A stretch of DNA of 63,859 nt, the filler included, from Chrysochromulina tobinii (Eukaryota), in assembly GCA_001275005.1 (NCBI GenBank). It is 9 parts of 9 records of this genome, joined end to end, with 100 filler letters (N's around TTAATTAATTAA, not from the genome) between each part and the next. Parts side by side here need not be neighbours in the genome. Positions count along the whole stretch, not along the records: positions 60,419 to 63,859 come from JWZX01000009.1; 8 more parts are not named here. One strand, 5' to 3'. Positions 1 through 63,859 of the stretch are shown piece after piece. Within the stretch, counting starts at the first letter, position 1, and each line of letters opens with the position of its first letter. Made by a program: the position numbers and the translations under genes. The notes under the pieces are model-generated. The model made no database searches. It was not told the DNA's origin and saw nothing but the letters and a program-made list of their open reading frames with translations.

Positions 1-61
1 CGAGGCGCTCTGATTGCCCTTGATGGCCTCTGATGACCTCTCTGATTGCCTCCCTCATCAG

Positions 62-1275
62 GCGAGGGCCACGAGGCCAGCAGGCTCTACGCCGAGGCGC
101 TCGAGGTGCAACGTCGATCGCTGGGCGCTGAGCATGAGGAGACACTCGTCACGGCCAATTTGCTCGGCGGTCTCCTCGAGCGGTCGGGTGAGTACGGCGA
201 GGCTGGGGCTCTGTTCCAGGAGACGTACTTGAGGCGGCGGCGCACACTGGGTGACGAGCACGAGCTGACGCTGCAGTCGATGTCCAATCTGGCCTCCTTG
301 CTGACGCAAACGGGCCAGTACGACGACGCGGCGCCGCTACATCGGCAGGCGCTCGACATTCGGCGGCGTAAGTTGGGTGAGGATCACGAGCACACGCTCG
401 TCTCGAAGAGCAACCTGGCCGTGTTGCTGCAGCTGACTGGGCGGCCGGAGGGCGCGGCGCAACTGCTCGAGGAGGTGCTCGAGGGGCAGCGACGAGCTGG
501 TGGCGAAGAGGATGAGGCGACGCTGGTAACCATGGCGAATCTCGCGATCCTGAAGCAGGCCCTAGGGCGCCATCAGGAGGCCGAGGAGCTCCTTCGCGCG
601 CTGATCCGCATGCGCCGGCGGGGGTTGGGATCCGAGCACCCGGACACGCTCACCTCGATGCATGATCTTGCCTTCCTGCTGAGCCAGACGAGCCGCTCCG
701 CCGAGTCCGAACGGCTCTGTAGGCGAGTGCTCGATGCGCGTCGGCGCACTCTCGGCCACGAGCACGAGCAGACGCTGCTCTCCGCCATCCACCTTGGCAA
801 GCTGCTCGAAGACAAGAGCCACTTTGACGAAGCCGAGGCACTCTTCTCCGAGGTAGTCGTTGCGCGAAGGCGTGCGCTGGGTGAGCAGCACGAGGCGACC
901 CTGCTGGGCATGAACTGCCTCTCAGCGCTCCTTGCGCGGATGGATCGAAAGGAAGAAGCCGAGCTCCTTTACCGCAAAATCCTCACCATCAGGCAACAGA
1001 CGCTTGGAGAGACACATCCGCACACGCTGCGCACGATGGTCAGCCTGGGACACTTCCGTGCGTCTCAGGGCGAGACGCAGGAAGCCGCGGGCAATTGGGC
1101 TCAAGCCAGCTCGGCCTATCGCGAGGCGGCTGCGCTCTGTGCGCCCAAGTACGGTGATTCCGCTCCCTTCATCAAGCGCCTTCGAGAGGCGGCCGATAGG
1201 TTGGCCGAGACGCGCTGCATGCAAAACATGGCAGGTAGCGGGCCGCGTAGCGGCGTAGCGAAAGTCTATAGATAA
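62..1275 (+). CDS. TPR-repeat protein (kinesin light chain / nephrocystin-3-like 42-aa repeats), terminal exon; 5' part outside window
   Basis: Repeated LG-x-EH-xx-TL-xx-M-xx-LA units. Bases 1-61 look like an intron 3' end (ctgattgcctccctcatcAG). Confidence 0.85.
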
Positions 1276-1785
1276 CGTAATGAGGCGATGACAATGCTAG
1301 AGTACTCCTAGAGAGAGCGAGCGTGTCACTGTCAGAGCGGAGCAGAGGGACGAGCACGAGCGAGACGATCCCCGGCGGGGCCCACGCGGCCACGCGCGAC
1401 GCCGCGACGTTGCAGACGTTGCGGGTTGCGAGTTATTCGGTTGAAGGCCGATACTCGAGCGGGTGACAGCCTTCCGTTACGTTATCGCTGATACTCGGGT
1501 AAACTCGTGGATACGATAATTTTACAAGATCAAGAATCCCGGCCGACCCGCGCGTAACGCGGGGCGTGCGTGAGACGGACGACTATCCGCGTCGAAAAGC
1601 CGTAAATATATTCGCGCCGCGCGACACCCCGCCGCGCCGAGCCGCCGGGGTCCAGTGCAGCACGCGCGCGTCATGAAGGATTAACGAGCGTGTCAAAACT
1701 GTGATCGACTCGTATGCCAGATTATGCCTTCACTCTCTCGTCTGTCTCGCCGCGCGCCCCTCAATCATGTGAGAGCTCTCACGCC

Positions 1786-3348
1786 TCAAAGCCGACTGGT
1801 GCGCCCTTCCGCACCGATGAACGCCGAGCGCTCGCCGAGCGCTTCCAGTGCGCGCTGTGCGGCGCGTTCGCCAGTCTCCATCGCCCCATGCACGCAAGGG
1901 TTGATGCCCTCGTGGCACGCCTCCCCTGCAAAGAAGATGGCGCCGTGTGCGGCGAGGCCGAGGGCGGACCTGTGGGGAGACCAAGGCGCCGTAGTGAGCA
2001 CTTGCATGCAGGGCCAAGGCGCGTGCGCGGCGAGGCCGAGGGCGGACCGCTGGCCGGCGGCGCCGAGTGTCGGATGGCTGTAGGCGCCGTATGTGCGTGG
2101 GTGAGCATTCCAATCTTTGACGAGGAAGCCGTCGCACGCGCTGCTCGCTGGCCTCGGCTCCGCGGCCGTGCCAAACATGGCGTCGAGCTGCGTCAACATG
2201 AGGCGAGCGATCTCAGCATGTGGCACTCAGTGGCACTCAGTGGCACTCAGTGGCAAGCAATCAGTGGCAATCACCTGCGTCAACATGAGGCGAGCGATCT
2301 CAGCGTGTGGGAGCTTGGCCACGCGCTCAGCGCGCGCGCCCGCGACGAAGCCGACCATCGTGTACGGCGGCGGCGCGTCCTCGCGCATCAGCTCGGCGGC
2401 GGGCGAGAGCCACACCTCAGGCAAGAAGGCGTCGGCGCACACGGCGTCGTAAAAGTCGAGCGGCCAGAAGCGGCGCGTCAGCCGCACGATCACCTTGAGC
2501 GCCGAGCCCATCCGAAGCTTGCTGATGGCGGTCGAGTGCACTACCGGCAGCGGCGGCTCAAAGTGCACCTCCCCACGCTGCAAGGCGGCCAACGGAACGG
2601 TGACGATCACCGCGCGGGCCCGTACAGTCCGTCCGCTGCTGTCAACGAGCTCCACGCTGCACGCGTCGTCTGCGGCTGTTCCCCTCCCGGCATCCACGCA
2701 GACGCGCTCGACGGGCCAATTGGTCCGGAGAGGCAAGCCGCGTGCGAGCGTCTCCATGGCGTCCTGCAGGCAGGCTCCGCGCATCACGATGTACTTCTCG
2801 CCGTAGCTCCAGCTCCGCTGCTCGTGCATGACCTCATGCAAGCCCACATCACTCATGTCTGCGCCGTAATCGTTGCCAAAGATAGCATCGGCGAGGTCAA
2901 GCACGCGAGAGCTCAGGCCACAGCCCGCAAAATACTGCAGGAGCGACTGCTCGGGCACCGCGGCAGCGTCGAGCGCCTCGAGCTTCTCGAAGCTCTCGTG
3001 CATCAATGCAACATCGTCCAGGTTGTCTGCCGTCTCAGCCGGCAGCAGCGTGGCCTCCTTTCCAAAGAAATAGTAGTTGGGCCACTCAAGCTCAACAAGG
3101 CTGACGTTCGCACGGCCGACGAGCCCATCCCGCACCAGATCGAGCAGTCTGTTATTCTTCTCGCCATGGATGAACTCGGGGCCGAGCTCGAGGGGCCACT
3201 CTGCGAGAGTGGCATCGTGCAGCACGCGTCCGCCAACTTTGTCAGACGCCTCCAACACGACCACGCGCAGACCGCGCTCGTGCAACGCGCGCGCGGCCGA
3301 TAGGCCGCTTGCGCCGGCGCCGATCACCGCGACGTCGACATCCTCCAT
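1786..3348 (-). CDS. Flavin-containing amine oxidase; exons 3348-2275, 2187-2048, 1969-1786
   Basis: GAGASG FAD motif, GGRV, ELGPEFIHG and C-terminal FFAGEA...VHGAMETG. Removing GT-AG introns 2188-2274 and 1970-2047 restores the frame and removes duplicated peptides. Confidence 0.9.
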
Positions 3349-3476
3349 CGCGACACGTCACCTTCCAAATCGCAATGCCATGCGAACATACCTGAAACCC
3401 ACGGTCCACACTTTCACATGTTAGATGTTCACATATGTTCTTTCGTATTCTTTCGAGATCCACTTGCGAAGTTCCG

Positions 3477-4165
3477 ATGCGCACGACGAGGCTTGTCTCG
3501 CGCCAGGTGCTGCGCGTGGCCACCCGCGGCCTCGCGCTGCCGCCGCACACCGTTGTGGGCCTGCCGGCGCTGTCACCCACGATGACCCAGGGCAACATTG
3601 CTTCGTACGTCGCCAAGATCGGTGATCAGCTCACCACTGGTGACCGCCTTGCGGAGATCGAGACCGACAAGGCGACGGTTGACTTTGAGGCGACCGACGA
3701 CGGCTTTCTGGCGCAGATTCTGATTCCGGCGGGCACGTCCGATGTTCCCGTCGGCACGCCTATGCTCGTCCTTTGCACGAGTGCCGCCGATGTGCCGGCC
3801 TTTGCCAACTTCAAGGCGGATGGTGCGGCAGCAGCGCCCGCGAAGGCGGCGGCTCCCTCGCCCGCGAAGGCGGCGCCGGCGGCGGCGCCCACCCCGGCAC
3901 CCACCGTCGCTGCTGCGGCTCCTCCGCCGCCACGTGCCGCTGCCGCTGCGCCGACGTCCCTCGCCGGAGTGGCCCTTCCGGCCCTCGGCGGCAAAATTTA
4001 TTACAACCCGACAAACGGTGAGAGCTGCACCCCATGGATGCCGCGAGCGTGCGCACGCACTCACCCATCCGCCCGCGGTGCGCCCGGCCATGCTCTCCTG
4101 AATCCATTTCTGACGACGTGCGTATGACGTGTGTATTGCCGCCCATAGGCTGGTTTCGGGCATGA
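3477..4165 (+). CDS. Probably mitochondrial protein with a single PDH E2-type lipoyl domain and Ala/Pro linker; exons 3477-4017 and 4149-4165
   Basis: Arg-rich presequence, LPALSPTMTQGNI...EIETDKAT lipoylation motif, GTGAG...cccatAG intron 4018-4148, then GWFRA*. Confidence 0.75.
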
Positions 4166-4503
4166 AGAAGTACGATCAGCCTTTGTGCCGCGCATGGCAG
4201 CCGAAGTCGCGCCGCATTTGCGTGTAAGTCTGCCTGGTGGTTGGGGCCGTGCGGTCGCGCGCTCTCTTCGGCGCGAGGCGCTCGCGAGTCTCCATTTCAT
4301 GCCCACGCACTGCGGTAAGCTCTGGAGTATCTAGCCTCACACTGTCTCTCTCAGGCATTGTATACGGCGCGCGCAAAAGTAGCTGGTGTGCAGCGCGAAT
4401 AAGTCCGTGACTTTTGATGAAGTTCCGAAGTTGGGAGCTCTTGGATGAACCATTCACACCGCGAAGAACATTTCATTGTTTCGTTCCGCCTTCGGGACCT
4501 CGC

Positions 4504-5184
4504 ATGCTGCTCTCCCGCTTGACTGGCGTCGCTCTTTGCGCTCTCGCAGCCTCAAAGTGGCAGCCGTGCATGCTGTTGGGCGATGATGCCACTGCGACTC
4601 ACTATCGTCTGGAAACGCTCAAAGCGGAGCTCGCAGAGGCCATTCGAGATGAGAGATTTACAGCAGCGGCGCGCTTCCGGGACGAGCTCAGTGCGCTGGA
4701 GAGCGAGGCCGAGGGCCAAGTCCTAAGTGCCAATGCTGCCTTCTATGCGGCGCTGCGCTCGCACGATGCTGACGTACTTCATGACTATTGGCCAGACAGC
4801 CCTTTGGCGGCGTGCTCGACGAGGAGCTACCCTGGGTTCTCGCTGAGGCGCGGCCGCGAGGCGATCCTGGGCACCTGGCGCGAGGTAGTATCGGATCGGG
4901 GGTTGGAGCTCGCATCGGTGCGCTGTGTGCTGCTCCGTGGCGGCATCTCCGCGTGCGTCACATGCGTTGAGCGGAGGCACACAAGTGCCTTCGAAGGCAC
5001 GCTCCTGACGACGAACATTTGGGAAAAGGACACGAGCAGCGGCGGCCGTTGGCGACTGAGCCTGCATCGGGCGGAGCCTATGGCTGACGGTGACGCTGCT
5101 GCAACGCAAAACGGCGGGCATGCAGCGCGGCTGGTCGAGGAAGAAAGCTACTTTGACGAGGATGTTCCCGGCGCGACTGGATGA
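4504..5184 (+). CDS. UVR-domain + SnoaL/NTF2-like protein with N-terminal targeting peptide
   Basis: LAEAIRDERFTAAARFRDEL (UVR motif); ANAAFYAAL...GREAILGTW...TNIWE...WRLSLH (SnoaL-like); hydrophobic N-terminus. Confidence 0.75.
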   Translation: MLLSRLTGVALCALAASKWQPCMLLGDDATATHYRLETLKAELAEAIRDERFTAAARFRDELSALESEAEGQVLSANAAFYAALRSHDADVLHDYWPDSPLAACSTRSYPGFSLRRGREAILGTWREVVSDRGLELASVRCVLLRGGISACVTCVERRHTSAFEGTLLTTNIWEKDTSSGGRWRLSLHRAEPMADGDAAATQNGGHAARLVEEESYFDEDVPGATG

Positions 5185-5418
5185 CAGTCTAGAGCAGGCG
5201 GTGTGTTGAAACTGAGGTTTCCCTTGTGCATGCTTGTAAGCTCCACACGTGCTGGAACACCCTGACAGTGCTTTCGTGTCGGAAAAAAGAGCGCCGTTCT
5301 GACACTTTACCGGTCAGCAAATAAAACGCACGACCGCCGGGACCCAAAGTCGCGGAGCCATTGTCGAGGCACTCCGTCCAACGCGAGGCGCTGGCTGTCT
5401 AGGCAGCGCCACTCCACC

Positions 5419-8400
5419 ATGTTCGGCTTCGGCGGGCCGAGTCTCGCCGACCGTGGAGTTGCACAGCTCAAAGCCGACGAGTTGCCCGACCTCGTGAAGA
5501 ATGCGAGCGACATTTCGACCAGGTGCCTGGCGAGCCTGCTGCAAGCACAGGCAGAGCTGCTCGCGCGCGTGAACCCCGATACGATTCAGAACAGCGCGAC
5601 TCGCGCCATGCTCGCGGACTTCATCGCGCAGTCGCTTCCACTCCTTGTGGCCGAGTCGGACGGTGTGCTCGCGTCGACCGGGAACCACCTGTCAAATGCG
5701 CACCTATACCTGGAGGCTGTGCAGTACGTTTACCCTGCTGAGAGCGGCGACGCGGAGGAGGAGTCCGGTGCAACGAGCGCGGAACTTCCTGGCGGCGGCT
5801 ACCCTGAGCAGCAGAAGACGTTACGTGCAAAGTCGGCGCGTGCCAAGTCATCACGTACTACCTTCCGCCAGCCGACGCCGCAGCAGCTTGAGAACGAGGC
5901 GGTGCCGATGCAGACTGAGCCGACCGCCTCCGAGCTCGGAGACAGCGCCGAGGCACTCGCGTACGAGAGGGCGCTTGCGGCCCTGAACGCGGTCAGCGCG
6001 GCCGAGATGGACCGTTCAGAGGACGGACGTGCGCTCGGCGAGCGGCAGCTGCTTGCATTCGTAGTAGACAAGGTGGCGGGCGGCGCGCCAGCATTCAAGG
6101 CGAATAAGCTGCCCCAGATCCTCGGGTCCCTCGTCAAAGAGGAGTACATCACCGCTGCTGTGAATGCGACCAAGAAGGCTCTCGATCCGAGCCTCCGCGG
6201 CCACATTGAGGTTGGCGCCTTCGTCGATTGGTGGCCCAGCTCCAAGTTCGCCACCGCGCAGTACGAGAACGCCTGGATGAGGGAGCTCAACCTCGAGGCG
6301 ATGCGCACTCAGCTCATGTCCGAGGTGATCCAGCGTCAGGTGGAGCAGGAGCAGGCGGCGGCGGCAGCGCAGGCGGCGGCGGCGCAGGCGGCGGCGGCCA
6401 AGCAGCAGCGACTCGCCTCGCAGCCGAAGCGCGTTCAGGCGGTCCTCGTGAGGCTGCGCAAGGCGGAGGCGGCCGTGCAGGACGCGCACGCGGTCGCCCT
6501 TCGCGAAGCCCTCGTGGCAGTCGAGGAGCTTGCTGACGTCGAGCCACCCTTCTTGCAGCGGCTGTACGAGCAGCTCGAGAGCGCGTCGCCACTGATGGCA
6601 CGCGCGCGCGGCGCGCAGTTCACGCAGCTGGTCCACCATAAGGCGAGGGCGCTCCAGCTCATGAAAGAGGTCGATGCGTCCGCTCACGCCGAGCGTGAGG
6701 CTCGCGAGGCCGGCGCCGCCGCGCTCGCCGCGTATGCAGGCCGTGCGGAGGCGATGCATCGACGGCTGCACAACCGGTCGGCGGCTCAGACGGCCGAATG
6801 GCTGCGCGGACGGGTGAAGAAGACAGTAGAGGGGGGGAAGAAGCAAGAGGCGAAGCAGCTGGTTGACGCGGAGACGAAAAAGGTCAAGGGCGCACTCGAT
6901 GCGATGAGTGACTGGCTCGAGACCTACGGCAAGGCGAGGATCGATGGCCTCAAGCAGCGCTTCGACAAGCTCGCCGAGCGCGCGTTGGCGCTCGCGAGCG
7001 CGGGGCACAATGCACAGGTGGGCGGCACGACCAAGCACCAGGCGTCGCTGAGCGCGGAGCTGTCGGCGCAGCTGTCGCGCGCGCTCGACACGACGCATGA
7101 GACGGAGCATGCGGAGCTGCAGACGAAGCTCGACGAGCTTGCCGTTGGGCTCGGCCTCCTTGACGCTATCCCGACTGATGAGCACTGCCATCTCCTCTGC
7201 TCCGAGCTCTACTTCAAGCAGCGGCAGAGCTTGGCGACGCTGCATGCGGCTGAGCACGCCGCGGTGCCCCAGATGGTGCGCGTCTTCGTAGATGTACTCG
7301 GAGGGCCCACGCCTGTCGAGGACTCCGCGCTCGGCACGACGCGCGTCTCGGCGGCCGAGTTGGTAGAGGCCTCCACCTTTGCGACGATGCTGCACACGCA
7401 GCTCGGCCTTGAGCAGCGGCTCGATGCGCTGCACAGCGCGACGCGCGACACACGCCAGGCCGTCGTCTCGCTCGCAACGAGCATGCACGCGGGGGGGGAA
7501 GCTGCGAGACCGCCCCCGGAGCAGCTGGGTACGCTGTGGAAGCTTGTTCTCGAGCTCGAGCGGCAGGCGAACGCTGTGGAAGCAGCGGTTCGGGAGGCGG
7601 TGCACTCGACCTCGCAGCACATGCAAGGCTTCGAGGGGCGCAACTTGCCACGTGCGCAGGCGATGCTGGACGCGGGGAAGGCCATCGCGCGCGCCGCAAG
7701 TGCCGTCGTCCGCATCTTGCGCTGTGAACCACCGGCGCCGACGAAGGGTGGCGGGGCCCTACCAGCGATCTCCTCGGCGATCTCCTCGGAGTTTGTTGCC
7801 GGCGCAGCTGGCGCGTCGGAGGTGTTGGTGGTGCACCCCGCCGAGGTGCATCCCAACCTGCCCGGCCTCGCCGAGCGATGGAGCACCGTCGTGGTCGCGA
7901 TGCAGGCCGAGCAGCAGAAGCTCGTCGCGGCGGCCGAGGACATGGAGCAGCACTCGCTCGACATGCAGCAGCTCTTACTCGAAGTTTCAGAGCATGCCGA
8001 GGGGGTGATGGCGCGATTCCAGCTGCTCGTCGACGCGAATGCCAAGCCACTGCGCCACGCGGGGAATCTGGCGGCGCTCAAGACTCTGTGTGAAACGTAC
8101 GAGCGCGCGTCCAGCGCCCTGCGAGAGCGTGCGATGAAGGCGGTCGAGATGCCCAAGCTCTTTGCGCGGCTGTCGGGGCAGCTGCAGCAGCAGCAAGACT
8201 CGATCAACGCGTGGTGCAAGCCGCTGATCAACATGAAGCAGGAGTTCGTCGACGTATTCTCCGCAGACGACAAGCCCGGGGCCGACAAAAAGGGGGGCAA
8301 GGGCTCAGCGGAGACGACGGCCGTAGAGCATTCCTCCACCGAGGCCCCGGCAGCCGAGCCTGCTAAAGGCGCCAAAGGTGGAGGCAAGGCCGCGCCCAAG

Positions 8401-9687
8401 GGCAAAGGGGCCCCGCCGGCCCCGCCGGCCCCGCCGGCAAACGCGCCGGCCCCGCCCGCGAACGCGCCATCGCTCCCGCCGCCGCCGGTCCTCGCGCCGA
8501 ACACATCTCGACCGCTGCCGCCACCCTCTCCGGCGAAGCTGGGCGCCGGCAAGAGTGCGTCGGACAAGGGGGTGCTCGGCACGACGCTCGACACCAACCT
8601 GGGCACACGCGTGGCGCTGAACTTGATCAAGTCGCTGCTGGCGAGCGCTGAGGTGAAGGCGAGCGCCGTGCTCGGACACGACGCGATCGTCAAGCGAATG
8701 AGCACCGTGGCCGCTCTGTACGAGAAGCGTTCTCTCGAGCAGCAGACGGCGAAGGCGGAGATGGGTGCGCTCGAGCAGCTCTTTGAGCTCTCGAAACTCT
8801 CTGGCGAGGGCGGCGTCGAGCGTCAGGCGCTCGAGGACCGTGCTGAGTTGCTGCACGAGACCATCGCCTCGGCTGTCGCACTCGAGCCGCCGCCAAAGAC
8901 ACCCAAAGCCGAGAAGGTGGCCAAGCTCAGGCCGTCGGCTGACGAGACGCCGGCCAAGGGCGGAGCCAAGGGGGGCGACGCGAAAGGGGGTGCGGGTGCC
9001 AAGGGGACGCCAGGCGCTAAGACGGGCGCCAAGGAGGCCAAGGACGCAAAGGAGGCCAAAGGCGGCAAGGGCGGGGCGGCCGCCAAGAAGGGCGCCACCA
9101 AGGAGGCCGAGGCGGCCAAGGAGGCCGCGGCCAAGGAGCAGCTCAAGGCCGAGCAGCTCAAGGCCGAGACCGCGCAGAGGGTTGCGGCCGCGCAGGCGGA
9201 GCAGGAGCTCGCCGCCACGAAGATGCAAGCGGCGATGCGTGGCAAGATGACGCGTGTGCAGGTGGCCAAGGACAGGAAGGACATCGCCACCGGGGCTGCA
9301 AACAGCTCCGCGGCCGCCGCGCCTCAAAGTCCGCCCAAGGGCGCCATCAAGGGCAGCTCGCCGAGCGCCTCGCCAGAAGGAGCCAAACAGGCAAAGGGGG
9401 ACAACAAGACACCGCCCAAGGGAGCGCCGCCAGCGGCGGACGTGAAAGCGACCCCGGCTCCGCAGGCTAAGGGCAACGCCGGCAAGGGGGACGGTGCGCC
9501 CAAGGGAGCGAAGCCGAACGCCAAGGCGGCGGCAGCGACTCCGCAGCCGTTGGCCCCCCCGATGGCGCCCCCCAAAGGCGACGCCAAGGCGGCGGCAGCC
9601 GCGGGCGGCGGAGCCAAACGCTCGGACTCGCCACGAGGCAGCAGCAAGCCTCCGATCAAAGCCACGCCGATCAAGGCGGGGAGGTAA
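5419..9687 (+). CDS. 1422-aa coiled-coil protein with IQ motif and Lys/Ala/Pro-rich tail
   Basis: Long ATG-started ORF with heptad-rich Ala/Glu/Leu/Gln sequence; AATKMQAAMRGKMTR IQ motif near 9211-9255. Confidence 0.75.
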   Translation: MFGFGGPSLADRGVAQLKADELPDLVKNASDISTRCLASLLQAQAELLARVNPDTIQNSATRAMLADFIAQSLPLLVAESDGVLASTGNHLSNAHLYLEAVQYVYPAESGDAEEESGATSAELPGGGYPEQQKTLRAKSARAKSSRTTFRQPTPQQLENEAVPMQTEPTASELGDSAEALAYERALAALNAVSAAEMDRSEDGRALGERQLLAFVVDKVAGGAPAFKANKLPQILGSLVKEEYITAAVNATKKALDPSLRGHIEVGAFVDWWPSSKFATAQYENAWMRELNLEAMRTQLMSEVIQRQVEQEQAAAAAQAAAAQAAAAKQQRLASQPKRVQAVLVRLRKAEAAVQDAHAVALREALVAVEELADVEPPFLQRLYEQLESASPLMARARGAQFTQLVHHKARALQLMKEVDASAHAEREAREAGAAALAAYAGRAEAMHRRLHNRSAAQTAEWLRGRVKKTVEGGKKQEAKQLVDAETKKVKGALDAMSDWLETYGKARIDGLKQRFDKLAERALALASAGHNAQVGGTTKHQASLSAELSAQLSRALDTTHETEHAELQTKLDELAVGLGLLDAIPTDEHCHLLCSELYFKQRQSLATLHAAEHAAVPQMVRVFVDVLGGPTPVEDSALGTTRVSAAELVEASTFATMLHTQLGLEQRLDALHSATRDTRQAVVSLATSMHAGGEAARPPPEQLGTLWKLVLELERQANAVEAAVREAVHSTSQHMQGFEGRNLPRAQAMLDAGKAIARAASAVVRILRCEPPAPTKGGGALPAISSAISSEFVAGAAGASEVLVVHPAEVHPNLPGLAERWSTVVVAMQAEQQKLVAAAEDMEQHSLDMQQLLLEVSEHAEGVMARFQLLVDANAKPLRHAGNLAALKTLCETYERASSALRERAMKAVEMPKLFARLSGQLQQQQDSINAWCKPLINMKQEFVDVFSADDKPGADKKGGKGSAETTAVEHSSTEAPAAEPAKGAKGGGKAAPKGKGAPPAPPAPPANAPAPPANAPSLPPPPVLAPNTSRPLPPPSPAKLGAGKSASDKGVLGTTLDTNLGTRVALNLIKSLLASAEVKASAVLGHDAIVKRMSTVAALYEKRSLEQQTAKAEMGALEQLFELSKLSGEGGVERQALEDRAELLHETIASAVALEPPPKTPKAEKVAKLRPSADETPAKGGAKGGDAKGGAGAKGTPGAKTGAKEAKDAKEAKGGKGGAAAKKGATKEAEAAKEAAAKEQLKAEQLKAETAQRVAAAQAEQELAATKMQAAMRGKMTRVQVAKDRKDIATGAANSSAAAAPQSPPKGAIKGSSPSASPEGAKQAKGDNKTPPKGAPPAADVKATPAPQAKGNAGKGDGAPKGAKPNAKAAAATPQPLAPPMAPPKGDAKAAAAAGGGAKRSDSPRGSSKPPIKATPIKAGR

Positions 9688-10320
9688 CGGCAGCAGCAGC
9701 AGCGTTACAGCAGCGTAGCACACACATTTTAGAGCGTCGTTCCGTCGAGTCGATCCGTGCGATGCGCATGCCATTGTGTGGAGCATGGAGTGGTCGATGC
9801 TGTCAGTGTGAGCTGTGTCACCTGTAAAGCTGTGTGCGCGTGTGCGGGGCACGGCCGGTATGGGTCGGGGCCGTCGCACTATAATTGGTGTCGCGACTGT
9901 ACGTGCGCGCAGGTGTCGTATGTACCGCCCCGGCCTAAGTACCTTTAAGTACCTAAGTATGTTTAACCAGCGGTGGAGGAAACAGGAATGCTTGGTGCCC
10001 CGTTGCCCCGCTCGTCGTCTCGTTCGCGCAAGTTATAAAAAGAAAACCCCTCCGTTGCGCGTTGGCGACCCGGGACGGTCGCACTTCCGTTCACGTGCAT
10101 CGCATGCATGATGCGATGAGGTTATCAAACGGTTCCACGTTTTTCGGAAAGCGGCCTCCGACAACCCTCAGCGTGTCACACAAGACCCACACGCGGGGGG
10201 TACGCGGGGGGGTAGGTGAGAAAACGACCACGACGATCGGTTCGCGCGCGCGCTCGTGGCCGTGCATGCATTTTTCATTCGTGGCCGTCCCACTGATGAA
10301 AACTTGATGAAAACCCCTCA

Positions 10321-13300
10321 TTGAAAATGTTCGTCGAGAGTAAGACCATCAACACGTCATTTAGGAATCCATCAATGGCGTTTCTGAAAGTGCGTATTGA
10401 ATGGGGCCCGCCCTCACCGTCAGCACCACCGCCCCCGCTCGTGTGCAACTTCGTCGTGGGCGATGGCTTCGGCGCCGCCGCCGCATCGGAGACGAACACC
10501 GGGTCTTCCTATGGCTCTGGACTAGACTGCGCCGTAGCGGTTCGCAACAGGTACCCTCTCGGCGCCACCAACGGCCCCGGGGGCGTGTGCTGGGCCGAGT
10601 TTGGCATGCATAGCAGCAACCCTGCCTGGATAAATTGGAGCGCGTGCCTTTTCGGCGGCTGGCCGTCATCCCAGCCATCGCCCGCCACCTTCACCCTGTC
10701 GCGGCCGCCACCTATCTCACCCTCGCCACCGCCCCCGCTCGTGTGCAACTACTTCGTGGGCTGGAGCGAAAGCGCATCTTTTGAGTACCTCGGGAACTCC
10801 TTTGGCTCTGGGCTCGACTGCGCCGTAGCGGTTCGCACCAGGTACCCTCTCGCCAACGGCGCCAGCTACCAACCCCCCGCCCACCATTGTGGTTTGGATA
10901 GAACCGACACTAACAATATGATCAATTGGCGCACGTGCCTCTTCGGCGGCTGGCCGTCACCCCAGCCATCGCCTCCGCCACCTTCACCCTCGCGGCCGCC
11001 ACCCATCTCACCCTCGCCACCGCCACCGTCGCCCTCGCCGCCGCCCCCGTCCCCGCCGCCTTCGCCGCCACCTCCATCACCATCGCCGCCGCCGCCAGCG
11101 CCCCCGCCGCCCTCCGACCAGGTGGACGACACGTTCAAGGTGTCTGCCCACGATAAGCGCGTGGTGCTTGGCGAGAAGGCCAAGGGCGGCGACAATGCGC
11201 TCGAGCTGCACAAGTTCCTGGAGGCGATCGTGATGCTCGCGTTCGCCAAGGCGAACCCGAAGTTTGGCACGGTCGGGAACAATGCGTCGGCCGAGATCCC
11301 GCTGCCCGGCTGCCTCGAGACGCTGCTCAAGAAGCACCTGCTCGCGAAGGCGAAGACGGGCACGCTCGCCAAAGAGAAGAAGATGATCGAGAAGGACCCG
11401 GAGGTGCAGCTGGTGCTGCGTCCGCGCAAGGCGCAGCTCAAGGTGTGCTTCAAGAAGTTGGCCAAGTCGGACTCGACGATGACGGCGGGCTCGACGCTGC
11501 TGATGTCGATGGAGAAGTTCCGCTACGACCTGGTCGAGCGCAAGGTGACCGATGGCATTATGGTGGACCCGACGCCAATCGTAAAGGGCGTGCCTCTGCC
11601 GCGGCGCCACTCGAACCTGTCGTGGCTCGATTCCAAGGGCGTGTTCGTGACGTGCCAGAGCGCCGACGATGCTGGCGATGACGCCCAGATGGTGACATTC
11701 GTCGAGTTCGTCGTGTGCCTCGGGCTGTGCGGCCACATCAAGTACGAGGAGATTACGAAGATGAACCTGCCGCAGCGCGTGGACGGCATCATCGCCAACT
11801 ACCTGGGCGAGAAGGAAGAGCACGCGGTGATCACCGCGCCTCCCATGGAGCGCTTCACGCCGCCCGCGCTCTCGAGCGGGCTCGACAGCAGGTGGCTGGC
11901 AACTTGGCAGAAGATGGATCTGTCGCACGTCTTCGGCTTCCCGGTGTGGGAGAAGGAAGTGTACGAGCTGCTCGAGGGCTCCATCAAGGAGCTGCGCTTG
12001 ATCTTCACCCAGTACTTCAAGGTGGGCACGGCCTGCTCGAGCTCGGCCCACGCCGCCGAGACGATGCAGCAATCGGAGCTCATCAACCTCGCGCTCGATT
12101 GCATGCAGCAATCGGAGCTCATCAACCTCGCGCTCGATTGCGGCATCGCTTCCGAGGCTTTCCTGATGGCGCGCGTTCTCAGGATATTCGAGCATGCCGA
12201 CCAGGAGGACGCCCTGGATATGTCGATGCCCAAGCCGGCCAAAGGTGATAAGCGCGCAAAAAAGGCTACAGATGGCAATCTGGAGCTGCAGATGGCAATC
12301 TGGAGATGGAGATGGAGCAATGTCGATGGCAATCTGGAGCTGCACGAGTTCCTAACGGTCGTCGTGATGCTCGCCTTCCAGCTCCTAACGGTGGTCGTGA
12401 TGCTCGCCTTCCAGCGAGCCAACCCTCGCTTTGGCGAGGTGGGCTACACCGACGCGGCGTCGGTCGCCAATCCCTTCCCCGGCTGCCTCGAGGCGCTGCT
12501 CCGCAAGTCGCTGCTGCCGAGCGCGAAGCGCGACGGCGTTGCGTCCATCAAGGCGGCGATCCATGACGACCCCGACGTTCAGGTGGCCCTGTGGTCGTAC
12601 AAGGTCAACCTGGCCAAGCGCTGGAAGCCGCACGCAAAGTGCGACTCGCTCACGCGAGACATCGTGATGGCCCACGACGAAATCGAGCTGTCGTCAGCCG
12701 TTGACGAAGCGCGTGGCGGGGCCCCACCGCGAGACATCGTGATGGCCCACGACGTCGTCCGCAAGGACCCCCCAAAGGGCCTCAAGATGTCGGTTGGCTT
12801 CGCGATTAGGTCGACGAACAATCGATCCTACCGAAGCAGGTGCTTCGCATTGGCCTTGCTAGTCCTCTGTGCCCCGCAGGTGAGTGCCATGGCGACGACG
12901 ACACCACCCGATAGCGAGGGGGCTGGTGCGCCTGGGGCAGAGTCGGCGCAGGCGCAGCCATTGCGGACGCTTCCGCTCACTCGAGTCTGCGCCGATGAAG
13001 TGAACAGCTTCGCATTTGACTTAAGCGGCGCACCCTTGCCGTGCTCCTACTTTTCAGCACAGCCTTCCGCGTGCGCTTCCTATTCCATCGTGCGGATCAC
13101 TTGCCCGGTCGCGTGTGGCACGTGTACGCTTCCCCCGCCTGGCCCCTCGGGCCTAATGGACTTGGCCGGCGCCACAACGAGCGACCATCCTGTAGCCGGG
13201 CTGTACTCCTTGCAGCTTGTTCCCAGCCATCACCGTGAGCTGCAGACCGCAACACCGCCTCCACCGCCACCGCCCTCCCCACCCTCCTTACCGCCTCCAT

Positions 13301-15403
13301 CGCCCTCGCCGCCGCCGCCCTGCGCGCGCGTTACGCAAATATCCGCTCGTTCTGGTGGTTGTGTGGACTACCTCAGACTGGACTTCGACGATGGTTCATT
13401 CACTGCTTACGGGTCCCAAGGAAATCCAACGACCACATTCAATTTGCTGGCGGGTGAACATCTCGATTCTGTGTCCTGGACTCGATTCCAAGGTGGAGCA
13501 TATTGTCTTCCTGGCTGTGCGGTGACCTTCATTACTTCCTACGGACGCAGTGCCGGCATCAGCGGGTCATGGGGTCCTGCGAACGGCTGTCCTGCGCAAG
13601 CAGTTCAGTTTCCCAGTAACCAACGGCCGATTGTAGGGCTCAACTATTCAGCACCTGATGGGACCTCCATGTCCCAAGTTCTTATCGGTCCAATCACCAC
13701 GGTCTCTGCTTGCGCGGCGTCGCTTCCGCCCTCGCCGCCGCCGCCTTCGCCCTCGCCGCCGCCGCCCTCGCCGTCAGCACCACCGCCCCCGCTCGTGTGC
13801 AACTTCGTCGCGGGCGATGGCTTCGGCGGCGGTGCCGCATCGGAGTTGAACACCGGGTCTTCTTATGGCTCTGGGCTCGAATGCGCCGAAGCGGTCCGCA
13901 CCAGGTACCCTCTCGCCAACGGCGTCACCTACGGCCCCGGGGGCGTGTGCTGGGCCGAGTTTGGCATGCATAGCAGCAACCCTGCCTGGATTAATTGGAG
14001 CACGTGCCTCTTCGGCGGCTGGCCGTCACCCCCACCTTCGCCACCGCCGCCTTCGCCTTCGCCGCCGCCGCCCTCGCCGTCAGCACCACCGCCCCCGCTC
14101 GTGTGCAACTACGTCATGGGCTGGGTCGCCGTCTTTTCGGGGCTTGAGTACCTCGGGGCCCCCTTTGACTCTGGGCTCGACTGCGCCGTAGCAGTCCGCA
14201 CCAGGTACCCTCTCGCCAACGGCGCCGCCAGCCATGGGGGCAACGGCGCCTGCTATGCAGTATCTGGCTTGGTTAGTCTCGACACTAACACAGTTTGGCG
14301 CACGTGCCTCTTCGGCGGCTGGCCGTCACCCCCGCCATCGCTGCCGCCACCGTCGCCCTCGCCGCCGCCCCCGTCCTCGCCGCCTCCGCCATCGCCACCA
14401 CCGTCGCCACCACCACCCTCACCTCCGCCATCACCGCCGCCTCCGTCCCCACCACCATCGCCACCCCCGCCGAGCCCACCACCATCGCCGCCTCCTCCCA
14501 GTCCGCCTCCGTCGCCACCACCTCCCTCACCTCCGCCGTCACCGCCGCCACCCTCGCCGCCACCGTCTCCTCCCCCACCAAGTCCTCCGCCTTCACCGCC
14601 ACCCCCTTCACCACCACCGTCTCCACCACCACCATCGCCACCACCTTCGCCGCCACCTCCGTCCCCTCCGCCTTCGCCTCCACCGCCATCACCGCCGCCC
14701 TCGCCACCTCCTCCAAGCCCACCACCTTCTCCACCACCGCCCAGTCCACCGCCATCGCCTCCTCCTCCTTCGCCACCGCCGTCGCCCCCGCCCCATCACC
14801 GCCGCCTCCTTCGCCACCACCCGACGCCACCACCTTCGCCCCCGCCACCTTCCCCCCCTCCTCCTTCGCCTCCTCCTCCCTCGCCGCCTCCACCTTCTCC
14901 TCCACCGTCTCCTCCACCTCCCATGTGGTGTGACAACGCCTGCGTAGCCACCTTTGGGCGAACCGTGGTCGACGTGAGCTCCGATGGTACTTGCGATGAC
15001 GGAGGTCCGGGGAGTGAGTATCCGTACTGCAAAGTCGGCCACGATTGCGACGACTGTGGCCAGCGTTTCAAGTACCCGCCTTCACCGCCGCCGCCGTCGC
15101 CGCCGCCTCCTTCCCCGCCTCCACCATCGCCCCCACCTCCCTCTCCACCTCCTAGGCCTCCACCGCCTTCACCACCGCCGGAGCCTCCGCCATCGCCTCC
15201 ACCCCCGTCACCCCCACCGATGCCACCTCCTCCATCGCCGCCACCCCCGTTGCCACCTGCACCAGACGGCGGGTACAGCCCGCCTCCGCCCTCGCCGCCG
15301 CCTCCATCGCCACCTCCACCTTCCCCACCCCTCCCCTTCCGCCTCCTCCTTCGCCACCAAGCCCAACGCCACCTCCATCACCGCCGCCGCCTTCGCCTCC
15401 ACC
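10321..15403 (+). CDS. Mosaic SPPP (extensin-like) ORF: Cys-rich modules, EF-hand-like insert, ShK-like and jacalin-like domains; 3' truncated. A real gene may start at ATG 12787
   Basis: Four LVCN...CLFGGWP modules, CPVACGTC motif, jacalin-like RVTQISARSG..VDYLRL segment, long SPPP tracts, signal-peptide-like FALALLVLCAPQVSA after Met 12787. Confidence 0.55.
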
Positions 15404-15503
15404 NNNNNNNNNNNNNNNNNNNNNNNNNNNNNNNNNNNNNNNNNNNNTTAATTAATTAANNNNNNNNNNNNNNNNNNNNNNNNNNNNNNNNNNNNNNNNN
15501 NNN
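15404..15503. other. Artificial contig linker
   Basis: N44-TTAATTAATTAA-N44. Identical linkers at 25622-25721, 28222-28321, 31371-31470, 33497-33596, 48213-48312, 57044-57143 and 60319-60418. Confidence 0.97.
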
Positions 15504-15885
15504 GATGCGCAGCGCCCGCTGCACGTCGCCGAGGGTGTCCGTCCTCTTCTTTGGGCGGTGCCCGGGGGGCTCGTGCTCGGGGGCCTCGTGCGCGGGGGCC
15601 ACGTGCCCGGGCTCCTCGCCGGAGCCGTCCCCGTCCTCGCTCCCCGTGCCGGCTTCGGGCTCCATCGCGGGGCCTTAGCTGCGGCGGCGCAGGTGAATGG
15701 GACGGGAGGACGGCGCAGCGTCCACTGCCGACGGCCGCGCCCGCCCGCCACCGGCAGCTCGCGTCGAGCGACGGCGATGCGTCGCACTGACGCACATCGC
15801 ACTGCGCACCGACGCACAACGCATTGCGCTCTGACGCAAAGCGCGCGCGCTCTGCGCTTCCGACGCAAATCGCACGCGGCTCCGA

Positions 15886-16025
15886 CGCAATTGCGGCAGG
15901 AGAACCGCGCAATTGCGGCTGTTTTTCACGCAATTGCGGCTGATTTTCACGCAATTGCGTCGGAATTCGGACGCAATTGCGTCGGATCTCGGGCGCAATT
16001 GCGTCGGGTTTTGGGCGCAATTGCG
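15886..16025. repeat. Seven phased copies of the palindrome CGCAATTGCG
   Basis: Copies start at 15886, 15908, 15929, 15950, 15972, 15994 and 16016, with variable 11-12 nt spacers. Confidence 0.9.
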
Positions 16026-16089
16026 GCACGATTTGCGTGTGAGTCTTCTCTGACCCCAAAGTCTTCTCTGACCGACCCTTCCTACATCG

Positions 16090-18463
16090 ATGGCGGCCTA
16101 GCGCGTGACCGGGACAAAGAAAGGCGGTTTGCCAGTTGAGGTGCAGAGGCGCAAGCATAACAAGACGGTGACGCTCCTGTCGCTCGCAAACGTGCGCGGT
16201 GACCACCAGCTGCTGCTCAGCCATCTGAAGACGGCCTTGGGCACCGGTGGTGCCATCGTGGACGGCGCCATCGAGCTTCAAGGTGAGCGTGCCGAAGCAC
16301 TGGAGACGTGGCTGATCGCGCACGACGCCATCGAGGGAATGGCCAAGCCCAAGGCGCCAAAAGCGGCCGCATCACCGCCACCGCCACCACCGTCGCAGCC
16401 GACTGGTGCGCACCAGCCAGCCAAGACACGTCCACCCGATCGGGCTTCCCGCCCGGCTTCGACGGCCTACGGCAGATTTGTTGCCCTCTGGAAGTCGTGG
16501 CCCTATTGGGACCATGACTGGTCGCAGCTGCCGCATCGTTGGGAGGCGGCTCAGGCGGCTCCGGCGGCCGGGAACGAAAGCGACCTCGAGGGCGGCAGTG
16601 TCGAAGGCCTCGCCGCAGCGACGGCCGCAGTGCGCGCTTCGGGTGGCTCGGCTCATGAGATGATGGAGGCGGGGCTCCGTGCGCTCGGCATGCTCGCCGA
16701 GCCGAGCTCCTTTCGCCAGAGCCGTGCCGAGCGGGCGCAGCTCCATAAGGCAAACGCCCAGCCGCCCGCGCGGACCTCAGCAGCGATGCACCGACCGGCG
16801 GCGGCGGCGGCCGCAGCCCCCCCCGGGCTTGGATACCCCCCGCAGTGGAGCGCCGTCGCCAGCAGCGCCGCCCACGGATGGCAGAGCCATGGCGGCGGCG
16901 GCGGCGGCCGTGGCGGCGGCGGCCGTGGCGGAGGCCGGGGACACGAAAGCGAGAGCAGCGGCAGCCGTGGGTGCGGTGGCCGAGGGCGCGTTGTGGGCGT
17001 GCGAGCTGGCAGCCACATGCGGCGCGCTCTCAGCCACGGCGCCGTCCCGAGCGTTTCCGGCAAGGGATCGGGCAGCGGCCGGCGGGGCGCTCGGTACGGC
17101 GCTCGGGACGGCGCTCGGGACGGCGCTCGAGGCTTGACGAGCGACGATGAGTGGAGCGACGAGGACGAGGACGAGGACGATGACGATGCGGAATCGTGCC
17201 TGGGTGCGACGCAGTGGCGCCTCAGTGACCACTTACCAGCCGGACCCGGTGCTTCCTCTGTCGCATGGCCGCACCGCGCGGCGCCGTCGTGGGCGGGTCG
17301 TGCCCACGACGGCGCCAATGGTCGTGCCCACGACGGCGCCAACGGCCGGGCCCACGCGGACGAGGAGGACGAGGCACTGCAGCTCGCGCTGGCGCTCTCC
17401 CTCTCCGAAGGCCCCCCCGCCCAAGGCAGGCCGCCCCCGCCCGCGCCGCCGCTCCCACAGCAGCGCCCGCCACAGCGCCCACCAGCACCGTTATTGTCGC
17501 CTGTGCTTGCCGCGATCGAGGTGCGCCTTGAGCAGCAGCGGCGCGCGTACGAGCAGCAGCAGCAGCAGCAGCAGCTCGGGTGTGGCGCTGTGGCGAGCGG
17601 GGTCAGAGGGGCAGCCTCGTCGGCGCCGTCGTGGGCGCCTCCGGAGCGGCGGCCGTTGGTGACGTGCGAGGAGCTGTGGGGAGATCTCGATGAGGAGGAG
17701 GCGCTTGCTTTGGCCATCCGGTTGAGTGTGGAGGCGGAGGCGCGCCGTGACGAGCGTGCCCGGGCAAGGCAGCACGCTACTGCTCATCACGGCGCTACGA
17801 CTCGAGATGCTACAGCTCATGAGGTAGTGGCGGCGGCGGCGGCGGAGGAGGAGGAGAAGGGCGAGGAGGCCCTGGAACGACGAGTGGGACGGAGAGGAGG
17901 AGTGGGAGGAGGAGTGGCAGGAGGAGTGGGAGGACGAAGCGGCGTGGGATGAGGGCGAGGCGTCGTGGGCCGAGGGGGCCAGGGAGGTGGCCTCCATGGC
18001 CGCCCCGAGTCCAACCCTTCCGCCAGGGCTGGCCAGCACGCACACGGCCAATAACAACGGCTTGAGTGATGCGGAGGCGCTCGACACGGCGCTTAATAAC
18101 GGCTTGAGTGATGCGGAGGCGCTCGAGACGGCGCTGTGCTTGTCGAGAGAGGCGGCTGCTCGAGCGTCCCTACCACCTCCGCGCAGCCGGTCGACGCAGG
18201 CCCGGGCAGCAGCCGCCGCAGCCGCAGCCGCGCCGACTTTAACGGCTTGGGCGCTCTCGAGGCTCAAGCAGCTCTCCATGGATGAGCTCGTGGACGCTGA
18301 TGTGTTGATACAGTACGTGCTGGCCATCGAGGACGATGCCGAGGTGACGGAGTTCGTGACGCAATTCTTGGGGGAGCGCGATGAGAGCTTCGCGTTTGCC
18401 CTCGAGCTGTGCGAGCGGCGACGTCAGGAGCAGACAACGGTTGACAATTACACCAAGGTATAG
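16090..18463 (+). pseudogene. SUI1/eIF1-domain + UIM repeats + C-terminal PWI-like domain gene with two apparent lesions (or assembly errors)
   Basis: RRKHNKTVTLL...LKTALGTGG...IELQG (SUI1); EEDEALQLALALSLSE-type UIMs; in-frame TAG at codon 4 after ATG 16090; +1 frameshift near 17871 linking to ORF 17987-18463. Confidence 0.6.
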
Positions 18464-18690
18464 CTACTGAGATCTGAGTATTGTGTACGAACCGTACTAA
18501 CGTGACAGGAGCGACTACAGACACGTGACAGGAGCGACTACAGACTACAGACGGTGCGGCTTTCGACGCGACACTCTGCATAGATGTTTCGCTCGTCTCT
18601 CCCTCTAAGCGTCAGGGAGCGGCCACGCATGCCGGGCCACGACGTCCAACACCGCCACAGTAAAAAACGAAAACCTCCCAAGCCACCCCC

Positions 18691-19500
18691 GTAAGTAAGT
18701 AAGTAAGTAAACGCATGCCTACAGGCAGCGCACATGTGGCGAGGGGGGCACCCCCAGGCATACAAAGCGTGTACGGTGTTCAGCAAACCGAGTGCAGAGG
18801 CTGATGAAAGCCATCAGTCAACACCCGTTTGCGGCTCAAGAGCTGCGGGGTTAGTCACGATCGTGCACTCTCCCTCTCGCCCGATCTCGTAGCCGTGCCC
18901 TCCATTGTTGCAAGTCCCTTTCTCTCTCCTGTCTCTGCCTAATGGCCTCCCGTCGTGCAGCGCGCCTACTCGGCGCTGGCGCTGCTGCCGCGGACCCCGA
19001 ACCAAACAGCTCCGCTTCGAGCCTCCTCGCCTCTTGACGCAGATCCTTCGAGAGGAATGTAACGCTGACCCAGGATTCCTCCCAGAGGTCCCCATCAGAG
19101 TCTTCACCCTCCCATTCCACGAGTACGTCCAGAGGGCGGCCTCGCCGTCCCTCGTGCCGTCGCACCGCCATGATGCGACGCACCGCCCATCGTCCTCCGT
19201 CGTCTGCCTCCTTCATCAGAGGCATTGTACGTTGCGCTTTTTTTGGTCCATGTACTACGTTGTGATCTCCCCATCCGCTGCAGCATCCCCCCCGTAACGG
19301 CTGTAGCCAGCCTGCATCCTGCAGGGCCATAATAACTGTTTCGTTCCCGACCAGTAGATCCGCCAAAGCGCCTGACTCCTTGTGAATCGTCCGCGCGCTT
19401 GCACTGCTCGACCCCACATTCAAAGCACCATCCATCGAACTTGCCCCTACCGTCACACATCGTCCTCGTAGCAGTCGTTCCGTTGCGCGAATGAGGGCCT
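18691..19500 (-). mobile_element. Probable 5'-truncated retrotransposon fragment: chromodomain-like ORF end plus (TTAC)5 tail
   Basis: WAVRRIMAVR...VLVEWEG...WEESWV in ORF 18851-19456, an upstream CFECG motif in another frame, and (GTAA)5 at 18691-18710 on the + strand. Confidence 0.45.
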
Positions 19501-19510
19501 CGCACAGCCT

Positions 19511-22500
19511 TCAAGTTGAAAACTCGCGAATCTCGCCACTGGATAGCCGCAGCCACAGCTCGCGACGCTCGCTTTCGGATAGCCGCGGCCGCAGCTCGCG
19601 AATCTCGCCACTGCTCTCACTGGGAAGAGGCGGTTTCGTGGCGACCACCTTTCCAAAAGTGGAGGAGCTCGATGAGCACATAGGAAGAAGGCACTGGGTG
19701 GCTGGAGCCTGTGGGGTCGTCTTCTTTACCGGGGCCGAAGGCTCGAAGCTGGTAGATTTGCTCGAAGAGCTGAGGCCAATCTTATGAGGCGTCTCCTGGC
19801 CGTTCTGCCTGTTATTCGAGAGGTTCCCGGTGTTGGGGACCTTGTTCAGCATGGATTTGAGCATCCGGTTGCGCATAGCGTGTTTGTACAGGTTCGTCCG
19901 GATACGCTGGCTCGCCCAGGCGTGCGTCTCCAGTTGTTCGAGCGCGAGGATCTGCTCGCGCACGTCGCTTCCGGAGACGGGCGAGGCAGTCGTGGCCACG
20001 CGCAGCATGGACTGCGAGCGGCTCATGTCGTAGCTGAGCAAGCCAAAGGAGACGAAGCTCCAAAAGTCCTGCACCTTCTTGGCCATGGTGTGGAAGAGCA
20101 CGAGAAAGCCCACAAAGCGCTGCAGCGAGGCGAGGCGCGTCTCGTAGAGCACCTGCACATTGCGCTGGCGATCCATCATGTCACCCACACTCGGGTATTC
20201 CGCACGCCGGTGGGGCTTGCGCATCCACGCGCCCACATAAGGCTGCTCGATGGCATGGATGGACATCAGAGCACGCACGGCTGGCGCGGAGTAGTCCAAA
20301 GTGTCCGAGTCGGCGATGTCGTCGAGCATTTGCCTTGTCGAAGCATGCGACTTTGTTTGCAGCTGCGACATCTTGCCCATTAGTGCGGTTGAGCCCCCCA
20401 CCTGCTCGCCTACAGTGTCCAACGTGTCCAAGGGTTGGGCTCGCATCGGTTGCTTGGCGGCAGAAACTACAGCCTTGAGGAGCGCGGCTCTGCGCTGCTT
20501 GAACGATTTGCTTCCGCCGCTTGGCCCGTTTCTGTAGCTCGCCTCGTCGCTATCGTCGGTAACCGTCGAAGGACCGCGCATTCCCGAAGGAGATGTCGAC
20601 GGACCGCGCATTCCCGAAGGAGATGTCGAAGGACCGCGCAATCCCGAAGGAGATGCTGAGGGAGACTCTGAGGTAGAAGCTGGAGAACACGTCGAGCACG
20701 TCCATGGGGCTCCCTGCGAGCGTTGCGTAGATCCCGCGGATGCGGATCCCTGCGAGCGTTGCGTGTCCTCAGGTGTTTGACTCGTACCGTCGCTCGGTGA
20801 AATCGTCCCCATTAGGATCGACAACCCCTTTCCGGTCCGCCGTGCGATCATGGAGCGGATCGAGACGGGCTCCGCGAGATAGTTTGGATTCAGGTTCTGC
20901 TTGACGAAGGACTCGGCGCTGTCGATGGGCTTGTCCCACGCAGCCTCGAGAGCTGCTGTCTTATGGATGCTCGGCAGGTTCAGCTTGCCTTTGGAGCGAG
21001 CTGCCTGGGGCGACTTGGAGTGGATAGCACCGCCGAAGTTTCCATGACGCCGCTGATTCGCAACATCCTCCCCAGGCCAGGCACCCCTCCTGACCCCATT
21101 CGGGGAGACGCCGTTGGAGCCACCGTGGGCGCTCCTATCCTTCGAGGCGGCATCGAGGAGGAGCTCGCACAGAAACTTGGGCCGCACCGTGGGCAGCACG
21201 AGGCACGCGTTGGTGAGATCGATCTTATGCGCGTGATGGCCGAGCGTGAAGCACTCGCAGTTGGCACCCAAGTTCTCGATGGCACACGCCTGGTTGATCG
21301 CGAGATGAATCATCGAATCAGCCGAAGTGAGTCCGTTGAGTCGCGCGTCGGGGCGGCCGATGGCAAGGAGCGAGCCGCGCCGGACGCGATGCGTGAACCT
21401 GTGCACCAGGTGGTCCTGTGGATTCGCCGACCAGACCTGCAGGTCGGCGATCGAGTACGAGAGCGCGAAGAGCTTTGAGAGGAAGGCCTCGGTGCATTGC
21501 GCGACCCACGGGACGTCGCCGATGAGCAGTGTGCGCCCGGCGACCCGATGCATGAGTGGTCTGCCCTGGATCAGCCGCAGACACCACGCCGTCCAAATCG
21601 GGAGGAAGATGTAGATGATCGAATCGAGTACGCCGATTATGTACTGCCACTGCATACGCCCGATCTGGTCGGCGTGCATGGCGCTTGGTATGTTCGCGAG
21701 GCCGTAGGCGAAGGCAGCGGAGAGGGGTGTGGCGCCAATGATGACCGTGGCCGCGATGTAGATGGCGGAGAAGATCCAGCAAGACGCGCTCTCCAGAATG
21801 TGCTGTGCCCAGCGCAGGCCCTGCGCACGCAGCATCTGGTTCGCATCCGTGACGACCGCCTCCACCTCGTTTCCCACCTTGATCATGCGAGCGGTGCGCC
21901 GCTTTTCGAGCCTGGCAAAGAGCTTGAGCGAGAACTCGATGTAGCCCAACTCGAGCAGCACGCCGGCGATGAGCTGGATGAGGCTGTCTATCCACTCGCT
22001 CAGCTGCTTGCCCGTTGGGAAGCAGCAGCACGCCCAGCGCCGGAGGCAACTGCCGCTGCTGGCCGCCGACTCGTCGGACCGGTCGAGACGGTCGATCGGG
22101 TTTCCGTATGTATCGACGTCGTATGCCTTGACGCCGACGATGAGCTCAATGGCGCGCAGGTGGTCGGGAAGGAAGCCGTGGAGCTCTTGCACCTCCTCGC
22201 GCACATGGCTCGCGTGCGTCGTGTCGACGAGGTAGTTCATTGTGAAGAGGAGCACGTGTGAGAGGAGCGAATGCATCGCCACCACCGAAATAGAACACGC
22301 CTCGCTCGTGCGCACGCCCGCAAACGTCGAGAATGTATATGAGGAGAAGCCGGCCTTCCCTCCCCCGCCCACGGGGTTCTTGCGCGCGTTCGCTTCGCGC
22401 ACGGCGCGCCCGATCTGCGTGTCCCACTCCGAGCCCACGATGAACATTTCAGTGGTGACATTCTTGAGGAGGTGGCACACGGAGAGGACTGGGAAGGTGC

Positions 22501-25267
22501 CGCCTGAGTGCGAGAGGAGCAGCACGATCGACTCACGGAACGAGTACGCCTTCGCGTGGAACTGGAAGCCCTCTTGTGGGATCGGAAAGCGTTGCCCGAG
22601 CTGCCCGAGCAGCTTGTTGGCCGAGAGAGTGACGATCTTGAGCCTCGGAAAGACAAGCGCGAGATCGGATGCGAACTGCTCGCCGACCCACAGGCTAGCC
22701 TCGCACCCGGTGATCAGCACGTCCACCGAGCCATCCGCTTCCCCTCGCTCGTAGCGACGCAGCCGCCGGCGCACCCGGCTGGCGAAGGTCCACGCGGTGG
22801 GCACATTGAGCGAGACTTGGTGATCCGCAAAGTCGCGCTGCAGCATGCGCAGCACGCCGGGGATGTCGCGCAGATCGCGCCCAACGGGATCGGGCGCAGC
22901 GAGCGGCGGTAGCGGCAGGATGAGTGAGTTGCCCTCAAGGCGGATGGCGCGCTGGATGAATGGGCGCACACGCTGGCGTGCCTCGGTGTAGTGTACGATG
23001 CCGCACGCGCGTTGCTTGCCGTCGTGGACGTAACGAACGATCCCCTCGACGACCTCCTGCTTCTCCGACATCTGCTTGGTGTAACTGTCCTCGCGGACGG
23101 GCTTGAAACTCGATGTGGATTCCTTGGAGTCATCGCGGGTGAGTCCCCCAGGAGATCCGAGATCATGGGTGTCTTTCCCCTGCGCCGCGGCATGGACGTG
23201 CGCACGCTCGCTTGCGTCGTATGGCACTGTGAGCAGTGGCTTCTCCGTCCCCCATGCGAGCAGGACGACCTCGCCGCCCAGATCGTCGAGATCCAGCCGG
23301 AAGGCGCCCTTGAGCTCGCCAGTACGTCGGTTGAAGGCCTCGCCCGTCTTCGAAGACTCGTCGAGCGCGAGCTCGGAGAGGCCCGCCTTGAGCGCCGCCG
23401 CTTCCGAGCCGAAGAGGACGAGGCCGAGCTGCGGGTAGAAGGCGACCGACATCGTCTGACCACGCGCGGCCACGACGAGCTCACGCTCGGCGTCGAGGGA
23501 ATGCGAGAGCACCAGCCCGAAGGAACCGCTCGCGCGCGCAAGAACCTCGCGCCCGGTGCTGAGCAGGTCGTTCAGGAAGAAGGCGCCGATGGTCGCGCTC
23601 ACGAAGTGGTCGATGCGTTCTTGCATCTTTTCGGGCGAGAGAGGCTGCCCGCCTAAGCTCCGATGCATGCGATCGATGTCGATGAGGCGGCTCAGCTCCG
23701 GGAGCCTCGCGAGGGTCGCCTTGCGCAGCTCCCTCGCGAGACGCGCCTGGTGTAGGGGAGAGGTGGGGGGGGGCAGATCCGCGTCATAGGCGGAGCTGCT
23801 GCGCTTGGAGTCGCCGCGCTTGCTGCTTTGGCCTTGCTTGGAGTCGCCGTCGATGGAGTCGCCTTGCTTGGAGTCACCGCGCACGGAGTCGGCACGCTTG
23901 GAGTCGCCGCGCTTGGAGCCGCCGCCTTCTTCAAGAGAAACTCCGAGGCTCGAGACTCCGAGGGAATCGGCTGTGTTGCGCTTCGTGCCGAAGGGGTTCC
24001 ACCATGAGGAGACATCGATGGGCGGCACCTGCGGTTTGTCGCAGCTGCTGCTCCTCGACGAATCGATGGGCGGCGAGGGCGGCGGCGTAGGGATTCCCTC
24101 ACCATAGACATGATCATAGTCCGCGAGCACGCGTACAAACTCGGCCTCGAAGATGGAGGCGAGCTGCTCGATGACAGCACGTGCGAACCAATCGGGCAGG
24201 CGCGCGAGAGACCCGGAGCCCGCGAGGGCGCCGAAGAGGAGGCCGTAGCGCACGGAGGCCGCCCAGAGGCCGCGCGTGCGCAGCAGGTCGACGAGGCCGG
24301 CGATGCACGCTGAGTCCGCGGTCGTGGGCAGCGGCGCGTCGAGGAGCTTTGGGAGAAGCACTTGCAATTCCTCCAGGGGGTAGTCGACGTCGTCACCCAG
24401 GCGGAAGAAGTCGAGGTCGCCGTTGTGCGTCACGTAGGCCTCAACGGGCGCGAGCACGGACTTGTACCCACCGGCCGCGGACGAGTCCAACCGCCAGTAC
24501 CGGCACCACGCGAGCGGCGACCACTGGTGCGGGTGGCAGCCGTCGATGGTGGCGCGCGAGCTCGTTGCGAAGCGCGTATGGCCTTGGTAGATGGCGGGAG
24601 CTGGCTCGATCGCCGGACTGCGCCACAGGCGGCTGATGCCATGCTCGGGACCCAAGAGCAGGGTGGCCAAGTCGGTGCGCTTGCCGTTCACCACGCGCCG
24701 CCGCTTGCCGATGCGCCTGCCGCGATCTGACCAGTACGTGACCACGCCGGCGCTCTGTGCGCCGCGCATCATCGTGACGGTCATCATCGAACGCAAGATG
24801 GGAAGCACCTTGTGACGGCAGGCGTTGTGCAGCAGGATGAGCCCGAAATTGCCGCAGTGAAAGGCATCGGACGCACCCCCTGCGAACCCGAGCAGATCGG
24901 AGCACACTGCCTCGGCTGCAGTCCATGCCGCACCGAGGGCAGCGCCCAGCAGCGACGATGACGGCTCGACAGCGAGGACGTATACCCGAGCGGCCGCAGC
25001 TGCGAGCACGACGCTCGTCAGCCAGCCCGTCGCGCTGACGATGCGGCCTGCCCATGTGCCGCCAATGCCAGGCACATGGCACCAGCCCCGCTGATTGATT
25101 ACGTCCACCCGCAGCCGGCAGCGGTAGCCGCACAGCGAAGCTGCGCACGCGTGCGATGCCTCGTGAAGCACGAGCGCAATGGCGCGGCCAGCAATGAGGC
25201 TGGCCAAGAGCAAAACTGCCTCGGGCAGAGGCGCACAACCAAGGGCAAAAAAGAGCGACCCGGACAT
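19511..25267 (-). CDS. Large membrane protein: HExxH TM domain + class-II glutamine amidotransferase (Ntn) + SIS domain + TM helices (GlmS-like)
   Basis: LHEASH at 25151-25168, CGNFG (Cys 24854-24856), RGAQSAG, GHTRFAT, HNGD, SHSGGT; uninterrupted ORF. Confidence 0.8.
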   Translation of the reverse strand: MSGSLFFALGCAPLPEAVLLLASLIAGRAIALVLHEASHACAASLCGYRCRLRVDVINQRGWCHVPGIGGTWAGRIVSATGWLTSVVLAAAAARVYVLAVEPSSSLLGAALGAAWTAAEAVCSDLLGFAGGASDAFHCGNFGLILLHNACRHKVLPILRSMMTVTMMRGAQSAGVVTYWSDRGRRIGKRRRVVNGKRTDLATLLLGPEHGISRLWRSPAIEPAPAIYQGHTRFATSSRATIDGCHPHQWSPLAWCRYWRLDSSAAGGYKSVLAPVEAYVTHNGDLDFFRLGDDVDYPLEELQVLLPKLLDAPLPTTADSACIAGLVDLLRTRGLWAASVRYGLLFGALAGSGSLARLPDWFARAVIEQLASIFEAEFVRVLADYDHVYGEGIPTPPPSPPIDSSRSSSCDKPQVPPIDVSSWWNPFGTKRNTADSLGVSSLGVSLEEGGGSKRGDSKRADSVRGDSKQGDSIDGDSKQGQSSKRGDSKRSSSAYDADLPPPTSPLHQARLARELRKATLARLPELSRLIDIDRMHRSLGGQPLSPEKMQERIDHFVSATIGAFFLNDLLSTGREVLARASGSFGLVLSHSLDAERELVVAARGQTMSVAFYPQLGLVLFGSEAAALKAGLSELALDESSKTGEAFNRRTGELKGAFRLDLDDLGGEVVLLAWGTEKPLLTVPYDASERAHVHAAAQGKDTHDLGSPGGLTRDDSKESTSSFKPVREDSYTKQMSEKQEVVEGIVRYVHDGKQRACGIVHYTEARQRVRPFIQRAIRLEGNSLILPLPPLAAPDPVGRDLRDIPGVLRMLQRDFADHQVSLNVPTAWTFASRVRRRLRRYERGEADGSVDVLITGCEASLWVGEQFASDLALVFPRLKIVTLSANKLLGQLGQRFPIPQEGFQFHAKAYSFRESIVLLLSHSGGTFPVLSVCHLLKNVTTEMFIVGSEWDTQIGRAVREANARKNPVGGGGKAGFSSYTFSTFAGVRTSEACSISVVAMHSLLSHVLLFTMNYLVDTTHASHVREEVQELHGFLPDHLRAIELIVGVKAYDVDTYGNPIDRLDRSDESAASSGSCLRRWACCCFPTGKQLSEWIDSLIQLIAGVLLELGYIEFSLKLFARLEKRRTARMIKVGNEVEAVVTDANQMLRAQGLRWAQHILESASCWIFSAIYIAATVIIGATPLSAAFAYGLANIPSAMHADQIGRMQWQYIIGVLDSIIYIFLPIWTAWCLRLIQGRPLMHRVAGRTLLIGDVPWVAQCTEAFLSKLFALSYSIADLQVWSANPQDHLVHRFTHRVRRGSLLAIGRPDARLNGLTSADSMIHLAINQACAIENLGANCECFTLGHHAHKIDLTNACLVLPTVRPKFLCELLLDAASKDRSAHGGSNGVSPNGVRRGAWPGEDVANQRRHGNFGGAIHSKSPQAARSKGKLNLPSIHKTAALEAAWDKPIDSAESFVKQNLNPNYLAEPVSIRSMIARRTGKGLSILMGTISPSDGTSQTPEDTQRSQGSASAGSTQRSQGAPWTCSTCSPASTSESPSASPSGLRGPSTSPSGMRGPSTSPSGMRGPSTVTDDSDEASYRNGPSGGSKSFKQRRAALLKAVVSAAKQPMRAQPLDTLDTVGEQVGGSTALMGKMSQLQTKSHASTRQMLDDIADSDTLDYSAPAVRALMSIHAIEQPYVGAWMRKPHRRAEYPSVGDMMDRQRNVQVLYETRLASLQRFVGFLVLFHTMAKKVQDFWSFVSFGLLSYDMSRSQSMLRVATTASPVSGSDVREQILALEQLETHAWASQRIRTNLYKHAMRNRMLKSMLNKVPNTGNLSNNRQNGQETPHKIGLSSSSKSTSFEPSAPVKKTTPQAPATQCLLPMCSSSSSTFGKVVATKPPLPSESSGEIRELRPRLSESERRELWLRLSSGEIREFST

Positions 25268-25721
25268 GTTAATGCGTATGATTCGTGATCTCCGAATCTT
25301 GACCCAAAATAGCCACGTCAGTTGGAGTTTCTCATGTTCCAAATCGGTCTGCAAAGGCTCCACAGCGCTGAGACGGCTCTGCGGAATTGAATCCCCGGGA
25401 ATATGAACTTCTAAGACGGGTCTTGAGAGTTTTTCAAATTAGGCTCATATTTAATTTACTATCGCGGCGGCCACCTCGACCCCCCCCCACCCCCACCCCT
25501 TCTCGCTTTTCTCGTCGTGATTTTTTCCCACGTGTGTCTCTCCGCGTACTCGTACTCGATACTCGTACTCTGTACTCCGCGCCGTACTCGGTACACGATG
25601 CCCAACCAGCCGCCGGCTGACNNNNNNNNNNNNNNNNNNNNNNNNNNNNNNNNNNNNNNNNNNNNTTAATTAATTAANNNNNNNNNNNNNNNNNNNNNNN
25701 NNNNNNNNNNNNNNNNNNNNN

Positions 25722-27731
25722 GGCGCGGCGTTTGGCGACGCGTTCGTCAAGGCGGCGCAGCTGCCGGTAGCCGAGGGGGCGGCCGTGCCAGACAAGGAGG
25801 CGTGGCGGCTGCGCGTGCTCGCCACGCTCGTGCGCAAGGGGCTGCCTGCCGCGTGGCTGCCCACGGCGCTCGAGGCGGCCAAGGGCGTGGCGCGCGAGGC
25901 GGCGCACGAGGCGGGGAAGCTGGCTGCTGCCGACGCGCTCGTCGTGGGCAAGCGCGTGCTCGCCCTCGACGTGATCTGGAAGCAGGCCGTGGTCGCACGC
26001 GTGGAGGGCGACGCGGTGGACGTCAAGGTCCAGGGGTGGGACGAGAAGAAGGGCCTGCCGCGCACCAAGGCGCTCGTCGTCGCCTCCGACGGCGCGGGCG
26101 CGCTCCTCCGTCTCGCCGCAGGGGCGGGCGACGCGGCGCTCGTCGAGGCGCTGCTCGACGCGGGCGTCAACCCGCTCGTCGCCGACGAGCGCGCCAACAC
26201 GCCGCTGCACCGCGCCGCCGCCAGCGGGCACGTGGCCATCTGCCGTGCGCTCGTCGCGAAGGGCGCCGACAAGGAGGAGGAAAACACGCAGAACCAGTCC
26301 GTAGCCGGCGCAGCACAGAACGCCAAGCAGCACGCCGTCGTTCGCCTCTTTGAGCCGACGCTCTCGGACCGCGAGTTCACCGACGAGGCGTGCACGTGCA
26401 CGGAGCGGCTGCGCGCCGCCGCGACGGGGGACCTAGCGACCCTCGCACGCACGCAGGACGCGGGGAGGATCACGGCGCTCATGGTCGCGTCCCGCCGCAA
26501 GCAACTCGCGGCCGTCGTCAAGCTGCTGGCATCCTCAAACGCCTCCACGCTCAATGCGCAGAGCGCCGAGGGCTGCACCGCGCTCTACCTCGCCGCGGAG
26601 GAGGGCGCCGAGCCGATCGTGCAGCAGCTCCTCACTCAAGGGGCGGATGCGGCGCTCGCCGCTTCCGACGGTGGCACTCCACTCATGCGGGCGAGCCATT
26701 TTGGACACCAGCGCTGCCTTCACGTCCTGCTCGAGGCAAAGGCCGACCCAAATATGGCAACGCCCGACGGCGTGACCGCCTTGATGTGCGCTGCCCAAAC
26801 TGGCCACGAGCAGGTCGCTCTCGTCCTGCTCGAGGCGAAGGCGGACCCAAATAAGGCAACGCCCGACGGCGTGACCGCCTTGATCCTCGCTGCCCAAACT
26901 GGCCACGAGCAGGTTGCTCTCGTCCTGCTCGAGGCGAAGGCAGACCCAAATAAGGCAATGTCCGACGGCGTGACCGCCTTGATGTGGGCTGCCCAAAATG
27001 GCCACGAGCAGGTTGCTCTCGTCCTGCTCGAGGCGAAGGCGGACCCAAATAAGGCAACGCCCGACGGCGTGACCGCCTTGATATGGGCTGCCCAAAATGG
27101 CCACGACCATGTTGCTTTCGTCCTGCTCGAGGCGAAGGCGGACCCAAATAAGGCAACGCCCGACGGCGTGACCGCCTTGATCCTCGCTGCCCAAACTGGC
27201 CACGAGCAGGTCGCTCTCGTCCTGCTCGAGGCGAAGGCGGACCCAAATAAGACAATGTCCGACGGCGTGACCGCCTTGATGTGGGCTGCCCAAAATGGCC
27301 ACGACCATGTTGCTTTCGTCCTGCTCGAGGCGAAGGCGGACCCAAATAAGGCAATGTCCGACGGCGTGACCGCCTTGATATGGGCTGCCCAAAATGGCCA
27401 CGAGCAGGTTGCTCTTGTCCTGCTCGAGGCGAAGGCGGACCCAAACAAGGCAACGCCCGACGGCGTGACCGCCTTGATATGGGCTGCCCAAACTGGCCAC
27501 GAGCAGGTCGCTCTCGTCCTGCTCGAGGCGAAGGCGGACCCAAATAAGGCAATGTCCGACGGCGAGACCGCCTTGATGAAGGCTGCCCAAACTGGCCACG
27601 AGCAGGTCGCTCTCGTCCTGCTCGAGGCAGGAGCTGACCGGAACAAGGAGCTTTCTGGTCACAGCGGCTGGAATGCTCTGAAACTTGCGGAGATGGGTGG
27701 ACATTCTGCTGTCTGTGATTTACTGAGGTAA
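25722..27731 (+). CDS. Ankyrin-repeat protein, 5' truncated by contig edge
   Basis: TPLHRAA, TALYLAA, and nine near-identical 99-nt ankyrin units at 26733-27623. Confidence 0.9.
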   Translation, partial: GAAFGDAFVKAAQLPVAEGAAVPDKEAWRLRVLATLVRKGLPAAWLPTALEAAKGVAREAAHEAGKLAAADALVVGKRVLALDVIWKQAVVARVEGDAVDVKVQGWDEKKGLPRTKALVVASDGAGALLRLAAGAGDAALVEALLDAGVNPLVADERANTPLHRAAASGHVAICRALVAKGADKEEENTQNQSVAGAAQNAKQHAVVRLFEPTLSDREFTDEACTCTERLRAAATGDLATLARTQDAGRITALMVASRRKQLAAVVKLLASSNASTLNAQSAEGCTALYLAAEEGAEPIVQQLLTQGADAALAASDGGTPLMRASHFGHQRCLHVLLEAKADPNMATPDGVTALMCAAQTGHEQVALVLLEAKADPNKATPDGVTALILAAQTGHEQVALVLLEAKADPNKAMSDGVTALMWAAQNGHEQVALVLLEAKADPNKATPDGVTALIWAAQNGHDHVAFVLLEAKADPNKATPDGVTALILAAQTGHEQVALVLLEAKADPNKTMSDGVTALMWAAQNGHDHVAFVLLEAKADPNKAMSDGVTALIWAAQNGHEQVALVLLEAKADPNKATPDGVTALIWAAQTGHEQVALVLLEAKADPNKAMSDGETALMKAAQTGHEQVALVLLEAGADRNKELSGHSGWNALKLAEMGGHSAVCDLLR

Positions 27732-28322
27732 CACTGTAGTGTAGTGACAATTGTAGTGACTCGGACGCGGACTGACGTAGGTGGTGAGCAATGTAATTCG
27801 ACAATGTAATCCGCTCTATACTTGCAAACACGTCCCGATTTTTCCCCTACCGAGGTGGCGATTCGGCATGCGAAGGATTCGGTGATTCACCCAGTCAGAC
27901 GCACCGACCACCGTCGTGTGGGTGTACCGGATCGTGCGCTGCGAGCTTGCCCGTGCGCCGCGTGGCGCGACTGTGACTGACTCGTTTCAGCTTCCACCCA
28001 AAGGGGTTTAGGGGGAGGTTTTCTTTCTGGCTCACATTGCATGGTCTTCTCTGTGCTGCGCATCTCTGTGAATAGGGATGTTGAGGTTATCAAACAGCCC
28101 CACACGGGAGCCGGCCATGGGCCGGGCTCCGGAGCACGATCAGAGTGCGCGCTCAGCTCACTCTTGACACGACACGAGGGCGATCGTGACAAACCTTAAG
28201 AGCGACGGACGGACTGGTTTCNNNNNNNNNNNNNNNNNNNNNNNNNNNNNNNNNNNNNNNNNNNNTTAATTAATTAANNNNNNNNNNNNNNNNNNNNNNN
28301 NNNNNNNNNNNNNNNNNNNNNA

Positions 28323-28499
28323 CCCGACGCCCTCAATGGCGCCTTCCGCACGCTCAGCAACGGCAAGGACGTGCTGCCCGCCGAGGAGCTCGACAAGTAC
28401 TTCAACCCAGCCCATGCGGCGTTCCTGCGGGAGAGCCTCGCCGAGGTTGAGGGCAGCTTCGACTACTCAGCCTTCTATCGCAAGGTGTACAACAAATGA
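28323..28499 (+). CDS. C-terminal EF-hand of an alpha-actinin/spectrin-family protein (3' fragment, absent from the ORF track)
   Basis: Translates to PDALNGAFRTLSNGKDVLPAEELDKYFNPAHAAFLRESLAEVEGSFDYSAFYRKVYNK*, resembling the alpha-actinin tail F+xL...EEL...DY.AF...Y. Confidence 0.7.
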   Translation, partial: PDALNGAFRTLSNGKDVLPAEELDKYFNPAHAAFLRESLAEVEGSFDYSAFYRKVYNK

Positions 28500-29298
28500 A
28501 CGCATGCAGCATGCTGCTCACGCATGCTGCTCACCCATGCTCTCTCTCTCGCGCGCGCGCCGCGCGCCGTCCTCGTGCGCGAGAGAGCATGGCGGCACAC
28601 GAGGAACCGTTCCGTTCGACCTCAGCGGGACAGCGGGAAACCACGGTTCCGATCTCTCTAGTGAGATATCGAAGCGTGGCTCTCTCGTTTTCTCTGAGGC
28701 CTTGGGCTCTCGATCGCCAGCTTTTCACGACACTACCCTGACAGGTCCATGTGGCCAAAATGTGTGTACTTCGTGGCCAAAATGTGTGTACTTCGTCAAG
28801 TATCGCCAAGGTGAGGGTCAGGAGAGTCTAGATTAGGGTTTTCTATATATGGTTCTCTAGATTAGGTGGGCAAGACTCACGAGCGGAGAGTGAGAGACGA
28901 GAGAGTCCACTCAGCACTCTCCACACAGTAGCCCATGGCTCTGCGGGGTATGATATTGTCGATTTTCGTGTCCAAGGGTGACCCGTGCCTACGTCGACAA
29001 CCGTACCGTACTGTGTCGTGTCGAGTCTGTGAGCTGCGCTGTGACCTGATGCTCGGCTGAGAGCCATTGCTGTGAGCTGTGAGCTATCCGACGATTCATC
29101 CTGTATCCTAAAAAACACGCCGTGTGCGTGCGTCTCTTTGCGAGGTAAAATGTTTGTATGTTATAACGCGGGGGGACCGCGACGAAACTGACTGACGGAC
29201 TGATGTTTGTATGTATGACGAAACCAACCGCTCCGCGTCGGCTCTGAAATCGACTGACCTTTTCGTTGTTTCGGAGAGCCTTTTGTTAATTTTTGGCC

Positions 29299-31370
29299 AT
29301 GGGCTGTGCCCCCACCAAGCAGCAGCCTGAGTCGCCGGATCCGTACGCCGAGCCGGATGCCGAGCCGGATGCCAAGCCGTCTGCAGACGATGCCCTCGAG
29401 ACACAATTGATGGGGAGCGTCGGCTCTGGCAAGGAAGACACCTTGATGGACAAGCAGACTTTCAATGACGTGGTCGTCGAGCTTGGGCTTCAAGGAATTG
29501 CGGCGGACATGAGTGAGGACGATCACAAAGAGCTCGAAGATTACATCAAGAGCCTAAAGGAACGCCAGACCTCGGTGACAGGCTTCAACCTTTGTCCGCA
29601 CCACGATGAAATTTTGCGAGGCCAGCCACGACCTGAGGAGAAGCCCGCCAAAGCAGCGAGCCGATCCCATATGCATCGCGAGCTGCTGCGCAAGCCGTCA
29701 ATAAAGCAGTCGGTTTTGGATGAGATGGACAACGCGACGGCGCGGATGCAGCCGAGCGCCCGCGAGACCAAGGACATGCTCTTCGCGCTTCACGCCTACA
29801 CGCGGGACGAGATCTACCGCGAGTTCAACCGCGACCACCGCGAGCTTCGGCCTGAGCCTTGGGCTGCTGTCTCGAACACGATGCGCTGCGCCGTGGAAAA
29901 TGCACGCTCGCCAGATGCCGGCGCGACTCTCTACCGCGGCGACACTCGCAACTTGTACACCCTCCGGAAGGGTCAGCTGGACTGCTTTTCTCAGTACACG
30001 AGCGCGAGCCTCAATCGAAGAGTCGCGAAAAGCTTCTCGGGGGACAAGTGGATCTTTGAGATCACGGGTGTCCCGCATACCCACTGCGCAATCATCAAGC
30101 ACGCGTCCAAATACCCGAATGAGGACGAGGTTCTAATTGCGCCCGGGTCCACCTTTTGCGTGGAGAGTGTCGACGAGTCAACCACTCCGAAGGTCGTGCG
30201 TTTGCGCTTTGGCGAGGATGGCAAGCAGGCCGACTGCGAGTGGTGCCTACTGGAGCGCGAATTCAGCACCTCGCGCCTGGTCACTGGTTCGTCAACGATC
30301 ACCGCGTTTGGTGTCGCGCTTGCTGGGAGGGCTCCAGGCAGGCCCCGCGCCGACGGCGACAGGCCCTTAATCGATGGACCATGTTTCAAATGCTTCGATA
30401 AGAACAGCCAGCTGGTCGATGGTACGGGAATGAAGCGACCACTCCTGGTTTCGGCTGCGGGTCGTGGCGCGGCAGGGGTAGCCATGGTAGACTTGCTGCT
30501 CGATCGGTTCGGGCTGGACGTAGATGTGGAGCGGCGCTTCACAGCATCCGACCACGCGGCACAGGCCCTGGAAGCTGCTCTGCGCTCCCCAAGCGGGACT
30601 CCGGGCCGTGCCGACTGCGTCGCCGCGATCATCGGCAACTGCGTACTGCGTCGACCTTCGCCATCCTCAACCTTCGAAGCCATCGTGTCACCGCTGCAGC
30701 TCGGCACCTTGCTGCGAGAGCCAGAACTCGAACGCATCGCTGAGCTAGGACAGAACTACCTCAGCCTTCCCTTGAGCAAGCCACGCGTGGTGTCCCTGTC
30801 AGCGGAGCAGCTCGTGCTCGCCATCCCATGGGCTGATGCAAAGGGCGAGACGCACGAGGCTGTGCCGTCGTGGCTGAAGGACGGGGCGTTGTGGTCAGAC
30901 GCAATTCGTTTTGAAGTCGACGCGTTCTCTGTGGAGTCCGGCGCGCCAGAAGTGGCCGGAAGCCAGGAGATCGATGCCCCATACCACTCGTGGCCCGGGG
31001 GCGCTTATGACATCAGCACAGAGCCATTGCCAGCAGGAGGAGTCCTGCTCAAGATGCCCAACAATCTGGCGCCGCTTGCGTCGAAGCTCTGCGTTGTGCG
31101 CGTTCGTATTGCCGAGGGTCAGTTCATCGCCGGTTCGGCGGCAAAGAGCTACTCGTGCAATCGGCAGTCACTGTGGTCGCTGCGCAGCAATGCGACCGAC
31201 TGGGAGGCTGCAGAGGCGGCTCGAAAGGAGGCAGAGGCCGCCGAGGTCGCAGCCAATGCGGCCAAGGCGGATGCGGACGCAAAGGCGGCAGAAGCGACTC
31301 TGTGGTTTCTGCGCAGCCATGCTAACGCAAAGGCGGCAGCGGAGGCGAAGGCGGCGGCTGAAGGGAAGGC
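29299..31370 (+). CDS. N-myristoylated R-S-E type (ARTC-like) ADP-ribosyltransferase domain protein; 3' truncated
   Basis: MGCAP N-terminus; ALHAYT...LYRG...YTSAS...SKYPNEDEVL motifs. Confidence 0.8.
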
Positions 31371-31470
31371 NNNNNNNNNNNNNNNNNNNNNNNNNNNNNN
31401 NNNNNNNNNNNNNNTTAATTAATTAANNNNNNNNNNNNNNNNNNNNNNNNNNNNNNNNNNNNNNNNNNNN

Positions 31471-33496
31471 CCATCATCGCTGCAGAGTGCTCAGCACGCT
31501 CTGCGGGCTCAGCAAGCTCAGCAAGCTCAGCAAGCTCAGCAAGCTCAGCAAGCTCAGCAAGCTCAGCAAGCTCAGCAAGCTCAGCGTGCTCAGCGTGCTC
31601 AGCAGGTTCAGCATGTTAATTTTGCTCAGCATCCTCATCATGCCCAGCGAGCTCACTGAGCACGATGAGATCATGCTGAGCACGATGAGATCATGCTGAG
31701 CACAATAAGCATGCTGAGCATGCTGAGCACGCTAAGCTTGCTGAGCACGCTGAGCACGCTGAGCACGCTGCGGCGATGTTGGCGATGATGAGCCCACTGA
31801 GCACAATGAGGATGCGCGCTGACGGCTGAGCCCGCTGAGCATGATGAGGATGCTGAGCACGATGAGAATGCTCAGCCTGCTGAGCACGCTGAGCTTGCTG
31901 AGCTTGATGAGCGGGCAGTGCTTGATGAGCTTGCTGATCCTGAGCATGCTGCAGCGATGTTGGCGATGCACGATGAGCATGCTGAGCACACTGAGCGCGA
32001 TGTCGATGAGCTTGCTGAGCACACTGAGCACGATGAGGATGCTGAGCACGATGAGCATACGATGAGCATGCTGAGCACAGTGAGCATGCTGAGCCGGCTG
32101 AGCATGCTGAGCTTGCTGAGCATGCTGAGCTTGCTGAGCCTGCAGAGCACGCTGAGCACAATGCGGCGATGTTGCCGATAATGAGCATGCTGAGCCCGCT
32201 GAGCACCATGAGGATGCTGAGCCCGCTGGGCATGATGAGGATGCTGAGCAAATTTAACATGCTGAACCTGCTAAGCACGCTGAGCTTGCTGAGCTTGCTG
32301 AGCTTGCTGAGCTTGCTGAGCTTGCTGAGCCCGCAGAGCGTGCTGAGCACTCTGCAGCGATGATGGCGATCTTGCACAATGAGCTTGCTGAGCATGCTGA
32401 GCACAATGAGCTTGCTGAGCATGATGAGCTTGCTGAACACGCTGAGCACAATGAGCTCGCTGAGCACAATGAGCCTGCTGAGCCTGCTGAGCCTGCAGAG
32501 CACGCTGAGCTTGCCGAGCCTGCAGAGCACGCTGAGCTTGCCGAGCCTGCAGAGCACGCTGAGCATGCTGCGATGCACGATGAGCATGCTGAGCACGCCG
32601 AGCAGGCTGAGCATGCAGAGCAAGATGAGGATGATGAGCACAATGAGCACAATGAGCTTGCTGAGCTTGCTGAGCTTGCTGTGCTTCCTGAGCCTGCTGA
32701 GCACGCTGCAGCGATGTTGGCGATGCCCTATGAGCACTCTGCGCGCACAATGAGCACGATGAGCTTGCTGAGCCTGCTGAGCATGATGTGGATGCTGAGC
32801 ACAATGAACACAATGAGGATGCTGAACCCGCTGAGCATTAGCTGAGCATGTTGAGCCTGCTGAGCTTGCTGAGCACGCTGAGTAAGCTGGGCCTGCAGTG
32901 CACGCTGAGCACGCTGCGGCGATGTTGGCTGATGATGAGCCGGCTGAGCACGATGAGGATGCTGAGCCCGCTGAGCACAATGAGGATGCTGAGCCTGCTG
33001 AGCTTGCTGAGCCTGCTGAGCTTGCTGAGCTTGCTGAGCTTGCTGAGCTTGCTGAGCTTGCTGAGCCTGCTGAGCACGCTGAGCACGATGCTGCATTGTT
33101 GCCGATGATGAGCATGCTGAGCACGATGAGCACGATGAGGATGCTGAGCCCGCTGGGCATGATGAGGATGCTGAGCAAAATTAACATGCTGAACCTGCTG
33201 AGCTTGCTGAGCTTGCTGAGCTTACTGAGCTTGCTGAGCTTGCTGAGCTTGCTGAGCCCGCAGAGCGTGCTGAGCACTCTGCAGCGATGATGGCGATCTT
33301 GCACAATGAGCACGCTGAGCATGCTGAGCACAATGAGCTTGCTGAGCATGATGCTGAGTACAATGAACACAATGAGGATGCTGAACCCGCTGAGCATGTT
33401 GAGCCTGCTGAGCTCGCTGAGCACGATGAGCATGCTGAGCCTGTTGAGCCTGCAGAGCACGCTGAGCTTGCCGAGCCTGCAGAGCACGCTGAGCTT
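31471..33496. repeat. 9-bp-based (GCTGAGCnn) satellite with higher-order blocks and one inverted block
   Basis: The whole contig is GCTGAGC variants. Blocks at ~32171 and ~33098 recur; 31471-31650 is the reverse complement of ~33151-33293. Confidence 0.9.
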
Positions 33497-34911
33497 NNNN
33501 NNNNNNNNNNNNNNNNNNNNNNNNNNNNNNNNNNNNNNNNTTAATTAATTAANNNNNNNNNNNNNNNNNNNNNNNNNNNNNNNNNNNNNNNNNNNNTCGG
33601 CGAAATGATCAAGGCGCGTGCGGCAGACGCGTAGCGGCCAGCAGTGCGGCCGGAGCCCCCGATAAGCTCGAGACGTGAGAGGCGGAGGCGGGCATGCGCA
33701 ACGGCCGCGGCGAAGCCGACCTGGGAGCGCAGGTCTTTTTACCGGTATCCTGAGAGACCACTTTTTCGTCCAATTTGCGGACTTCTCTCTGCAAGCTGAC
33801 TGGTCGATGGCGTCCTGTGGCGTGGTGCCTCGGACTGCAGGCTCGGAGTGGGGAAATGCAGGCTCGGAATGGGAAAGGGAGTTGGACGCTGTCCTCCAAG
33901 AGGTTGACACGAGCGCCAAACCGATCCTTTACGTCCGCGCGTCTCAGTACTGCTCGAGGCTATAACATCGTGTCCACCAGCCTTGGCCCTCACCCGACCC
34001 TCACCCTGGCACACCCATGAAACGCGCTGCGACAACCTGGCCGCTATGCTCCCTCATGAATGGATCTGCTCGCTCAGGTATCATCGAATTTGTCAGAGAC
34101 GGTTAGAGCGTGGCCAACGAGAAGCCATCCGCCCAGCCCAGCCACGTCAGAAGGTGCCGAACCTCCCGGATCGCCCTTGCCCTCACTTGGTCAGCGCACT
34201 CTTCATGACGTATGATGTGCCATATGTTCTCTCCTCACGCTTGCAGTACCTACACGAGTCTCGGCATCTGCACGCACTTCAGCGGGCGCGTGGCCATAAG
34301 GGCCGCTTCACGCAGCAGAAAGGATGCGCCGCAGAAGTTCCGACCGATGCGTCCCACATTTTGGCTGCACCCATGGTCGCAGTCGAGCCGATGCAGCAGT
34401 AGATGCCACGGCGGCGCAATGCCAACGCACTCTAGTGACTAACGCACAACAATAATACGGCTTCCAACCATGTGAGCTCACTGTGTACCGCCGAAATGCC
34501 GTGCCCGGCAGGGTCCGTCTCGCTCACTCTGCACTGCCCGACGACGTGTTAGGCTGTTACGGAACGGTCGACGAGCGCCGTCTCTACGGTTACGCGGTAG
34601 GTCTCCGCCACAGCGCACGCGCGCGGGCCGCGGGGCCGGGAGCGCGACGCGTCAGCGTCTGCAACTGCATCGTGCATCACGGGGACACGGGCTGTGTACG
34701 CGATCGTTGGGCCCATCGCGATACATTTATCGTATCGAATTTCCTTTCGACTGTTTACTCAATACACAGTGTCAAGTTGTGGTTCGACTTTCGGTTTGAC
34801 CGTGTCCCACACAAGTTTGACCGTGTCCCACACCAAAACGAGTTACAATTCTTGCGAGACGGTCTGAACTGTGTGCTCAAGCTGCTCACTCGCTCGACGC
34901 TGAGGAGCTGC

Positions 34912-36807
34912 TCACTCCACCTCACCATGCATCGACTCCACCCAGTCCACCATGCCGTGCAAACCCTCCTCGCATGCGGGGCTTTGCCCGTCGTCTTCTC
35001 GATCTCCACCAGACCCGTACCTGTCCCCGAGCGCGTCCATGCTGTCGGCCAGCGCACGTCCGTTGCTTCCCTCGGGCATCAGATGCGGGTGCGGCACGTG
35101 GACGATCAGCACGGCCCGTGGCGCCGTGCCAGTCGCATTCGACACCCTCACCTCGTGCTCGAAACTATCATCAAACGCAATCACGCGCCCCTTCTGCCAG
35201 CTACGCTTCGATTTGGCCACGCGTATCTCGGAGCTCTCCAGGCTGCCCTCAAGACCAAGGGACAGGACGAGGCGCTGGTTGGTCGGCCCCGTGTGCGCGC
35301 GCACGAGCATCCCTGGCCCGAGGATCGACAGAGCTGCCTTACCAAAGTATCGATTGGTCCCGTGCTCCCCCGGCAGCGGCGCTGTCGCGGGGTCCCTCGG
35401 CGGCTCGGACAGGTCCCACCACCACGGAGATGCATGCGGCGGGGCGGGAGGGCCGAGATAAGGGCCGAGATGGCTGGTCAGATTGCGACGACCGAAATAC
35501 CATCGCATCGCCCGTAGGACTGCTGTGCACGTCCGGCGCATCGACTGCGGATGGACCCCATCAGAAGCCGCTCGACAGCCGAGGTGACGTTGCATCCACT
35601 CATGGCGCCGCTCCACGATCCCCTCCTCGTTCGAGTACCACTCCGCCGCCTCCGCCGCCTCGGCCGCCGCCTCACTCGCCCCCTCACTCGCCTCTTCACT
35701 TGCCTCGCCCTCCTCGCCCTCCCCTTCCTTATCCCCCTCCCCATCCCTCGTGGCTGGTGACCCGAGCACCGCGATCGTCTTCGCCTCGGTCCCGGCTTCG
35801 TGCCGTCGCGAAGTCTCCTTGGTGGTGCGCCCACGGGTCGCCCGCCTCAGCGCGCGCATCATCTCATCTCGGATCTCCTCGGACGCCGTCTCAAGCTCGC
35901 TCACAAGGGGCCCATAAAAGGACGAGCGGTGCAGGGCGCAGGAGAGTAGCCTCGCCGGCCAGATGCGGCGCGCGGGCCGCTGCTCGAGATGTGGCCACAG
36001 GTCGAGCGCTACCCCCGCCGCCTGCACCCTCAATGCCTTCCTTCTCTCATTCAGCCCGAGCATGGTCTTGTCGAGCCCGTGGAGCAGCGAAAGGGCCAGT
36101 GAGCGCTGCTTGGGCTCGTACCAAGGCCGCTGCCTGGTGACGCCGTCGATGAAAGCGGTCTCTCGCAGTGCCCTCGAGACGTCAAACCCTCGTGCCAGCA
36201 CCCCTTGCCAGATCCACTCCGAACGCGCCCTCCCGACCCAAGGGCCTATGAGCAGCTGAGTTGCGCGCCCGTAAGCTATCTCGGCCTCGCGCAGCTGCCC
36301 CACGTGAAAGAGTAGGCTGCCGCGCGCCCCCTGCACGGAAGGCGAGTACTTTGCCTCGTCGTACCGCAGCGTGAGGTCGGTGCACTCATCCAAAGCGCGC
36401 ATGCGCAGGGCGCGCACGAGGTCCGAGCGCCCGTCGTGGCGGCTTCTGTTGCGCACGCGGTGCTCAATGTCACGCATCAGAGACTCGATCCGCTCGTAGC
36501 GCAGCGAGCGGTCCGAAGGATTGACTTGAGCAGCATGCGCCAGCACAGCAACACGGGTGGCCGCCATTGAGCCTCCGTACGAGGCCAAATGGCTGGACAG
36601 GTCCCGATACGCCCGGCTCTCTGTCGGTGCGATGTGCACCGCGTGTAGCAGTGCATGCGCAGCTTCAGGGAGGTCAAATTGTGTGGGGAACGCTGGAAGA
36701 TATTTGCTCGTATCCTCTATCTGCGGCATGACCTCCAAGCTCACGAGCTTCGGCCACAAGCGGAGCAGCTCTGCTGAGCAGGACTGTGCCAAGGGCTCTT
36801 CATGCAT
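34912..36807 (-). CDS. TPR + aspartyl/asparaginyl beta-hydroxylase (ASPH-like) protein
   Basis: SILGPG...AHTGPTN.RL...WQKG...FDDSFEHEV...RAVLIV..PHP; TPR-like N-terminal half. Confidence 0.85.
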   Translation of the reverse strand: MHEEPLAQSCSAELLRLWPKLVSLEVMPQIEDTSKYLPAFPTQFDLPEAAHALLHAVHIAPTESRAYRDLSSHLASYGGSMAATRVAVLAHAAQVNPSDRSLRYERIESLMRDIEHRVRNRSRHDGRSDLVRALRMRALDECTDLTLRYDEAKYSPSVQGARGSLLFHVGQLREAEIAYGRATQLLIGPWVGRARSEWIWQGVLARGFDVSRALRETAFIDGVTRQRPWYEPKQRSLALSLLHGLDKTMLGLNERRKALRVQAAGVALDLWPHLEQRPARRIWPARLLSCALHRSSFYGPLVSELETASEEIRDEMMRALRRATRGRTTKETSRRHEAGTEAKTIAVLGSPATRDGEGDKEGEGEEGEASEEASEGASEAAAEAAEAAEWYSNEEGIVERRHEWMQRHLGCRAASDGVHPQSMRRTCTAVLRAMRWYFGRRNLTSHLGPYLGPPAPPHASPWWWDLSEPPRDPATAPLPGEHGTNRYFGKAALSILGPGMLVRAHTGPTNQRLVLSLGLEGSLESSEIRVAKSKRSWQKGRVIAFDDSFEHEVRVSNATGTAPRAVLIVHVPHPHLMPEGSNGRALADSMDALGDRYGSGGDREDDGQSPACEEGLHGMVDWVESMHGEVE

Positions 36808-36968
36808 CCCGGTCGATGATTATATGAAGCGACGTTTGGCTGCATGCAATTCTCGCACACACAGTCGGTATAGGTTCTGATAAGTATGCTGCCCGGTGGT
36901 GGTGTTGAAAAGTATCCGGAGCCGCTCGCAATGTGTCGAAGCGCCGTCGCGGCGAAACTTCTCGGGAC

Positions 36969-38156
36969 ATGCAAGAGCCCTTGCGCGAGATGACCGTCGT
37001 CCTGCTCGGCGACAGCTGCATTGGGAAGTCAGCCTTCTTCGATCGTGTCGTGCATGAAACGGACACGCACCAGAGTACTGATGCGTACTCCCCGGGGGCT
37101 TACGGTCTCCCGCACATGTGCAATAATCTTGGTAGCACAGTGGTGGATCACGACGGGCATCGTGTCAAGCTGAACCTGGTGGATATTGGCGCTGCCATCA
37201 AAACCCGACACATCAATGTGCCAGCTGCAATGCACATGGCACAGATGAACTGGCTCGGCACACCCAGCAGTGCCGGACCCGTGATATTTATTGCTGGCTT
37301 TGATTCGACCTGTAAGGACACCTTCGCACGCCTCGAGAAGGATTGGCTGTGCCACATTCCTGCCACGGCGGGTTCAGCAGTCCACACCGTCCTCGTTGCC
37401 TACAAAAGTGACTCCCCGACGCGCCGGGTCGAGTTGGCGGAAATGTGGTCATTGGCCGATTCACATCCGTTGCTCGAAGACAAGCCCGTGTTTGAAGTGG
37501 ACTCTTTCACCGGTCGTGGTGTCGACGAGTTGTGTATTCACATCGCATCGATGTGGGACAACTGCCGGCTCGAGCGCGCCACGCGCTTCGACAGTGCAGG
37601 GCGCGAGTTGATGCAGGCGGCCAGCCGCGCAAGGGACAAGCTCCGGCAGATTGCTGATGCGAATGGATGGAGCTCTGTCGACGCGAGCAACTCGGCTGAG
37701 GGGGCGGATGTGGCGACTAACTCTCTTGGCCACCTCAGTCTCGGGCCGATTGCAGCCGCGGGCTTGAAGACGACGTGTCAGGCTGCGGCAACCGTTGTCG
37801 GTGCCGTCGCTCTCCCAGCAGTGGCAGGCGGTGTCATGCTCGCAGGCGTCGTTCGGGGAGTCGGAGCCAGCCTCGCCGACAAAGATGTGGACGAGTACGA
37901 GTTTGGAGACGCCTCCAGGCGCGCCCTCGGCGCGCTGGCAGGCAAGCCTGCCGACGAGTACCAGTTTGGGGATGCCTCCAGGCGCGCCCTCGGCGCGCTG
38001 GCAGGCAAGCCTGCCGACGAGTACCAGTTTGGAGATGTCTCCAGGCGCATGTTCGCGGCATTTACTGGCACGAGGCCGAGCCGCCCGCCGCCGTCGCCGC
38101 CGCCGCCACCAGTACTGAGTCCACTCAACTCAACTCCACCGCGTGGCGCACCGCGA

Positions 38157-38192
<36 letters not shown>

Positions 38193-38243
38193 AGAACGTC
38201 GCCGCCACCGACGCCGACGCCGGCGTTCGTCCCCGTCGACTAG
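36969..38243 (+). CDS. Atypical Ras/Rab-like small GTPase with C-terminal YQFGD repeats and Pro-rich tail
   Basis: VVLLGDSCIGKS P-loop, LVDIGA (degenerate G3), AYKSD (degenerate G4); three EY(E/Q)FGD units with 63-nt spacing. Confidence 0.7.
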
Positions 38244-38511
38244 GCTCCGCTCTCCAAAGGAGCCCGGGAAGGTTCTTCTTAATGGACTGTGACCACACGC
38301 TCCAGTCCGGTCCACCGGTGGGAGCATAGCCGGCGCCATAGACAGCGCACTGGCTCGACCCAGGAGCATGGCTCGAGTTTACGTGTTGGAGCGGAGTGTC
38401 ACGTGTTGGTGCGACTCGCGCGCTGTGCGGTGCAGTACTTGAACCGTAGCTGTACGGACGTGCAGTTGTATGAGTACGTGTGTAACGGACGTATCCCTTT
38501 AGCTTGTTCCG

Positions 38512-39588
38512 TTACAGTCTCTCTCTCCCTGTCGCCTCGCACCGCGTCACGCGGTCCGTCGCACGCACGACACGCCCATCATCAAGGAGTCTCAGATCAG
38601 GGTGGTGGCGCTCAAACACGGCCGGATGCGAGCGCGCGAGGCTCTTGAATGCGTTCGCGCCGTATTGAGCGAGGAGGGCATTCTGAGGTCGTCGCCACTG
38701 GGTCTGTTGATCATAATCCGGCTCTCGCTCCCACGGCAAGTGACTAGGAAGCTCGAGCGGCTCAACGACCGCCTCAAGTGCAGGGTTGTAAAAGAAGGGG
38801 ATCGAGAGGCGCGGCTTCGGCGTTGAGCGCACACGATGCGGCGTCGCAAGCAAGTAGCCGCCGCTCATCATCTGACACACCTCGCCGAGGTTGCACACGA
38901 GGACGTCGGCTCCCAGGGGCACAACTTCTATCCACTCACCCTGCGTGAATGCCTCAAGGCCGCCCGAGTCGTCTTGGAGCAGCAGGGTGAGGAATCCGCT
39001 GTCCGTGTGTGCACCCACGCCCATACCGGGCTCGCCAGACGGGTCCGACGCCACGGCCTTGTAGGAGGCTAGCTTCAGTTGCCAGTGTGGGGCGGGCTCG
39101 AAGAGTGGCTGTATGGCCTCGCGCTCCAACCCCATGGCGATGCATACAGCGTGAGTGAGCTCTGTCGAGACGCCCATCATGCACCCTGAGAACTCTTGGA
39201 TGGCCTCCTTGAGCTGTGGCTGCACGTCTGGCCACTGGTTTGGGCCACGCAGTCTTTCGTACGGCGGCCACGCGTGAGCGGCGGCCGGCAATCCCTCTGC
39301 GGCGATCTCGACCTGCTCTCTCAGATCAGGCTTCCCAGCGGTATTCTCCACACCATTGGCCATGTAGCCACGAAACGCCGAACTGCTGCCGTACCCGATG
39401 CGCTGCTTCTCCTCCACTGGCCTCGCAAAGAAGAGCCGCGCCTCATTCATCGCACGCTCCGCCACATGGTCAGGAATCCTGTGACGCAGCTGAAAGAAGC
39501 CAAAGCGATGGCACGCGATACGAAGCTCCTCGGCAAAGGCAGCCGGCGACTCATGCCACCGCCTCATGTCGAGCAGAGGGAGGCGCAT
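38512..39588 (-). CDS. 2OG-Fe(II) oxygenase, isopenicillin N synthase-like family
   Basis: ACHRFGFFQL, GPNQWP, HTDSGFLTLLLQD, NLGE, TPHRV, RLSIPFF. Confidence 0.92.
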   Translation of the reverse strand: MRLPLLDMRRWHESPAAFAEELRIACHRFGFFQLRHRIPDHVAERAMNEARLFFARPVEEKQRIGYGSSSAFRGYMANGVENTAGKPDLREQVEIAAEGLPAAAHAWPPYERLRGPNQWPDVQPQLKEAIQEFSGCMMGVSTELTHAVCIAMGLEREAIQPLFEPAPHWQLKLASYKAVASDPSGEPGMGVGAHTDSGFLTLLLQDDSGGLEAFTQGEWIEVVPLGADVLVCNLGEVCQMMSGGYLLATPHRVRSTPKPRLSIPFFYNPALEAVVEPLELPSHLPWEREPDYDQQTQWRRPQNALLAQYGANAFKSLARSHPAVFERHHPDLRLLDDGRVVRATDRVTRCEATGRERL

Positions 39589-39899
39589 CGCGATCAACGC
39601 GCGCCCAGGTGTGAATGTCTATCGAGGAATGGTTCGCCCCGCGGGGCAGTCTTGTATACCGTCTGAAGCGATCGAGCGAACGAGTTGCGAAACTGCTGCG
39701 CAAAGAGAAAGACCAAAGTCGCCGCTCGAAAACGAAATAATAGTACGCCGCTTTTACGTAGGGTTACTAGACGGTCACTGACACTGTAAAAACCGGGGCG
39801 GTCCGCACATATTCACAAGAGTCACATTGGCGAACAACAAACACAAACGTAAACACACAGCTGGCAAGTGTGGTGCGAGGTTGCCTGGTCAACGCGCAC

Positions 39900-40454
39900 T
39901 TAGTAACGTGCTTCTCGCGCCCCGCGCTCGCGTCGATGGAGTGCCTTGACGAGGGCGCGGCGCTGCTCAACCGCCGCCATCTCGTCGGCCTCCAACGCAT
40001 CGATCTCCGCACGTAGGGAGCGCACAGCATCGTCGAGCCGCCGTTCTTCCTCGCGCAGGCGTCGCACCATGGTCCCCGGATCGCCACCGACTCCGGCCAC
40101 CGCGCGCCGCTCACGGCGCATCGTACGCAGGTCGTCATAGTAATCATCGACGCCCTGCTCCACCGCGAGTGCGAGCTTCTGGCTGTCGTGGCTCTGCAAA
40201 GATGCCTGCAGCTTCTGCGTCTCCTCCTGCAGCAGCTGACTGGTTCTTCGGACGCGCGCCTCGAGCTGCTGCTCGGTGTGCCGCGCTGCGCTCGCTGTGC
40301 TGCTGCTGCCCCTCGCCGCTGCCATCACCTCTGCCTCCATTAGTGCTGCCTGCACAAGCGCGGCCTCTTCGGCCTCGACCGCGGCGGCGAGCCGGCGTAC
40401 GCGCGCCGTCGAGAGCTTGAGCGCCACCACGATCGCTTCCGGATCAGCTTCCAT
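39900..40454 (-). CDS. Hypothetical coiled-coil protein
   Basis: ATG MEADPE, Glu/Arg/Ala heptads; begins about 100 nt after the kinesin stop. Confidence 0.5.
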   Translation of the reverse strand: MEADPEAIVVALKLSTARVRRLAAAVEAEEAALVQAALMEAEVMAAARGSSSTASAARHTEQQLEARVRRTSQLLQEETQKLQASLQSHDSQKLALAVEQGVDDYYDDLRTMRRERRAVAGVGGDPGTMVRRLREEERRLDDAVRSLRAEIDALEADEMAAVEQRRALVKALHRRERGAREARY

Positions 40455-40550
40455 GTGCGGGAACGCGCGTTTAGCGTAGTGGCGCGAAATGGGAGGTGTG
40501 AAGCAAGGAAGTGTGATGAATGTGAATGCATCCACAAAACCATCCACCAC

Positions 40551-43500
40551 TCAAATCGGCAGGAACGCCAAAGGACGATGGCCGCTCTCGGACGACGAAG
40601 GCCTCTTCATCGCGAGCGCTCGCGCGACCAAGGCTGCGACCGGCCCAGGCGACTTTGGCTTCTCCTTTGCTGCGGGACTCGCATTGGTATTGAGGGCGCC
40701 CAGCATTCGCCTCGGCTGCCCGGGCGTAGGTCGGGACGCCCCAGACTGCAGGTGCGGCTCAAGGTGCTTCGACGGAGTGCTCCGCTCAGGGCTCCTGCCT
40801 CCCTCAATCATTTCGGGCTCGCCTGATGCGCCCCATCGAATCTCCTCCGAATGAGATCGAATCTCCTCCGAATGAGATCGAATCTCCTCCGAATGGGCAC
40901 TGAGATCGATGGCGCTGCTGCCTGCAGAGTGCTCGTGTGCTCCACGCGCCTGGAGAGCAGTCTCGGTCCTCCCCAGCTTCTCCTGCATGCAATGCAATGA
41001 GACACACTCAGTGGATCTCGAGACGCACTTGCATGCAATGCAATCAGACGCACTCAGTGGATCTCGAGAGGCACTTGTACGCAATGCAATCAGAGGGTTT
41101 TCGAGAGGCACCTGCATCCTCGCCAGCTCATCGGCTGCCATGCGCAAATTCTCCTGTAGCCTCGCCACCTCGGCTGCATGCACCTGGGCAGCCCGGCTCG
41201 CCTCCGTCGCCAGCGTCGCGCTCACGTCGTCATTATGTAGCACGCATGCCCGCAGTGCCGCCGCCTCCTCCCTCAGCACCCCCAGCGCGCCTGCATGCTC
41301 CTCCCTAATTCTGCCGAGCGCTTTCGTATGCTCGTCGCGCAGCGCCCCAATTGCCCTCGTATGCTCTGCCTCCGCCACCTTCTGTGCCAGCCGCAGTGAC
41401 GCGAGCTCATTCAGCAAGGTCGACTCACCCGTCGCGTCCTCGAGCCGTCCTTTTTCTTGCTTCACGAGCTCGAGCTGCGCCTCGGCCGCCGCCCGAGTGA
41501 GCTTCGTCAATTGGAGCCGGAGCGAGCTCACCTCCGCCTTCGCCTTGTCAAGAGTGGCCGCCTCCGCCTCCACCGTCTCCCCGAGGCTCAAAAAGAGCTC
41601 CTCCTCGAGCTCCGCCGCCTTCGCCTCGCTCGAGCGCGCCCTCTTCTCAAGCTCCGCCACCTTGGCCTCGCTGACCCGTGCCTGCGCCTGCGCCCGCGCC
41701 TCGACCTCTGCCACCCGCGCGATCGCTGCCTCCACCTCCGCTGCCTTAGTCTCAAGTACCGCCTGCATCTCCGCCTGCATCTCCGCCCTCTTTGCCGCCA
41801 GCGCCGCCTCGTGCACGGCGCGCGCCTCCGCCTTCGCCGCGGCCAGCTTCTCACCCGCCTCCTTCATCACCGTCCGCACGGCAAAAACTGCCTCCTCCAT
41901 CGCCGCTGCCGCCTCAGCCTTGTCGAGTGCCCGAGCTCGCTGTTCCACAGCAAGCGCCTCCGCCAGCTTCTCTGCAGCCCTCGCGCGCTCCTCCGCCCGT
42001 ATCGCACCCTCTTTCTCCTGCTCCCTCACCTCATTCCTTCGCCGCTCCTCCGCGAGCACCTTCGCTACCGCCGTCTCGATCGCCGCCTCGCGGTCGTGGG
42101 CCGCTCGCTCCGCTGCCACCTCCTCCGCCCTTGTATGCTCAGCGTCGGCGAACTCAAGCGCCGCGGCAACGTCCGCCGCATGTGCTTCGGCTGTCTGCAG
42201 GGCGTCCGCCTTCGCCTTCGCCTCGACTTGCGCCGCCTTGTGCGCCGCGGCGGCCTCCATTTCCACAAGCGTGGCGGCGCGTGCGGCGCGTGCGGCCGCC
42301 GCCGCAGAGGTCGCGACCACTTCTTCTCGCAACGCCTTCGCCACCGCTCGCTCTGCCGCGACGGCCTCCTCCAATGCCGCTGCCGACCTCGCGGCCGCCG
42401 CAGTCAGGGCCGTTGCCAGCGTCGCCTCGTGTGCAGCACGTGCCTCCGCCAGCGCTGCCGCTAGCTGCTCGGCCGCCTCCGCCGCCATCTCCACCCGTAC
42501 GGCTTTGACCGCCTCCGCTAGCTGCTCGGCCGCCGCCTCTGCTGCTTTGCGCGCCACCTCTGCTGCCTGCGCCTCCCTCGCCTCCGTCTCTGCCTGTTTG
42601 ACCGCCTCCGCTGCCGCCCAGGCAGTCTCCTCCGCCTGCACCGCGCGCGTGCTCAGAGCATCGATTTGCTCCGCCATCAGCGTTCGGAACAGAGACGCTC
42701 GGCGCTCGTGATGTGCGCCCTCCTCCCTCACCGCCGCCTGCACCGCCGCCTGCACCGCCACCTCCACCCGCGCAGCCGCGCTCGCAAGCTCCCTCGCCAT
42801 TTCCTGCGCGTGCTCAGCGTCGGCATCCGCCAGCGCCGCTCGCAGCGCCGCACAGTCCACCGACGCTCGCGCGTCGAGGTCGACGAGCGCCTCGTGCAGG
42901 CAATCGTCTGGGGTCGTGAAGAGCCGATGAGGTGCGTCCGTACAAAGAAGCTGCGAGTCCCAGTGCGGCTTCAGGGGCGGCACTGCCGATCGCGGACTTG
43001 GCGGAGGGCCGATGGTGCTCACCGCCTCACCGAGCGCCGCCCCGAGCGCTTCTTGCGCACCCCGATCCACCGGCCGGTCTGGCTGCTGCAACGTTTGGTT
43101 GTGCACCCTCTGGGCCCGGGCCGCGAACAGAAGTGTGCTCAGGGTCTCGGCCTTGCATGCGGCGAGCGGGCTCACGTTTGCGACCAGCCACGTGCGAGCA
43201 CTCCCCCCCAGAGAGTCTCTCAGTAGCTGCGTGAGTTTCGAGTCGCGGTAAGGTACGTGTGGCCGCCCCGCATTGAGTGCCTGGATCATTCCCGAACGCG
43301 TTCAGAGTCAGACAGAGTCAATCGTACGCAAGTCGAGGCAATTCGAGAGGCAATCATCACGGTGCCACACCCCTCTCGCCAGATCACCTACCTGGATCAC
43401 TCCTGACAGTGCCGAGAGGCTTCGGTTGATGGAACAAGCCTCATCCAGCAGCAAGCTCTCATCCTCGGCGCAGGCCGGCATACCCAACTCCGAGCTCGAC

Positions 43501-44363
43501 TGTGAGACGCGGGCCTGCCGCTCCGAGCCGGCGAGATCCACGAGATTGAGCTGAGAGGTTCGTACCTGCAACACGAGATCAACGAGATTGAGCTGAGAGG
43601 TTCGTACCTGCAACCCGAGATCCACGAGATTGAGCTGAGAGGCACGTACCTGTAACCCGTCGCTCGCACGCGTGACGCGCTGCAGCCGCAAGATGAAGAC
43701 TGCATGCGAGCGCGAGGAGTGGTCGTTCAGCAGAGTGGACGCAACGGTTCGGCGTCGCGTCCCGAGCGCGAGCGTGCGCAGCGCCTCGGCCGCAGAGCGC
43801 AGCTGCACTTGCTTCAGGCCATCGACAAAGGTCCCGCGAGCATCAGGAGCCTCACGCAGGCGCAGTGACGCTGACGCGGGCGCGAGAAGGTCGGTGATTT
43901 GATCGTTGTGGATCTGCAGGAAGCTGCAGCTGCAGTAAAAGGTAGCACCGGCGTCCGCCGTCGAGGCCTCGGCATCAAACTCGGCTTGCTGCCGACGCGC
44001 GAGCTCGCCAAGGGCCTCCTCGAGCAGCCGTGGCAGCAAGCCACGGTCGTCCTGCTTGCCGCCCGTCATGGTGTACGTCTTTCCTGAGCCCGATTGGCCG
44101 TAGCACAAGATGGTCCCGTTGTAGCCGCCCAGGAAGGCATCGAGCGTCGGACGTCCCACCACGTCGAAGACACGCGCTTGCGAGGTGCCCTCGTCGCCGG
44201 CTTGATCAAAAACAAAGGAGCGATTGTCGAGCACGACCTCGGACCGACTATCAGTGGCACCGTCGGCTGAGGAACGAACCGAGATCGTTCGCGTACGCTC
44301 GCGAGCCCCTTTGTGGCTGCGCACCCGAACGAAGACGGACACCGGTTGGAAGGGGGCGGTCAT
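40551..44363 (-). CDS. Kinesin motor protein (kinesin-12/KIF15-like) with coiled-coil stalk; introns 43566-43649, 43281-43391, 40983-41111
   Basis: GQSGSGKT, SSRSH, LVDLAGSER, HVPYRDSKLT, ETLSTL. GT-AG intron 43281-43391 joins the two ORFs. Confidence 0.9.
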
Positions 44364-44572
44364 CAATGAACACTTTCAAATCGCTCGCCGTGTGCCCTTC
44401 ACACTCGCCTTTGTACAAGTAGGAACATGATTGGTACGTGTCGAGCGTCTGAGCCCCTTGGGGAGGCCTGGTGAGACTTCTTTCAAGCCTTGATTGTCTT
44501 CGTCATTGTAGAATCCTTATCCGTGATCGATCTCTTCGGGGCTCACATATCGCGGCGAGGGGAACGACAGCG

Positions 44573-45235
44573 ATGGCCGCACCACCATTCCACGTGACGG
44601 ACGACTTTGCGTGGAATCTGGAGCACTTTGTTATCCCCGAACACTACGCTCCGGATCTTGCCTCGGTGATGATCTCCCATGGCCTCATCCAGGATCGCAT
44701 CGACCGGCTAGCAAACGACATCTGCAAGGCGTACGACTTCCATGGCTCCGGAGCCAGGCTGCACATGCTGTGCGTGCTCAAGGGCGGCCATCAATTCTTC
44801 TCCGATTTGTGCAACGCCCTCAAGAAGCTCACGCTGGTCGGTGTGAAAGAGCCGCCGCTCACGTTTGACTTCATCAGAGTGAAATCGTATCACAACACGG
44901 AGAGCTCGGGCGATATCACGATCGAGACGGTCGGCATCGACCTGCCGTCGCTCAAAGGGCGGAACATCCTCCTGGTGGAGGACATCATCGACACCGGCGC
45001 AACCATGTCGAAGCTCGTACCCTACCTGCAAAGCTACGAGCCCACCTCGGTGCGCGTGGCGACGCTCCTCAAGAAGCGCACGCCCAAATCGAACGGCTTC
45101 GAGGCGGACTTCACGGGCTTCAGCATCCCCGACAAGTTTGTCGTCGGCTACTGCCTCGACTACAATGAGGTCTACCGGGACATGGAGCACATCTGCATCA
45201 TGAACGAATCCGGCATAAAGCGCCATGCTAAGTGA
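44573..45235 (+). CDS. HPRT: Hypoxanthine-guanine phosphoribosyltransferase
   Basis: LCVLKGG, DFIRVKSY, LVEDIIDTG (PRPP-binding), FVVGYCLDYNE. Confidence 0.96.
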   Translation: MAAPPFHVTDDFAWNLEHFVIPEHYAPDLASVMISHGLIQDRIDRLANDICKAYDFHGSGARLHMLCVLKGGHQFFSDLCNALKKLTLVGVKEPPLTFDFIRVKSYHNTESSGDITIETVGIDLPSLKGRNILLVEDIIDTGATMSKLVPYLQSYEPTSVRVATLLKKRTPKSNGFEADFTGFSIPDKFVVGYCLDYNEVYRDMEHICIMNESGIKRHAK

Positions 45236-46091
45236 GCTTATTATTTACGTGTTTCTGAGACACTGATGGGATTCTTGGGATAGTTGGTTAGTTACACGTG
45301 TGGCCGCCAAGCCTGCAGTGGCCGGCCTATGAGGTGTGCTATTCCCACCGCAGCCCCCCGACGCGCCAGGGTCCGAGCTCAGCGCGGTCGCGGGACGCGC
45401 ACCTCTTATTTCGTAACGTGCGATGCCGAGGAGGATGACCGCGTCGTGTTGGTTATCGTCGGTTTTGGTTGCAGGTTTTGGTTTTCCCTTTTCCGTTTAC
45501 CATTTCGTTTAACCATACTCGATACCGCATACGGTATCCGGAGAAATAACATCGAAAATTCGACATAAAATTGGCTGGAAATTCTTTGATTAAATGACAT
45601 AAAAATGATGATTAAACAAGGTTTAGAAGGTCAAGGTGCGTACACACACCGTGGTTCACACTCACACCGTGATTCACACCCATTAGCCGGCCTCGACCGC
45701 CGCCGAGCGACAGCGGACGCCCCGCAGGTGGTCGCAAAGTCCGCGGTCCTCCGTTCACATATGACTCGAACAGAAGAGAAGGAATACGCTATTCTCGATC
45801 CCGCCCACCTTCGCCCACCCGGGTATCGACCTCTGCAATAAGGTATAAGGCAGCGCGATCCCCCTCTACAGCCTCTGTGAGCTCTAGCCCTAGTGAGTAG
45901 TGAATTGCCCCGCCATGTTCCAATGCTCCACCATTGATAAGAGCTGTAAGAGGCTCGGTAAGAGGCCACCCTCTGCCCCCAGTGCGCTTCAACAGGGTGG
46001 ACCTGCTTCGTCCCAACGCTCACCCTCCCCGCCCTAACATGCCCCACCACCCGCGGCCCCCAGCGCGCTTCACCAGGGTTGACCTGTCACG

Positions 46092-47903
46092 TCACCTGGC
46101 CACGTCACCAGGGTGGACCTGCTTCGCCCCAACGCTCTCTGCGCTCTCTCGAGCCTCTCGTTTGCAGATCCCTTGCTTGGCTCTCGGGGCCGTGCACCCG
46201 GCGATGCCTGTTCGGCACGTCACATACTGTGAGCAGTCATTGGCGGGTGCAGGGCTGTAAGAGCCTGGCCGGTTGTTCGTCCACCACGCCCATCCAGATT
46301 CGGGCAACGTTACGCGGAATGGCTTGGCTGTCTGCAGCCCCGAGACGCGGTTGTACACGAGGACGCACATGTCGTAATTACCGTTGGCAGCGCTTGAGGG
46401 GATCGTCAGAGCAAAGTGAAAGCTGCGAGACGGTGTAGAGCCGGCATGCATCGTGGTGCCTACCGTCACGACGTCACCGTAGTAGGAGACCTTGCCCCAA
46501 CCGGCGGGGAGATTGACGACATCAAGAGCAAATGTAGACTGTCCACAGCTGCCCTCGTCGACGTCCTCGGCCTGGCTGACCTTCCAGTAGCCCTTGCGCG
46601 TAGCCCCCGCCACGCTCGACACAGCCTTCAGCTCATCGATCAATGATTGGGTCTCGCAACTCGAGCAAGAGCCGTCCATCAACAGCTCATACTCCCCAAA
46701 GAGACCCGCGCCGATGCGTGGGTAGTCGCGGTAGCACGTCGTGTCGATGCAGCCATACTCGACCGTGAAGTTCACCGAGAGCCCGTCGGGACTCGGCCTC
46801 ACCTGGCTCAGTTTGATCCCAGTCGTCTGATCCACAAACGTCTTACCGGCATTAAGCGTCACCTTCACCATCTCTCCGTCTTGCCATGCTTCGCTGTCGG
46901 CGTATGCGCCGCCGCCGCACATCTGTCGCGTCGCATCGATGAGATAGCCCTCCTTATGCAGGAACAGCCCGGCTTGGTTGTATGCGACTTCCGGGTAGCT
47001 TCCGCTGTTCCACGTGTTACCGGCGCCAGAGCCGATGAATTCAACCCAAATGCCGTCTGCCTCGGTGCTTCCGGCAGGCGTGCGCACAAATGCCGCCCGC
47101 TTCAAGGAGCCCACCGAGGGCACCGCGGACATGGGTGCGTTCAGCGCGCCGATCGTGAACGTGCCCGCGCTCGTCACGCCTAAGACTTCATCGCTCCCAA
47201 ACCAGCCAAGATAGTAGCGTGCCCGTGCGCGGAATCCGGCGAGGAGCTTTGCGCCGCCCACGGTGTCGAACATGTCTCCATACTCGTACAACGTGCATTT
47301 GAGAGTATTGGAAGGCTCGGAGAGGCACTGATACGCATTGCTGTGCTGCTGGTATCGGAACATGTGTAGCATCTCGTGCATCATCCCGAGCTGCGACACT
47401 GGGAGAGGGCACGACCATCCGGAACATGAACTCTGCAGGACTACACTCGCCCTCACACTATTGAAGAGGAAGTTGGATGTGACGCTGATCCCGTTGATCG
47501 TTCTCACACACTGTTGCCCGATGATCCTGAAGTGGCGCACTCGTCGTTGACTACCATTATGATGATCGTGTCGTAGTTGGCAGGCACGAAGCTGCTGGTA
47601 GTCTGTATGTTGTTTGGAAGGTTGAACGATCGCGCACGAGCCATCATTTCTCTTCTCGGCGATGCCGAGCGGCGCGGCGAAACCATCAATATCGTATGAA
47701 GCACATCCAGATGATGCATTCGTGATAAAGGTTCGGAATGCGCCGCCGGCATAGAAGCTGGCAATCGCGCTGGCCGGCGGCGATGGCACGTTAGAAAACG
47801 TAAGCGCTAGCAGCGCGAACCTGTGGGACGTTCCGGACTTGGGAGCGGGGGGAAGTGCCCAGCTACGAGGGAGCGCTGGAATCGCCGGCTTGCACGCTGG
47901 CAT
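46092..47903 (-). CDS. Zinc metalloprotease, gametolysin/M11-like; both ends uncertain
   Basis: HEMLHMFRYQQH zinc motif followed by YEYGD..DTVG and YYLGW; Cys-rich beta C-terminal region. Confidence 0.7.
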   Translation of the reverse strand: MPACKPAIPALPRSWALPPAPKSGTSHRFALLALTFSNVPSPPASAIASFYAGGAFRTFITNASSGCASYDIDGFAAPLGIAEKRNDGSCAIVQPSKQHTDYQQLRACQLRHDHHNGSQRRVRHFRIIGQQCVRTINGISVTSNFLFNSVRASVVLQSSCSGWSCPLPVSQLGMMHEMLHMFRYQQHSNAYQCLSEPSNTLKCTLYEYGDMFDTVGGAKLLAGFRARARYYLGWFGSDEVLGVTSAGTFTIGALNAPMSAVPSVGSLKRAAFVRTPAGSTEADGIWVEFIGSGAGNTWNSGSYPEVAYNQAGLFLHKEGYLIDATRQMCGGGAYADSEAWQDGEMVKVTLNAGKTFVDQTTGIKLSQVRPSPDGLSVNFTVEYGCIDTTCYRDYPRIGAGLFGEYELLMDGSCSSCETQSLIDELKAVSSVAGATRKGYWKVSQAEDVDEGSCGQSTFALDVVNLPAGWGKVSYYGDVVTVGTTMHAGSTPSRSFHFALTIPSSAANGNYDMCVLVYNRVSGLQTAKPFRVTLPESGWAWWTNNRPGSYSPAPANDCSQYVTCRTGIAGCTAPRAKQGICKREARESAESVGAKQVHPGDVAR

Positions 47904-47986
47904 TGAAGGTGATGAGGCGTCTGGTATCCTATTCTGTGCCGGTACGCGTGTGGATGTGAGCGTCCAGGAGATCTTGTCGAGGTTGT

Positions 47987-48212
47987 TGCTCAACCCGGAC
48001 TTATTTCGTGACGGTATGCTCAACCCGGACTTATCAAGTCCGGGTTGAGCTAAGTCCGGGTTGAGCATATGGTTTGCGTGCTCAACCCGGACTTAGCTAG
48101 TGTGACCGTGAATTCACAGCTTCCTAAGTCCGGGTTGAGCATATGGTTTGCGTGCTCAACCCGGACTTAGCTAGTGTGACCGTGAATTCACAGTGGCTAA
48201 GTCCGGGTTGAG
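47987..48212. repeat. Array of eight 17-mers TGCTCAACCCGGACTTA in both orientations (foldback/MITE-like end)
   Basis: Forward copies at 47987, 48017, 48079, 48153; reverse copies at ~48035, 48051, 48125, 48198; 73-74 nt higher-order unit running into the contig end. Confidence 0.85.
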
Positions 48213-48314
48213 NNNNNNNNNNNNNNNNNNNNNNNNNNNNNNNNNNNNNNNNNNNNTTAATTAATTAANNNNNNNNNNNNNNNNNNNNNNNNNNNNNNNN
48301 NNNNNNNNNNNNCC

Positions 48315-50000
48315 GGCCACCTCGCCGGCAAGAGTGGCCCGGAGCTCGGGCGGCTGCTGGGTGTCGTGAGCGACTTCCCCACCGAGGCGGAGCGGCAGGC
48401 AGCGACGGAGGAGCCCCTCTACACGCAAGACGCTCAGCACGACGCCACCGCACCGCGAGCGGCCGACGCACCCACACCGCCAGCGCCCGTGTGCTGGCTC
48501 TCGACACAGCTCGTCAACGAGGACGTCCTCGAGGACGCCCTCGCGGACGCCGACGTGCCGACGCTGCGCGCGCTCAAGGGCGTGAGCCTCGCGTGGCGCG
48601 CGCGGGCGCGGCGCGTCCTGTGCGCGCGGCTGTGCGCACGCGTCGGCCTGCCCCTCACGAGCAACCTCGTCGAGGTGACCGAGCTCAACCTCTCGGACAG
48701 CCGCACCGCCGGTCGCCTCTTCGCCGACGCGGTCGACGCGTCGCGCTGGCTGCCCAACCTGGCAAAGGTGACGGGGCTGGGCGGCTTCGAGGTGGACGTG
48801 GCCGCGCTGAGGAGTGTGGCGTCTTCGGATGGATCAGAAGAAGATGAAGATGGTCCGCAACCGTATCCGATGGCAGGGGTGCGCGCATGCATCCGCGGCG
48901 AGGGCGAGGCGCCGATGGAGGTGCTGCTTGCCGCGTGCGTGCTGCGCCGTGGCGAGGCGCGCGTGCCGCCAAGCGCGTTCTTCGAGGACAGGTCGATTAC
49001 GTCGATCGCGCTGCCCGCCGGCCTCACGAGCGTCGGTGAGTTCGCCTTCTGGGGCTGCTCCTCGTTGACGTCGATCGAGCTGCCCGCGGGCCTCACAAGC
49101 CTCGGTGAGGACGCCTTCTCTGGCTGCTCCTCGATGACGTCGATCGAGCTGCCCGCCGGCCTCACGAGCCTCGCTGAGCGCGCCTTCTATGGCTGCTCCT
49201 CGTTGACGTCGATCGAGCTGCCCGCCGGCCTCACGATCCTCGGTCGTGGCGCCTTCGTCGACTGCTCCTCGTTGACGTCGATCGAGCTGCCCGCCGGCCT
49301 CTCGAGCCTCGGTGAGTGCGCCTTCGCTGGCTGCTCCTCGTTGACGTCGATCAAGCTGCCCGCCGGCCTCACGAGCCTCGGTGAGGTCGCCTTCTGTGGC
49401 TGTTCCTCAATGACGTCAATCGCGCTGCCCACCGGCCTCACGAGCATCGATGAGGACGCCTTCTATTACTGCTCCTCGTTGACGTCAATCGAGCTGCCCG
49501 CCGGCCTCACAAGCATCGGTCATGGCGCCTTCCGTGACTGCTCCTCGTTGACGTCGATCAAGCTGCCCGCCGGCCTCACGAGCCTCGGTAAGGAGGCCTT
49601 CACTGGCTGCTCCTCGATAACGTCGATCGCGCTGCCCGCCGGCCTCACGAGCATTGGTGAGGGCGCCTTCAAGGACTGCTCCTCGTTGACGTCGATCGAG
49701 CTGCCCACCGGCCTCACGAGCCTCGGTAAGGAGGCCTTCTATGGCTGCTCCTCGATGTCGTCGATTGAGCTGCCCGCTGGCCTCACGAGCCTCGGTAGGT
49801 ACGCCTTCTATCGCTGCTCCTCGATGACGTCGATCGAGCTGCCCGCTGGCCTCACGAGCCTCGGTGAGGGCGCCTTCTCTGGCTGCTCCTCGTTGACGTC
49901 GATCGCGCTGCCCGACGGCTTCGATGAAAGCATTCTCAGGTTCGCCCAAGTGCCACCCAGCGCCATCCTTCGCTTTGGACCGGCAGTTGACGTCGATTGA
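48315..50000 (+). CDS. Skp1-F-box-BspA-type LRR protein, copy A (5' truncated, 13 LRRs)
   Basis: GKSGPELGRLLGVVSDF (Skp1 tail), EDVLEDAL...LKGVSLAWR (F-box-like), 69-nt repeats at 48993-49889. Confidence 0.85.
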   Translation, partial: GHLAGKSGPELGRLLGVVSDFPTEAERQAATEEPLYTQDAQHDATAPRAADAPTPPAPVCWLSTQLVNEDVLEDALADADVPTLRALKGVSLAWRARARRVLCARLCARVGLPLTSNLVEVTELNLSDSRTAGRLFADAVDASRWLPNLAKVTGLGGFEVDVAALRSVASSDGSEEDEDGPQPYPMAGVRACIRGEGEAPMEVLLAACVLRRGEARVPPSAFFEDRSITSIALPAGLTSVGEFAFWGCSSLTSIELPAGLTSLGEDAFSGCSSMTSIELPAGLTSLAERAFYGCSSLTSIELPAGLTILGRGAFVDCSSLTSIELPAGLSSLGECAFAGCSSLTSIKLPAGLTSLGEVAFCGCSSMTSIALPTGLTSIDEDAFYYCSSLTSIELPAGLTSIGHGAFRDCSSLTSIKLPAGLTSLGKEAFTGCSSITSIALPAGLTSIGEGAFKDCSSLTSIELPTGLTSLGKEAFYGCSSMSSIELPAGLTSLGRYAFYRCSSMTSIELPAGLTSLGEGAFSGCSSLTSIALPDGFDESILRFAQVPPSAILRFGPAVDVD

Positions 50001-50677
50001 GCTTTCCGCTGCCCGCTGGCCTCACAAGCCTCGGTGATGTTGCCTTCTCTGGCTGCTCCTCAATGGTGTCAATAAAGCTGCCTTCCTGCCTCATAAGCCT
50101 CAGTGCCAAAGTGCACTGTCTTAGTACGGTCCTGCAAACCTTCTGCAAACCGTAGCAGCGAGGCGCATTTCATTGGTTCCTAGTACCTAGAGTCCTAGTT
50201 TACTGGTTGGCAGATCATGTGGGCGAAACCAAATGAACTGTGCATATTCGGAATTTATAGCGATTGAATACGATACTTTCGTTTTCCTGGATGCAGAGCG
50301 TAATCATGAACGTAATATAACACGAGGCAGCCGGTGCGAACTGCGAAGCCGGAAGGTGCGTCGCGCCGGTCGTTACACGACCGGACAAAGAGTATCCATC
50401 CGTGCGTTCTCTAGACTCTATACTGTGTAATACTGTGTCTCGCGATGGACCATGCCGGATGGTGTCTCGTGTCGAGTCTCGGGAGCTCATGCTCGGGAGG
50501 GTCTGACGAATTGCTGACGACGCGACTGACGTCCGACCCTCCGCCGGTCCACGTGAAACGAGTGACTGGCGGGGCCCTGCCCCTGGCCGTAAAAGGGGCC
50601 CTTCAGCCATGCCGGATAGGCCCTTGATTATTTAGGCCTTCATGGGGACAATAGGACGCGGCCGCAACGGCGACCGA

Positions 50678-50848
50678 GCTCAGTGCGGCGCCTCCACAGC
50701 TTGCTGCTGAGCGCTCAGTGCGGCGCCTCCACAGCTTGCTGCTGAGCGCTCAGTGCGGCGCCTCCACAGCTTGCTGCTGTGTGCTCAGTGCGGCGCCTCC
50801 ACAGCTTGCTGCTGTGTGCTCATTGCGGCGCCTCCACAGCTTGCTGCC
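50678..50848. repeat. 35-nt minisatellite, five copies
   Basis: GCTCAGTGCGGCGCCTCCACAGCTTGCTGCTGAGC in tandem with no spacers. Confidence 0.9.
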
Positions 50849-50885
50849 CTAGCCTACGGCTGCCCTGGCCTACGGCTGTCCTGGC

Positions 50886-52562
50886 CTACGGCTGTCCTGG
50901 CCTACAGCTGCTGCCGTACACAGCGCGTGGCTTTCCCGCCGCCTCCCACGCCGCCCGCCGCTCGGCGACGCCATGTCGGTCGCGGGGCAGCAGGCGCGCC
51001 GAGTTGGGCGGTGGCACGCCGAGGCGCGCGTCGCGCTGGGCGTCGGTTTCGTCGCGCGATCTGCGCACGAGCTCGTCGATGTGCAGCGTGAGCGGCCGGC
51101 GCAGCCCGAGATGCACAGTCTCGCCCTCGAGCACATTGAGCTCACGCAGCGCCGCGCTGAGGGGCTCGAGATGGCAATCTCCGCAATCTCCGCGACCTAC
51201 GCGAACTACTCGATCTCCTCGATCTCCTCGATCTCCTCGATCTCCTCGATCTCCTCGATCTCCGCGATCTCCTCGATCTCCGCGATCTCCTCGATCTCCT
51301 CGATCTCCGCCCCGTTTGGGTCGCGCCGGGCGCGGCAGCGGCGCGCCGTTAATCGAGGTGACGATGTCGCCGATGATCATTCCGGACGACGCGGCCGCGC
51401 TGAACGGCTCGATCGCACACACCGCATGCGCCCGATTGAGTGCAAACCCTAATGAGGCCACCCCCTCGTCCCCAGCGGCCGTTGAGGGGCGCCCAGCCAC
51501 CAGAGAAAGGGTCAGCTCGAGAGGGGGATCGGGCGCCGTCCTGGGCGCCGCGACTAGGGGCGGCTGCGCGCGCGGGCCGCGTCCGTCGCCTTCTATGGGC
51601 GCCGTCCTGGGCATGAGGACAAGGTGCCCTGAGCTCTCCACGGCGCTCGGCGCGCCGTCGTGGGCGCTCGCGCCAGCGCTGCGGCGGAGACCAGCGCCGT
51701 CGTGGTCGCCGCCCGTGGGGTGCGCGGGCCTCGAGAATGGCGGCGGTGGGACCAGCCCAGCGCCGCCAGCGCCGCCAGCGCCGCCAGCGCCGCCAGCGCC
51801 GCCAGAGCCGCCAGAGCCGCCAGAGCCGCCAGTGCCGCCAGTGCCGCCTTTGCTGCCGCCCACGCCGTCGCCCACGCCGTCGCCGCCCCGGCTCTTACGA
51901 AGCCCTGACGTATCCTCAAAGCCACGCTTACGAAGCCCTGACGAATCCTCAAAGCCGCCTGCCACGGCGCCCATCGCCTTCTCCTCCTCCTCCTCGCGAG
52001 CGCCACGCCACCCACCGTACAAGTCGACAAATACGCCGTCCTCTTCCTCACCCAGCTCGGCCGAACTCCATGCGGCGCTCGCGCCGGCGCTCGCCGGTGC
52101 GGCGGCCTCGTGGCGCGCACGAGGCAGCTTGCGGCTCTGTAACTGCGCGAGCTCCGCGCGCGCCGCGAGCCGCGCGTCGGCCATCGCACCACTCTCGAGC
52201 ACCGCCCATGCCCTCACGGAGGGACGCAGCGGCGGCCCATCGCGTTCACAAGCCAACTGGACGAGGACAATGTGCTGGCCGCTGTCGGCGAGCAGCGTCA
52301 GCACGTCATCGTGCGAGAGGGTCACCTGGTTGCCGGCCACGAGCGGGCGACACTGGCCCCGTGATGAGCGCAGCCTGCCGGCGTGCTTGGCCATCCAGGT
52401 CACCGTCGGCTGATGCTGGTCAAGAGCCACGACCGCGTGCCGTCGAGAGAGGCGCACATCGTCGGGAATGCCGCACACGCCCCGCCCGAGGATGGCGGTG
52501 CCGCCCGGCGCCATACTGATCTCGCCGAGCGGCGCTATGAGCACAAGCACCCTGTGCTCCAT
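50886..52562 (-). CDS. FHA-domain (PNKP/APTX-like) + PDZ-like protein
   Basis: ILGRG...DVRLSRRHA (FHA); GFAL...SAAASSGMIIGDIVTSING (PDZ); (GDR)n insert. Confidence 0.65.
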   Translation of the reverse strand: MEHRVLVLIAPLGEISMAPGGTAILGRGVCGIPDDVRLSRRHAVVALDQHQPTVTWMAKHAGRLRSSRGQCRPLVAGNQVTLSHDDVLTLLADSGQHIVLVQLACERDGPPLRPSVRAWAVLESGAMADARLAARAELAQLQSRKLPRARHEAAAPASAGASAAWSSAELGEEEDGVFVDLYGGWRGAREEEEEKAMGAVAGGFEDSSGLRKRGFEDTSGLRKSRGGDGVGDGVGGSKGGTGGTGGSGGSGGSGGAGGAGGAGGAGGAGLVPPPPFSRPAHPTGGDHDGAGLRRSAGASAHDGAPSAVESSGHLVLMPRTAPIEGDGRGPRAQPPLVAAPRTAPDPPLELTLSLVAGRPSTAAGDEGVASLGFALNRAHAVCAIEPFSAAASSGMIIGDIVTSINGAPLPRPARPKRGGDRGDRGDRGDRGDRGDRGDRGDRGDRGDRGDRVVRVGRGDCGDCHLEPLSAALRELNVLEGETVHLGLRRPLTLHIDELVRRSRDETDAQRDARLGVPPPNSARLLPRDRHGVAERRAAWEAAGKPRAVYGSSCRPGQP

Positions 52563-52715
52563 CCAAGCGCCGTCCGAAAGCGAAAAAATACCCCATGAAG
52601 ACTACACATGATCATATGTGAAGGACGAGAAGTCGGGATGGCGGTCTGCAATTCCCCTTTGCCCCCTCGACCAAGTCGAAACAAACTTGGCGTCGCCTTG
52701 CCATTTCCGCCGCGG

Positions 52716-53444
52716 ATGGGCGCGGAGCAGTCGGCGCAGGCCAACGCGGCGGCGGCCACGGCCTTTAAGACGTTTTACGCGTCGTTGCCCGACGAGGCGC
52801 ACGCACAGATCCAGGCCCTCTGCGCCAAGGACGACGTCCGCCTGCTGCACCCGAATCCGCACGCGCCGCCGCCCTTTCCGGCGGTGCCCATCGGCGTGAC
52901 GGTGAGGCTGAGCGAGGGGATGGCGGCCGCCGCGCTGGCGACGGTGCCACGGCTGCAGCGCAAGCATTACGAGCTCATCCCAAAGTCGCTCACGGAGATG
53001 GACTTTTGGATCTCCTTTTTCACGCACGTGACGGTCATCGTGCAACAGTGCTGCCCGGCACAGATGGCAGCGCTGGCCAAAGCGAGCGGCGAGGACAACT
53101 GGAAGGGGAACGACACGCGTCAATCCGCAAACAGCTTTGAGGCCGTGTGGGCTGCCCTCACGGACGCGCAGCGCGCCGCCGTCGTCGCCCTGTGTGCGCG
53201 AGAGAGCGACGCGTTGCTCGAGCCGAACACGGCTGCGGCGCCGCCCGCCTTCCCCACGCTGCCGCTGGGACTCGAGTGCTTCTTGGACGAGACGGCGGCG
53301 ACGGCGGCGCTGACGCACGTGCCCGGCCTGCAGAAGAAGCACTACGCCCTCGTCCCCAAGAAGCTCAGCGAGCGTGCCTTTTGGACCAACTTCTTCACAC
53401 ACCTGACTGCTGTGGTGCGACCCACGGCCGGCGGCTCCGTCTAA
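52716..53444 (+). CDS. Tandem BSD-domain protein, possible N-myristoylation
   Basis: Two copies of P.LQ.KHY.L.PK.L.E..FW..FF; MGAEQS start. Confidence 0.8.
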   Translation: MGAEQSAQANAAAATAFKTFYASLPDEAHAQIQALCAKDDVRLLHPNPHAPPPFPAVPIGVTVRLSEGMAAAALATVPRLQRKHYELIPKSLTEMDFWISFFTHVTVIVQQCCPAQMAALAKASGEDNWKGNDTRQSANSFEAVWAALTDAQRAAVVALCARESDALLEPNTAAAPPAFPTLPLGLECFLDETAATAALTHVPGLQKKHYALVPKKLSERAFWTNFFTHLTAVVRPTAGGSV

Positions 53445-54049
53445 CGGCTGGCTAACGGCCGGCGGCTCGCATCTAACGGCTGGCTAACGGCCGGCGGCTC
53501 GTGCCAGGTCCTCACGGCCGGCGGCTCGTGCCAGGTCCTCACGGCCGGCGGCTCCGTCGGACCGACTGCCAGCAGCTCCGTCTGAGCGTGGCGCCCGCCA
53601 TGGCGCCCGCCGCTGGAGGGGGAGCACGCGTCGCCTCTCGCGAGGCCACATCATCGGCCTAAGCGTCGAATGTAGGGCGCACGTGTGTCCACAGCAGACA
53701 GGAACAAGTTGAATATTCAATCATACGAAGAAAGTGTCTCTGTAGTCTGTTCAACACGAGTACACGACCCGACTAAGACCCGACCGGTCACCGGACGACT
53801 CGTGACTCACGTGACACGTCACACGAGACACGTGTTACCGATACCGTTCGTGAGTTCGCGCGTATCGTATTCGCATTTTAACTTAGTACTTACGTATTTG
53901 CCGAGTCGCCGTACGTATACGCCAAAACTCTCCAGTACACGCGGGTAGCCACGGAGTTATTCAATGTTGCCCGTGCAGCAATCGAAGGTCGGGCAGCAGC
54001 TGTCGAAGCTCCGTCCAGGTTGCCAGGAGAGCCTAGGTGAGAGGGCCGC

Positions 54050-56672
54050 TCAGCTTAGGTCGTACGGGTTGGTGTGGCTGCTGCCGGCAGCGGCCGGAGC
54101 CGGCGGCTTGCTACGCCGCACACGCTCGGCGGCGAGCTTTCCTTGGCAATTCGCTCCGTAGTAGCCTCCACCGCTTTGGCCGGGCACTCTCCCATGCCGG
54201 TCTGGCCGCGCGTTCGCTTGCGTTCGGGGCAGATGGCCAGCGTCGTTGGTGGACCACGGGACGTCGTTGGGCGCGTAGGGCTTCGGCGGGAGCGAGTAGG
54301 GCACTGGTACCACGAGCGCGCCGGCGAGCTGTGAATGGGCCAGCTGTGAATGGTCCAGCTGTGAATGGGTCGCTGCACTGGTAAAGCCGGCCGCGCCGCC
54401 CAGCACGACGCCCGCGTGGGCCTCGGTGCGAGTGCTGCCGCTCGTGCTGCCGCTCGTGCTGCCGCTCACGCCGTGCAGGTCGGGTGCGCAGAGCGGCACT
54501 TGCGGCGTGGCCATGAGGAGCACACCTGTGGGGAAGGGCGAGACGCCGTGGTGAGCACTTGCATGCTGGAGCTCGTGCGGCGTGGCCAGGAGCACACCGA
54601 GCTCGTAGCTCATCAGCGGGTCATTAAGGGGTCATTAAGGGGTCATTAAGGGGTCATTAAGGGGTCATCAGGTGATTCGTGGCTCACCGAGCTCGTAGCT
54701 CTTGATGTAGAGTTGGGTCTCTTTCTTCTCAAGCTTGCCCCAAGCCGCCTGCGACAAGTTGTGCGAGGCGAGGATGGCCCAAGGCAGGGTGCGATCGGCG
54801 GCGTAGCGGCAGTAGGTCTTGATGTGAGGCACCGCGAGGGCGCGCCCGCTCGCGCCGCCATACGCGCCATCGCCGCCATCCCAGGTGCATAAGCGGCCAC
54901 GTGGCAAACCCATCTTAGGCAACTCGGCGAATCTTGCCTAAAATGGGGAGAGAGAAGGCGCCGTGGTGAGCACGTGCATGCAAGGGCAGGTCATCAGATG
55001 CAATCGGCAACTCGGCGAATCTTGCCTGCAGCCGCTCGACATTCTGTACCTCACACGGGATGCTGTTGCCCGCGTACCAGCCTTCCAGACTCTCGCCCAC
55101 CTGCGCCTGCGTCGGGAAGACGACCTCGATCGCAGACGGCGTTGGGCGCGTACCTGTGGGGAGAGGAGGGCGCCGTGGTGATCACTTGCATGCACCTCGA
55201 TCGCAGACGGCGTTGGGCGCGTACCACAAAAGGAGCGCACGAGCTCAACGAGCCATTCTGGTTTGGTGCCGGGCGACGAGAGCGATGAGAACTGCAGCAC
55301 GAGCGGCGCGCTGTGGAACTTGGCCTCGGACGGCGCCGCGTCTAGGATGGTCCGTACCTGCGTTGGACGGGCGAGTGGGGCGCATGCGATGAGAGAGGTC
55401 ATCAGTGGTCATCAGCGGTCATCAGGATGGTCCGTCCCTGCGTGAGGTCCCAGCGGCAGCATGCAATCAGCATGCACTTAGCACGCCCTCAGCATGCAAT
55501 CAGCATGCCCTCAGCACGCAATCACCGTACCTGCATGTGGCCCCAACGGCCGAGCTTCTCGCCCGTGTGCCGCCCAGGCACCGCGCCGAGGAGCCGTGCG
55601 CGGCATGCAGTGTAGTCGTAGCATCGAATCCATCTCAGATCGAGCGCCGCCCATCGAGCTTGCTCAGCCGCACTCTGCGGCTGCCACTGCGGGGGGGGAT
55701 GCATGCCGAGCTCTCGCACCTGCGGGGGAGGATGCATGCATGCATCAGGAGGATGCATGCCAAGCTCACGTGCACGCATGCATCTACCGTGAGGTGCATG
55801 CATGCATCAGGATGCCGAGCTCACGCACCTCCCGGTAGTACCCGTCGAGGTCTTCCCCAAAGGCGCCGATCGGAGCGGCCGCACTGCCCGCCGTGGCCGG
55901 CGCACGCGCCGCGCGCGGGAAGCTCTCCGTCCAAATCCCATTCGTCTTGTTCCACACGTCAGCAAAGATGAAGTTACCCGAGAGCACGGCCACTGTGAGC
56001 TCGGCTGGGCGTACGATGAATAGGGCCTTGGAGTGATGCGTGCCGAAGCGCTCGCACGGTGGCTGCAGGAACACGAATCGGCCCGGCTCGGCGGCAGCGC
56101 ACTGTGACTGCGGCGGCATGCCATCACCATGCACTACGACCACACGCGGCACGGTGCGCACCGCGGGGCACTCATGCACGACAAAGTCGAGCTGCGGGCG
56201 CAGGTGTCGATCCACAGACCGATGGTCAGCAGCAGATGAGCAGAGGAGCCAGAGGGCTGGTGATCGGGAGCCAGCGACGCACGTCGATCATGAAGTTGAC
56301 GATGTGGAGCTCCGAACATCCACACAGTGAGTCGGCCGACAGCAGGTCAGTGATCGACAGCGTCCCTTCGTTGCACCGGCGAGCGACCAATCCAGCCTCG
56401 ATCCATGCCCGGTGCAGCGTGCTGAGATGAAAGCCGAGCTTCGGGCCAGGGAGGGCAGTGCTCCCAGACATGCCGGCTGCGTCATGCATCTTGGAGCGCT
56501 TAGCTGGCGGCTCAGAAGCGGGCTGCGCATCTTCGTCAGTGGAGCCGTCGAGAGTGTCTGCGAGCCACGCCGCGCAGGCAACAAGGTCGGCGCCGTGCGT
56601 CGCCATGGCTGAGCGCACGCGTTCGGCCGGGAAGCCCATCGCAAGCAAGGACGCCTCAGTCTCTGCTTCCAT
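54050..56672 (-). CDS. TDP1: UBA + tyrosyl-DNA phosphodiesterase 1; exons 56672-56283, 56191-55829, 55719-55531, 55357-55225, 55153-55026, 54937-54688, 54525-54050
   Basis: The spliced product reads in frame with [46 protein letters not shown] and PVPY.LPP.PY. N-terminal LLAMGF...AAWL is UBA-like. Confidence 0.92.
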
Positions 56673-57157
56673 TCCCGCGCGAGCTGTGGAATCTCACGAG
56701 GCAGTCCGGTCCCCTGACACTCGCAGTCTCCTGCGACAAGATGTCCCCGTGTCGAAGTCACTCGGCTGATGAGTTCAAATTCTTCCCCACCCCCGTTGGA
56801 ACACCGGGAGGGAAGCCTCTGAGATTAACCGCCCGCGTGAATAAATAGCGCGCGCGCGACCCGATAGGTTTTGGCCGGCGGACCCATTTTTTTGCGTGTC
56901 CGTCCGTCTGTGTGTGGATCCAGTCTGTCGTCCCAAATTTGGATTCAACAGCCTTCCGGTTTGAGAGAAAAGAGGCCGTCCGATTTCCACCTTATCCATT
57001 TTGCTCGTCTGCCTCGCGGAGCCTCGCGCGCCCAGTTCTCGACNNNNNNNNNNNNNNNNNNNNNNNNNNNNNNNNNNNNNNNNNNNNTTAATTAATTAAN
57101 NNNNNNNNNNNNNNNNNNNNNNNNNNNNNNNNNNNNNNNNNNNCAGGAGCCAAGCCT

Positions 57158-58252
57158 GAAACCCGAAACCCAACATGAAACCCATTCCTGCTAGAACCCG
57201 AAACCCAAAACCCAATAGAATAAGTCTATGTTGAACTAAAAATACTAAAAATTACACAAGAAAAAGTAACTCGTGCTCCTCGTTGTGATTTACGGCCAAG
57301 ATGTTTTCGGTAAAAAAACACCGAGGGGAGCCGGAATCTATTTTAGCTCCGGCAAAGTTGCCGAGTCTGTCTTCTAATCAGTTTCGGCGAAAAATGCTGA
57401 AGCTCTCGCACACCCACAGATCTATCCTTCGGTAATCCTTCGGGTCGTCGTCGAGCGGCGTCATGCGGCGCTCGGAGGTTGCCTCCGAAGCCGCCGAGTA
57501 CCAGCGCGTCATCGACGGCCTCGCCGCAGCCGCATTAGCAGCCGCAGCTGAAGTGCCTGTCAGCGACAGCGACCACGGCGTCAAAGAGCTGTCGCTGCGC
57601 CTCGACCTTCTTCCAAGCATGTTGCGGTACACGATCTCGTCGCACACGGGCATCGAGCAGCACGTGCAGTACCAATCGCTCGAGCGGATGCTGCTCCAGG
57701 CGTTTGGGCTGGAATAGATCATGCCACCCGAGCGCTACCAAAACTTGGTGGAGTTTGAGGCGACGCTGCGTTCGCAGTTTGGTGACTCGATAATCCGCAT
57801 GCTCCATGGCCAAGGCTGGGCAGCTGACCCAACGTCCAGCGACAAGATGGAGCCGCACGCCAATGCTGCGGCCGTGGACCTCTCGAATCCCGTCGCGTTC
57901 ATTGCGAAGCACAACTCAGGCCTGCACTCATCGGGACACTGTTCACGCAGCTTGCCTGCTGCAGACTTCAAGGGAGGCGCATCGCTCCACAATTTGCTCA
58001 ACTTCTTCGAAGCGGCGCGTGCACGCGGCAAGGCTGTCACCTTCTCGCCGCCAGGCGTTTCTGGCTCAGTCGTCATCGCGTATTGTAGGTGCTATAGGTC
58101 GACCCGAAACCCGAAACCCAACGCAACTTGTAACCCGCACTTTGAACGAAACCCGAAACCCAACTTGTAACCCACACTTTCCGAAACCCGAAACCCGAAA
58201 CCCAACTTGAAACCCGCCACTGCCAAAACGTGAAACCCGGAACCCGAAACCC
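57158..58252. repeat. Two clusters of GAAACCC/AACCCG repeats (57158-57215, 58102-58252) flanking a stop-interrupted ORF
   Basis: Directly oriented motif clusters; ORFs 57463-57717 and 57721-58170 share a frame and are split by one TAG. Confidence 0.6.
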
Positions 58253-60244
58253 ATGCAGGGGGCTAAGAGAGAGGGAGGGGAGACGAGATGAGATGAGATG
58301 AGACGGGATGAGTGAAGATGGGAGGAGGTGGATGAGATGGGATGGATGAGTGGAGAGAGAGGAGAGGATTGTGCGGGATGAGGGGGGTTGGGGTGCTGCC
58401 GCCAATGGTAAGCGAGTGCGTTCCACCGCGGACTCATGCATTTGGGGATCGGGATGGATGTGCGGGCGGATGGATGTGCGAGGAGGTGGAGTGGGAGAGA
58501 TGGGTGCGAGCGTACACTTGTTGGGCATGGTGCCGGAGACAGTGCCGTCGGAGAGGAGGTAGGTGAGGGCCGGGCCTCCGTATGATGAGTCGCGGATCCG
58601 GCGAGCCTCGCCGATGGGGTCAGCGACCCTGACGGCGGCAGCCTCGGCGGCGATGATCGGTGCGGCGGTGAGGCAGCCGATGGTGGCGCCGGAGGCGGCG
58701 GTGGATCGGGCCTTCCCAGCGGTCGAAGCCTTGGGGATGACCGAGCGATCGGTCTCTTCGCGGGGCGCGGGCGCGGAAGTTGATTGGGGGGCTCTGCGAG
58801 CTTCGCGGGCGGCGTCGGCGGTGGAGCGCAGGCGGCGCCCAGCTTCGAGCCAGGAGGAAGGGGGAGAGAGCCACAATGGTAGCGTGGATCCCCCGGGTGC
58901 AGAGGCTTGCGCGGCGGCAAGGATGAGCGTCCAGTGCTCGGCGGCTTGCGCTGCCAGGCCGGCGGCGTCAGCGGCGAAGAAGGCGTCGGGAGGTGGCTTG
59001 CCGGCGGCGAGGGAGATGGCGGTGGTGAGATCGCAGTCAGGCTTGCCGAAGGAATCGGCGATGGCGTGAATGATCTCGACGGCGGAGAAGTGCTCGGAGC
59101 CGGCGACGATGAGCCCCTCGAATGGGCGAGGGGCTGGATGAGAAGTGCCCAAGGGAGCTCCGACGGGGATGGATGGCGGGGCGAATCCAAGGTGGGGGCC
59201 GAAGCTGGATGAGGGAGGTGGAAAGTGCGGCGGCGGCGGCACGAACCCATTGGTGCGCAGCGTGGCGCTGATGGAGGCGATGGCGGTGTCCATCTGGACG
59301 GTGGTGAGGCCGACCGCTCCGCCGAGCAGGCGGCGCGCCTCGATCTGGAAGGGATCGGGGGAGGGGATGGCGGCTGCGAGGGCGGCTGCGATGGCGGCGG
59401 CTACCGGGTCGGCGGCTGGGGGCGGGGCGGTCGCTGGATAGTGAGCAGCGATGGCCTCGGCAGCCTGGAGCTGCTGCCCTATGTGACGGCCGGCCTCGGA
59501 GAAGCCGACTGCCACGCCATGGGCTGCCAGATTAGCGTTGGCGGTGATGATGATGTGGTGATGTGCGGAGATGGCGTCGATGGCAGCGGCGAAGGCGGCG
59601 AAGAAGAGGGGCGCGGCGAGGCGGGCTGCGGAGAGGATGGGGCCGTCGGCTGGGTTGGCTGGGGGCTGGATGCATGCTAGGGCGACCGAAAGAGGCCGGG
59701 CGATGTTATTCCCGATGATTCCCCCGACTAAAGAAGCGGTATGGGCGCATGACGTGGGGAAGCCGGTAAGGACGAGGCCGAGCGAAGCGGTGCGCATCGC
59801 GCGATCTGGGCTTCCCACGGGTCCGAGGAAGGAGGCCTGATCGATGGGGGCGGCGTCCGCGGAGGCGATGGTAGGGATGCCGGCCTGGATGGGGATGGCC
59901 GGTGGTGCGCCGGGCGCGCCTGCCCATGGGATCCACGAGCCATTGATGAGCGCAACCGCTTGAGCGATTGTGATGGTCTGTGGTGCCCCGACTCCGATGG
60001 TGACTGAAAGCGAGTCAAAGGGGGTGCCGACGATGGGGGAGAAGGAGACGGGCGGTCCGGTCGGCATGCCGCCGACTGTCATCTGAATCTCTGCTGAACC
60101 CCCGGCAGTCCGGAGGATGCCGTACATAACGGTGTCGATGTTGAGCGTTGCGAAAGCCGTCTCAGATCTGTCAGAGGCTGAGGCGGGATCGCCATCTTCG
60201 CTGATCGAAATTTGCTTGGATCTCGACGTGTGTACTGATGCCAC
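58073..60244 (-). CDS. Ala/Pro-rich hypothetical protein, possibly a transposon ORF; ends uncertain
   Basis: 723-codon ORF with no motif I recognise, running into GATGA and GAAACCC repeats. Confidence 0.4.
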   Translation of the reverse strand: MASVHTSRSKQISISEDGDPASASDRSETAFATLNIDTVMYGILRTAGGSAEIQMTVGGMPTGPPVSFSPIVGTPFDSLSVTIGVGAPQTITIAQAVALINGSWIPWAGAPGAPPAIPIQAGIPTIASADAAPIDQASFLGPVGSPDRAMRTASLGLVLTGFPTSCAHTASLVGGIIGNNIARPLSVALACIQPPANPADGPILSAARLAAPLFFAAFAAAIDAISAHHHIIITANANLAAHGVAVGFSEAGRHIGQQLQAAEAIAAHYPATAPPPAADPVAAAIAAALAAAIPSPDPFQIEARRLLGGAVGLTTVQMDTAIASISATLRTNGFVPPPPHFPPPSSSFGPHLGFAPPSIPVGAPLGTSHPAPRPFEGLIVAGSEHFSAVEIIHAIADSFGKPDCDLTTAISLAAGKPPPDAFFAADAAGLAAQAAEHWTLILAAAQASAPGGSTLPLWLSPPSSWLEAGRRLRSTADAAREARRAPQSTSAPAPREETDRSVIPKASTAGKARSTAASGATIGCLTAAPIIAAEAAAVRVADPIGEARRIRDSSYGGPALTYLLSDGTVSGTMPNKCTLAPISPTPPPRTSIRPHIHPDPQMHESAVERTRLPLAAAPQPPSSRTILSSLSTHPSHLIHLLPSSLIPSHLISSRLPSLSLSPLHGFRVPGFTFWQWRVSSWVSGFGFRKVWVTSWVSGFVQSAGYKLRWVSGFGSTYSTYNTR

Positions 60245-60711
60245 GTCGGGGATGAGGTAGTAGAGTGGCCCTGGCGCACGCGCGATCGCCCCCTGCAGCT
60301 TGGTTCTGGACCCGACCGNNNNNNNNNNNNNNNNNNNNNNNNNNNNNNNNNNNNNNNNNNNNTTAATTAATTAANNNNNNNNNNNNNNNNNNNNNNNNNN
60401 NNNNNNNNNNNNNNNNNNGCTGGACCACGCGCTGTGCCCTGCAGTCACTGCTCCATCCTCCCACCAAACCACGTAGGCTGCACCGTCTGCTCTGATAAGA
60501 AATTCATCGCCGTCAAGTTCGTCGCCGTCCCGCCAGCGGCAAACAACGAAGTTGACGACTACGACTACGACCGCTGGTCGTCCGACGAGGATGAGCTTAG
60601 AGAGGGCGACGAGCTCGACGACCGAAACGGGCTTTTCGACGCAGCGCTCGCGGCAGAGGACGATCATCGACATAAGCAGCAGCCGCCGCTGCCGCTGCCG
60701 ATGATGAGCAC

Positions 60712-60712
<1 letters not shown>

Positions 60713-60784
<72 letters not shown>
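60713..60784. repeat. (CAG)24 microsatellite
   Basis: Uninterrupted 72-nt tract. Confidence 0.95.
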
Positions 60785-60786
<2 letters not shown>

Positions 60787-60843
60787 CAGCAGTGGCATCC
60801 ATGCAGCAGCCGCCGCCGCCGCAGCCAAGCAGTGGCGGCGCAC

Positions 60844-61318
60844 CATAGCCTGGGTGCACGGCGTCGACGCCGTTGTCGAGCGCGATCTGGACGATCTGCT
60901 TGATGTCGAGGTACGCTGAGATCGGCGATGCCGTCGCCTCCTTTTCGAGCTGGAACGACTGGTCAGAGCCCCACCGGTGCTGCGAGTATCTGTCCTCGTA
61001 GCCGTAGATCGCGACAGTGGCCATGTTGAGCTCGGTCGCGGCACGCATGATGCGCACGGCGATCTCGGCGCGATTGGCGGCCATCACCTTCTTGAAGGGC
61101 GGCCGCCCTCCTAGAGGATCGAGCGAGCCTCCCTCGAAAACTGGGTCAACGTCCGAAGCTTCGTTGACGTACATCCGTGCGTCCTCGACCCCCATGCGCA
61201 CCGCCGGCGTCGGAGCCGGACGGCTCACGGTGAGTGGCCGCCCGACGCCACGCAGCGAAGCGGCGAGTGCGGAGCCGCCGTCGCAGGCCGCTAGAAGCAG
61301 CACGACGCGCAGGGCCAT
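60844..61318 (-). CDS. PYC: Pyruvate carboxylase, plastid-targeted, exon 1
   Basis: Signal + transit peptide, then FKKVMAANRAEIAVRIMRAATEL...EDRYSQHR...AYLDI...HPGYG; GT donor at 60843. Confidence 0.88.
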
Positions 61319-61811
61319 CGCGACAGAGAAGGTGTCTCCCGAGTAGGATCGACGACGGGTCGGCTGCCGACGGTCACGTATTTCGCAGTCGAGTCCGCAA
61401 ATGACCCTCTTGGCGTGCTGGGGGGGGAGACTGAGGAAGGCATTTGTTGAGTTCGGCATAGCATGACTCGCCGCCTAAGCTAGAGACCGGTATGGTTTCT
61501 TTCTAACAAGTCGATTAAGCCATCGGACACCTTCTGTTTCCTGGTTATCTCCCACAGCGGGCCGCGGGGGGGCGTGGGTCCTCAGTGAGTCTCACTCACT
61601 CACTCACTCACTCACTTACTCACTCACTTCTATCACTCACTCTCACCTGACGTGAACGGAAAGACGAAGCCAAGAGCGCCGGCCGTGCCCCACTCCTTGA
61701 GGGTGGGCTCGTGGAGCACCGGTTGCTCTAACTCTCACCGCTTTAGCTCCTGAGTTTCCGAGTTTTGGTTGCAGTTCTTCTCTCTGCCTCGTTTCACGGT
61801 GAAAACAAACA

Positions 61812-63701
61812 TTGAAGCGACGTCGGGTCGGCGGCGGCGGAGACAGCGGCGACGGCGACGTCAACGGCGGCGACGGCGACGACGGCGTTGTGAGGGCGCG
61901 AAGCGCCGAGGGCGAGGAGGTTGTGTGGTCCCGTTCGGCCGCGGCGCGATCGGCGGCGCTCGCCAACTGGGTGAGCGACACGGGCGGCGCCGAGGGGGCG
62001 TTCGCCACTCTGGTGCCTGCGGCTGCGCTCCGCACGCTCTCGCGCGTCGCCGAGGGCGGTGCGGAGGATGGCGGGGCGCTAGAAGGGTGCTCGCTCGCGC
62101 AGCTCGCGCAGCTTTTGCATGGCGCGCACTTTCTCGACGTGGACGTCGAGCTTCTCCGCCTCCTCTCGCGTTCCCTGTGCACCGGCCACCTCGCCGGCAA
62201 GAGTGGCCCGGAGCTCGGGCGGCTGCTGGGTGTCGTGAGCGACTTCCCCACAGAGGCGGAGCGGCAGGCGGCGGCGGAGGAGCCGATTTACACGCAAGAC
62301 GCTCAGCACGACGCCACTGCACCGCGAGCGGCCAACGCACCCACACCGCCAGCCACCGTGTGCTGGTTCTCGGCGCAGCTCGTCAACGAGGACGCCCTCG
62401 AGGACGCCCTCGCGGACGCCGATGTGCCGACGCTGTGCGCGCTCAAGGGCGTGAGCCTCGCGTGGCGCGCGCGGGCGCGGCGCGTCCTGTGCGCGCGGCT
62501 GTGCGCACGCGTCGGCCTGCCGCTCACGAGCAACCTCGTCGAGGTGACCGAGCTCGACCTCTCGGGCAGCCGCGCCGCCGGTCGTCTCATCGCCGACGCG
62601 GCCGACGCATCGCGCGGGCTGCCCAGCCTGGCAAAGGTGACGGGGTTGGGCGGCTTCGAGGTGGACGTGGCCGCGTTGAGGATTGTGGCGTCTTCGGGTG
62701 ACTACTCGTACCCGATGGCGGGAGTGCGCGCGTGCATCCGCGGCGAGGGCGAGGCGCCGATGGAGGTGCTGCTCGCCGCATGCGCGCTGCGCCACGGCGA
62801 GGCGCGCGTGCCGGCGCACGCGTTCCGCGGGGACACGTCGATGACATCGATCGCGCTGCCCGCCGGCCTCACGAGCATCGGTGAGGGCGCCTTCTATGGC
62901 TGCTCCTCAATGACGTCGATCGCGCTGCCCGCCGGCCTCATGAGCATCGCTGAGTTCGCCTTCTCTGGCTGCTCCTCGTTGACATCGATCGAGCTGTCCG
63001 CTGGCCTCACGAGCATCGGTGATAATGCCTTCGATGGCTGCTCCTCGTTGACATCGATCGAGCTGCCCGCCGGCCTCACGAGCATCGGTAGGAGCACCTT
63101 TTACAACTGCTCCTCGATGACGTCGATTGCGCTGCCCGCCGGCCTCACGAGCTTAGGTGAGGCGGCCTTCTGGGGCTGCTCCTTGATGACGTCGATCGAG
63201 CTGCCTGCAGGCCTAACGAGCCTCGGTGGGTACGCCTTCTATGGCTGCTCCGCGATGACGTCGATCGAGCTGCCTGCAGGCCTCACGAGCATCGGTGGGT
63301 GCGCCTTCTGGGGCTGCTCCTGGATGACGTCGATCGCGCTGCCCGCCGGCCTCACAAGCATCGGTTGGAAGGCCTTCTCAGGCTGCTCCTCGATGACGTC
63401 GATCGCGCTGCCCGCCAGCCTCACGAGCATTGGTGGCGCTGCCTTCAATGGCTGCTCCTCGTTGACGTCGATCGCGCTGCCCGCCGGCCTCACGAGCATC
63501 GGTGGGTGCGCCTTTTACAACTGCTCCTCATTGGCGTCGATCAAGCTGCCCGCCGGCCTCACGAGCCTCGGTGATGACGCCTTCAAGGGCTGCTCCTCGT
63601 TGACGTCGATCGAGCTGCCTGCGAGCTTCGATGACAGCACTCTGAGGTCCGCCGGAGTGCCTCCCAGCGCCATCCTTCGCTTTGACTTCGCTTTGCACTG
63701 A
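61812..63701 (+). CDS. Skp1-F-box-BspA-type LRR protein, copy B (11 LRRs; start codon unclear)
   Basis: LAQLLHGAHFLDV..LL...AGKSGPELGRLLGVVSDFPTEAE (Skp1), F-box-like segment, 69-nt repeats at 62838-63596. Confidence 0.85.
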   Translation: MKRRRVGGGGDSGDGDVNGGDGDDGVVRARSAEGEEVVWSRSAAARSAALANWVSDTGGAEGAFATLVPAAALRTLSRVAEGGAEDGGALEGCSLAQLAQLLHGAHFLDVDVELLRLLSRSLCTGHLAGKSGPELGRLLGVVSDFPTEAERQAAAEEPIYTQDAQHDATAPRAANAPTPPATVCWFSAQLVNEDALEDALADADVPTLCALKGVSLAWRARARRVLCARLCARVGLPLTSNLVEVTELDLSGSRAAGRLIADAADASRGLPSLAKVTGLGGFEVDVAALRIVASSGDYSYPMAGVRACIRGEGEAPMEVLLAACALRHGEARVPAHAFRGDTSMTSIALPAGLTSIGEGAFYGCSSMTSIALPAGLMSIAEFAFSGCSSLTSIELSAGLTSIGDNAFDGCSSLTSIELPAGLTSIGRSTFYNCSSMTSIALPAGLTSLGEAAFWGCSLMTSIELPAGLTSLGGYAFYGCSAMTSIELPAGLTSIGGCAFWGCSWMTSIALPAGLTSIGWKAFSGCSSMTSIALPASLTSIGGAAFNGCSSLTSIALPAGLTSIGGCAFYNCSSLASIKLPAGLTSLGDDAFKGCSSLTSIELPASFDDSTLRSAGVPPSAILRFDFALH

Positions 63702-63859
63702 CTTCTGCCATCGAAAACAATGCCAATGGCCATGTGGAGTGACCCTTAATAAGCCACATGCTGGCTATACACTTAGCAACCGGGAAAAAATTGGGCCGGA
63801 CCAGGTTTGCGTGGGACGTCCCAGCGGGCTGGGCCGTCCCGGTCCGGACTGGGACAACC

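Follow-up and report, generated by a model that had tools for sequence, protein, structure and literature searches.

Fusion of Skp1, F-box and leucine-rich repeats in a Chrysochromulina protein family: candidate pre-assembled Cul1 substrate receptors

Skp1 and F-box proteins are separate subunits in SCF, and Skp1 is a free-standing subunit of about 160 amino acids that exchanges F-box partners. The F-box families of Caenorhabditis also use free Skp1-type adaptors. In SCF receptors of the FBXL type (Skp1 with Skp2, FBXL2 or TIR1), a Skp1 fold with C-terminal helices, an F-box and an LRR domain act together and dock on the N-terminal part of Cul1. The BTB adaptors of Cul3, such as SPOP and KLHL/KEAP1, carry adaptor and receptor in one polypeptide, as described in the available portion of PMC4403949. 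Positively selected F-box families of Caenorhabditis are large, and their variation is concentrated in the substrate-binding domain (PMC8120010, available portion). Large expansions are also known for the BspA-like LRR families, which are built of LRR_5 repeats; in Trichomonas vaginalis, 911 BspA-like sequences have been counted, 193 of them with a transmembrane domain, and the term F-box does not occur in the main text of that paper, as far as the available part of it goes (PMC2843621).

The window, that is, the whole stretch of DNA analysed here, comprises 63,859 nucleotides of Chrysochromulina tobinii sequence (GCA_001275005.1). It contains an open frame on a eukaryotic scaffold of about 63% GC, in which Skp1 is not free-standing and shares the frame with an F-box and LRRs. 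The features of this gene and of a second family member are as follows.

61812–63701 (+): single-exon open frame of 629 codons, with Skp1-like part, linker, F-box, third domain and BspA LRRs
61812–61814 (+): TTG in place of the ATG of the paralogues; null allele or near-cognate start possible
61815–61886 (+): N-terminal tail, with a basic KRRR stretch followed by a Gly/Asp-rich part of variable length
61887–62291 (+): divergent full-length Skp1 (residues 26–160), with a POZ fold and C-terminal F-box-binding helices
62292–62369 (+): Pro/Ala-rich linker (residues 161–186), lower in pLDDT; family median about 20 residues
62370–62507 (+): F-box (residues 187–232), three helices
62508–62819 (+): conserved third domain, alpha/beta (residues 233–336), about 100 amino acids between F-box and LRRs, confidently modelled
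62820–63701 (+): BspA-type (LRR_5) repeats, about 12 of 23 amino acids, four positions in each being hypervariable; a C-terminal cap follows
48315–50000 (+): second member of the family, at the L056 locus; a scaffold gap has removed its 5' end

The initial annotation had read this gene as one polypeptide with Skp1, F-box and BspA-type LRRs, and the single frame, the profiles and the predicted folds bear out this reading; the LRRs are recognised by Pfam as LRR_5 with an E value of 8.6e-93. The TTG start and the domain that separates the F-box from the LRRs had not been described. The parts and the predicted Cul1 docking are those of the FBXL receptors. Unlike in the latter, however, Skp1 and F-box form one chain, the LRRs are of the BspA/LRR_5 type, a domain of about 100 amino acids is inserted, and there are dozens of paralogues, each with its own Skp1. 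The one-chain layout and the POZ fold are shared with the BTB adaptors, whereas the sequence is that of Skp1 and F-box, Cul1 is the predicted partner, and no BACK, Kelch or MATH domain is seen. The size of the family and its localized variation resemble the Caenorhabditis F-box families, but here the adaptor belongs to the same chain and the variation sits in a regular 23-residue repeat. The repeat type and its expansion are those of the BspA-like families, but no signal or transmembrane stretch is seen in a simple scan. No natural Skp1–F-box fusion was found in openly available main texts (subscription journals and supplements lay outside the coverage); the fusions in 10.1101/2023.07.24.550360, PMC4675558 and PMC2294136 involve EloB or tags in the available portions of these papers. 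The fused Skp1–F-box–LRR protein is a real variant of the SCF receptor and apparently an undescribed one.

The protein is too divergent for a single-sequence Pfam test of Skp1. Such a search finds LRR_5, but with the threshold relaxed to E ≤ 10 it still gives no match to Skp1, Skp1_POZ or F-box; the HMM search that had been proposed is therefore positive for LRR_5 at this level and positive for Skp1 and F-box only through family profiles and homologues. Likewise, a phmmer search of the N-terminal 330 residues against the PDB returns just three noise matches. When the N-terminal 314 residues are combined with seven homologues into a profile, the top 30 of 37 PDB rows are Skp1 (best E 1.2e-8). 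A 138-sequence family profile yields Skp1 in all of rows 1–24 (best E 3.6e-17), and its alignment covers the Skp1 chain end to end, first strand and last helix included. BTB proteins are absent among the best 60 of the 155 PDB rows of the latter profile. The motif on which the Skp1 reading originally relied corresponds to residues 101–150, and the profiles extend it to all of Skp1, so that the N-terminal POZ part, which had been omitted, is covered as well. Two relatives exceed the Pfam cut-offs themselves, namely P0142 (Skp1_POZ, 35.1) and P0126 (Skp1, 25.3).

Structure prediction is consistent with the profiles. The AlphaFold2 model of residues 23–336 forms one compact unit (pLDDT 89.9, pTM 0.82), for which Foldseek returns Skp1-containing entries (best E 7.2e-4). 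VIA ranks Skp1 first (1ldk_D, Z 12.3, rmsd 2.3, 110 residues aligned), so that the N-terminus models as Skp1, and a match to 9o4k_D (Z 10.1, rmsd 4.3, 134 residues aligned) extends to model position 140. BTB domains follow closely, within 2 Z of Skp1 (Z up to 10.6). Because BTB domains score near Skp1 by fold, the assignment to Skp1 rests on the sequence and on the C-terminal helices. This similarity of fold raises the alternative that the protein is a BTB-type adaptor for Cul3 or another cullin, in which BTB plus BACK/3-box-like helices merely resemble Skp1 plus F-box; one-chain adaptor-receptors are indeed the rule for Cul3 (PMC4403949, available portion). However, the profiles match Skp1 with no BTB among the best rows, Skp1-less relatives pass the F-box cut-offs of Pfam, and the complex prediction with Cul1 described below passed. 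A BTB-type adaptor is hence very unlikely, and the reading of the N-terminal part as Skp1 is preferred.

The F-box-like segment noted initially is supported by the Pfam matches of homologues and by the predicted fold. In a Pfam scan of 138 aligned family members at E ≤ 0.1, 38 members match Skp1, 7 Skp1_POZ, 14 F-box-like and 8 F-box. P0149 carries both parts in one chain (Skp1 at 20.4 bits, cut-off 22.3; F-box-like at 24.3 bits, at the cut-off), and P0153 has Skp1 and F-box-like both slightly below the cut-off together with ankyrin repeats. An F-box cut-off is passed by five relatives that do not have Skp1 (P0180, P0188, P0216, P0225 and P0242). A model of residues 184–337 (pLDDT 85.7) has F-box proteins at VIA ranks 1–4 and, by entry title, in 18 of 50 rows, with modest Z scores of 4–6.5 for the top rows; the F-box of Skp2 superposes on it with an rmsd of 1.8 over 41 of 41 residues. 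Foldseek gives no match for this model at E ≤ 0.001. The F-box residues are placed beside Skp1 on Cul1 in the complex model, and the compact model of residues 23–336 is a single unit, so that the F-box is predicted to pack in cis on its own Skp1.

Direct docking on cullin had been proposed from the domain content. To predict the complex, residues 23–336 were paired with residues 1–206 of Cul1 of Chrysochromulina parva (P0332), alignments being unused. The complex scores 0.79, as against 0.01 for the best of three controls; contacts agree between runs to at least 83%, and the pLDDT of the partner is at least 72. In a microbial calibration, 51 of 78 solved pairs clear the pass mark, as do 2 of 108 mismatched ones; in a eukaryotic calibration, the mark is cleared by 71 of 105 solved pairs and by 2 of 126 unrelated ones. 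Residues 36–62 and 111–129 of Cul1 are predicted to contact residues 48–67, F107, D109, F-box residues 191–195, and 237–239, and F107 and D109 align to the AANYLD motif of Skp1. These surfaces are, we assume, the canonical ones of SCF. A cullin-binding surface is thus predicted with Cul1 of the same genus, and the docking proposal is supported as a prediction, which may reflect memory of solved SCF complexes. Because the structure of SCF has already been solved, the pass shows likeness rather than binding.

The Cul1-facing side also bears on a second alternative, in which the fused Skp1–F-box is a decoy or regulator of Cul1, or a cullin-independent scaffold, with no active ligase and with the LRRs sensing a ligand. 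Sequence identity between the Skp1 part and the Skp1 chains of solved structures is just about 20%, and the motif facing Cul1 is altered: the Asn of AANYLD that precedes the aromatic residue, presumably a Cul1 contact, is His in this protein and is kept in 14 of 58 representatives with full Skp1. Moreover, structure entries place Skp1 in non-SCF complexes such as CBF3. On the other hand, the predicted Cul1 interface is kept and is conserved among paralogues, with non-consensus residues in 13 of 873 alignment cells at the interface vs 175 of 5692 elsewhere, and dozens of different LRR surfaces would be superfluous for a decoy. A decoy or scaffold is therefore considered unlikely, and the substrate-receptor reading is retained.

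The remaining parts of the protein are consistent with this organization. Residues 233–336, searched as part of the 184–337 model, have no fold match in Foldseek or VIA; this domain, to which no family is assigned, probably serves the repeat array as a connector or N-cap. A simple hydropathy scan finds neither a hydrophobic N-terminus nor a transmembrane stretch; the maximum 19-residue hydropathy, 1.34, lies within the LRRs, and the N-terminus is charged and Gly-rich. The absence of such stretches fits an intracellular protein, as had been suggested. The KRRR stretch near the N-terminus is a possible nuclear-localisation signal, and a methionine followed by a basic motif is present within the first 60 residues in 65 of 83 close homologues.

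The copy at 61812–63701 begins with TTG, at a position where 31 of 32 paralogous loci have ATG. Sequencing error was considered and rejected as the cause, as TTG is repeated in independent assemblies (loci L001–L004) and in a contig from a DNA run that is identical over 61730–61882. The first in-frame ATG lies at 62715 (residue 302), and the next two ATGs ahead of the F-box within the gene body are out of frame. An upstream exon is unsupported as well: the sole (C/T)AG in 61801–61960, at 61845, shows no joint in RNA-library or DNA contigs. A 799-nt paralogue contig from an RNA library, which may contain DNA, spans 61889–62681 free of introns, with 33 differences and 3 gaps; the RNA contigs cover paralogues, and none matches this copy exactly. 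No decay was seen in residues 37–290, where there is one private amino-acid change. The copy is thus either a young null allele or a user of a near-cognate start. It may be silent given the TTG, and there is about an even chance that this allele yields no full-length protein. Because this copy is without an ATG, the receptor claim is stronger for the family as a whole than for the allele at hand. Two short repeats of high copy number (61401–61517 and 61674–61797) and a CTCA microsatellite (61581–61642) immediately precede the TTG. About 350 bases from the gene, in divergent orientation, is an N-terminal fragment of biotin carboxylase (60371–61459, −; E 3.8e-23), after which come a CAG repeat and a gap.

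The second copy that had been noted at 48315–50000 is real and is truncated at its 5' end by the scaffold gap. It is 73% identical to the 61812–63701 protein over 554 amino-acid columns. Its sequence is 99.6% identical to L056 over 1.6 kb, with a further 5.8 kb of common downstream sequence, and the L056 counterpart has an ATG-started frame of 731 amino acids.

Other open frames of the window are recorded here as separate observations. At 26481–27731 (+), adjoining a scaffold gap, an ankyrin-repeat protein has about 11 near-identical repeats that differ at few positions, and is possibly another variable repeat receptor. At 29299–31370 (+), a frame that is cut by a gap has an MG-C N-terminus and an ART-type ADP-ribosyltransferase domain (PF01129, E 1.5e-14). 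Two long frames of 658 and 684 amino acids (46092–48068, −, and 58073–60127, −) match no Pfam family.

Close paralogues are numerous. The best 80 of 115 metagenome matches give 75 loci, which can be sorted by 5' flank into 40 groups and by coding sequence into 39; related assemblies are pooled in these counts, which are minimum values. The count of family members called for at the outset therefore stands at about 40 close paralogous loci as a lower bound, with 718 wider matches at E ≤ 0.001. Summed contig depth is about 2,200–3,700 over most of the Skp1 part vs 43–47 on the unique flank, and is only a hint as to the copy count. Pairwise pN/pS, counted in 37 sequences regardless of phylogeny and recombination, is 0.32 for Skp1 (residues 26–157), 0.26 for its C-terminal half and 0.15 for the F-box, which points to purifying selection on Skp1 and F-box.

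The LRRs behave differently at a few defined positions. Among 391 repeats, positions 18, 19, 22 and 23 of the 23-residue repeat are hypervariable (1.9–3.7 bits), whereas the usual LRR strand positions barely vary. At the hypervariable codons pN is 0.535 vs a pS of 0.217, and at the framework codons pN is 0.087 vs a pS of 0.181. All 20 of 20 split halves select the same four columns, and at these codons pN remains 0.46 even in 41 repeat pairs with identical framework DNA. From repeat geometry, the four positions would form one surface stripe, and the variable LRR surfaces are likely to be a recognition repertoire. The repeat code is distinct for each locus and mostly identical across assemblies; some assemblies differ in repeat number, and such differences, which are the main ones seen, may be assembly artefacts. 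Rapid diversification within a culture is not seen: when a locus is assembled repeatedly, most of its assemblies have the same LRR code. Locus L041 has the 5' flank of L045 together with the LRR code of L038, through either exchange between paralogues or chimeric assembly.

Many of the paralogous loci look decayed. The usual C-terminal cap is found in only 22 of 39 loci, some of which are cut by contig ends, and an in-frame start is absent from four. Homology among 32 loci (L002–L074) begins exactly at the start codon (61811/61812): each base from the ATG onwards carries about 2 bits of conservation, whereas the value is close to zero ahead of −3. This sharp boundary may stem from gene conversion confined to coding sequence, or from a copying process whose 5' end is fixed. 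Upstream flanks are repetitive in 20 of 32 loci vs 12 of 26 controls, which is not clearly different.

Such features would be expected if a BspA subfamily had been amplified by drift or copying, its diversity being repeat shuffling and most copies being functionless. The exact onset of homology at the start codon, the broken copies, the TTG of the 61812–63701 copy and the pairing in L041 of one 5' flank with the LRR array of another locus, where assembly may be chimeric, all fit this explanation. However, purifying selection acts on the docking module, the hypervariable codons have a pN above the pS of those very codons, and the architecture is kept across dozens of clusters at 50% identity. 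At the loci, neither a common 3' end nor a terminal motif, poly(A) or target duplication could be seen, so that a mobile-element origin is also unsupported. Amplification of functionless copies is accordingly very unlikely, and a repertoire of receptors remains the preferred explanation.

A search for the wider family among 1.84 billion representatives gave 718 matches at E ≤ 0.001, of which 114 reach E ≤ 1e-30. Modules were counted, with HMMs built from the family itself, in the 150 of these 718 representatives (50% identity) that were listed. The Skp1-like part stands ahead of the F-box-like part in 84 of the 150, and is nearly whole in 58 of these; 18 have Skp1 only, and 45, many of them fragments, have the F-box without Skp1. 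Because 84 of 150 representatives at 50% identity carry both parts, the module is regarded as old. The C-terminal parts that follow the module vary and comprise BspA LRR_5, RI-like LRR_6, ankyrin and weak HEAT repeats; this recurrence with different binding domains counts in favour of the substrate-receptor reading.

The named members come from C. tobinii, C. parva and one MMETSP transcript only, and the named close homologues, from C. tobinii, are annotated as 'surface antigen-like protein'. A quick tree (87 rows, P0102 left out, midpoint root), used as a hint, places seven F-box proteins that do not have Skp1, six of them with BspA repeats, inside the clade of the 61812 gene (SH-aLRT 99). 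It hints at secondary loss of Skp1 in these proteins, which may, however, be truncated gene models. The ESM Atlas has no usable match for the 61812–63701 protein; for P0115 it gives a 0.77 match to a haptophyte cluster, which is a lead only. No relatives in viral contigs were confirmed among 18 pattern matches. Separately, giant-virus contigs encode full-length cullins (L076, 3336–5444, −; L079, 1641–3689, +; L078; L080). The L076 and L079 cullins resemble Cul1, the N-terminal part of the L079 protein being 40–46% identical to cellular Cul1.

Taken as a whole, the fused Skp1–F-box–LRR family of the haptophyte Chrysochromulina probably comprises pre-assembled substrate receptors of Cul1. Skp1 and the first F-box helix would dock on Cul1 residues 36–62 and 111–129, with the F-box site of the fused Skp1 filled in cis. 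Substrates would bind the stripe of repeat positions 18, 19, 22 and 23, and the proteins bound by the LRRs would be ubiquitylated by Cul1–Rbx1. Because of the KRRR start, ubiquitylation is possibly nuclear. CAND1 exchanges adaptor-receptor units on Cul1 (PMC4403949, available portion), and a fused unit would therefore fit the cycle.

The chance that the targets are foreign proteins, viral or parasitic, is put slightly below even. In Gephyrocapsa huxleyi, two BspA-LRR genes are up-regulated in virus-recovered cells, as stated in the available part of PMC12489294, which is linked to the fused family only by repeat type. An immune role is suggested by this induction and by the variability of the LRRs. 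A broader and more doubtful proposal is that haptophytes have an intracellular immune repertoire, in which one-piece SCF receptors with positively selected, shuffled LRRs mark proteins of giant viruses or parasites for destruction, and in which the cis-filled F-box site excludes viral F-box competitors.

The architecture corrects the database label 'surface antigen-like protein', and the design of one-chain degraders is offered a natural scaffold in the fused Skp1–F-box receptor. If the Skp1–F-box fusion is indeed natural, old and expanded, it would mean that Cul1 ligases can use the one-chain layout of Cul3, and it would put to the test the reasons for which the adaptor of SCF is normally shared. 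With four variable positions per 23-residue repeat, antiviral recognition in bloom-forming algae becomes directly testable.
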